A DNA stretch of 44,768 nt from Xylographa opegraphella (taxonomy: Eukaryota). Made by a program: the position numbers and the translations under genes. Location of the stretch: assembly GCA_022813865.1 (NCBI GenBank), contig JALDZX010000046.1:124001-168768 (forward strand). The letters run 5' to 3'. Positions 1 through 44,768 of this stretch are shown here, piece after piece; positions within the stretch are counted from its first letter, which is position 1, and every line of letters starts with the position of its first letter. The notes beneath the pieces are model-generated. The model searched no databases, was not told the DNA's origin, and worked only from the letters and a program-made list of their open reading frames with translations.

Positions 1-1070
1 CTTCCGACATCCAAATCAAAAGTGCCGATCATAGCTTTCACCCTTTCGAATGTGTCCTCCACCACTTCTGCAGAAGGCACCTCGTGCCCACTAGTGGTAA
101 ATAGTTCTGTTATTAGTTTAGAGTACCCTTCTGTCTCTTCTCGTAGAAGATTGTAGTTCGATTGGCGATAAAGGAGATTTGTCTGGCGCCTTATGCCCAT
201 CCGCACAAAGGTATTGCGAATAAGCCCCAAGTTTTCTAGAAGGGAGCTCTCCAACTCTTCCCTCATCAGAACAGGCGATATTCCAGTGGCAAGAATCATG
301 GGTGCGAGCAAAGTATGCGACACATCATTTTCGGTAAGAACTCCAAGGCAATCCAGGAAAATTTGTACTCCTGAAAACGCAGCCGTTGTATGGTCTTCGT
401 CATCGGTAAGCGACTCGTTCTCAAGTATGTTCTTGACAGCAGACCCAGCATGAGAAGAATCTATGCGCCCATCGAGCCCTGACCTAATCAACTCCTGGAA
501 TATCGATCCCAAGACCAGAAAATCCTCGTCGAGACATGCCTGTCTTCCAAGCTCAATTATTCTAGTTCGCCCTGCTGATTGCCAGTCGTAACATATATCA
601 TCTGTGACCTTTTCGTACTGATAGCGGGCCACCGGAGTGACTTGGGGTTGCGGATTGGTTTGAGTAGAAGAAGTCGTTATAGGAACCGATGGCTGCACAT
701 CAGAAGACTCGATGGGTTCAGCGGGTCGCTGTAGAAGGGGAGCTTGCGGCGGTGACATGGCTTTCGAGGTGATACTTCCCTGACGTGACTGTACAGGTAT
801 TGCATTCGGGCCATCAAGCGGACTTCTTATAGAGCCACCACGCCCGCCTCTACCACCTCGCCCCCTTCCCCTTCCTCGTTGATCTTGTTGGTCCCTAGGA
901 AACCCTCCATACTGCGGTGATCCATACTGCTGGGGTGACTGCTGCTGATAGTTCTGCTGGCCCAAGCTGAGACTTCCGGGTCGGTGTGGAGATGGCCGAG
1001 AGCTTTCATTGCTATCATACGAGTATGTCCGGTCTCCGCGCTTGCGCTTTCCTCCTCCATTTGGAGCCAT
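1..1070 (-). CDS. THO2: THO complex subunit 2 (Tho2/Rlr1), 5' part; continues beyond the left window edge
   Basis: Manual translation from ATG at 1070: MAPNGGGKRKRGDRTYS...RGRGRGRGGRGGRGG...LENLGLIRNTFVRMGIRRQTNLLYRQSNYNLLREETEGYSKLITELF...AMIGTFDLDVG. The LYRQxxYNLLREExEGYSKL and IGxFDLD motifs are typical of Tho2. There is no stop inside the window, so it is absent from the ORF track. Confidence 0.92.
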   Translation of the reverse strand, partial: MAPNGGGKRKRGDRTYSYDSNESSRPSPHRPGSLSLGQQNYQQQSPQQYGSPQYGGFPRDQQDQRGRGRGRGGRGGRGGSIRSPLDGPNAIPVQSRQGSITSKAMSPPQAPLLQRPAEPIESSDVQPSVPITTSSTQTNPQPQVTPVARYQYEKVTDDICYDWQSAGRTRIIELGRQACLDEDFLVLGSIFQELIRSGLDGRIDSSHAGSAVKNILENESLTDDEDHTTAAFSGVQIFLDCLGVLTENDVSHTLLAPMILATGISPVLMREELESSLLENLGLIRNTFVRMGIRRQTNLLYRQSNYNLLREETEGYSKLITELFTTSGHEVPSAEVVEDTFERVKAMIGTFDLDVG

Positions 1071-1668
1071 GAGCGTAAGGCCCGGAGCAGGGCTACCTAA
1101 CACTGAGACTACCACACTGGCTGCTCATCGGTAGCAGATCGATTTGTTGTCGGGGTTTGTGCCGTAAAAATTGTTTGGGTGGATGAATAAACAAAAATGC
1201 TGGTTGGCGAATGGTCACGGATGCTCAGAGTGGCAGAGAGGGATGAGGTTTCTCGGTCTCGTAACAATTTACGTATCGCGCGTAGTATAGGGAGGATAGA
1301 CGTAGAAGTTGTTTGGAGGAGCTGCCACTCGTAAGCAGGATCGAATTCTGTATTCCAGAACCGTTCTGACAGCTCCCTTTGGTAGATGGCTAGCGCGAAA
1401 TGTCCACGGCCTTTATTTCAGCCCTAAATATGTGTAACGATCCCCACCATTGAAAGCGACAATAGATGCCTCAATGGCATTTTTGACGATTGCGTCACCG
1501 AAGGACTACCGTAGACAAGGGACGGCTATAGACTAGATCTACTCGCGCAGTGCTATCCACGTTTTGTAAATTGTGCTATCCTATCGTGGAGTAAAGGATT
1601 CCAAGTATTCAGAACAGAGCATTTGCCTGACGGAGCACTGACCAGAGCATTCCCAATCTATCTCCACC

Positions 1669-2825
1669 ATGCCGACCAAGCTCTTTGTGTAAGTACACAA
1701 CGCTTACTGCTAGATCCACTTGCTCAAGCTGTCACGCAGTACTGGCTCTACCGGTTATATTGGCGGTGATGCTCTTTATGAAATCGTGCAGGCTCACCCA
1801 GACTACGACGTTACGTGTCTAGTACGGAACAGCGACAAAGGAGCCAAAGTTGGTAGCCAATATGCAAAGGTGAAGTTAGTCTATGGCACTCTCGATGATG
1901 CCGAAATTCTCGAGGAAGAGGCCAGGAAGGCTGATATTGTTCTGCGTGAGTGTGTCCATTGAGCATACATCACCTTACTAATGCACAATGAACAGACTGT
2001 GCGCATGCCGATCATGAAGCGGCTGCCAGCGCTCTCGTAAAGGGCCTCCTTTCCCATCCTAGTGAAAGGCCGGGCTATCTGATCCATACTTCCGGTACTG
2101 GCATACTGTTGTTCAAGGATATTGAAAGAGGAGTCTACGGCGAAGCGGCACCAGAAATATACGATGACTGGGACGGTATCAAAACAGTCACGTCGCTGCC
2201 GGATAACGCACCTCACCGGGCCGTCGACAAGATCGTTCTCGCAGGCGGAAAAGAAGATCCTGCAGTGTTAAAGACGGCCATTGTCTGTCCTCCAACGATA
2301 TACGGTAAGGGACGTGGCCCAGACAACCAGCGGAGCCAGCAATTACCCGATCTCGTCAAGTACACTCTCCTCGAGAAACATGGCGTTCAGATCGGTGCAG
2401 GAAAAACTTTCTGGACCAATGTACATGTTGCCGATCTGAGTAAATGCTATCTATTGCTCGTGGAATCCGCTGTGGAAGGCCGTGGCAGAGCCACATGGGG
2501 CGAAGATGGCTATTATTTTACCGAAAACAATGAGCATGTCTGGGGTAACTTGTCCAAGGTGGTTGCGTCGGAAGCTCACAAGCAAGGATTCATCAAGTCT
2601 GATGAGGTCGTTAGCCTGTCTACTGAAGAGGCGAAGAAGCTCATGCCACGAGCTCCAGCGCTCTGGGGAGCGAATTCCAGATGCAGAGCTATTCGAGCGA
2701 GGAAGTTGCTACATTGGGAGCCAAAGGAGGAAACTATTGAGAACTCGGTCCCAGAAGCCGTAAGGACGGAAGCCGAAGCGTTGGGGCTGGTAGAGCATCA
2801 TGCGGCTAAGGTGGCTGTTTCGTAG
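1669..2825 (+). CDS. NAD(P)-dependent epimerase/dehydratase (extended/atypical SDR) family protein, 3 exons
   Basis: ATG 1669 MPTKLFV, then an intron (gtaagt...cgcag), then Rossmann motif TGSTGYIGG. A second intron lies at ~1947-1995 (gtgagt...aacag). Later motifs are IHTSGT and TAIVCPPTIYGKG...VHVADL, with the stop at 2825. Confidence 0.88.
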
Positions 2826-4269
2826 TGTATAGCTTTATGCTGCAACTGTAACACATGGGCACACGAGAATTTCACTGGAATGTACATCAAATACTGTTTA
2901 TGTGTAGAGTTTCTATAAGGTGAACACGAATGTAAAAGTCTTGTTCTCGTTGCGGAATGAGTTCTGCTAACTGCGGTATTCTGATATTCTTGGCAGAACT
3001 TTTATGCTTCGGGATTATCGGCAGTAAGAATCACAAAGCGCCTAGCCACGAGCAATCGAGGTATTATGCATGATCTCGTTCTCTGCAGTGAAGTGATAGG
3101 CACAGCAGTATTCGCTATTTATAGCCCACATTCCGAAAAACCTTCGGCCAACGATTACATCAGCGTGTCAACTCACCCGTCAGGCATTTAAGAAAGTGAT
3201 GTGACGGCGCCACGGCCCGCATTTAGTTTCATCCGCGTTCAATTCAGCCTCGCCCGCTCATCTCTTGTCCGATCTAGAAAGAAAGAACGAGCCCCTTGTA
3301 GTCTGCGTAGTGAAACACACAGTTCATAAGAGTGTAGCTTTAACTGTAAATTCTTGCTCATCGCTACCACTAAGTTTAAAGGGCCTCAGTGGCTTACGCA
3401 GCGCCGCAGTGCTGGTGACTATCTTGGTAGTGAATAACACGCCTATATGCAAGAGCCGCGTTGCACTAACCAGAAAAATCTCGAATGACTCGATGGACGA
3501 TTGGTGAAGCGCTGTATTCGCTGTGAGCGCACCTCCGAATCAGACTGAACCGTAAAGCCGCAGAGCCATGGACGCCGGAACGGCTTGTCGAAAACCTGTA
3601 GAGGTGGTTCATGATGCCTTTTATATAGGCCAAGCACACAAAGAGCCCAAAGCCTGCGTCCAAAGAGCCCACAGAGAAGTGCTACCGTAAGACATGACCC
3701 CGTAGGATATAGAGGTCTACGGGTTCGAGCAATGTGAAAACACCCCTATACAAACATAACCTCGTTCAAACTGCCGGTGTGGCAGCTGATGTTACTGCCT
3801 TCCATATAACACGCCTTGGTAACACTTCGAGGCAAGATTCACTTCGAGCAAGCAATTTCGGATCGTGCAGTTCCGGGGACCAATGAGCGTTGAGCTCGTT
3901 AGTATAGCGATAGTGTTGCTGTTACGCGGGTACTTTCGATAGTGCTTTGACCCTCGCGCACATAAGTTTCTTCAACTTTCAACCACTTCCTTCTCACTTT
4001 GCAAACCCATTCTTATGGGAGGGAGTTCTTGGGCTCCTTCTCGCTCTCTTTTGGCAGAGTCTAGATCTTGTTGAAGTGCAATATATGCACAGTAAGAACG
4101 AGTCGAATAATGTGAAATCTCCATTCTCGAAACTCTTGACGCTTTCTGATGCTTTCTCGACGTAGTTTCGATCAACCAACAACGGCTTATCTGTTTTGCT
4201 CTGTCAGACTGACACCAATAAATATCCCAGGTCATCAAGTTCGTTAGACCATAATTGAGAATCCCGAAA

Positions 4270-5365
4270 ATGAGTAATCAGGTCCAACGTCCTCGGGTGA
4301 GAAAGATTCAGAACTCTTAATTGTGATACAAAGCATTAACATAACACAGGTATATGTACCTTATGACCCTGACGCCATTTTCTATCCTAATGGTACACGT
4401 AAGATGCATACTTGTAACTATTGGGCCCGTGGACAATGTCGATATACGGCTGCCGTGTGTAACAATGCTCACTCATGGCTAGACTTTGTGCCTGAGGGAA
4501 ACCGAGTTATTGCACCATATCGTAAGACTGTCCACTTTCATATAATTAGCAAACTGACTTTGTTATAGGTCCTGCACCTTGTTATCCAAACCGCCAGGAC
4601 AGTGGCGGGATGCATGCACAGGAAACTTATCTGAGTAGCCGAGCCCCTAGTGCACGTTCACCAGCTCCAGCTTCGGCACCGATGTATGCAACGAACGACA
4701 ACATATTTTCCCTTCGTCCGGCACAAGTTCATAGAGGCCAGTTAGACTATGTTGCGGGTATGTCCCTATTGGAAACAGCCCTTAGGAACTCCAACCAAGG
4801 TCGTGTGTCTTCCATCCAAGGCCGTGCGGCTTCCAACCAAAGTGGTGCGGCTTCCAAACAAGGTCCTTCATCTTCTACCCAAGGTCTTGCGTCTCTTACT
4901 ACGGCAAATCTGGCCATAGCACAGCTTCACCAGCAGATTTACGGTACAACCCTGCCAACTGTCAATCAGGCACGCGTCCGATCTAACCAGCAAACTTCGC
5001 GCCTTCCACTTCCCCCTGGTCTCCCCTTCAATCCTGCAGCACCGATCTTCCGAAGTGTTTTGCAACCTAATCGTGAGGCGGAGTATCGTAACAAAAGTGA
5101 GAACCTGGTAAAAACCTTGGACGAGCAAACCGCTGTCATCGTCGCTGTTCAAGATGCGCTTTACGATACGGCCTCTAACCTGTTTTGTGCAATTAAGGAC
5201 ATGAAGGCGGTCGTAAGGTCATTGCAGCAGGGTCAGAGCAACGACGCGACCAACATCAAGAAACTGGAATATCGTGCGACTGACTTGGAAGCTGTTTTAG
5301 AGCGGCAGGAAATTTGTAGGCGTCGTCTGGCAGAGCTTTCGATGCCAAACGTTAGCAGAGCATAA
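4270..5365 (+). CDS. Hypothetical CCCH zinc-finger protein with PAM2-like motif and C-terminal helical/coiled-coil domain (cluster member 1), 3 exons
   Basis: Exons 4270-4296, 4350-4521 and 4569-5365 join in frame through canonical introns (gtgaga..attaac..cag; gtaaga..ctgac..tag). It encodes C-x7-C-x6-C-x3-H (CNYWARGQCRYTAAVCNNAH), a PAM2-like LPFNPAAPIFRS and a helical C-terminus. Confidence 0.75.
4790..4894 (+). repeat. Five degenerate 21-bp in-frame repeats encoding heptads SNQGRVS/SIQGRAA/SNQSGAA/SKQGPSS/STQGLAS
   Basis: Units tccaaccaaggtcgtgtgtct, tccatccaaggccgtgcggct, tccaaccaaagtggtgcggct, tccaaacaaggtccttcatct, tctacccaaggtcttgcgtct. Confidence 0.8.
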
Positions 5366-5768
5366 TCATGCATTCTGAAAGCTGTCAAGTCTAACGCCAA
5401 TATTGTCAAGAGAAGAACCGTTTGTACTGCTGGAGGAACTGGATGTCGGTGTTGGTGCACAAAGGGTCTCAAATAATGAAACTTTCAGAATAGCTTTGCA
5501 AGGCCATAGGCCATAGCAGCAAAGCCCCCGAATTAAGCAATTCCACAAACTGATCAGTAGAATCTCCATGCTCCTCATATTCGATGCTCTAAAAAGCTCC
5601 CTTGTGAAGGCCGGAAGATTATTTGGCCACTTCCGCAGTGTTGGGTGCCTATTTTCGGCCCATCTACCTCTTGCCTCAAGTTGCTACAAGCCCCTTCTCA
5701 TATCCCAAGACATTGAATCACAACATAGGTCCTTAGCAACCAACAGCTTATGTCTCATAACAAAAAAC

Positions 5769-6544
5769 ATGGCAAACAATCTGTCAAGAGCCAACATTCC
5801 AAGTCGGCTAAATCCGACCGCTAAGGCTTTCGTGCCTTCTCTGCGCTCACCCTTGAGTATCTGGTCACCACTTGACAAACCCGATACTTGTCGGCTATGG
5901 GCAGACGGTATATCGTATCTCGCTTTTCTCTTTCTTCTGCGCTAATAAAGAGATAGAAGTCGCACAAGCCGAACCAGATGGGGAAGGAGAATCAGGATCC
6001 AGTAAGTTTTCAGAATAAATGCGATGAATGAACTATAATTAAGGAAAAACAAGGTCGATCACCACCAGAAAACGTGCTTTCCCTGTCCAAGGAATCAACA
6101 AACACGACGACTGTTAGCATCTCCGGTTTGTCAACGGGGGAAACCCAGCAGAACGAAGGACCAGCAGAGAAAAACATCCTTACGACTGCACTCGACCTGC
6201 CTAATGGAAACATAGACGATAAATTGTTACGGCAACTGAAGCTGATGTCTCTCAAAGATTACATTGTCCGGAGTCACGTAAAAAGCTTGAGAGTGATTCC
6301 AAAGAGACTTGAGCCCACGTTGGAGGCAATCAAGAGTGCCTGCACGGATATAATGGCCTTCGAAGGCATCATCAGCAATTCTCCAGTCGGGGGGCGCAAT
6401 AACGACTTCGCCGAAGCTGTAAAGAATATTCTCAAGGCCGTCGGGAAGCAAGAAGACCTGATAGATATCCTGACAAGGGTGAGAATCAGCACTGAATCTA
6501 GCCTCTACAAAGAAAACATGGGACACTTACTGCACAAAACATGA
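5769..6544 (+). CDS. Hypothetical PAM2-motif protein with CCCH remnant and C-terminal helical domain (cluster member 2), probably 3 exons
   Basis: ATG 5769 MANNLSRANIPSRLNPTAKAFVP is a near-consensus PAM2, followed by TCRLWAD. Introns gtatat..gctaat..tag (~5908-5956) and gtaagt..caag (~6002-6053) join in frame to the 6074-6544 ORF. Confidence 0.65.
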
Positions 6545-7674
6545 AGAAAACGACACGAAGATCAGCATCGTTTCAACGATGAGATATGAGCATCTGGCCA
6601 GTTCTATGGGCTGCGGCTTGATCCAATTGAGGTTAATTTAAGCTCGGGAGTTGCGGTCGAGAACCAAGCGGGGAAAAATTCATCCTAGCCGCTGCAAGGT
6701 TCTTTCTTTCGGTAGGAAAATGCACCACTTCTTCTCGCTCATTTTACCTGTGACTCGTCCTTCTTACTTCTGGCTGTGACCGAGTATGGACTCGGTCTCG
6801 GGGCCGGCTCGTCTCGAATCGGATTTTATTCTAATGTCGACGTCGGAAATGCTCCGCCATTTCGGATGCTGTATAACCAACGGCGAACGTCTTCCCCTGA
6901 TGAGCCATACCTGCGGCGTGAACCAGCTCCCGAATAGTCCTAGTGATGTTGCACTCGCATGTCGAACGTCGCTCTAATGGAGTTCTCTTTCGGACCATGG
7001 AATTATTCGGAGTCCCACTTACTTACTGTAACTTGAGCAGCACATTGGTCAATCACAAACCGCTGTTATGCTCTTGAAGTGGGTTTCATACTCTCCTAAG
7101 GATCGCCCTATCCCGCTCTTGCCGCTATTTCAATGAATTTTCTGACCTTCATGCTGAATGACAAATCCTTCAAGACTTGTTTTTCATAGTGTCTATGTTT
7201 ATGTTAGGCTTGAAATCTTAGGCATCATTGGATGTGTGCTTTTCGTAACGCGTGTGTCCGGAGCCTTTCTTCAATGTCGTAAGTTGAAATCATATGCCGC
7301 GGACAAATTCCAGCATTTTCAGAACTGAACCCGACCACACCACCGCGTCCAATTTGACGCAAAAGCGGAACTTCAGGCGTACTGTTACTTGTCTATCACT
7401 TTGTAGTGATTATGCTGAGACTATTCAATCATACATTGTTTGCTATCATGTGAACGATATCGCTATGGTCGTCCAAAGGAGAACCCCTATTTCTCCTTCA
7501 CACTAGTGGCCTTAGTTTATCAACCGCTCCAACGACCTACATTCGCACAACCACATCCAAGCAGCTATTTACGTTCGGAAACGAGATTACGTATCCGCTG
7601 TTCCCTCTGTCTTCTTGCTCAGCAATCAGATCCCACTCTACCATCTCAAAGATCACATACCCATCATCGAAACA

Positions 7675-8116
7675 ATGTCTACGTCCAACATCACTCAGGA
7701 TCACGAGCGTCACGGCAGCTCTGCGGCAAACGAGCCCGCCGCGCCAGGTAAGTGAATAATTTCTCTTGACACACCGGTGCCTACCTTACATGAAGGTGAT
7801 GATGATGCTGATCGTTGGTCTAGCAGTCGTTAACCCAACCTCGTTGTCCACCGCCCCCCAGCTCTTGCTGGAGAATAGTGTTGCCAACCTCTGGGCCGCC
7901 GTCAAAATGGCCGAAACGACAATGAATGAATCGGCGCGTCTGCTAAAGGAGGCCCCCACGTCCGAAACCATTGCACTCGTGGTGGTAGCGCAGACGCAGC
8001 TGGTGGCACGGCTTGATGAATTGCGTTTCGCGATGAAGGTGGATTTCAAGCATGCGGGGGCCGAAAAACTCCTCAAAAAGGGCATGGACCCCAAGTATCA
8101 GGAGGCATTTATCTAG
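7675..8116 (+). CDS. Small hypothetical helical protein (cluster member 3, helical domain only), 2 exons
   Basis: ATG 7675 MSTSNITQDHERHGSSAANEPAAP, then intron gtaagt(7748)..gctgat..ctag(7823), then in frame AVVNPTSLSTAPQLLLENSVANLWAAVKMAE... to the stop at 8116. Confidence 0.6.
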
Positions 8117-8922
8117 GAGATCGGGGAGGGGAAAGTAGAAAGATCTGGTGAGGGGACGCCGGTGGTTTTGTTTGTCGTGGATAGCTTTGCACCATTTTCC
8201 TCAATTGAGGAAGTAATGGACGTGTTCTCTGGTGTTCTGAATCGTAGAATGATGTGACTTGATATACTCAAAGGCCTTTCCATTGTTTTCGAATTGAGTA
8301 TCATAAGATAAGTATTAACAATGATCAGGTCTGTGTCCCCTAAGAGTTCCTATCTAAGGTGATATTCAAAGCTAGAATCTACTGCTGTTGTGTATCTAGA
8401 GGCCCTCCTTATTACCCAGATAGTATATATCACGCTATTAGGATCTACAACAACTGAATACATGCCTGACCAAAAACCTTGTTAAGAAAAAAGGCCACAG
8501 AACCCCCTGATGCAATTCAGGCGTAGAGACCGTTCAAATAACACACTAAACAATTTATATTAGGTTTCTATTTAGCAAACTTCTTAGTATGCGCAGGGGA
8601 TCCTCCATCGTGTATTTTTTGGCCATTAAGATTATCTTAAAATAACTTCCATACCTGTATACTCAGACCGCAAGGCCAAAATCAGGCACGCACAGCTCCT
8701 CCCTCTGTTCATTCTTTACCTTCACGAGGTCTCTATCCCTGCTCTAGTGGTGCTAGTATTTGTATATCCTAAATTAAATTCTGGTACACGCTCAATTTGA
8801 GAGCGGTCTCCATAACACATGTGTTTTGTGAGATCTTCATTTCGATGTTCTGTGAATAAATAAGATGAGCTGCTAGACTAGCCAGGCTAGTGGTGTCTTT
8901 ACAAGATATAGACCGGGTGTCG

Positions 8923-9050
8923 TTCTGAAAACCGCACCGACTCACACATAAACAAGAGATCGTTCTGAGAACCGCTGCGACTGACACATGAACCGCTGCG
9001 ACTGCCACATAAACCGCACCTCATTCTGAGAACCGCAACCGACTAGCACA
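8923..9050 (+). repeat. Degenerate ~20-30 bp direct repeats (ttctgaRAACCGC..CGACT..CACAT) immediately upstream of the 9068 ATG
   Basis: ttctgaaaaccgcaccgactcacacataaac / ttctgagaaccgctgcgactgacacatgaac / cgctgcgactgccacataaaccgcacc / ttctgagaaccgcaaccgactagcaca. Confidence 0.75.
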
Positions 9051-9067
9051 GTACCGATACGACAAGG

Positions 9068-10271
9068 ATGGAGCGCTCTACAGGAAATATACCTTCAAAC
9101 CCGAATCTTTACATCCAGCTTCCCTACGTCGTGTCTGAGAATCCACCAGTTCCTGTGTACTTGGTTCATGGAGGCGTGCTACAGCCGCAACATCCTCAAC
9201 TTAGCAATCAAATCATCCCCTTTCACCTGAGAACACACTTCACGCCCGAAGCCATTCTTGACCGTGGCAACTTGGTTGCAGTGTCAAGCAACACAACACG
9301 TTTTCCCTTGGATCGCTGTCCCCAACAGCGCTCAGCACATGAAATATTTCACAGGACCGGACTAGCAGATCCAATACCTGACGTACCCAATCTCTCATCG
9401 CTAGGTTTCATGCCGCCTCCAAGTACATGGACGTCGCCAGCTATGAAAGCTTCTAATCAACAAAATTCAGAACAAAATGCAGGTTTTGGCCACAGCCACT
9501 CGAATCCTCAAACGGGTGGGGGGCAATATATACCGTCTGGTCGCTTGACATGCCGCTCTTGGTTCACGAAGGGCGAGTGCGACAAACCTCCAGGCCAGTG
9601 TCGTTATATGCATACGCATAATGGCCAAGGTGTTCCAACATTGCCAGCTATAGAGGTTGATAGTCGTAAGAAAACCTGCCACTGATACGCTCGTAGCCTA
9701 AACTGACGATGTTGCAGAGCCTATCGAAAAAGAAATCTTATGTCGAACAGACTTCTTGCCGCCTTTGCCAAATGTCCGACACTATGAATCACACAGCCCC
9801 GAGTTAAAAGATCCTGATACTCAATCCGCCGGACCGCTGGTTGTTGGCCCACGCTCTTCTTCGCAGCCATACGAAATGAGAGCCAAAATCTACAGCATCG
9901 TTGCACTCAGTAACCGTCTTCAAAGGATGGTGCAGAAGCCTCAGACTCCAGGTTCCAACGGCTCAGGCACGCACCAGAATGGAGCGACGAGTTCTCTTTC
10001 AGTCGAGCTGGCCAAGGCACGAGACTTCGTTCAAGAGCTATACACGGAGTTTCAGACCTATCACACAGTTATTGAGCAAATCCAACCACGCCTATTAGAC
10101 TTCGCCGAGCCGTTGCGCAACGCTGCCCATGCAATGAACATGACCTACCGTGAGTTGTCACTGCTTGAACTTATGAAAATGGCGGCAGATGAAATCCGTG
10201 TGATCATTGGCCGTCATCGAGTTGCAGAATGGTTGACTATTGACGGGAAGAAGTCCTTGAAGCCGTTGTGA
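9068..10271 (+). CDS. Hypothetical CCCH zinc-finger protein with C-terminal helical/coiled-coil domain (cluster member 4), 2 exons
   Basis: Exon 9068-9665, intron gtaaga..aaactgac..cag (9666-9717) and exon 9718-10271 join in frame. It encodes C-x8-C-x6-C-x3-H (CRSWFTKGECDKPPGQCRYMH). Confidence 0.75.
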
Positions 10272-10506
10272 CTGAGAGAATTGCATTGAGCAAGGTGGAA
10301 CACTCGGGGCAGTTCTAACGAGTTTGCAGAGTGCCAGATTTAGACCTTGTACTCCTAGTCGACGTAAGCTGTGTCGATTGGTACTATGTAAGAATCTCAT
10401 TGGTAGATAAATAGGAAATACCAATAAGCGTTGGCAAATCGTATCAGTCAGTCATTCTAACAGTGGTGGCTATATGAATATGAATTAAAGTCCCTTGTCC
10501 AGAGTG

Positions 10507-10558
10507 CTCTTCCCTGACGGCCCTTCCCTGATAGCTCTTCCGTGACAGCGCCTTCTGA
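10507..10558 (+). repeat. Short degenerate tandem repeat (~14 bp, cYcttccStgaYrg, 3-4 copies)
   Basis: ctcttccctgacgg cccttccctgatag ctcttccgtgacag cgccttctga. Confidence 0.6.
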
Positions 10559-10757
10559 AAACACCCGAATCTATCTAGCCGTGAGCACTAAGCACGTTGA
10601 CATGGTAGTCGAGGTCTGGACTGTTCTGCCGCTCAAAAGGATGACAAAGGTCCAAGCATCACTTGCCTTGGTAGACTATCGTTTCGGGAGCTGGCAGTAC
10701 TGACTGCAAAGAAGAACCACCACGAGGAAGATTATTAATGTAGACTTCTGAAGTTAG

Positions 10758-10787
10758 CAGACGTCGTGGTGCCAGACGTCGTGGTGT
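10758..10787 (+). repeat. 15-bp tandem duplication (cagacgtcgtggtgc)
   Basis: cagacgtcgtggtgc cagacgtcgtggtgt. Confidence 0.7.
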
Positions 10788-12059
10788 TCCATGTAATAAC
10801 GAGGGAAAGCCCATAGTCGTTTTCATGATTTGGAAACACAAGCGTGTCATGCTCCGACTATAGGTATCCCCTTGTTCTTTTAACTCGCATTTGACTCTAA
10901 TATATGAATAAACCTGTATCTTCAGCCCAATTGATGAATCATGGGGACGCTAGATATCCTTGAAGCTTTTTACATGTTTTATAATGGTTATCAACAGGTT
11001 CAGAACGAAAGCGTTGAATCAGAAAGCTGATTTACACATACCACATAGCGTTATATAATATCATATACGTATAATGATCACGCCCTGCTATTGTTATTCT
11101 TCATTTCCTTCCTATCCCGCAACTGATCAAAACACAGGTTTGTTCTTGATAGTTTGATCTTTGCTCGACGATCTCTCGAGAGTCATTACAGCAGCAGAAG
11201 GTCGTCCCAAAGTCTCCTTTACAATGATCAGCACAGAGATGGCACACATTGTAAGGTCTCCAGGGCTATCAAGGCTGATTAGACCTGACGTCAAAGGTAG
11301 TAATTCTCCATCTGTATACAGATGGTCCGCCACTAACATGGGCGAAGCTGCACCAATAGAAGTATTTTGCGAATTCAACAAGCACACATTGTGCAACTGC
11401 AACAACAAAGCCTATTGCATACGAAACCAATGCAACTGCTCGAGGACTGCCGTCTGTTTTCCGTATCCGAGGGCATATCTTCGGAGTATACTCCATCAGG
11501 CTTCCATTAGATAGTTTATAATCTCGACTAACATTCTCTCAGGAGGAGTACAAAAAGCATCGGCTTACATCGACGCTTTGATGCCAACAAATGTAAAAGT
11601 TGAGGCATCAAATGAACTTACGAGTAGAAAAACACAAGGTAAAGAGAGTAATCTGAATGATCTGATACATATGCTCTGAGCTTGACGCTATAGACACTGT
11701 ACTAGGAGAAGATGGCGAGGATACGAAAGTGCACACTTGCAGCAATACTCGCAGCAGCCTTGGCGTCAGCGAGATACTTGACAAGATACCTCATTTGGAT
11801 GAGGAGGACTGGATATGCTAAATTAGGAGAGAAACTAAACAGTCGGAGTAGGGCACTTTTCATGGCCTAATGATGCATGCCTTTCCACATGTAACCGTAT
11901 TAGAACGCGGTTTTCCGGAATACTCTGTACTGTATGCGCTTGAGTATTGTGGCTCCAGTCATCACGACACCTGGCAAATGGCCTATCATGTCGTGGTGGT
12001 ATCCTGATATGTGTTTGAATCACGCTCTGATCAAGATTTGCTCACGGGTAAGTTTCGAT

Positions 12060-13006
12060 TTATATTGCCCCAAGCTCTTTCAGCTTGGCAATCATTCCAT
12101 CTACATCCTTCACTTTGCCTCCGCCCTTCCTTGGAGGCGGTTCTGTCACATGTTAGTAAATAATCTCTAATTCTTTGGCTGTAGGTCCTCCAATGATCAT
12201 CAGCTGGTACATACCCATGACCTTCAACGTCTTTAACCTCGTCTTTGCATCTAACCCTAAGTCTTCCAATGACATCTTCTCCAGCTTCTTCTTCTTGGCT
12301 TTCATGATATTAGGTAAGCTTGCATACCGTGGCTCGTTCAGCCTGAGGTCTGTTGTTATTATCATGGGAAGCTTTGCCTTAAGTGTCTCCACACCCCCAT
12401 CCACCTCCCTCGTGACACTCACGTTCTCACCTTCGAACTCAACTTTGCTTGCCGATGTCGCCTGCGGCCAGTTCAAGAGACCTGCTAGCATCTGCCCTGT
12501 TTGATTGCAATCATCGTCGATACTCTGCTTCCCTAATATTACCAAGTTCCGATCTTCCTTTTCGACCACTTTTTTTAGAATCTTAGCTACCGTGAGTGGC
12601 TCTAGATCGCCTTCTTCATCCGAGTCAAACTCCACATGTATTGAGCGGTCAGCACCCATTGCCATTGCGGTCCGTAGCACGTCGGAACATTTTGTGGGAC
12701 CGGCCGAAAGGGCAAGGATGTCTGCGACAGCTATCTTTTTGCGTTCTCGGATTCGTACAGCTTCTTCTATTGAGATCTCGTCAAAAGGATTCATGGAGTG
12801 TTTGACGCCAGCCTTTTCCACCGCCGTGTTGGATTTGTTGACACGCGGCCGAATCTATGGCAGTCATGTTGGTAAGCTATTACATCTTATGACTAACGAG
12901 GAACTGCGGAATCTGATAATTGGGTAGGGGCTCAACATTATTGAGAGCTTACAGCATAATCAATGACCCTTTTGACGGGGACAAGTATCCGTAACGAGGC
13001 AGACAT
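12060..13006 (-). CDS. ETFB: Electron transfer flavoprotein beta subunit (Cir1/ETFB), 3 exons
   Basis: MSASLRILVPVKRVIDYA, intron, then ...SMNPFDEISIEEAVR...AMAMGAD...GKQSIDDDCNQTGQMLAGLL...DLRLNEPRYASLPNIMKAKKK, intron, then EPPPRKGGGKVKDVDGMIAKLKELGAI*. Confidence 0.96.
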
Positions 13007-13298
13007 GATGTTATACGGAGATCGAAATTGAGAAACAAATACTATAATCAATGGATGGTGAAATATCACCACAGCGGGGCTGAGGGAGTGATGTTCGAAA
13101 TTCCCCAATCGAACCTCGGCTAGGATATCCTATCCTAAAAATTGCACTATTCCGCAGACAGATCTATGAGTACCTATCTTTAAAGTACGTCTTATACCCT
13201 ATACCAATGAGCACGAAAACACAAGGCAGACACTCAACTATGTGACAAATGCATTTCGAAACGATTATGAGGTCAATCGCATTCGCGAAACCTATTGA

Positions 13299-14572
13299 CT
13301 AGAATTTATCCCACCCATCGTCCCCCCATTCATCCTTCACGCCGCCGCTCTTCATCGCCGCAGTCCCAATGGCGCTGCTCTTTTTCACAGCATTGCTGCC
13401 AGTCCCCAAATTTCGCTCATTGCTGGAAGATCCGAACGAATCCCAGAAGTCCTTCTTCTCCGGTTCAACTGTCCCCCTTTCCAATGTACTACTATCGCCA
13501 GTACCCTCGACAAACTTGTTAAATTGCTCTGCAGCCCCTTTCGTACCTTTTTGCACGTTTTGGGCCACAGCTGTAGCGGTGAGGCGAGCTTGTGTTGCAA
13601 GATCTGCTTCCGCAAGCTATTAATGTTTATCAGTTCTGACCAACATGCGGATAGGTGCCTTGTATCACGGGGATCCGGGTACGTGCCTTCTGCGCTGTAG
13701 GCTGTATGTATTCTTCGTTCAAAGTCTTCGCTCCCTTTCCTACCGTAGCAGTAAACCACCCAAACCCCTTGGTTAGGGCCGCCACAGGATCTTTCTGGAA
13801 CTCGTCCACGCCGGGTATAAACGTGGTCCCTTTTCCGCTACTGCTACTGGGCTCTGACATTGTACCCCCAAAGCCTGTGAACTTCCCTCCTTGATTTGGC
13901 GGCAGATCCGCCGGCCTCGTGGCATTCTCGTTTCCAAGCTTCGCAAAGTATGCCTCATTCTTCTCCTTCCGTCCTCCCAGTCCACTGACAGCAGGTGAAC
14001 CAGATCTAGCTGGCGATGCACCTCGCAGCGGAGTTGTGCTTCTCTCCATCGCAGGAATGACCTTCCTCTCCTTCTTCAGCGGCACGTACTCTCTCCCGTC
14101 CACCTTCGCACTCAGTCTCTCCTTGTACTCTTCCCCAACGACTCCAGTATACTTTTCTTCAACGCCCATAGTCTCCCAGGCTCCCTTTTGGCCCGCTCCA
14201 CCTTCAGTATGGCCTTCCCAGAACTCCTTCCACCGAGTATTGCCTCCCTCTTCCATGCGCCTCACCTCGCCAACCTTAAAACTATCCATGCTAATGCTAC
14301 GTACAAACGAGATGTGTACGCCAAGGCCGCGATGTATGCCGGCGCATGAGAGGCAGATAAAGGTGCCGAATTTGGGCGAAGCCCATTGTGGGGAGGGGGC
14401 GCCGCAGTCGATGCAGCTGGTGTTGCCTGAAAGCTTTTGGAGGGCAAGGAGCTGCGAGACTGATTAGTTTCTGCGGCAATAGTGTCAATTGGTTGCTAAA
14501 AGAGCCGCCATATCGGTTGGAAAGGAGAGAAAAGTCTACTTTGCTCTTTGTCTCTGGATCGACTTCCCACAT
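13299..14572 (-). CDS. GCS1: ADP-ribosylation factor GTPase-activating protein (Gcs1/ArfGAP1), 3 exons
   Basis: MWEVDPETKSK, intron, then the ArfGAP zinc finger CIDCGAPSPQWASPKFGTFICLSCAGIHRGLGVHISFVRSISMD. It also has the ALPS-like ALTKGFGWF segment and a DEWGDDGWDKF tail. Confidence 0.95.
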
Positions 14573-15223
14573 ATTTAGTCCGGGCGCATCTATTCAGGGC
14601 GTTGATCTGAGAAAAAGGGAATTGAGCTCAACCGACCAACTCCATTGTGTCTGAAAATAATCAGCTAATCATGCGGAACAGATCGTGCCTGTTTCGGGGA
14701 CGGGATTGAGTGATGTCAGGGGTTTTGTATTTCAGCACATTAACAAAGGGTTTTTGATCATCGAGAACATAGTTCTACGGGCAAATCACCTGCAATAAAT
14801 CGGGCTATTGATACATTCATTTTCATGATTTAACCCATCCTTGCCAACAAGCAACTTTTCCGTCCCCTTCATCCCTCAGCAGCCAAGGCACTAAAGTACA
14901 TGTGGGCATCAAGACCAGAGAGTAAAAGAACATGGCAAGAAGAGAAAGTCGTAAAGGTGTTAGTACAAGCAAAGTAAGGTAGCCTCAGTCCTGCCGGCAG
15001 ATAGTGCCTCTAGTGATCTTCTAGAAAAGAAAAACAAGACGCTCTAAATGCCATGCATGCCATCATCAATACTCCTTTGCCACAAAATACCATCACGCAA
15101 ACACACTCCTAGGTCCAAGAAGACATCCACTACTTGTGGCCAATAGCCTTTCGGTATTTCAACTACCTTATGAAGATTCAATAAGAGAGACGAAATACGA
15201 GTGTGGCCTGGCAGCTATTGCAC

Positions 15224-16495
15224 TTAAGCGGTAGCGGTGGAAGGAGGGTCATTAGCTTGTACGACTCCGTTCTCTTTTAGCGGTTCGATTCCAGCAGCTT
15301 GAGGATCAACATCTTCTTTGCCCGGACTGTCAATTGCAACCTTGACCGCGATCTCACGACCGTCGATTTCTTTACCGTTCATTTCATTGACAGCCTTCTG
15401 TTGCATCTCCTCTGACTCAAGAGACACGAAGCCGAATCCGCGACCTTTGCGTGGCTCGTTACGAGCTTGTAGCTTCTTGACCATAAAGCGAGGAATAGGA
15501 CGAAGAGCGATCTTAGCCGCGGATGGATTATACGGGCCGAAAAGTTCTTTGAGCTATTGCGAATTATTAGCCACTCTGGATCACAAAGAAAATCCTTGCA
15601 AACACTAACCTTTTCTTCGCTGAGGTCATATGGAAGGTTAGCAACCATGACCTTATTCTTCGAAGGAATTCCGTCCTCGGGAGGTCCGCGCTGCTTCGGT
15701 TGACGTGGGCCACGTGGTTTGGTATCGCGCGTTGTGTCAACGCCTTCTTGCATGTTCTGCGTGTTAAGAGCTTCGCTCGTGGCGTCGGTCAAGGGCAGAA
15801 CTTCGCCGTCAGGAAGTGCGCTGTTTTCGGCATTACCTTGACGCTGGATTATCAAGCAAGCATCAGCCTTTGACTACGCAAAACTCCAGAAGCAGAACTC
15901 ACGCGACCACCGCGGCCACCACGTCCTCCACGACCACGACCCCGTCCGCGACCACGATTAGAGTTCCGTCTACGTCCTTCACCACCACTGATGCCTTCGC
16001 CACCGCTCGCAGCTGCTTCAGCCTTCTCAGCTGCGGTCTCTGGCTTACGTGCAAGCTGAACAGAAACCTTGCGGCTTAGGATCTCCTTCCCAGAAAGCTC
16101 GGAGATAGCACGGTCAGCTTCAGTGGAAGTAGAGAGATCTACGAACGCATAGCCAACTGGACGAGTGGTGCGAGGGTTAGTGGGGATCGAGGTAGACTCG
16201 CTGGAATGAGTCAGCTTCATTCACATTTCTGAATACGTGAGTAGGACTAGAATGGGGTGACTCACACAAGGTACCCTTTGAAGAACTCGTTGAGATCCCC
16301 CTCAGTAGTCGCGTACGCGAGGTTCCCAATGTAGAGACGACGTCCCTCGGCCACGATGGCGAGGACGGCTTCATTCTGAGCGGCGTTGATAGGTTCGCCG
16401 CCGGCAACGTTGTTGGCACCAGCCGCAGGATCCTGGACATGATCCTTGACCGTAGTTGCAGCCATGGACTCAGTGAGGTTGTTAACAGCAGACAT
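15224..16495 (-). CDS. RNA-binding protein, RRM-RGG-RRM architecture (Sbp1-like), 4 exons
   Basis: RRM1 RLYIGNLAY...VGYAFVDL, an RGRGRGRGRGGRGGRGGR box and RRM2 KVMVANLPY...RGFGFVSL. Introns lie at ~16202-16265, ~15842-15902 and ~15555-15609. Confidence 0.9.
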
Positions 16496-17068
16496 GTTAC
16501 TTGAAATGTTAGGATTAAAGGTGTTGTCTGAGTTTGTGCTGTGCTTGAAGCTCTGGGAGATTGAACGAGGGGGAATAGGGTAGCTAGGTGCCCTAGATAA
16601 CTTTGAGGGGGTTTTGAGGTTGAAAGTTGTTGACTGAACTGACTTTGTCTTGAGATAGTGAGGAAAGAAAGCAGAAGAAAGCTCAGTAAAGGAGGAAGGG
16701 GCAGATCAAAATTCACGCTTCGCTTAACTTTTGGTCAGAACGCTAATGCTTGTTGCGTTAGACGCATGCGGCTATTGATAGGCCAGGGCCTGAGCTGTTT
16801 GCGGAGCCTCTAAATTGCAGATGACGATATACATACCAAAATATCCTTTCGACGGCGGCAATTTCGTGGTCGATTACAAGAAAGTGAACGCAACTGGCCA
16901 CATCCAGTACTGTCGGAACGCTGTGAATCAGATCGTGAGAGATATCTGACTGCAACGAACCACCGTTCCATTTGTACGTGTTGCTTCCCTAGTGAACGGC
17001 GTTGAGATGAATCGTCACGAAGCGCATACTATTTTCTGCAGCGGTCGGCGTTTCTTGGATAGCTCACC

Positions 17069-19179
17069 ATGAGTAATGACAGCATGGGGGAAGGGTATGT
17101 GGCAGAACGCCGCAGGGCTCTGGTGCTGTATGGCTCTGAGACTGGCAATGCGCAGGACATTGCAGATGAGATGGGACGAATGACAGAGAGGTTGCGTTTC
17201 TTGACTAAGGTTGTTCATCTGGACGCTGTCGAGCCTGTATGTCACTACTTACTCCGCTGCGAGGGACAAAAAATACTGACAGAGTCAGAGTATTCTATTG
17301 GACTATAGCGTGATTCTTATTTCTATATCTACGGCCGGACAGGGTGACTTACCCAACAATGCTCGCCGATTTTGGAGCATGTTACTCCGCAAGAAACTGC
17401 CACAAACTTATCTCCGAAATGTCCAGTTCGCGGTTTTTGGCTTGGGAGATAGCTCATATCCCAAGTACAGGCAGCCCTTCATCCTTATTCAACCACTACA
17501 TTAACACTGCATTCAGATACAACTTCGCAGCGCGTAAATTGCAACGAAGATTGACTCAACTTGGCGCAGAAGAACTCTTCTCTCATGGTGAAGGGGACGA
17601 GCAACATCCAGAAGGGTATTCAAAGCTTGGCGATATTCTATAGAATTTACCGACTGACTTCAACCTTAGGTATGAGTCTTCTTTTATCCCATGGCTGAAA
17701 AGTCTCCATGAGCATTTGTTAGTACAATACCCCTTACAGGATGGAGTGGAGCCCATTCCAAGCAGTCGATTGCTCCCACCAAAGGTGATCCTTACCCTTG
17801 ATGGGAAAGACAAGATTATGAATAGACAGTCTGCACATATTCTCGAAAGCTTTCCAACAGATCACGTAACGATCAAGAAAGCCACAGTGCCGCGGGCGCC
17901 AGCTCTTAGTAAATTCGGGTGTGGCAAGCAAGATATAAATTCTCCTGTAGAGCTGAAAGTTACGCTTGAAAAAAACCAGCGCATCACTCCTGATGATCAT
18001 TGGCAAGATGTTCGTCACCTTCAATTATCGGCCAATGGATCTTACAGCTATGGGCCCGGCGACGTTATTACAATTTCCCCCCAAAATGCCCCTGAAGATG
18101 TCGATCAGATCATAGATCTCATGGGATGGAATGATATTGCAACACTGCAGATATGGGTTTTGTCACAAGGCGAACCCATATCTGACATTCCTCAAGTTTC
18201 TTCTTTGGTTGACGACCACGATTCCAAACTCACTCTGCGATCGTTGCTAACTGATCATGTCGACCTGAACGCCATCCCACGTCGCTCATTTTTCTCTCTT
18301 ATCGTCAATTTCACTACAGACGAATTCCAAAAGGAAAGACTGCTGGAATTCACAGACCCAACATTCACCGATGAACTCTATGACTACACTACCCGTCCAC
18401 GGCGCAGCATTCTGGAAGTTTTACAAGAGTTCGACACTGTTAAGATACCTTGGCAATGGGCTGCTGTTGCATTTCCAAAGCTTCGGGGACGGCAATTCAG
18501 TATCGCAAGTGGAGGAGAACTTAAGTACGGCGAGAATGGCGCAACGCGTTTTGAGCTTCTCGTGGCTATTGTCAAGTACAAGACTGTGATCAAGAAGGTC
18601 CGTCAAGGAATTTGCACTCGATATCTGGCAGGATTACTTCCCGGGACCTCATTACGGGTGTCATTACAAAGGGGAGACTTGGGCATTGCAAAGGCTGATG
18701 CCAGCAAGCCAATTCTCATGATCGGACCCGGTACTGGAGTCGCCCCAATGCGGTCGTTAATTTGGGAGAGACTACACTGGACACATCTCTTACAAAAGTC
18801 TACCAATGGTGCTGTATTGGGCAAAGCCATTCTACTTTATGGCTGCCGCAATTATAAGGCGGACTTCTTTTTTGGTGGCGAATGGGAACATTTGAAGCGA
18901 AAGATACCCTTAGAAGTCTTCACAGCATGCTCGCGTGACCAAATAGAAAAGAGGTACGTCCAGGATCTAGTTAGAGAACAGAGCAAGCTTGTCTATAAAC
19001 TTCTCCACGAGACTAGTGGCATTGTCTATGTCTGTGGCTCTTCTGGGAAAATGCCCTTGGCTGTCCGTGAATCCCTAGTTGAAGTTTTCCAACATAACGG
19101 CAGTATGGACAGAGATCACGCTGAAGACTATTTAACGCGCATGGAGAAAGAAGGCAGATACAAACAAGAAACATGGTAA
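17069..19179 (+). CDS. TAH18: NADPH-dependent diflavin oxidoreductase 1 (Tah18/NDOR1), CIA-pathway electron donor, 4 exons
   Basis: Flavodoxin motifs LYGSETGNAQD, STAGQGD and FGLGDSSYPK; FAD motif RQFSIAS; NADPH motifs IGPGTGVAP, YGCRN and YVCG; C-terminal RYKQETW. Confidence 0.95.
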
Positions 19180-19219
19180 GAAAGACCGCTATCATGGTCC
19201 AATCAATTACCTAAATCTT

Positions 19220-20317
19220 TCATATTGCATTATATACAACTTCTCGTGCTTTGTCCAGCCAAGTTTGCACACTTGTCATAGACGAGCATGCATATGGCTT
19301 CGAACGTGGTGGTCGGGAGATCATCAAGGTACGTGGGAAATCCCATAAGAGTACAGTCGCAGCCCATCGCAGAGTGCCGTCGACCGGGACGTTCAGTTCA
19401 TGTTGAACTTGAATTTGCTGATGCCTGCGGTATCCGATCGAGTCAACTTCGTCCGCAGCATCCTTTTGGAAGAGCAGGTTGTATTCTTCGAGGTATAGTC
19501 TCCATAGGACTCGATCGAAATAGTCTGGACGTAACCAGAACATATCATTCGTGAGATCTGGGCCGCGATATTTCACGGGACTCAGCCGCCTAGCCCTTGC
19601 AGTTGACAGACTTGCTTTCAAGAAAAGTCTCACATCTAAAGCATCAAAAATTTCGGGGTCATTGTAAAGAAAAGGTCCTTCAATGATGACAACAGCACCT
19701 ACACTTTCAAATCCAACAGACCGGAGCATAAGCGCTTGAAGACCTTTGATAAGTACATTATCAACCAATGCCAAGGCTGTAGTTCGTTCTGCGATATCAT
19801 GGTGCTGTGTTCGGAAGCTTGGTGGGAGGATACCGTTATGATTGACATAACGATACAAGCGCGAAAACCCGTTGGTATCTACCTCTTGATCATGTTTGCC
19901 ATCCTGCTCCAGATCAGCTGGATCACCTGGAACCAGCAAATGTGTCGGTTTCTGATAATCGTCTTGGTGTATGACGGTCACTCTGGCTGTGGAAGGCATG
20001 ATGCAGGACAACAGATGAGCGAGCGTGGTCTTTCCTGCTCCAGGTGCGCCAGAGATACCAATCCATACAGCAGAAGACTTGCAAGGAGAAGCCTCCAAGA
20101 CGTCAGTGTTCGTGAGATGGGATTTAGAAGCTAAAACCCCCTCTTGAGCGACGGCTGTTTTAGTATACATAATAGACGTGTCGTTGGGTAGCCTTTTTCT
20201 GGTCTTAGTCGCAAGTTTTGATGATGGCTTTGCTATTGCTTGCGATTTCTTTGATGTTGCGGCAACTTCCTCCGGTTCTGCCAGCTCTCGGACGGGAGTT
20301 GGAGCTACACCTACCAT
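19220..20317 (-). CDS. P-loop kinase, nicotinamide riboside kinase / uridine kinase-like (diverged); start uncertain
   Basis: Walker A IGISGAPGAGKTT, IHQDDY, VIIEGPFLY, LDVRLFL and YFDRVLW motifs of the NRK1/uridine kinase family. Confidence 0.8.
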   Translation of the reverse strand: MVGVAPTPVRELAEPEEVAATSKKSQAIAKPSSKLATKTRKRLPNDTSIMYTKTAVAQEGVLASKSHLTNTDVLEASPCKSSAVWIGISGAPGAGKTTLAHLLSCIMPSTARVTVIHQDDYQKPTHLLVPGDPADLEQDGKHDQEVDTNGFSRLYRYVNHNGILPPSFRTQHHDIAERTTALALVDNVLIKGLQALMLRSVGFESVGAVVIIEGPFLYNDPEIFDALDVRLFLKASLSTARARRLSPVKYRGPDLTNDMFWLRPDYFDRVLWRLYLEEYNLLFQKDAADEVDSIGYRRHQQIQVQHELNVPVDGTLRWAATVLLWDFPRTLMISRPPRSKPYACSSMTSVQTWLDKAREVVYNAI

Positions 20318-23056
20318 TGCAAAGTCTTTGGCGAGAATCGTACTGGTTGTCCCCGAAGCGTGGGCTGGCGAAGCGGATCTCTTGTGCGCACGCCCTCGGC
20401 TCGGTGATCGTGAGATCGTGCGTGGCTGTGGAATCTTCAGGCCGAGAAGACCTTTGATGCCGCTGTCTATTCGGAGCGTTGGTATGCAATAATGGTTCTT
20501 AAGAATTGATTGAGTGATGATGGGTGGTGATGGTTTGTAAATGATATACTAAAGGTCCTCGAACACGGAGAATCTGTTAGTCGAAATGAATCATTCGTTT
20601 TAGGAATGTCAGAAAATATCTCCCACTCGGTGTGAATCATTCCTGGCTATAAACATCATCTTCGTGTAGGCTACATTTGCAAATTGCTGTCATATTTGCT
20701 ATTTGCGAACCCCTTCACAATCATAGCAAAAGTCACTGCTAGCATCACTAGCTTTTGATATCTCTGCCCATTGTCATAGCCGTAACTCTTTTGATCACAC
20801 CGTGAAAGAATTTCTGATAGCATAGATGCATCTAAGGCTCTCGATCTCTCTACTCCTTACTAAAATCTTATAGATTGCCTCGCATATCACGAAACCCAGA
20901 TTGCTGAAACGAGTCTTGATGACGAATACTTGTCCTCTTCGTCCACAGAGGCGTCACAGATCCTTATGACAGCCAGATCAACAGTCTTCTCTACTAATTA
21001 GTAGAAAAGTTTGTGCGCATATCTTCAAGCCCAACATCTACTATGTACAAAGGCAGTAGATAGCACTACGTACCGCAGTACCTTGTGTAAGGTAGTCAAC
21101 AATTCGGCTAGGACTAGACTATCCTAATTAGGTAGGATTGGCGTGTCGCCTATAGCATCTCACAAGGCCATCAGAACCTCAGATCTCAGCCTTCCCATCT
21201 TGCACGCTGTTGACTGTTCCCTCTGCGAATACAGCGACCAGAATGACTCTCCGAAGTTGCCGAAGTTATGGCAGGAACGGGTCCTTTCCTCTTGTTGCGT
21301 TATGGTCACATATCTTTCAGTGGCTCCATGAACCATCTCGAGACTCATTGATGAAGGCTATCTATGAAATGGAGCGGTCTGGACCCACTCAAACTTGGAG
21401 CCGCTGCTGATCGTTTGGTCCACAACGTGGCAGGCACGGCTGAGATCGTCCAGATATGTGGATGCATGTATTCAAGTATACGTACATCCAACCCGGGCGT
21501 TCACCCACATCTCCTTGCGCATCCTATCGCCGCCAAGAACCATTAGCTCTTTCTCCCTACGCAACATCTGCTAAGTGGGACTTCGGTTTAGATTGAGCGG
21601 TAAAGAGCTATTCAACACGCTGCTTAGCTGTAAAGCGCCAGAGCAATTACGGGCAGCGCCGTTATCGCAATGGCCATTGATCCGGGTTGCATTGCCACGT
21701 GTGCCGACGTTCTGGTATTCCTTCGACGCATGACATGTGGAGAAAAAGCTTTAGTGACGAAGTAACGAGTATGGGGCAAACATGAATGCTGCAGGGAAAT
21801 ATCTATGCGGATTGCGGATTGCGGGTTCGCCGAGAGAACTCATACCACGTGGTAATATCGACATGATGCGTCCTACAAGTGTTATTCCGGTCCCTTCAAG
21901 AGGCTTTAGCATTCTATCCGACCTTGGCCTAGGTGCCGGTTGCTCTCACTTTATTACGTCGCTATGACCAGCCAAGAAGGAGAAAACCCCATTATATCAC
22001 GGGCCACATGCTACGGACTCTCCGAGCCACCGAAGTTCACCGTACTGCCCAATCCACTTGTTATTGCCCTGGGATTCATATAATCTGTTAGTCGCGGCAA
22101 ACTAAAAGTTGCTGCCGCTTCGTTTCACACGCCCTTCATAACATACCAACCGCGTCATTTGTCTGTTGCAGGGTGATCATCTGACTGGGATAGGCCACAT
22201 TAGGGCTTGTGAGCCTCTACCGAGGTCTCCGTATACTATGGGACTATCGTGTATTCCCGGGAACTGGTTCAAACGAGGCGTGGTGTTCCCAAAGGTGACT
22301 GTTCCCAGAGACTCACATGATGCCATCCAAGCCCCTTTCCGGGCCTCAACAAATTTCTTCAAGCTCTGTGTACTTTCTGCTGCGGCTTGGGTGACGACAG
22401 GAGTCAACAAAACCCTGCTATATGCCTCACATTCGCCTACGCCTAAATGCTCATCATGACATTGTTCTGCGTGGAGTACTTGCTGTTCAGGTAATGATAG
22501 GCTTCTTCCTTCGTTGTCGTGTACATATTACAATGTATACAGCGCTTACTACCAGACTCACGAGCTATCTCAGTATTACACAATGGGCGTCGTGCGTCGT
22601 TATTACACATGGATGCCGGGCACGTATGTCGATGGCCAAAGCAACATCAGGGCTGGCACTGCTTTATCTTCGAAAAGCCTTGGCACGATGCTCGACAGGT
22701 ATGTATATATGACTGCGAAAGCATCTCAAACATTCCTTTGCTCCATAGCAAGCTTATTCGAACCTTACCAACACCTTTATTCCTGTACACCTGTGTCATC
22801 TCAAGATCCTTCATTCAGACAAACGCAAGGTTTATAGCACAACTCTACATTATCTACCTCTTTTTGTCGCTGTTCCAATATCGACGGCTATATCTCAAGT
22901 CAGGCTTTCTTTTCAAATTTACAAGTCACAACGCGTGGCATATCATATATATTTAGACTGTTTTCAACCACTCGTCTTTGTCTTTCAATCAAACAATTTG
23001 TCCACAACTCCACTCAACTTATTCCCCTCGGTGCCATATTGCTCGCTTTATCGACA

Positions 23057-23560
23057 ATGATAGCTACAGACGTCTGCATATGCTATGGCTCCATCTCCCC
23101 AAATTTGATCGCCAATGCGGATGTCGGGCATTCGGGGTACTGCCATCACAACCCTAATTTTGCGAATGAGCTTTTGACGCCCGTACCGACTCCGAGTATT
23201 CCAGGTTTTACCCCACGATATTCACCATTCCCGAACAATACTGCATTTACAAGCGAACGCAATATGACTGCGGACTGTCACCCCGACCGACAGTACGGAC
23301 GTTTGAGCCTGAGTACTCTCGGTCGACCACTAAGCATAACGAACATGTCTACGACTTGTTCGACTGGAATGTCAATAGGTTCCTCCTTTGGTTATGAAAG
23401 AAGTGCAATTGAGTCACTCATGTGTGCAAAGCCACCACCCACGGTAGGATGGTGGGAGTGTCATTCTTGCCATTGGGCAAATAATCCTTCGCTGTACCCA
23501 AGGATCTGTTCAAATTGTAACCATAAGAGGTGTTCATCCTGTACTGTGCGGAGTTATTGA
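23057..23560 (+). CDS. Small hypothetical protein with C-terminal Cys/His zinc-ribbon module (WxCxxC...CxxCxHxxCxxC, module B); true start uncertain
   Basis: The C-terminus reads GWWECHSCHWANNPSLYPRICSNCNHKRCSSCTVRSY*. There are several in-frame ATGs (23057, 23263-23420 region). Confidence 0.6.
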   Translation: MIATDVCICYGSISPNLIANADVGHSGYCHHNPNFANELLTPVPTPSIPGFTPRYSPFPNNTAFTSERNMTADCHPDRQYGRLSLSTLGRPLSITNMSTTCSTGMSIGSSFGYERSAIESLMCAKPPPTVGWWECHSCHWANNPSLYPRICSNCNHKRCSSCTVRSY

Positions 23561-24519
23561 TTAGGGTCAACAATTTGATGGCACGACAACGGAGCATGAC
23601 AGATTATACACAGATGTAAGAACTACTAACAGGATTGATTATATTGTGGGAACACTCGTTTCAAGATGTTCGGGCTTCCTTTTGATCGAGTGTCGTCGTT
23701 GCTTCGGTACATGTTATTCAGGATATCATTCTCACATTCGGCGTCAGATGACGGGGTTAGTCTTGCATAGCGTGGAGCCATACTTGGGATTTCTTGTCGG
23801 CGGTTTGTTTGATTATCAGACATTCGACTTGATTGACGGGATTTGGATACACGCATGAGGCACTGGCCTGCTGGTTTTGGCTGGACGCAGCGCATTCACA
23901 TTTGCTAGATTTCATGGATATTGTCTCCGTTGGCGTCCTGGCGTCGATCTGTATCTCTTTTTGAAGTCTTACCTCCAAGGGGTTTGGTTGTCTCAGTGGG
24001 TGTCGTGGTTTTGTGGTCGATGTGTATTTCTTATGAGCTATTTTTCTATCTCGTGCTTTTTACTTGGCTGTGCTTTTCATCGTCCTTGCCTTCAGGGGCC
24101 ACATTCGCTTCTTGCGTATTTTACCATGGCGTTTAGCTAGATTTCTTTACTTTACGACAACTTTATGTTCACGATCATTCAACGAAGGAATTCCGAACCA
24201 ACTTTCATTGCAATGATTGTGGTCGATAAAATGACAACCTCGTAGCCACGAAGTACTCGCAGTGTAAGCGCCGTTTCGGTATGAATGTGCCCAGAACATC
24301 GGAAAGACCAGTGCCTACGCGGCTCCGCTGTACGCCATGCTCGACTCTGGCTCCCATTTAGTGCCACTAACCCGCTGCCTTGTCCAGCGATGCCTTCGCT
24401 CCCACCCGCCAGTGCTCACGCTTTGAAATAGCAACAAACGCCACGCTCATAAACACGTCTCCACGATGGGAAAGTGTATCGGTACAAATGCCATGCCAGT
24501 ATTTGTTGATGCATACATA

Positions 24520-26348
24520 CTATCGTACAATGTCCTCCTCATAGCCGATCCGTCCATTAGATACATCGGACCTTCTCTCGGCCATCTGCTCCGTAGGCAC
24601 AGATTCTTTCGGTCTACTATGACGCCTCGAATGATGCCGGGATCGCCGCCGCCGCCTATGTTGTCTATGATTTTCATCGCCGTTGTGAGTAAATGACAAA
24701 CCAGCTTCCTCACGCATGCGCTGCACAACAGGGCCGAGCTCAAACGCGCTTTCACCGCTGTTGTGGTCGCAGCATGGGCTATAGTTCAATGCGACAAGCC
24801 AGTCGAAGAGATTGGTGCCCATCACGGATTTGAAGTTTCCGTAGTAGCCTAGGTCGTAGGGATTTTCGCCCGCTTTGCTGTGTAAGATGGCGAAAGTGCG
24901 TGGAGGGACGGAGGGTGTGCCTGCCGGTGGTGGGTTCAGGGGATAGGTGATGGTTTGGAAGGGGACGTGGTTGGGAGTTGCAGGTGGGCGTGAGATGTGG
25001 ATGGCCAAGGTCCAGATCTTGGTTTGGCGGCTGAGGTTTTCGACGGATGTTGTGTTGAGGAGGACGAATTGAAGGGAACTAAGGGACATGCCGAGGCTGA
25101 AGAGGGCGAAGAGCGCGGCGCTTGAGTGGGTCAGTACGATCATTGGCGGGCGAAGAGGGAAGGTTCTGTGAGACTGACAGAGCCATAGTCACTACCCAGT
25201 GTCCGCTGAGACCCTGGTTCTATTGATGAAGAGGTCAGTAAGGGACAAGGCTACTGATGCATCGCGGCGACGTCGGATTAAGCATGAAATAGTGGCGCTC
25301 CAGTTTGATCTGGAACTTCCGCTATTGCAAGGACAAGGGTGCGAGATGATGGGTATGTTTGAAGTGGTGTGAGGGATATATAATGGTGCGCGAACGAAAA
25401 GTCGGCACGACTTACCCTGCTGCTGGCTTCCTTCGTGAAAACGGCAAGGCAAGTTAGGACGAAGACGCAGTACACAGCGGTCCAGCTGTTGAATTGCACA
25501 AAAAACTTGAAATTCGTTTCCGAAATAATCCCACCCACCCTATGCAGAAATAGTTAGATACTTTACAGAAGTGAAACGGATGATAGCCCTCTGAAAAGTC
25601 CAGATTTCCAAAAGTGATACTTCGGAGAGCAAACTTAGGCATTCAAAAACTGCTTACCATGGACAGAAGTGGTCCATCTTCCGCACACACCGCTCAACTT
25701 CTCTGCAGTGATGCGTTCTGTCTGGCTTCCATTGCATGCACATGGAACACCAAATGGGTCGTCCATCTCCTTCACAAACGAAGACCTCTTTCTTCCAGAA
25801 ATCTTCTAGCCCTGGCGAGTCGGACTCAGGACCGGGACGTCCTCCAACAATACCCCTTGATTGAGAATGGTCGTTGATGTACCCTGGCCCACCAATACCT
25901 TTTTCCAAGTCTCGGCTGGCCGTTTCGTCGGAGCCATCACTGCCTGATCTCCTTTTCCCACTTCTCGAATGTACCCGAGGAGCTTTCGCCTTTCGATTGG
26001 CATAGAACAAAGGTCCTCGTTCGACATAGCCAGGATTACTAAAAACTGCAAATAATATTCGAAAGTATGTGGTGGCGACACTGAAAAGTAGAATGAAGTA
26101 TATGACCAGTATGGCGCTTGCAGCGCCAGGTCGAGACGTTTGAGAGGCCACTGGGGGATCGAGGAGATAGTCAACTGTGTTGCATACCATCAGTCAAAGT
26201 CCCCGTCCGTACTATCATTTGAAAGATGAGTGCACTGACTGCAAAGAGGCCCGGTAATTACAAATGAAGCATAGCAGACGATACCAATCAGAACCGAGGG
26301 AATAACACGCGCAGTCCAAACATTCGCTGCCTTCTGGTTAATAACCAT
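24520..26348 (-). CDS. PFA5: DHHC palmitoyltransferase, Pfa5 type, multi-exon
   Basis: ATG 26348 [24 protein letters not shown] helices, [52 protein letters not shown], then NTTSVENL and [16 protein letters not shown]. Confidence 0.9.
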
Positions 26349-26509
26349 CGCAGGAACGGAAGAGAAACTTTGAGCGGCAATAAAAAGGAAACGAAGTCAA
26401 GGCAATGAGAAGGAAACGCAGTCAAGGAGGACATAACGGAAATAGCAATGTCTATTCCACGACCTACGCCTATCAGCAGTGGAATACATCCTAAAGTCAC
26501 GTGTCGCTC

Positions 26510-26549
26510 GAGGCCCAAAGTGGTGAGGCCCAAAGTGGTAAGGCCCAAG
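26510..26549 (+). repeat. 15-bp tandem repeat (~2.7 copies) upstream of PFA5
   Basis: gaggcccaaagtggt gaggcccaaagtggt aaggcccaag. Confidence 0.75.
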
Positions 26550-28373
26550 ACCCCGCTCGTCTTCGTCAACCCATAACCTGAAGCTCTTCTTCTTTCTCCA
26601 CTCTTGAGGTCGTCATCCTCTTCCCATCGTTCGGAGAGTCTGATCAACAGTCTCATTACAGCAATTTGTTGCAGATGGCTTGTTCGAGAACCACTCGCAC
26701 TTGCACGGTGCAGCGATTAACACTGCCATCAGGCTTCCACTGAAGCCTTTTGAGCAAGGCAAATCAGGCAAGTGTAGTCTGCGTTTGACTTTTCACTTTA
26801 GCTATTAATCTCCGACCCTCGTGACTGACTTGCCTCATTCCTAGTACAATCATTGTTGGAACTTCGACAGCTGGTCCTAATTCTCTAAGTTTCCGGCAGC
26901 GGCCAGCATACTCCGCGAAAGCTACGGGGTCTCGCAAAGCATGCAGTTGCAATTACCTCGGTATGCCTTTGATTGATCTGGAAAGCCTTATCATAAAGGA
27001 ACACTCTTGTTGGGGGCTGAGGCGACGCTTGGAAAACATGGTCAGAGTTTGAGAGCACTCAAGGATAAGCTTCCAACCACCGCTTCTCCATTATGGGAAT
27101 CTTGCGAGTCTTCTATGGCCTATGACAATTGGGTTGAGCAATATGACTCAGCCTCATTCTAACCTGTGGCAACAATACGAGACTGGTGTAAATGGTGCCA
27201 GGGATGGTATTCAGCCTTTCCTCCAGCCCGAAGGATCATTGCTCGTTGTTCAGGATGTCAACTTTGTGGCTGAATTAAGCTTCAATCCACACCGTTGATG
27301 GACTCCGTCGAGGCTAATTGCACTGGCTGAACGTACTCATCCATGACCTCAGGCTTGAAATCCATGTGTCGTGGCCAATCGTTCAACACGCATTGCGCGT
27401 GGCAGTTCTCTTGTGTGCAGGTGTATTTCGATTCTGTATATCCCTGCTTCTGCAGAGCCCGCTACCTGCGTGGCAGTGCTGTCTTTTATCTTAGTATTCA
27501 ATTACACAGCGGCTTCCTGATTTCTTATGAAGCTGTTGATGCCTAGCTAAATGATCCTGATGAACCAGTATCATATCTTGGTTAGGGCGGAATCCTCTTC
27601 TTTCCGGAAGGATCTCACCCTGATCTTCTCCTTCCTAGCTTAGGTCTCACCTTCTCTCTGTCATTCTTGCAAAGACATGCGATAGTGCTGCCTTAATGAT
27701 ATTGATCTATTTCGACTATGCTATGCTTGCTGACACTGATGTCCTGGCAAATGTACGGGACGATCTTAGGATCGAACAAACAAAAGACTGACTGTCCTCA
27801 AGCTAAACATCATTTGTATTAATATTCTGTATGCACTTGTTGTAACGAAGATGATATTTGTCTTGAGTGGTGTTCTAGGTGCTTGGATTCATGTTCCATG
27901 ATGTCCAGTGTTTTGTCTACTGGATGGTCTTTGAGCGAAACTCTTGTGGTTTAACCATTTCACAGTGGCGGCCGTCCTGTCTTCGGACAACAAAAATCAC
28001 GCGACTTGACCTGGAGCCACCTTGGTGCCTATACAGTTCCCACATCACTCGTGGCGATATCCTGGCCGTTTTGCACAGCCCATCCTGCTGCCTCATTTTC
28101 GGGTCTTGAAGTTCTTGACATTGCAACGTGGTTCCAGTGCAGAATCTGTGTTGGTGCATCTGTCAGCTCATCTTGCACTGGTGTATCCTGTGGAATTTCA
28201 CTTCAATCCGTCTAAGCTTCTCGGTATTACCGACGATCCCGGCCTACCGAGTGTGGAAGCTTCTGCGGACTATCCTGTCGTTAATGCTTTCTCCGGCTAT
28301 TCATAGTCCCATCGGCGAAAGCTAAGGCATGAGCGGTGAAGAAGGTGCGACCTTTTCAGACCGCAGCCCGCTC

Positions 28374-28380
28374 TATAAAT
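28374..28380 (+). promoter_or_regulatory. Putative TATA box of the 28537 gene
   Basis: TATAAAT ~160 bp upstream of the ATG. Confidence 0.4.
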
Positions 28381-28536
28381 GACCTGTGTTCCCTGCCATT
28401 GCATTGCTTCTGATATCTATACGGGTATTTTCTCGTTCGGACGCTTTTGATTTATCAACTACATAAGGAGGTATACTCAACTCATTGCAACTGACGGACT
28501 TTCGCATTACGACTAGTACTTCAACACCATTTGATC

Positions 28537-28983
28537 ATGCCTCCTGTTTGGCTATGGAGGTGCGGACACTGTGGTTGGGAGCCAATGACGAAAGGTATTG
28601 ATCTTCATTGCTGCTCCTGCGGTCGAAGGGAGGACGGTTCCGCGGTGTATTACAAAGCGACCAACAAGACTGGCTATAACTACAGTGTGGACACAAATCA
28701 AATCTATATACGAAGCGATTCGATTCTCTTTCCACCCCCAACCTCATACTTTCCGGAGTCTATCAGAGGCCACATAGAATCCGAGGAATATGGTCCTGGT
28801 CTACGAAAGCAGACACCACGTTATAACTTATCAGCTCCACCACCAGTCTACCAACCCTTCACTTACGGGCCGCCGCAATGGTGGTGGTGCTGCCAATGTA
28901 AAGACGGTCCCAAATCTGCAAGACTTCAGCCGAGATGTGTCTTGTGTCAGCATATTGCTTGCAGCTATTGTTCAAAGGTGTGA
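28537..28983 (+). CDS. Small double zinc-ribbon protein (module A + Pro/Tyr-rich linker + module B)
   Basis: MPPVWLWRCGHCGWEPMTKGIDLHCCSCGRREDGSAVYY...WWWCCQCKDGPKSARLQPRCVLCQHIACSYCSKV. A probable intron at the 3' end (gt..gctaac..tag, ~28978-29057) may alter the last residues. Confidence 0.72.
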   Translation: MPPVWLWRCGHCGWEPMTKGIDLHCCSCGRREDGSAVYYKATNKTGYNYSVDTNQIYIRSDSILFPPPTSYFPESIRGHIESEEYGPGLRKQTPRYNLSAPPPVYQPFTYGPPQWWWCCQCKDGPKSARLQPRCVLCQHIACSYCSKV

Positions 28984-30412
28984 GAGCGGAATGACGCTAT
29001 TATCGGTTATAAATATCCCGTTTCTCCATTCGTGTACCTAGCTAACCTCTTGGGTAGAAATAAACCTTCCTCCTCCTTTAACGATTATTCAACAAAGCCT
29101 CCTGTTGAACAATATATCTACGTTATTAGCTTCACACTTTAGATCTTGCTCTGCGTTCGACCGAACTCCTGCAATTATGCGACTCATGGCTTCGTCAATA
29201 TAGACTTACTCTCCTTTGAAACAACGATGCTCAAGTTTTATATAGCCACGTACATGCTCTTCAGGCGTAAGGTTACCTTTTAATATTTGGGCGTTTATGC
29301 ATGGGTTGATGAATTTATATGCTTATTGGTAACCGGTACTTTGTCATTCTACTGTAGTCTCGTATTCTATTTGACAATCCGAAATCGCTTGGTCGACTCT
29401 GAATAGACTCGATTCATCATGTGCTTACTATGCATGCACGACCTGCCAATGTGTACCTTGAATATGCCCCACTCCCCTCATATTCAGTCTTGCGTTGTTT
29501 GCTGCAGTATTTCAGCCTTCTCGAATATACCATGGAAGCTGGGAAAGAGTTTCAGGTCAGGCTTATTTCAGCAGTCTTCGTATTCTTTGCGTGCGAAGTT
29601 TGCCTTATCAACCAGATTCAATCTGCATATCTTGTGCACACGTTTCAGCCACTATGTATTGCCGGCAATATGTATATTCGCCAAGAGCAATCTGCGTCTG
29701 CAGCCTGATGCAGCCAGTTAAGTACCTGGCACGAGCTGATCCGTATCAGGGACAGAGAACATGCTTGTCATGTTCCTTGTCCGGCCGTGTCAATCTGCAG
29801 GTACTGTGATATTAAAATATCGAATGCTGAGATCTAAGATGGAATATACACGGTCGGTCTACACGATTTCTGTCATATGATACAACATGGGTTATTGATA
29901 TCGAGAGTTACAGAATAAGCAGCACAGTATCACTGAACCGCGAGAATGGTCTCACCGCAAATTCTCGCTTCAAATTTCAGGCATCGCCTTCAGCAAGTGA
30001 CGTGGACAGCGACGCCTTGATTCAAGGTTATCTCGCGGCCTCCGTAACAAGGGCTTCTGACTCGGAGGCACTGTAACGCCTTGTACTTTGCCCATTATGG
30101 GCATTGACAGTCCAACCACTGCTGGTCATCAGCCCCTCCGGCTTCACCGCTGCCGGGACGATAGGCAACGCTGGAGGCCAAGGTGTTTGAAGTCAGTGTA
30201 TTAGCCTTAATTCATCATCGAATGAAGGCCTCATTTCAAAGTGGATCTAGCCGCCTAACCCATTTCCTTATTGAATGCCCCTTTATTTCGGCAACCCCTA
30301 TTCGAGATGCCTATAATGGTGCTTTAGCTACGGCTGAACCTGTCGCTTAGTCTGAGCTAGGCAATCACGCGAGGCGGATTCGATTGCCTTGGATCCGCTT
30401 CCTGAAGCTTTC

Positions 30413-30419
30413 TATATAA
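30413..30419 (+). promoter_or_regulatory. Putative TATA box of the 30593 gene
   Basis: TATATAA ~180 bp upstream of the ATG, followed by a CT-rich tract. Confidence 0.4.
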
Positions 30420-30592
30420 TCGACCCGATCTCTCTCTGTGACGCTGAGCAGATCACTCATCAACTCACTACTTCATCTCCTCTCCGACAGTCAACGTGGT
30501 TCGAACCTCCTTTCCAAAAAGACTATTCCTGAGACCACTACTTCCGTACCACATCTTGAACTTTGCAAATACCGCAAAATCATTTCATCGGC

Positions 30593-30769
30593 ATGCCTCA
30601 ACCGACTGCTGGCATGCCTGTCAGGGCTCAGAAAATCACGGTCTGGTTCTGCGGGTGGTGCCGCTTCGGACCAATGACTAAAGGACTCGATCACTTTTGC
30701 GTCAACACGACCTGCCGAAAACGAGAAGACGGTTTTGCAATCTACCAAACACAAACAGTAAGGCGTTGA
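30593..30769 (+). CDS. Zinc-ribbon microprotein (module A only, 51-58 aa)
   Basis: MPQPTAGMPVRAQKITVWFCGWCRFGPMTKGLDHFCVNTTCRKREDGFAIYQTQTVRR* is a clear paralog of the N-terminus of 28537. Confidence 0.72.
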   Translation: MPQPTAGMPVRAQKITVWFCGWCRFGPMTKGLDHFCVNTTCRKREDGFAIYQTQTVRR

Positions 30770-32629
30770 AGCTGTAAGTGCATGTCTTCCGCTTCGTCTA
30801 TCCCGTTCTTACCAAGAATGTCAGTGCACGGCTTCTTTACTCCCCGACCGAATCAACGAGTCTCTTGGGCACTACTCAGCGTATCATGTGAGCGATGATG
30901 TTTTCCAGCATAGCGTGTTCGTGGGTGGCGACTGCCGTGGCATCGAGTTTCAAGCGCGGTGCATTGGTCTGGCTTGCATGGGTGTGTCGTCCGGGCATAG
31001 CAATTTTGGGCGCGGCGTGGTTTGGCATGGCTTGCAAGCATTGGGAAACGGCGGTACCACTACTGTGATGACGATGGCGTTGAGGTCGGCGTTGGCGTTT
31101 AGTGCTTTGTTCTTCAGGCTCGACGAGGCTTCTAGCGCCTCGTGTCTTCTTGGCGGGTTGGTTTTGTGTCATTCGTTTCAGCAGCGGACAGTCTAAAGTT
31201 TGGTTCCTCAGCTGAAATCCATACCGAACCTTGAATAGGGGGCCGCAAACGCCGACCTTATATGACTCCTACATCGCAGAACCTCATTCCTCAACCCTGC
31301 CTAGCGGTCAGCCCTCCCGTGCCTCAGCCGTAATTCCTGAAAGTATAGCCGGTCGCCCGGTGGGGAAACGGCGACTTGAGTGGAGCACCTTCGTCATGGT
31401 TCCTCCTCCGCGTCTGGGTCGCCCACGTTAATCTGTCGACCTGGCAGCGAGGCGCAATGAACCCTATGAGTAATTCAATTGCTCCTGCCTGGATTGGCTC
31501 GACTTCCCCCGAGGCGCAATGAACCCAACAATTCGTGATACCCCGGTGGATACCTGACCCTTCCTCAACGAGCACGTCTCTACCTCCGGATTCCTTCCCG
31601 GTCAAGAAGCCTGATGATCCTTCATCCATCTGCACACAGATCCGTAGGAGCAGTCGTGCAAAAGAAGCCCGGAAGAACGCCGCAGGCAATTCCTTCACAC
31701 TCCCATGCTCCGCCGCCAGCCCTTCTTACTACCCACCGCTGAGGAAGACACAAAACCCGTACTCCGCGAGCGACCGGAACCTCCCAGCACTCGCACCACG
31801 TACTGAGTCACGACCCCATGTAGCATCCGTACACCGCGCCTCCGTCCACCGAACCTCAGTCCGAAGGCGGTGAAGGAAAAACAAGGCAAAAAGAATTTCC
31901 TCCCTTACTGCCTGAGAAGCAGCAGCCTGGGCGCACCCCGCCCTTCCAAACACACAAACACCTTCCTCCGCGCCCTCCTCAACCTGCCAACCGCCCACGT
32001 GCTCCCCATTTCCCTCAGCGCAAGCGGCCTCGCCCCGAAAATCCCCTCAGCTCGCCCCTTCCTTTCCCCCTCTCACAAAGCGTGGCTATGACGCGAAAAC
32101 CCCCCCCCTCTCACCCGGCACCCGGATGAGGTCATGAGGCTCCGCCGAACCCCTGCCGTTGCGGCGAAACGCCCGAAGACCAAAAAGTCAGCCTCCGGGG
32201 CGTCTGTTTGCGCCTAAGCGCCCGTGCCCCCCCTCCCCCCAAAACCGAAAACCATGGGAATAAACCAAAAATCGAACTTTTTTGCTTCTCAGCCCCAGGT
32301 TCGCCTAGGCTGCGTCACCGCGAGCCCTTTGCCCCCCATCCGGAGTCCGGTAACGTCGGCGCAGCAAGTCGCGGCGATGGTAAACTCTGGTTCGGGTATC
32401 TCTCAGCCTCTTCTGCTCTACGCCCTGCACGTGTCCTGGGCGTTATCTTGGCCAGGGAGATGCGTAGGGCTGGATGCGGCGTGCACGAGCTCGGTGATTA
32501 CTCGGTCCGAGAGAGAGCTAGGTGGATGGTTTTTCCGATTGCGTTGTTTCGCGCTAAATCAGCAGACTGGAGGACTATGCGGGTGGGTATGTTGCGCATC
32601 CTTCGCGCGATGCGCGGGGGCGTGTCGTG

Positions 32630-32870
32630 CATGGGGTGGAGGTCATGTGCGGCGGGGTGGAGGGGTGGGGGTCTGGTGGGGGTGGGTCGGGAGGGAGAGG
32701 GGGTGGGGAGGAGGGGAGGGGGAGGCGAGGGGATTTTGGAGGTTGAGGGTGGAAGGTGGGATTGGGGAAGGAGGTTGGGAGGATGGAGGAGGGTGCGGAA
32801 TGGTGTGTGGTCTGGTAGGGATGTAGGGATTCTGGGTGATGGAAGTTATAGGGGGCAAGGAAAGGGCTGA
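32630..32870 (+). repeat. G-rich low-complexity tract with many G3-G5 runs (G-quadruplex potential)
   Basis: ggcggggtggaggggtgggggtctggtgggggtgggtcgggagggagagggggtggggaggaggggaggggg... Confidence 0.7.
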
Positions 32871-33196
32871 AGATATAGTCAAGAGTTTGAAGGGTCGGAC
32901 TATATGATGAAGGTATGTGATGAAGGCTTGAGCATCTGATGAAGAATGTGATGTTGGCGAACAACCCTCGTCATGATTCTGAGAAGATCATAAGTGGACG
33001 ATAACGTGTGGTGAATAGGTTCAATGCTCAAAGTACTCTTCATCATTGTCAAATCGTGACAAGTTATCATACACAAGAGTCATCTGCGCACTTTCTACTA
33101 TGCCTGAGATATTTTTCACCATATGTCCTTCCCATCTATATTCCTACGCCAAGCTCCGAACTCCTTCGCCAGTATGTTTCCCTCCCCAAAGGCAGC

Positions 33197-34741
33197 TCAC
33201 GCCTCTCCAGTGTCGAAGACCAAGCTCACCCCGTCGTCGCCCGCAGTGACTATCCTCCCTCGGCCATCATTCTCACTCTGCACAAAGCCCATCACCCCAC
33301 CGCCTTCTCCATCCCCTCGATGGCCTCTCCACTCCTTCACAAGACCCTGCCCATTGGCTGCCGTGCCTCCTCTCGTGTCCCAACGACGGACAATGCCGTC
33401 CATCCCACAACTGGTCAGCAGCCACCCTCCTGCTCCAGATGTATTGCTATTATTCCCTGCCGATGGAGACGGCGAAACAAACTCCACTTTCACAACGGCG
33501 TATTCCTCGTGAGCTTCCCTGATGAGCCGCCGTACTGCAAATCGATGTGCGGTATCGAAGAGTGCTATGCTTCCATCCACACTGCCAGCTGCCAAAAGTG
33601 TCAACGGCGGCTTACTGAAGGCAAGCGTCTCGACCCCATCCGTCTGCGCCTGCAAGCTCGCCAAGATCTGTCCAGCCTGACCACTACTTGATTCGGTAGC
33701 TCCGGTATGCTTTGCGCCACCAGCCTTGTTCTTCGCACCACCTCCCTTTTGAGACTTCGTAGCATTTTCATTGCTGGGCGCGCCAGAGAACAGTCGTGGA
33801 AGGCCAATTATGCGAATGTTTCCTTCCGCTCCCCCTACTGCCACAAAAGCGCCAGTCGGAGCGATTGCAACGCTGTACAGACCTCCTTCCACGGCGAATC
33901 GTTGGTCGTCACCAGTCAAACCGACTATGGCTTGACCTGAGCTCTGACTTGTGATTCCAGATGCCGCTGCTTCCCCAAAAGGATCCCATACATACAAACT
34001 GCCTTCTTCGCTAACAGTAGCCAGTAGCTTTCCGTCAGGGCTCCATGCACCTGCTGTACATGATGCGTTATGTAGGTAATAGGCTTGTAGGGGCTGCAAT
34101 GCCGAAGCAGGGTCCGAGCCCTCGATTGTGTACACCCAAACGCTGCCATCTGATGCGCCAAGAGCTATCGAATTTGGATACGCTGGATTCGGGGATGGAG
34201 CAACCCAATTGATTTCCTCAACTTCTTGAACTTCTGTAAGGAATTTGCATTGCTGATGGGAGAGTGACTGGGGCGGAGGAATGGTATATGCTCGAAGACG
34301 GCCATCAAGTCCGGCAGTACATAGAAACTCTCCGTGTGGGAGAGTGAATGCGATAGCGTTGACGGAATCGGAGTGGCCCTTAAGTTCGGCAATAGCCTCC
34401 AGGGACTTGCGCCCGGGTTCGGGATTTGACTCGTATGAAGTAGGTAGGAGTGGTGAAGGTGTGGCACTGGAAAATACGTATGCCGTATCGTCGCCAGCAC
34501 CAGTGGCTATTATCGATGTATCCAGGGGATGTGATGTTATGCAGAAAAGGGAATCGGTATGCCGGTCGAAGTGGGCTATCGAGTCATTTTCGAGACTTAT
34601 TTCCTGGGTATCATCATCTTCGGGATCAGAGTCCATTGGAACATCAGGATCTGTGGTGATTTCCTCCGCCGCTTCATCGGCGTCGAGCATTTCTGAAGGG
34701 TCACCTTCCTCCCCATCGATGTGCATGTCGTTCCCAGACAT
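33197..34741 (-). CDS. SQT1: WD40-repeat ribosome assembly factor Sqt1 (AAMP-like; Rpl10 chaperone), single exon
   Basis: Acidic N-terminus MSGNDMHIDGEEG...ISLENDSIAHFDRHTDSLF, WD repeats (ATGAGDD, GHSDSV, GASDGSVW, GSVDGSI, GMDGIVRRWD) and a terminal IVTAGDDGVSLVF. Confidence 0.9.
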   Translation of the reverse strand: MSGNDMHIDGEEGDPSEMLDADEAAEEITTDPDVPMDSDPEDDDTQEISLENDSIAHFDRHTDSLFCITSHPLDTSIIATGAGDDTAYVFSSATPSPLLPTSYESNPEPGRKSLEAIAELKGHSDSVNAIAFTLPHGEFLCTAGLDGRLRAYTIPPPQSLSHQQCKFLTEVQEVEEINWVAPSPNPAYPNSIALGASDGSVWVYTIEGSDPASALQPLQAYYLHNASCTAGAWSPDGKLLATVSEEGSLYVWDPFGEAAASGITSQSSGQAIVGLTGDDQRFAVEGGLYSVAIAPTGAFVAVGGAEGNIRIIGLPRLFSGAPSNENATKSQKGGGAKNKAGGAKHTGATESSSGQAGQILASLQAQTDGVETLAFSKPPLTLLAAGSVDGSIALFDTAHRFAVRRLIREAHEEYAVVKVEFVSPSPSAGNNSNTSGAGGWLLTSCGMDGIVRRWDTRGGTAANGQGLVKEWRGHRGDGEGGGVMGFVQSENDGRGRIVTAGDDGVSLVFDTGEA

Positions 34742-35031
34742 AATGATGAAGACTGAGGGAGTCTGCAATTTAATGATTAGCAATGACACGAAGGCAGACC
34801 ATACTGCAACCTACTTATAGGATCTTAAGAGTGCCAATCAGGCGTTGTGACTGCGTTTCTAGAGCAGCTTAGAAATTATCTGCGACTTTTCGATTGTGCT
34901 TCGTCATCCCGCATGCGCAAGCGCTAGTCTACATTTTTTCTACCCCTGACACTGCACATCTCATTGCGTTCTCTATCTTTGATCATTTATCTGATACATA
35001 GAGGTATACATTAACATGTTGGCGCCGATAT

Positions 35032-37094
35032 CTACAATTTAGCACCCCTAGATCTCCTAGATTCCTTGTCCTTATCCCTCAGCATCCGCCGAAGAATTTT
35101 CCCACTCGGACTCTTGGGAACAACATCGATGAACTCGACCTCCTTCAACCACTTATGCCTAGCTTTGTCCTTCTCAACATATTTCTTGATGTCACGAATG
35201 ACAAGGCGATCGTTGTCCTCGAGTCCCACCGACGGAGACTTGACGACAAATGCCTTGGGCCGTTCTCCCGCATCTTCGTCAGGAATGGCTATGACGGCGA
35301 CATCTGCGACCGCAGGGTGGCTGAGTAAGTGGGCCTCAAGCTCTGCAGGCGCGACTTGCATTCCCTAGGGATGACATTAGCCTCGAGTATATGAGCCGCC
35401 AGCACAGTGATGTCACTCACTTTGACCTTGATCAGTTCTTTGAGGCGATCTACTATCCATATGTGTTGGTTCCCCTTTGGACTTTTTCGAACGACTGCCT
35501 CGTCTCCCGTGCGCATCCATCCATCCTGAAATGTCTCGCGGGTGGCAAGGTCATTCTTAAGATACCCAAGTGTTACACTAGGGGATCGAACCAACAGCTC
35601 GCCAGGCTGATCATAACCTTCTATATCTGTGCCTTCAATCGTTACGAGGCGAGCTTCGCATCCGGGCATTAATGATCCAGAGGAGCCAAAATCGATATCA
35701 TCGTAGGAGGTCGAGCAGACCACAGTCGATGTTTCCGTGAGCCCTAATGATTGGTAAGTGCAATTCGTGCTTTCTGCAGATTTGATTCTGAAATGTACCG
35801 TAACCTTGCCGAATATACCATGTTGGATACTGGTCCTTCAACACTGATGCTGTCTCGGCACCCAGGGGTGCTGCACCGGTGAAAACAATTTTGACGCTAC
35901 TGAGGTCGAATTTGTCGCATAGGGCTTTGTTCTTAGTCATGAGGATGATGATCGGTGGTACCTAGGGCAAATGAACATCAGCGTTACAAATCCAATACTG
36001 ACAACATCTACTTTTGTGTTTCATATCACGCTAAAGGGGTACTTACCAGGATAAGAGCATCTATCCTGAATCTTTGTATTGCGGAGAGGTATATTTTGAC
36101 ATCAAACTTGGGCAGATTTATGACTTGATCACCCCTGTACCCGGTGGCATGACATATCACCACGAGTGAATAGATATGGCTCTGTGGGAGTAAGCCTAGG
36201 GTAATTTCGAGAAAGTCGGCGTTGGACGGAGAGTTCTTTTTCATCATATCCCGATATGGCTTTTCGAATGTGGAGATCTGCAGGACATTGGCGATCACGT
36301 TACGATGAGATATCATAACCCCTTTCTATATCAAATCAGAGGCTATCTTGGAACGCTCCAAATGAGAGGGGGAGAGCTTACCGGCAATCCAGATGTACCG
36401 CTTGAGTAACATAGGAATGCGACCTGCCGAGCCCCCTGACCTTCTTCCCATTGTAAGTCTTCAAGTTGTGGGAGGCTCGTTCCTTCCTCTATCAATTGAT
36501 CGACTGTCTTGAAGTCGCTCGGGGTATCTTGTCCGGTAAACTCTTTGGGGAGAGAGATTAAGAACACACGCTCTTTGGGTATGTTTGATTTTGACGCAGC
36601 TTCCAACGCTATGGGCAACAAAGGCACGCATGTAAACAGCGCTTTTGACCCGGAGTTATTCAGTTGATACGCGAGCTCATCCGCAGAGTATGCCGCATTG
36701 GCCGGAGAGGAGATTCCGTTGAGACGATGGGTCGCCCATGCCAGTGTAAGCGTATCAATCTATTCCGACTGCAATTAGGTATGTGCATTGCTTTGTCGTC
36801 GTGACACCGGCCACCTACAGTGTTCACAGTAAACACACCAATGACCTTGTCCCACTCCGTCCCGGAATTCGGTGTCCAGTTGAATTCCTTGGACAGTGCC
36901 TTGGCGAGGTTGTTGACGCGCTCTCGTACCTCGACGGCCGAGTACTCGGTACCGGTCAGCCCGCAGGTGAAGGGGGGCTTGGACTTGTGTATAGGATAAC
37001 GGCCATGCTTCTCGTCGAACATGAACTCGTGGATGGGAACCGTCCAGGGTGGATCGGGTAGCTTGCTCACCCATGAGGGCGGGGTGAAGACCAT
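35032..37094 (-). CDS. Peroxisomal acyl-CoA synthetase, phenylacetyl-CoA ligase / 4-coumarate-CoA ligase-like, 6 exons, PTS1 (-AKL)
   Basis: MVFTPPSWV start, AMP-binding YSSGTSGLP|KGV, QGYG|LTE, RTGD, DRLKELIKVK|GMQVAPAELE, PKSPSGKILRR and C-terminal AKL. Confidence 0.93.
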
Positions 37095-39463
37095 CTTGCT
37101 CGAACTGGCTTGTCTCTCAGGTGTGCGTTCTCGGCCGGAATCGATCAACTTCTGATGAAGGCACTGGTGCCAGGGGTATCACCTCGAGTGCATGCACGTC
37201 GGCTTTTATTAGTGTAACAACGATATTGCGCATATGGGAAACCAGAGAGACCGAGGGCATTCGCCCTCACTGGCACATGCGCTATGACAGCAGCTTCTGG
37301 TCTTCGCGACCAGACTTTGCGGGGAAGGTCAAGCCACAGCTGGGAAATGAGTGTGGGGAAAGATACAGTAACTATAGCCGAGGTCTCTCCCCATCTCCGT
37401 CATTGCTCGACGTCCACCTCCTATCATGTACGAAGTATGTCAGTCAGGTTTCGAGAACGGACAGTAGATCAACACAAATGAAATGGGATGTATCGAGCAA
37501 GAAGATGCCGCGTTTGGACGTCGGACGACGCGGGTCATGATCGCTTATATCCCAAGCAGACTGCATCTGATGATCACGACTTTGGACAAATTTGCGCTGT
37601 CAAACAAGATGAGAGCGGTACAACAAACGGAACAAACGTGGGATCATGTATCTGGGCAAACTTCAAGATCGTTTGACCTCCGTCTACCTTGTATCCTCTG
37701 ATTGCCGAACGGAAGACCCCGTTTGTCTCACGATGTGCATCAAAGATTTGCGAAGAACTCTACAAAGTGCAGCACTGCTAATCTTCTCAAGTGCACGTCT
37801 CGGTTTCACTTGATATCGGTCACTAACAACATCTCATCTTACCCACATGTTGTGAAATGAAGATGTCTTGTAATTGGCACTATCTTAAAAAGGCTGCCGT
37901 GTTCAGTGCTTCTCCGCCAAGACACGCAGCGAAATCACTTACCACCTCAGTCTTGCCCACGCAGAGGATCACGATCACATTACGCCACTTCCTTGAGCTT
38001 CGGGCTCGAGATGCTGTTATACGCCGATGCCTGTAAGTTCAGTCCCTTCTGACAGAATGACACCTGTTGCCAGTATGTCCGGGAGTTTAACAATGTTGAA
38101 ACCCCACAGTCGCGAGAACCAAAGTCTCGCAGTTGCTTGGATACTGGTGTATATGGACGCGACATGTGTCAAAACATCTTACCAAAGAGCCAATACTGGT
38201 CACATCGGCTCTCCAAACTTCCCATTGACCCCGATATCTCTTCATTGCGGAGACTTCCATCACAATGCCCAGCCAGTTGTTCGGCTGGCTGGTCGCCGGC
38301 ACTAAGATGCCACGGTTGAAGGAACGTCAGTGCAGATTCTATACTATGCAAATTCATCTGTATGGATGCTCAATTTCGTCTTGACAGTCTGACTAACATT
38401 CGAACCTGCCAATCACCAAAGTCCCAACGCGTATTATCGTTGTATTCATCGACATAGGTCAGTGCTCCATAACTGTTTAGCAGGAGCAACGGCCGAAGGC
38501 GTGCATGATCCAGACTCAGGATCAAAGCTATTCTTGTCTCCTGCACAACCCAGGAGATTTCAACAGCAGAATTCATAAAAACTAGACGCCATAATTCAAA
38601 AACTGGCACCTTGGCTGAAAGCAACAACAGAATCTGATCATTCAAACCAAAACATGGGTACGATTGGTAGCATCTGCACAATTGCAAACCGGTACGAGAC
38701 GAAGCCGGTGACAAGCACATCGTGGACCGACAATACAACAAAATACATGAAGAAAGCGCCCAATATACTACCAGAGCACTGAAACTTCTTGCGGGAAAGG
38801 GTCCCACAGGCCATCATGTGGAAACCACTCTCGAATTGACAGTATATATCTGAAATCAAATAAATATACAGCATATTTATGTCCACAAATGTATCGCATC
38901 TGTATCCACCAGTTTTCTGCGTCACTGTTCGCACTGTGTCTCTGAGGTCTTGCTGGTCTGCATCCAGTCTTCGCCAAGAGATTGAACCTCTGTTGAATCT
39001 ATGCTTTGCAAAGTCTCGATTTTCTCAAGATTAGGAGGCTGTCTATATTTCTGTTAGCTTCAATTAGAGACTTCTCTCTCCGCAAGCTTGTCATAATTTT
39101 CTGTCCCTATGCATCCGAAGTGTCCGCATCATGCAAAGCCATTTCACTATCAACAACTTCCGACGTTCGCGTCTTCTGCCATTTCTAGGTCCGTCGGTAG
39201 TACTCCTACCAGACCGGCATGTCGTCGGTCTTCAAGGTCTGCCTCGCCATACGTCATGTTGAGCATTCACGGTCAAGCCAGAACAGACTCTCCTCCTACA
39301 AGGCAACGACCCCGCAGCTCTCGGTGCATGTTTTGCCCACGATGGATGTCGACATCTACGCTAATGGCCTTCACGCTGTCGAAAACTTCCAGAATCGACT
39401 TCACGGAGGCGCTACTTCGACATTAGCGTCTTCCACGGTCCCCTCTACTTCTACTATTTAATC

Positions 39464-39558
39464 TTCATCCTTCAACTTCTTCCTTTCATCCTTCATACTC
39501 TCTTCCTATCATCCTTTCATCCGCTCTTCCTATCATCCTATCATACTTTCATCTCTCT
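39464..39558 (+). repeat. Pyrimidine-rich degenerate repeat (ttcatcc / ctatcatcc units)
   Basis: ttcatccttcaac...ttcatccttcatactctcttcctatcatcctttcatccgctcttcctatcatcctatcatactttcatc. Confidence 0.6.
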
Positions 39559-40009
39559 TAAGTCTACATTGACGAAGCCACGTTGCTGGCCTCCTCTTCC
39601 TGCCTTCGACTCCACAATTCTTGGGGCGACTACCTAAGAAACTCCGATATTATCAAGTTCTCGAGTAAATTCGGTAAGTTTATTGAAACTTGACTGTGGG
39701 AGCAACACCTGCAGAACGAGACAGCCCGAGCTGACAGAGTTGTCAGTGGGCGAATTGGGCGAAAGCAACAGTGACTCCAAATGAAGATGTGCTAATGGTA
39801 GCTCAGGACTGTCTCCTGTGGCAACATCTACTCTCGTTCTCCGTGAGAGCCCGAGCAAGCTCACCAGAACCGTGGTGATCGACCAATTCATCCAGTCCTG
39901 TATCTAGCAATTTATAAAGGTGAGTATCTGCATGACAAGGGGCTCTCGTTTCTGTACGTTCACTTTCACGTCACTTGTACACTTTCCGTCCAATTCCATC
40001 ACCCTCGTT

Positions 40010-40042
40010 TTTTTGCGTCACGCATGTTCTTTTGCGTCACGG
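40010..40042 (+). promoter_or_regulatory. Duplicated TTTTGCGTCACG motif (CRE/bZIP-like) upstream of the AlkB-like gene
   Basis: ttttgcgtcacg catgttc ttttgcgtcacg; a related cacgtcac lies at ~39967. Confidence 0.35.
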
Positions 40043-40269
40043 TCTGCAAGTGTGTTTTCCGCTCTGTGAATTCAACCCGAAGTGCACACATCACGGATAT
40101 AGCGGCGATTTCAACTCCTGATTGGTTAAGCTTCACGCTAGTTGGACGTCACTTTGAAATCGTGCTACTTCTTCTTTTCATTTTGTATTCGTCGTTCTCA
40201 TCTTTCCATCTCTCTCTCTAACATCAATCATTAAGCCATTGCTGAGTCTATTTAGCCATATAGATCATC

Positions 40270-43167
40270 ATGACTGAACTCTCCGTGGGACTAGCAGATT
40301 ACCAAGCAGCGAGGCTCGGTTCATCTGCAGATATGCCAATATCTGAAGTTGCAGCAAGTGGCATAGTCCGGCGCTCAAGCCGTAGATCCGCGGGACATGG
40401 CTCGTTGAATGTAAAAGACGTTGCTCCAACGGCAGGACTAATAGAGCCCGATGAACCAACACCAAACTCTGCAGATAATAGCATCATGAAGAAAACAAGA
40501 TCTGCAATTGTCAAGGGGAAAGATCTTGAGGGATCTAAAGCAAAACTTGTACCCGCTGATGTGCTTGCAATCACAACGTCTCGCCAGTCCAATGCTGGCA
40601 CTAAGCGTAAGAGTGGGCCTGCAAAAAAAGCGATACCTAGAAAACGTCGGAATGTTACGTCTACACAAGTACCGGGGAACGTCCTTGAGTATGTATATAA
40701 GTTTGGTTCCAAATTTGTTAATGAACTAACAGACTTCTCAGACAACGAATTCCAGGTAGGGAACTTGTGCTCTTTAATAAGGCGCAACTTAACCAAATGG
40801 TTTCTGGACCCGTTTCAGACACTACAGTGTCGAGCATTAGCGGCGATGCTGCATTATCGTCTGTTGTCGACCGAAGTGTTATAATGGGCGGTACTCCAGC
40901 AGAGACTCCAGTTCTGCCTGCCGTACCTACCGTACCACGCCCAAAGCCTCATGGGGCGCCACCTGCATGGGCTGAAGTAAGTTTACAGACTGGTGCTTGA
41001 GTGTCACACCGTTAACCTATAATTTAGAGCCGTCAAGCACTGTGTGAGACGCTGCCGTACTACCGTGCTTATAATAGCGGTGCCTATACATCGGGTGGTT
41101 TGGCATATGGGTTTCTTCTAAGCTTAGACAGCATGGGAGGATCGCTCATGAACGAGGAGATAGTCATCACGAGAGCGTGTGTACTTCTTCCTAAGTGCTG
41201 TCAAGCATTGGCTAAATCATGTAGCGGCGGGCATTGCGGTCGCAACGAATCTGGAGGTATGGAACAGATCACTAACCACTCCGCCGACGATCTGAGTGTC
41301 GCAAGCTTCAAGAATAACATAACCTGCAAGTATCCGCTAGCTTTGATTGTTGGTAAGTACCATGGCTCACCCCTCGACACTACGGTCAATGTTAATATTT
41401 ATGCTTCTAGGCAAGCAAAATACAGACTGTCCGACGGAGATACCGCACCAGTACTGTGTCATGGATTGGTTCCAGGTCACCGATGTCTGGGCTGAGAAGA
41501 ATAGAGGTAAAGTGTGTTTCAAGTTCCGCTTTGAAAAGATAGATCGGAAGACGAAGAGCTGGTGGGCACCTAAAGGTTCTCCTGAGCCTTTTCCGTCCCT
41601 TACCTTGCCTCCTCGTGCTTATGAAGAGTTATGCTCTATGTGCCGGGTCTCAAGCAAGCAAATATTCGAGCACCGTTGGATGTGTCTCAACGAAAATTGC
41701 TCCGAGTTCTGGAAAATCCAGGGCGAGGAAGTTACTTACTCATTGACATACAATCCTGTTTTCCTTGAGGAACGCACCAATTGGCCAAAGGAGATTAAGC
41801 CTCCATATGGTCTGGCGCCCCGGCTACTACAGCCAAATTCTCCTGATGAAGCGAGCTACGCTTACAACAGGGCTGGCTGGAAAGGGATAGTGTGTCCAAA
41901 GTGTAAACGCTGCACTTCTCGGCGTCACTGGGATGCATGGCGCTGTGAAACGCAAGGTTGTGGCTTCACATATAACGTCCCGCAACCAATACTTTCTCCA
42001 ACAGCACTCATGGGCGGACATGATGTGGAAACTACTGGACATGCAGTTCCAAGAGATCAAGTGGTGCACCCAGTTATAACGCGCCCGCCAAAATTCGACG
42101 GCGGTTGGCGGATACACATTTACGAGCTGTGTCCTGGGAACACTATCACTCATTTCCATGCAAATGAGTCTGTGAACAAGCAACCAGGTGGGGCAAATGA
42201 CCTCTTCAAAGCTCTGCAGAAGGACAATTGCATGGGCCTACAACGGTTTCCTATGAAGATGCACACTGGTAAGCGATCTGTTTCACATTGAATTGTTATG
42301 GTATGATGACAGCCAATAGGGACAGGAGAAGTCCTGGCACAGCACTTTGCACTGAACTATGTAAGTACGCATTGTTCCCATTCGCATCATGTGCTCATCC
42401 CCATACAGGGTATGCCGTACAAGTATGTCGTTGCTGTAGACTCGAAGGCTTTCAGCGAAGCTCCTGCTCCAATCATCAGTGCTTTGAAGCAGCTACAGTT
42501 GGCTGCAAAGGTCTCGGTTCATGATGGTTCTTTCACATCCTTCAACGAGCTTCTGGCCGTTGGCTATTTCGAAGAAGGGAAGATGGGAGTACGTGGATTT
42601 CCAGGATGTTTCCTCTGTCTATACTAAGTCTATGTGTAGTTTCATGACGATGGTGAGAAAGAGCTTGGGCCAACGATCGCCACTTTTTCGTTGGGTGGCA
42701 GTGCTGTCATGTCGATGCGTATGAAGTCGCGCTACTTCACGGGTTTGACGAAGGGTGGTAATTACGACCCATCAGCTCCTGTACTGCCAGGCAGTTTCCT
42801 CGAAGCTGAGAGAAAGGCTCTGAACGCTCGCTGGGACACTGTGACACCGGATCACTTTGACAAATTGCGGAAGGCTTTATACAAAAGTCACAAAATGCCG
42901 CGCAATGGTCCAGTTCTCTTGACAATGCATCTGAACCATGGAGACAATGTCGTGATGCACGGTAATGAGATGCAGAAGTATTACGAGGTCAGTTCTTGGT
43001 GCGTGCTTGGAGAGAGCAAAGTATACTGACTCTCTATCCAGCATCAAATTGTTTCATCTGGAAAGATGCGCTTTGGACTGACTTGTCGGCGTGTTAAGCC
43101 GGAGACCGTTGATCCAGCAGACCACTGGAAAGGAGTATATGAGATGCCTGCTGAATCTACAGTATGA
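40270..43167 (+). CDS. Fungal AlkB-family 2OG-Fe(II) dioxygenase with N-terminal SAD/SRA-like and Cys-rich domains; multi-exon, 5' end uncertain
   Basis: Spliced translation gives PPAWAE|SRQALCETLPYYRAYNSG...IVITRA|GG...YCVMDWFQVTDVWAEK...KFRFEKID (SRA-like). It continues with CSMC...WMCLNENC and CPKCKRC..W.CETQGC (Cys-rich), then FNELLAVGY, the HxD motif FHDDGEKELGPTIATFSLG, HGDNVVMHG...YYE|H and RFGLTCR. Confidence 0.85.
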
Positions 43168-44344
43168 TGGTATCAAGTCGTTAGTATTACGCCTTAGCAT
43201 AACAATCACAATATATTTTAATATCTTGACCGCCTTTTACTCTTTTGGCCTTATAATCGCACAATAAATATATTAAATATAAAACAATTAATCCTTCTCT
43301 TTAAATTAAACTTATATTTAGAAAAATAATGAAGTTCTGTTCAATCTGTATATTCAGGGGTTAGTTTAAGTAGTGCCGAAAATCTTTAATCCAGATTTTG
43401 ACCTTTCGAGACGTTTTGTGAACTCAATACGGGGTCGTATGCAGGCCGTTGCTGATATTTATAAGAGGAATACTTTACTACAGTTCAAGAATCAGGTCTA
43501 TGGAGTTATATTTGCACTTGTTACATCAAATAATAATAATTAATTGTGCTTGAAAATGCTTAATTTTATGCTTATTGTGCTAAGATAGAGCGTAATACTA
43601 ACGACTTGGTACTATATGTCTGCTTGAATTAGCAACGCTCTACAATTCACACCTGAAGGTCAGGACGTTCCTGTTGTTTAGCTTGCAGAAGTTTCCAGCC
43701 TAGAAGGCATTAAATACTCTTAATGGAAAGGAACTTGTTTAACCTGAGAAGGCGGACACAGGTATCGCTGTCCTCAAGGAGGAACCCATGACGTTAATGT
43801 CACAGGGGAAGGCCGCTTTCCCGACTTTCTGCTAATGCGATCTGATCTCTCCAGCTCTTGCCATCGCTTCATCCATGGCTTACCACTTTAATGACTTTGC
43901 ACCTTTTGCGACAGCTTTCATTTCAATTTATGACAGCTTTTCTTTTGTCGCACGACCGCTCCACGCGTGGTGTAGTTCGGGGGGGGGTTGGGCCGAGGGG
44001 GTGCTTCGCACCACCCTCAATCTAATTATTCATTCTTCTCCTGCATTCTTAAATAGACAAGCAATATACACTCGTTTCAGCAAGTTCACTTCAGTTCAGT
44101 TCCTGGCTGCGAAGCAGCCAGTATGGCCGTGATTTCAGTGACATAGGGTCACTGCGCTCCCCTACCTTCTTTATTTAGTGGTTATTCTTCATCCTTACTA
44201 TAGCATATTACTGCGGAGCACACATAGTTCCATTACACACCTGTCTCTATTTCTCAGCTGCTTACGTTGTTTATGGGCATCGAGTATATCTGCCTGTGTC
44301 GCGGACATACAGTACCACGTCAAAAGTTTGCGGCACGACCTTAT

Positions 44345-44668
44345 TTTACACCCAGATTGAACATCGGAAACGTAAGTCGAATTCTATACAACTTTTAAAC
44401 TTGATGTTTTATCGATAAAACCCTTCTTAAAATTCAAACTCGGCGATCGATTTATATAAACGTAATCAATATATTTACTATAAACAAAATAATCAAAAAC
44501 GAGTTTCACAATAAAAAAATAAAAACATGAAAGCTATATTTTTAATAATTAAATATATCATTATATATCATTGATTTTTAAGCGAAATATCGTATAAATT
44601 AAAGTTTAGTAATTACAAAAGAATTGTTAATATTTTGAAAAAAAAAATAAAAAATGTTGAATTTAATC
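44345..44668. other. Strongly AT-rich non-coding segment (possible RIP-degraded repeat relic)
   Basis: Long A/T runs and few C/G compared with the rest of the window; no ORF. Confidence 0.4.
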
Positions 44669-44768
44669 ACTAGGCACAGGGGTTTTGGCAGCAGATAGCA
44701 GTGCATTTGTTACGGCTCATCAACTCACCACACAAGCACGCCTAGAACGTAAGCTTTAGGTGGACGAT

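Follow-up and report, generated by a model that had tools for sequence, protein, structure and literature searches.

Four tandem genes in Xylographa and a candidate PAM2/CCCH/helical-bundle protein family of fungi

Introduction

In Pan3 and Makorin, the combination of a CCCH zinc finger with a PAM2 motif links the recognition of RNA to poly(A)-binding protein and thereby to deadenylation or quality control. HELZ likewise combines one or more CCCH fingers with a PAM2 or PAM2-like peptide. The arrangement is compact in Pan3, where a single, poly(A)-preferring CCCH finger and an MLLE-binding PAM2 both lie in the disordered N-terminal part of the protein (PMC10590902).

Here we analyze a window of 44,768 nucleotides from Xylographa opegraphella (assembly GCA_022813865.1, contig JALDZX010000046.1, positions 124,001 to 168,768), in which three of four adjacent genes carry parts of the same repertoire. 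A sequence-only reading of this window had proposed that the four are diverged paralogs that share a helical C-terminal domain. Coordinates below are window positions on the plus strand.

Results

The four genes, g1 to g4, lie on the same strand with starts at 4270, 5769, 7675 and 9068, and correspond to the NCBI hypothetical proteins MMC26_005845-48. Their predicted spliced products are 331, 219, 121 and 383 aa long, their introns are canonical (GT..AG, 47-76 nt), and the intron preceding the last exon is in phase 1 in all of them. The cluster occurs in the same gene order in other Xylographa species, with consecutive locus tags on common contigs (X. opegraphella, pallens, trunciseda, bjoerkii and soralifera, plus three further contigs). 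The four are thus real, co-oriented genes, as had been proposed, and are conserved as a cluster within the genus. The proposed housekeeping surroundings stand for THOC2, ETF and ArfGAP, which Pfam recognizes, but not for the flanking "epimerase" open reading frame, which has no Pfam match at E<=0.001. Searching the window by tblastn with 27 proteins (our own models and their orthologs) revealed no additional copies of g1-g4; stray rows at E 0.11-0.85 are attributable to chance. A short direct-repeat array at 8920..9036, immediately 5' of the g4 start codon, has 3 matches against 0.21 expected, and at least 3 were found in 0 of 100 shuffles.

The architecture fits no named family, in agreement with the earlier reading. 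Pfam found nothing in the exons of g1-g4 beyond PAM2 and weak CCCH matches, and no kinase-like or Pan3 family at E<=1 in seven exon translations or in the 12 relatives scanned. Sequence searches of the PDB gave a best E of 0.19 for the g4 profile and nothing at E<=1 for the g1 profile; fold searches were equally unrevealing, and the best ESM Atlas scores, 0.86 for the g4 last exon and 0.82 for the g1 hairpin, fall under the 0.9 lead level. In the literature on PAM2/CCCH proteins in fungi and lichens we found no description of such a fungal family.

The longest gene, g4 (MMC26_005848; 9068..10271), has exons at 9068-9665 and 9718-10271. The NCBI model P0009 is truncated at 203 aa, while our splice junction is backed by P0007 of X. 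pallens. A CCCH finger of the pattern Cx8Cx6Cx3H lies at 9551..9613 and is kept in P0007 and P0013. The earlier description of g4 as a finger plus a helical end therefore stands on the cysteine/histidine pattern and the predicted helices, but not on Pfam, where the finger reaches at best 15.6 bits (zf-CCCH_2-like_3) against a gathering cut-off of 27. The spacing expected of such fingers (Cx7-8, Cx5-6, Cx3) is present in g1 and g4, and g2 has the first cysteine only. In the N-terminus of g4, Pfam PAM2 has no match at E<=10. Profile search and AlphaFold2 delimit a C-terminal helical-bundle domain at 9864..10253, which forms the conserved core of the family described below, with helices at 49-72, 92-140 and 145-178 and a predicted bundle of the four-helix kind.

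When the g4 last exon was searched as a profile against 1.84 billion proteins, seven matches were obtained at E<=1e-3: its own cluster (2.4e-110) and six further clusters (2e-32 to 4e-7). One of these contains MMC19_004937 of Ptychographa xylographoides, and the five others also carry the g4-type domain. Judged by sequence profiles, the C-terminal domain of g4 defines an unnamed family that extends outside Xylographa, and the earlier description of the genes as lineage-specific is hence only partly right. None of the seven matches is g1, g2 or g3; homologs of these three were sought with a word-seeded tool alone, and the same tool did not pick up g4's relative in Ptychographa. The Ptychographa protein P0034 (502 aa) has a finger followed by an "APIF" peptide and the g4-type domain, and the g4 first exon matches it at E=4e-5. 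In another relative, L001, a PAM2-like peptide (no Pfam PAM2 match at E<=10) is followed by a finger with Cx8Cx6Cx3H spacing and by the g4-type domain, and the intron in front of the last exon is again in phase 1. The N-terminus of P0029 is also a PAM2-like peptide. In g1, g4 and L001 alike, a phase-1 intron follows the finger histidine at a distance of 13-17 residues.

The first gene, g1 (MMC26_005845; 4270..5365; exons 4270-4296, 4350-4521 and 4569-5365), has five orthologs with 60-71% identity and is predicted to encode 331 aa. The NCBI model P0001 has 303 aa and an identical last exon. The finger of g1 (Cx7Cx6Cx3H; 4413..4472), whose phase-1 intron sits 16-17 residues past the histidine, lies entirely within an in-frame 84-nt segment (4399..4482) equipped with a donor (GTAAGA), a branch-like site (CTCAC) and an acceptor (TAG). 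For two species, the NCBI models (P0001 and P0003) remove this segment as an intron and so lack the finger. At least two public gene models here are thus probably wrong, that of g4 being truncated through its finger and that of g1 having its finger spliced out. The g1 finger is identical to that of P0034, which has the same Cx7Cx6Cx3H spacing, at 16 of 31 positions (52%; 47 bits, E=2e-12), and scores at most 15.6 bits against all solved CCCH chains. A proline-rich "APIF" peptide reminiscent of PAM2 (5024..5056) is invariant in five of five orthologs. It is followed at 5066..5338 by a C-terminal helical hairpin with predicted helices of 55 and 31 residues; AlphaFold2 reaches a pLDDT of 70-88 in this hairpin only, the mean of the whole model being 53.4. 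The reading of g1 as finger, PAM2-like peptide and helix is therefore upheld by pattern, conservation and structure prediction but not by Pfam, in which the finger stays at 16.1 bits (zf-CCCH_PARP12) against a cut-off of 27 and the peptide has no PAM2 (PF07145) match at E<=10. Equating the g1 peptide and a downstream "QP" with "GPLVVGPRS..QP" of g4 was an idea formed by eye that no aligner proposed, and it was set aside.

In g2 (MMC26_005846; 5769..6544; exons 5769-5907, 5957-6001 and 6069-6544, the last beginning at 6054 in the NCBI model) the assignment of a PAM2 motif, a finger remnant and a helical end holds. Our model has 219 aa and the NCBI model P0008 has 224; seven orthologs share 57-73% identity. 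The PAM2 motif (5796..5840), kept in three of three full-length orthologs, scores 20.9 bits in the 46-aa exon and 22.7 bits in a 26-aa piece, above the PF07145 gathering cut-off of 20, while the orthologs P0014 (12.7 bits) and P0021 (no match at E<=1) fall under it. The half-finger T-C-x-L-W (5886..5900), which stands where a finger has its first cysteine, is conserved in the same proportion (three of three full-length orthologs), and zinc ligands beyond this cysteine are absent. The order of the two, PAM2 and then a T-C-x-x-W stub, parallels L001. An interpretation of the first g2 intron as a decayed finger was dropped: its pyrimidine tract is normal, it contains a branch-like CTAAT, and its read-through has no cysteine or histidine codons.

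The smallest gene, g3 (MMC26_005847; 7675..8116; exons 7675-7747 and 7824-8116; 121 aa), is helical only. Its model agrees with NCBI P0019 in start and length, and four orthologs share 60-77% identity. It has neither a finger nor any module-level tie to g1, g2 or g4, and is left unplaced relative to the g4-type family. The CCCH and PAM2 modules are indeed unevenly distributed over the four genes, and their order varies, the finger of g1 preceding its PAM2-like peptide and the peptides of g2 and L001 preceding the finger.

The C-terminal regions of all four genes are helical, and AlphaFold2 models the ends of g1 and g4 alike, as a long helix of ~50 residues joined through a tight turn to one of ~32. 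The 24-residue segments on which the proposed shared domain was founded are located at 255 in g1, 133 in g2, 31 in g3 and 316 in g4. The count of 9 of 24 identical residues between g1 and g4 is correct, but 17 of 1000 shuffles reach it, as does reversed g4; the other five pairs have 3-7 of 24, and the best 24-mers of these remaining pairs are equalled by 114-990 of 1000 shuffles. Nor do the C-termini align without gaps, as had been stated: for g1 and g4, a gap of 8 residues has to be opened between the two segments. BLASTP between the whole proteins was non-significant for all six pairs (best E 0.39-22), Smith-Waterman scores were equalled by 12-153 of 300 shuffles, and tblastn with the 27 proteins gave no between-gene match at E<=1. 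With ortholog profiles, hhalign returned P = 0.018-0.36 for the six pairs (0.021, 0.069 and 0.063 for g4 against g1, g2 and g3), and 3 of 12 reversed controls outscored all six real pairs. The profile-profile similarity is thus within generic helix bias, an outcome that the sequence-only reading had itself named as refuting a shared domain. The registers chosen by MAFFT and hhalign for g2 and g3 differ from those proposed; the top alignments of g1-g3, g1-g4 and g3-g4 are mutually consistent in register. At the level of sequence, the helical likeness that was to unite g1-g4 is no better than chance.

Discussion

Our best explanation of the whole, which we judge about as apt to hold as to fail, is that g4 belongs to a fungal PAM2/CCCH/bundle family, that g1 and g2 are diverged duplicates, and that g3 is linked to them by position. 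The blueprint of this family would combine a short peptide of the PAM2 type and a single CCCH finger with a phase-1 intron and a C-terminal helical bundle of ~130 residues, and in Xylographa g4 would stand in tandem with three genes restricted to the genus. We tie g1 to the g4-type family by its modules because the Ptychographa member has a g1-like finger followed by an "APIF" peptide; more broadly, the kinship of g1 and g2 with the family is suggested because fingers, PAM2-type peptides and the intron position recur in relatives outside the genus. Most likely, g1 is a diverged partial or whole duplicate that has kept the finger, the post-finger intron and "APIF", and whose C-terminus is a two-helix hairpin in which no similarity to the g4 bundle can be detected. 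Most likely a duplicate as well, g2 would have retained a canonical PAM2 and the first stub of the finger, and looks like a finger-less derivative. The predicted helical hairpin of g3 has ties only in position, orientation and intron phase.

Alternatively, N-terminal exons of the g4 type may have been joined to unrelated or new helical C-terminal exons in a chimeric or partial duplication, with g3 as an orphan. We regard this as rather unlikely, yet several observations agree with it: similarity is confined to the exons of the finger and the peptide, no significant similarity is seen between the C-terminal exons, which are outscored by reversed controls (the g1 last exon reaches only E=0.54 against P0034), and the phase-1 intron between both parts in every gene permits in-frame exon exchange. 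However, P0034 joins g1-like modules to a g4-type domain, and therefore the ancestor of g1 may have had that domain; the similar size of the g1 and g4 terminal hairpins and the register consistency of the g1-g3, g1-g4 and g3-g4 alignments also speak against a chimera. It is more improbable that the four are unrelated, genus-specific orphans that are merely adjacent and acquired their motifs and fingers independently, in which case there would be no family among them. Short peptides of the PAM2 type can evolve by convergence, and the non-significance of all six whole-protein comparisons and the absence of tblastn cross-matches at E<=1 are what such orphans would give. Against this stand the 47 bits between the g1 finger and that of the g4 family compared with at most 15.6 for solved CCCH chains, the shared finger spacing and intron position, the parallel between g2 and L001 in the order of PAM2 and stub, and the conservation of the tandem, co-oriented arrangement between species.

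The original model of one homologous helical domain, through which the proteins hetero-oligomerize and g3 acts as a dominant negative, we consider very improbable. The g1-g4 identities, the consistent g1-g3-g4 registers and the similar hairpin topology of g1 and g4 lend themselves to it, but the similarity does not rise above shuffled and reversed controls, the proposed g2 and g3 registers are not those found by aligners, and the g4 domain is modeled as a closed bundle that gives per se no reason to oligomerize. Just as doubtful is a bolder scenario in which an ancestral lichen-fungal adaptor of PAM2 peptide, CCCH finger and helical bundle multiplied in tandem in Xylographa and its modules were split, with RNA binding in g1 and g4, poly(A)-binding protein docking in g2 and the helix in g3, to be reassembled through the helical ends while the g1 finger is spliced on or off.

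Returning to the family explanation, we infer from the modules alone that these proteins may function as poly(A)-binding-protein/RNA adaptors. By analogy, the PAM2 peptide would dock on the MLLE domain of poly(A)-binding protein, and the single finger would contact RNA, possibly poly(A), like the N-terminal finger of Pan3. The helical C-terminus would recruit a partner, making the proteins adaptors at the mRNA 3' end. If this is true, a fungal family with the same two modules and a new helical domain represents an unstudied mRNA 3'-end adaptor, and the Xylographa array is a small natural experiment in the dismantling of modular proteins after duplication. Its practical reach is limited, the family having been seen so far in slow-growing lichen fungi and further contigs.

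Among known systems, the likeness to Pan3 lies in a single CCCH finger paired with a PAM2 that binds MLLE of poly(A)-binding protein (PMC10590902). The genes described here lack the pseudokinase, the coiled coil and the C-terminal knob of Pan3; their C-terminus is instead a family-specific predicted helical bundle (g4) or hairpin (g1). Generic four-helix bundles, such as designed proteins and chemoreceptor ligand-binding domains, match the fold with scores in the range that is non-specific for helical proteins and with sequence identities of 3-14% (VIA-align) or 7-20% (Foldseek), and these matches imply no family relationship. Makorin (MKRN1) and Unkempt share the combination of CCCH fingers with a PAM2 or PAM2-like peptide. 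However, MKRN1, HELZ and Unkempt are animal proteins in which several fingers accompany a RING or helicase domain, whereas here one finger occurs, without a catalytic or RING domain, in proteins of lichen-fungal distribution.

Gene models and conservation of the cluster

The four co-oriented genes reported in the sequence-only reading all lie on the + strand, and of the genes flanking them THOC2, ETF and ArfGAP are confirmed by Pfam. Spliced models built from the window sequence with canonical introns encode 331 aa for g1 (exons 4270-4296, 4350-4521 and 4569-5365), 219 aa for g2 (5769-5907, 5957-6001 and 6069-6544), 121 aa for g3 (7675-7747 and 7824-8116) and 383 aa for g4 (9068-9665 and 9718-10271). 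The last exon of g1 is 100% identical to the NCBI hypothetical protein MMC26_005845 of Xylographa opegraphella, the lichen-forming fungus to which the window belongs, and g2, g3 and g4 correspond to MMC26_005846, MMC26_005847 and MMC26_005848, respectively. The NCBI model of g3 is equally long, and that of g2 has 224 aa, with an acceptor 15 nt further upstream than in ours.

Two public models look faulty, namely the truncated g4 and a g1 lacking its finger. The g4 model (P0009, 203 aa) omits the first exon (9068-9665) and begins at a Met within the CCCH finger, unlike its counterparts in X. pallens and X. trunciseda, which retain the finger; the X. pallens orthologue also reads straight through our g4 splice junction. 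From g1, an in-frame 84-nt piece holding the entire finger (4399-4482) is removed in the NCBI models of both X. opegraphella and X. soralifera. This piece resembles a well-formed in-frame intron, with a GTAAGA donor, a TAG acceptor and, 11 nt upstream of the latter, CTCAC. Its removal would be either an annotation error or a splice switch between finger-plus and finger-minus forms.

Relatives of g1, g2 and g3 were sought solely with a word-seeded tool, the same one that missed the Ptychographa relative of g4, and with it six of 1972 candidates matched g1 at E<=0.01, namely the window's own protein and five orthologues. The same kind of search gave one long orthologue of g4, and a mixed g2/g3/g4 profile found 20 proteins among 1828 candidates. 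All named matches from these searches are from Xylographa (opegraphella, soralifera, bjoerkii, trunciseda, vitiligo, pallens and parallela). Locus tags are consecutive in X. pallens (2911, 2912, 2913, 2915) and X. trunciseda (3261-3263), two or three of the genes occur together on several further contigs, and the orthologues are 57-82% identical to the window with uninterrupted reading frames. Because of the Xylographa matches, the consecutive tags and this level of identity over intact frames, we conclude on sequence grounds that g1-g4 are real, conserved genes in a cluster that predates the radiation of the genus.

In X. pallens, one annotated gene (2914) stands between the g3 and g4 orthologues (2913 and 2915); no ORF with a homologue matching it was seen in the window's spacer (8117-9067). 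Immediately upstream of the g4 start codon is a short direct-repeat array (8920-9036) with three to four copies of the core GAACCGC-NN-CGACT spaced 21-61 nt apart (3 pattern matches against 0.21 expected by chance), a possible promoter or 5'UTR element. Elsewhere, 31000-33000 has a G+C of 0.57-0.60, against about 0.47-0.50 in the rest of the window, and contains + strand ORFs of 202-246 aa; the one scanned (32130-32867) had no Pfam match.

Finger and PAM2 modules

PAM2 peptides are ligands of the MLLE domain in poly(A)-binding protein. The PAM2 attributed to g2 is borne out, its N-terminus scoring 20.9 and 22.7 bits against a Pfam cut-off of 20; the motif is preserved in 3/3 full-length orthologues, yet with a Pfam score of only 12.7 bits or none. 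The finger remnant of g2 exists as a T-C-x-L-W stub alone, at the expected finger start. The CCCH fingers of g1 (Cx7Cx6Cx3H) and g4 (Cx8Cx6Cx3H) each show one complete pattern, although both fall under the Pfam cut-offs. The PAM2-like 'APIF' peptide of g1 (5024-5056) is present and invariant in 5/5 orthologues, but is unrecognised by the PAM2 model at E<=10. At 4790-4880, the last exon of g1 carries an internally repetitive insertion of 28 residues, rich in Ser, Gln and Gly (alignment columns 118-145), that is missing from 5/5 orthologues.

A shared helical domain or a generic ending

The sequence-only reading had united g1-g4 by a helical domain aligning without gaps. The strings it quoted are present and those of g1 and g4 are identical at 9/24 positions, but the remaining five pairs reach only 3-7/24. 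The g1-g4 identity was equalled in 17/1000 shuffles and by reversed g4, and the best 24-mers of the other pairs in 114-990 of 1000. Between the four proteins, the best BLASTP E values were 0.39-22, and Smith-Waterman scores were equalled in 12-153 of 300 shuffles. With hhalign, orthologue profiles gave P=0.052-0.36, a g4 profile broadened with distant relatives gave P=0.021 (g1), 0.069 (g2) and 0.063 (g3), and excised domains gave P=0.018-0.18; in this last comparison, 3/12 reversed-sequence controls (24.2, 22.3 and 20.7) outscored all six real pairs (best 17.1). MAFFT and hhalign also selected other segments than those originally quoted, namely the 'DFAE' helix in g2 and another helix in g3.

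Two points favour a shared domain. The top alignments of g1-g3, g1-g4 and g3-g4 are mutually consistent in register, and AlphaFold2 predicts the same order of elements at the end of g1 and g4, a long helix leading through a tight turn into one of ~32 residues. In g1, the last exon is modelled as ~164 disordered residues followed by a hairpin with helices of 55 and 31 residues. The g4 domain (mean pLDDT 63.8; 74-86 across most of the helical part) has predicted helices at 49-72, 92-140 (kinked) and 145-178, and no Foldseek match at E<=0.001. The topology in which g1 and g4 both end is a generic one. By profile-profile comparison, the yardstick that the earlier reading had itself set, the argument for a shared domain fails at the power available, with reversed controls scoring higher.

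A wider family containing g4

Against 1.84 billion representatives, the g4 last-exon profile matched seven proteins at E<=1e-3, comprising g4's own cluster and six others (E 2e-32 to 4e-7), with no g1, g2 or g3 type among the seven. One of the matched clusters includes Ptychographa xylographoides MMC19_004937 (502 aa), in which a Cx7Cx6Cx3H finger is followed by an 'APIF' peptide resembling that of g1 and then by the g4-type domain, the C-terminal helical bundle of g4. The g1 finger exon matches this finger at 47 bits (16/31 identical, E=2e-12), compared with <=15.6 bits against all solved structures, and this region of the Ptychographa protein is also matched by the first exon of g4 (E=4e-5). 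In a more distant member, encoded on a metagenome contig (L001), a PAM2-like peptide comes first and a Cx8Cx6Cx3H finger second; a phase-1 intron lies 13 residues past the finger His, ahead of the g4-type domain. Another member (P0029) has a PAM2-like peptide at its start. The post-finger intron of g1 and g4 is likewise phase 1, 16-17 residues past the His, and all four genes have a phase-1 intron ahead of their last exon.

From the profile matches, the finger match, the intron phases and the peptide order, we infer that g4 is a member of a wider, unnamed family, to which g1 is tied by finger, spacing, intron and peptide, and g2 by the order of PAM2 then finger stub. Counted against these ties are the last exon of g1, which has no similarity to MMC19_004937 (best E=0.54), and the unlike order of modules in g1 and g2. 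As for g3, it is tied to the family by nothing beyond position, orientation and intron phase.

Putative function and relation to known systems

The impression that no named family fits was upheld across Pfam, solved structures, the ESM Atlas and the literature, where we found no family, solved relative, cluster or paper describing this architecture. Pan3, as described in PMC10590902, carries both a PAM2 peptide and a CCCH finger that prefers poly(A). By analogy with Pan3, we hypothesize that proteins of the g4-type family may serve as adaptors on mRNA 3' ends, and that their helical end would recruit a partner. Pan3 and Makorin differ from g1-g4, which have no pseudokinase, knob or RING domain and are not members of either group. 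What we rate as new, set beside these systems, is a set of CCCH proteins that bear PAM2 and have a C-terminal domain of a new kind, together with an unusual partition of the modules among tandem genes.

Follow-up and report, generated by a model that had tools for sequence, protein, structure and literature searches.

We conclude that three small open reading frames in a 44,768-nucleotide stretch of Xylographa opegraphella DNA (hereafter the window) are anciently diverged paralogues of one uncharacterized family of small intracellular proteins, for which we propose a role as bivalent adaptors, a reading that we regard as probable though far from secure. The family plan would comprise a small zinc ribbon at the extreme N-terminus, typically beginning with Met-Pro-x4-Trp-x-Cys, a second ribbon at the extreme C-terminus and, between them, a fast-evolving disordered linker of 60–100 residues. 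With ribbons of two types, A (tail-less) and B (tail-bearing), ORF2 would be the canonical A+B form, ORF1 would derive from a B+B form and ORF3 would represent an A-only form. The three ORFs and a neighboring gene are located as follows:

23057-23560, plus strand: ORF1, 167 aa, putative B+B-type member minus its N-terminal ribbon
24520..26716, minus strand: DHHC palmitoyltransferase gene with introns (PF01529 and flanking minus-strand ORFs), context only
28537-28983, plus strand: ORF2, 148 aa, putative canonical member with A, disordered linker and B
30593-30769, plus strand: ORF3, 58 aa, putative A-only member

All three ORFs are open on the plus strand and encode the peptides quoted in the initial annotation, whose description of them was accurate. 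Its view of the surrounding DNA as gene-poor was overstated, the spacers being 1.6–1.9 kb and the window holding ordinary housekeeping genes; the minus-strand DHHC gene, with a PF01529 match (E=4.9e-11) on its 25654-26193 exon, sits between ORF1 and ORF2. The annotation had also proposed building HMMs for the two modules. Ours were derived from modules found in other proteins (69 for A, 139 for B), with the window ORFs and the six orthologues of these excluded, and were run on the window translated in six frames (1444 segments). The A HMM recovered ORF3 (domain E=2.8e-14) and the N-terminus of ORF2 (7.5e-11), the B HMM the C-termini of ORF2 (2.7e-15) and ORF1 (1.5e-5); the next-best segments were noise (E of at least 0.24), and only these three loci were picked out. 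No fourth copy was found in the window, by pattern and six-frame HMM searches among others.

The ORFs are short, lack a Pfam match and show no strong coding signal in codon-position GC, all of which would suit open frames and Cys patterns that arose by chance. Such an origin is nonetheless extremely improbable, because ORF2 has four full-length 148-aa orthologues (E down to 6e-66), ORF1 has two (E = 1e-43 and 2e-42), a family of 138 representatives exists, and the independent HMM matches (E 1e-5 to 1e-15) stand clear of noise at 0.24 or above. For ORF1 and ORF2, it is already refuted by the orthologues, the family profile and the independent HMMs; for ORF3, the one ground of refutation is its match to the independent HMM.

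Searched among 1.84 billion, a profile built from ORF2 together with its orthologues matched 138 cluster representatives with E<=1e-3, of which 26 reached E<=1e-10, and all named or taxon-labelled relatives belong to Ascomycota, mostly Eurotiomycetes. Architectures, counted roughly with regular expressions over 146 sequences, were B (38), B+B (37), A+B (31), A (24), A+A (7), B+A (6) and none (3). The first ribbon begins at most 12 residues from Met1 in 66/143 proteins, the last C-x2-C lies at most six residues from the C-terminus in 88/114, and 108 of the 143 family proteins are 200 aa or shorter. ORF2 fits this layout (N-terminal ribbon, disordered linker and C-terminal ribbon in about 150 aa), ORF1 retains only the C-terminal ribbon intact and ORF3 has ribbon A only. 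Larger proteins also carry an add-on module: B is C-terminal in P0089, which is of NACHT-type/winged-helix/ankyrin build, and A precedes PHD and C2H2 domains in P0039 and Zn2Cys6 motifs in P0086 and P0090.

Together, the independent HMMs and the family profile bear out the earlier proposal that the ORFs are related to each other within an uncharacterized family. Pfam yielded no family at E<=10 for the three ORFs and none above gathering score for 119 relatives. The nearest Atlas cluster, auto-named “RanBP2-type domain-containing protein,” is from Ascomycota (150 aa, 110 members, score 0.93, 203/256 features). In Aspergillus, Talaromyces, Thermomyces and Circinaria, paralogues already bear the label hypothetical or uncharacterized protein. 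Contrary to what had been supposed, the family is thus not one that gene callers generally overlook; public sets include predicted proteins orthologous to ORF1 and to ORF2, and for ORF3 alone did a word-based search, which can miss one, turn up no called counterpart.

ORF2 contains three segments:

28555..28656, plus strand: module A, residues 7-40 (pattern; A HMM 7.5e-11)
28657..28842, plus strand: variable, predicted-disordered linker, residues 41-102 (pLDDT 46-60; low identity)
28882..28971, plus strand: module B, residues 116-145 (pattern; B HMM 2.7e-15; model; covariation)

Module A reads W-x-C-G-x-C-x12-C-x2-C followed by an R-x-D...A-x-Y strand, and module B reads W-x-C-C-x-C-x-D-G-P-K-x7-C-x2-C-x-H-x2-C-x2-C. 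Both ribbons are confidently modelled by AlphaFold, with pLDDT in ten-residue blocks of 89-96 over residues 1-40 and 85-94 over residues 111-148, against 46-60 in the linker; residues 103-148 modelled alone reach a mean pLDDT of 83.5. Fixed packing of A against B is absent from the monomer model (pTM 0.32, linker pLDDT about 50). The four orthologues are 67, 69, 67 and 46% identical to ORF2 and each is 148 aa long. Residues 1-40 are identical at 21-34 of 40 positions and the linker at 15-35 of 62, below either ribbon. For the three closest orthologues, the ribbons are 72-85% and the linker 47-56% identical; for the distant P0004, the values are 53% and 72% for the ribbons and 24% for the linker. 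We count this pattern, in which ribbons are better conserved than linker, in favor of selection on the ribbons of ORF2 and on the C-terminus of ORF1.

How the three ORFs relate to one another was the subject of several earlier claims. The count of 18/34 identities between the A modules of ORF2 and ORF3 was correct, BLASTP gives 19/43 (E=8e-11), and synonymous changes do occur, at Thr (ACG/ACT), Gly (GGT/GGA), Arg (AGG/CGA) and Glu (GAG/GAA). Over 32 aligned codons, 8 of the 18 identical residues use different codons, which we likewise count in favor of selection on the ribbons; dN by the NG86 method is 0.37 and dS is saturated. The B modules of ORF2 and ORF1 are more weakly similar in pairwise comparison (13/36 identical, E=0.003). 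The A HMM also scores ORF2-B (4.8e-9) and the B HMM scores ORF3-A (6.7e-5), cross-matches that uphold the shared core of A and B. ORF2 had been seen as a fusion of modules carried singly by its neighbors, which does not hold, since no layout is commoner in the family than one with two ribbons (A+B 31, B+B 37 of 146), all four ORF2 orthologues are A+B, and the ORF1 orthologues have an intact N-terminal B-type ribbon. Local expansion does not hold either: the window modules do not pair with one another as nearest relatives, ORF3-A being closest to P0027 (60%) with ORF2-A at rank 8, and ORF1-B ranking 181st of 224 modules by closeness to ORF2-B. By these comparisons, the three ORFs are old, anciently diverged paralogues and not recent tandem copies. 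The trio is less special than it first seemed, being three such paralogues in a housekeeping region and not the product of fresh fusion or expansion.

ORF1 has two orthologues, P0005 (180 aa) and P0006 (181 aa), which are 53% identical to it by BLASTP and share its start. Two segments of ORF1 are relevant:

23057..23152, plus strand: apparently decayed or remodelled N-terminal ribbon, residues 1-32 (orthologue comparison)
23453..23542, plus strand: module B, residues 133-162 (pattern; B HMM domain E=1.5e-5)

The N-terminal ribbon is intact and B-type in P0005 and P0006 (W-x-C-C-x-C...C-x2-C-x-H-x2-C-x2-C). In ORF1, 2/8 ligand positions are unchanged (C9 and H30), one Cys is changed to His, and an in-frame deletion takes out the last C-x2-C; the other two frames of this region contain no ribbon. 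Module B follows W-x-C-H-x-C-x12-C-x2-C-x-H-x2-C-x2-C. Judging from these alignments, ORF1 belongs with the B+B paralogues, its N-terminal ribbon having been lost or remodelled in this genome.

ORF3 has two candidate starts, 30593 and 30614, each reading Met-Pro, and one module:

30644..30745, plus strand: module A of ORF3, residues 18-51, with a C-x4-C second knuckle (BLASTP, module ranking, A HMM)

The C-x4-C variant also occurs in P0027, P0008, P0026 and P0032, and P0027 is the nearest protein in the set (62.5% over 40 residues). ORF3 would be placed as an A-only member of another sublineage. A word-based search of public protein sets, which can miss one, found no called orthologue. Weak similarity to P0027 continues past the ORF3 stop codon, so ORF3 could be a truncated relic. 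Combined with the in-frame deletions and the 2/8 ligands of the ORF1 N-terminal ribbon, intact in its orthologues, these observations would fit a situation in which ORF2 alone still works as a gene, with ORF1 and ORF3 as decaying relics of two-ribbon paralogues that lost the N-terminal ribbon and everything after A, respectively. We consider this unlikely. ORF1 and ORF3 are still open with conserved Met starts, and the C-terminal ribbon of ORF1 (residues 127-167) is identical to its orthologues at 31-32 of 41 positions (76-78%), against 47-49 of 94 (50-52%) in the linker. The ORF3 ribbon retains all four Cys, the Trp, Gly-Pro and the tail, and outscores ORF2's own A in the A HMM. One-ribbon members are moreover common (24 A-only and 38 B-only, such as the 75-aa A-only P0135), and a 58-aa Ascomycota Atlas cluster (53 members, score 0.87) provides a lead only.

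Under the preferred reading of three divergent paralogues, the two ribbon types may differ in chemistry. Module A would be a one-zinc, four-Cys ribbon ending in a beta-strand. Module B (seven Cys and one His) would consist of an A-like ribbon with a Cys/His immediately behind its first Cys and with a tail, H-x2-C-x2-C; RanBP2/NZF fingers do not have these residues, which may create a second zinc site. Of the 149 tail-bearing modules, 143 have Cys/His immediately behind the first Cys; of the 75 tail-less ones, 48 have Gly there and 11 have Cys. C-x-H-x2-C-x2-C is present in 123/149 B modules. This covariation suggests a second zinc site in module B, which, if correct, would place in one ribbon type a site not described for RanBP2/NZF fingers. 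A bolder proposal, in which module B is an undescribed two-zinc elaboration of RanBP2/NZF whose tail clasps the extra Cys/His and, in addition, ORF2 forms with the one-ribbon ORF1 and ORF3 a conserved neighborhood acting as a microprotein-style regulatory set, the one-ribbon proteins competing for the ligands that the bivalent adaptor binds, is in our view very improbable.

Each ribbon could act as an independent macromolecule-binding knob with a RanBP2/NZF-like fold, and two-ribbon proteins could then serve as flexible bivalent adaptors. We infer this function from architecture alone, the zinc stoichiometry and the expression of the three ORFs being likewise presumed. If correct, Ascomycota would hold a sizeable unstudied family of proteins of about 150 aa with two terminal zinc ribbons, comprising at least 138 clusters at 50% identity. 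Since the modules are also appended to NLR-like and transcription-factor-like proteins, identifying the ligand of the ribbons would annotate hundreds of “hypothetical” fungal proteins in one step.

RanBP2/NZF fingers resemble the ribbons in their length (about 30 residues), their Trp-x-Cys-x2-Cys first and Cys-x2-Cys second knuckles, and their use as terminal or add-on modules; by sequence pattern, the Trp before the first Cys and the four Cys are present in all four window modules. The best fold matches of the ribbon models are weak; many of them are RanBP2/NZF fingers, with superposition over the whole NZF domain at 1.7-1.9 Å. These include, for both ribbons, Npl4 (1q5w), TAB2 (7e62) and Vps36 (2j9u), with HOIL-1L (3b08) in Foldseek at E=8. 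Two positions past the second Cys, most A modules also carry an aromatic residue (His, Phe, Tyr or Trp), at what we take to be the NZF Phe/Tyr position. True NZF-type ubiquitin-binding fingers, which would make the proteins small ubiquitin receptors, are nevertheless quite improbable. The Cys2-Cys3 loop of NZF is shorter than 12 residues, whereas this spacing is 12 in 196/224 modules. NZF fingers are further defined, in the feature list of PMC11372445, by a Thr-Phe/Tyr motif and a structural Asn between Cys2 and Cys3. Going by that list, the Thr is absent from all four window modules, where Cys2 is followed by G-W (ORF2-A), K-D (ORF2-B), H-W (ORF1-B) and R-F (ORF3-A), and the Asn is absent from ORF2-A, ORF2-B and ORF3-A and present in ORF1-B, four residues after Cys2; Gly-Pro occupies its position family-wide. 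Membership in NZF sensu stricto, as delimited by these listed features, found no support. Among the window modules, only ORF2-B has hydrophobic residues (V, L) in the second knuckle.

The automatic name of the nearest Atlas cluster and the fusion of module A to nuclear DNA-/chromatin-binding domains in some relatives would agree with RanBP2-type single-stranded-RNA-binding fingers (ZRANB2/RBM5/FUS-like), by which the proteins would bind RNA at two sites. We find this improbable, given that Pfam zf-RanBP is unmatched at E<=10 by all three ORFs, the loop is two residues longer and Gly-Pro stands at the conserved Asn position of RanBP2 as listed in PMC11372445.

Pfam PF26652, Zn_ribbon_double (“Probable double zinc ribbon domain-containing protein,” Pfam 38.1), covers small zinc-ribbon proteins of Ascomycota. 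Its Atlas cluster (225 aa, 64 members) neighbors ORF2 (0.83) and ORF1 (0.77) in feature space, both values lying below 0.9 and being leads only, and a search for literature under that name found nothing. IBR/RING two-zinc domains hold two zinc ions by eight ligands in a cross-brace; module B has eight potential ligands in about 30 residues. The RNF31 IBR (2ct7_A) gave a weak profile match (E=0.036) and the IDOL and XIAP RING domains were non-significant top Foldseek rows for module B (E 1.8-2.5), with no IBR/RING Pfam match above gathering score in the 119 relatives. Generic one-zinc ribbons, such as those of ribosomal zinc-ribbon proteins, the MCM N-terminal ribbon and the archaeal ArnA ribbon, have no sequence family relationship to the window modules. 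They differ in context too, the family described here consisting of small stand-alone proteins that carry a ribbon at each terminus.

The three small + strand ORFs described in the initial annotation were all recovered, with a DHHC palmitoyltransferase gene between the first two:

23057–23560, + strand, ORF1, 167 aa
between ORF1 and ORF2, − strand, DHHC palmitoyltransferase gene (PF01529, E = 4.9e-11)
28537–28983, + strand, ORF2, 148 aa
30593–30769, + strand, ORF3, 58 aa

The N-terminus of ORF2 aligns with ORF3 (19/43 identical, E = 8e-11). The count of 18 identities over 34 module A residues proposed for this pair was correct, as were the synonymous differences noted within P-M-T-K-G and R-E-D-G. 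The C-termini of ORF2 and ORF1 share 13 of 36 residues (E = 0.003). As an independent control, the six-frame translation of the window (1444 segments in all) was searched with HMMs for the two module types, trained on 69 A and 139 B modules, none of them from the three ORFs or the six orthologues of these. With the A HMM, ORF3 scored 2.8e-14 and the N-terminus of ORF2 7.5e-11; the B HMM matched the C-termini of ORF2 (2.7e-15) and ORF1 (1.5e-5), and the remaining segments gave E ≥ 0.24 with either. We conclude that the three-ORF observation is genuine and far above chance. Each HMM also recognized the other module type (A on ORF2-B, 4.8e-9; B on ORF3-A, 6.7e-5), so that A and B are homologous variants of one core, as had been suggested from the sequence. 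For ORF2-A versus ORF3-A, dN was 0.37 and dS was saturated, and a dN/dS ratio for this pair was set aside.

Neither a pattern search nor tblastn queries with every relative turned up another copy in the window. A candidate at 24006–24074 (+), which opens with W-F-C-G-R-C, runs into a hydrophobic stretch and has no second knuckle; it reached E = 0.64 with the A HMM over the whole segment (best domain 0.3) and was judged to be due to chance. This candidate, in the DNA that separates ORF1 from the DHHC gene, draws weak tblastn matches from several relatives (E 0.03–0.7).

To place the ORFs in a family, we turned to related proteins. Public predicted proteomes contain four orthologues of ORF2, each exactly 148 aa long and sharing 67, 69, 67, and 46% identity with it. 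Both ribbons are 72–85% identical between ORF2 and the three closest orthologues, and the linker is 47–56% identical; identity to the most distant orthologue is 53% and 72% for the ribbons and 24% for the linker. When ORF2 and these orthologues were combined into a five-sequence profile and run against 1.84 billion cluster representatives, 138 proteins passed E ≤ 1e-3, of which 26 also passed E ≤ 1e-10. The 143 relatives collected include 108 of at most 200 aa; in 66/143 the first ribbon begins no more than 12 residues from Met1, and in 88/114 the last C-x2-C lies within six residues of the C-terminus. Among those 66 proteins, 47 start with Met-Pro, as do ORF2 (28537–28542) and both candidate starts of ORF3 (30593–30598 and 30614–30619); an N-terminal Pro exposed by Met removal could affect protein stability (the Pro/N-degron idea).

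Architectures were assigned by rough regular expressions to the relatives and the three ORFs (n = 146), reading ribbons from N- to C-terminus: 38 proteins were B, 37 B+B, 31 A+B, 24 A, 7 A+A, and 6 B+A (mostly B+B with atypical tails), and 3 had none. Carrying two ribbons is thus the commonest condition in the family, and ORF2 is a canonical member; the earlier view of ORF2 as a local fusion of modules carried singly by its neighbours is not upheld. ORF2 shares with two orthologues a PPxY (Rsp5-binding) motif ahead of ribbon B, but this was rejected as a family feature: it occurs in 6/127 proteins against 9.2 ± 2.9 in shuffled sequences.

ORF1 has two orthologues (180 and 181 aa, 53% identity); in both, the B-type ribbon at the N-terminus, W-x-C-C-x-C...C-x2-C-x-H-x2-C-x2-C, is intact. 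In the N-terminal ribbon of ORF1, two of eight ligand positions are unchanged, one Cys has become His, and an in-frame deletion has taken the last C-x2-C; the other reading frames hide no ribbon there. Its C-terminal ribbon is 76–78% identical to those of the orthologues. Since the N-terminal ribbon is intact in the orthologues and lost in ORF1, ORF1 is a B+B protein turned B-only. The sequence points to decay, or possibly to remodelling, given several new Cys/His residues in this part. Two pairs of orthologues on equal-sized contigs (P0001 of ORF2 and P0006 of ORF1 on 26141-base contigs; P0003 and P0005, likewise, on 99883-base contigs) hint that the ORF1–ORF2 linkage is conserved.

ORF3 encodes a complete A ribbon whose second knuckle is C-x4-C, a spacing shared with P0027, its closest relative in the set (62.5% over 40 residues). 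A word-based search over the range 31–102 aa found no ORF3 orthologue. Over 30767–30802, the tblastn alignment with P0027 runs on weakly past the ORF3 stop codon, and the frame remains free of stops for roughly another 42 codons; ORF3 may be a longer gene that has been truncated.

The trio had been read as a local expansion. Nearest-neighbour ranking over 224 extracted modules shows that there was no recent one: ORF2-A is only rank 8 for ORF3-A, and ORF1-B is rank 181 for ORF2-B. As the window modules are not mutual nearest relatives, the three genes are old paralogues from different sublineages. Their housekeeping neighbours (3–1124, 12153–12854, 13630–14463, 17644–19179, 33197–34810, and 35289–35837), comprising a THOC2 N-terminus, an electron-transfer flavoprotein, an ArfGAP, an FAD/NAD-binding reductase, a WD40 protein, and an AMP-binding enzyme, place the trio in core-genome DNA rather than an accessory region. 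GC content within the window peaks at 31000–33000 (0.57–0.60), where long open frames overlap on the two strands (32130–32870 +, 32218–32826 +, 32575–32970 −); Pfam gave no match for the two frames scanned there, 32130–32870 + and 31324–31725 −.

The description of the family as uncharacterised stands. Pfam returned no family at E ≤ 10 for the three ORFs, none of 119 relatives reached a gathering score, and in 24 longer relatives the ribbon modules themselves had no Pfam coverage. Members in Aspergillus species, Thermomyces lanuginosus, and Circinaria calcarea are named “hypothetical” or “uncharacterized”, one in Talaromyces marneffei is called “Synaptotagmin-like protein 4”, and the top matches listed in a literature search included no paper on the family. 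Since named members exist, gene callers do call these proteins, and the notion that they are generally missed does not hold. The ESM Atlas cluster nearest ORF2 (150 aa, 110 members, Ascomycota) carries the automatic name “RanBP2-type domain-containing protein” (score 0.93, 203/256 features). A more distant Atlas neighbour (0.83 to ORF2, 0.77 to ORF1) carries Pfam 38.1 PF26652, Zn_ribbon_double, and the chief caveat on novelty is that this Pfam 38 entry may already cover the family. A metagenome scan with a family profile returned two loci, which we rejected as family members:

L001, 4473–5870, 465-aa protein, identical in L002
L002, 9305–10702, 465-aa protein, identical in L001

This bacterial-type protein combines a HEIGH metallopeptidase-like N-terminal part with at least five generic zinc ribbons and is unrelated to the fungal family.

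The apparent novelty lies mainly in module B, which may bind two zincs. Of 149 modules that carry the H-x2-C-x2-C tail, 143 have another Cys (130) or a His (13) directly behind their first Cys; the 75 A modules, which have no such tail, show Gly at this position in 48 cases and Cys in 11. The full C-x-H-x2-C-x2-C occurs in 123/149 B modules, and the residue behind the first Cys is a second Cys in ORF2-B (residue 119, with the tail His at residue 139) and His in ORF1-B. From this covariation with the tail and the Cys/His interchange, we infer a second zinc site formed by that residue and the His-Cys-Cys of the tail, which would predict three zinc ions for ORF2. Module A would then be a derived one-zinc form, with a β-strand in place of the B tail. 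Weak matches to two-zinc domains (RNF31 IBR, E = 0.036; sub-threshold FYVE, B-box, and RING-type matches among relatives; Foldseek RING matches at E ~2) are compatible with two zincs but prove nothing.

The modules also recur as add-ons in larger proteins. Module B closes a NACHT-type/winged-helix/ankyrin protein (P0089), and module A precedes PHD and C2H2 domains in P0039 and full Zn2Cys6 motifs in P0086 and P0090. Three short models (P0108, P0120, and P0140) close with a truncated Zn2Cys6-like start, probably because of unpredicted introns. The start of another relative, P0125, resembles by eye the end of a nucleoside-phosphorylase-type NLR domain and has no Pfam match. Given the add-on recurrence, the terminal placement, and the disordered tether, the ribbons could serve as independent binding knobs, and our best guess, though we hold it somewhat unlikely, is that two-ribbon proteins act as flexible bivalent adaptors. 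Ubiquitin binding and RNA binding would be special cases, less probable still.

An AlphaFold2 model of ORF2 (34-sequence alignment) showed both ribbons with high confidence, with pLDDT values, in ten-residue blocks, of 89–96 for residues 1–40, 85–94 for residues 111–148, and 46–60 in the linker; ribbon A is predicted to have no fixed packing on ribbon B (pTM 0.32). Module B alone (residues 103–148, 45-sequence alignment) reached a pLDDT of 83.5. Foldseek found no match at E ≤ 0.001, the module B profile drew no sequence match from the PDB at E ≤ 10, and the 48,161 chains compared by VIA-align scored no more than weakly, which is to be expected with domains of 30 residues. RanBP2/NZF fingers made up 12 of the 50 VIA-align matches listed for the whole model, all of which fell in residues 1–45 (ribbon A), and 18 of the 37 listed for module B, tying with ribosomal, MCM, rubrerythrin, and DUF35 ribbons. 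What can be stated securely is a zinc ribbon that is RanBP2/NZF-like. The inter-knuckle loop has 12 residues in 196/224 modules; that of RanBP2 fingers is shorter. The resemblance to RanBP2/NZF ribbons noted at the outset holds in part, for the Trp and the four Cys, but not for the Thr and mostly not for the Asn. In PMC11372445, NZF domains are defined by a Trp, four Cys, a Thr-Phe/Tyr motif, and a structural Asn; by this definition, the window modules share the Trp and the four Cys, whereas the Thr of the Thr-Phe/Tyr motif is missing in 4/4 and the structural Asn in 3/4.
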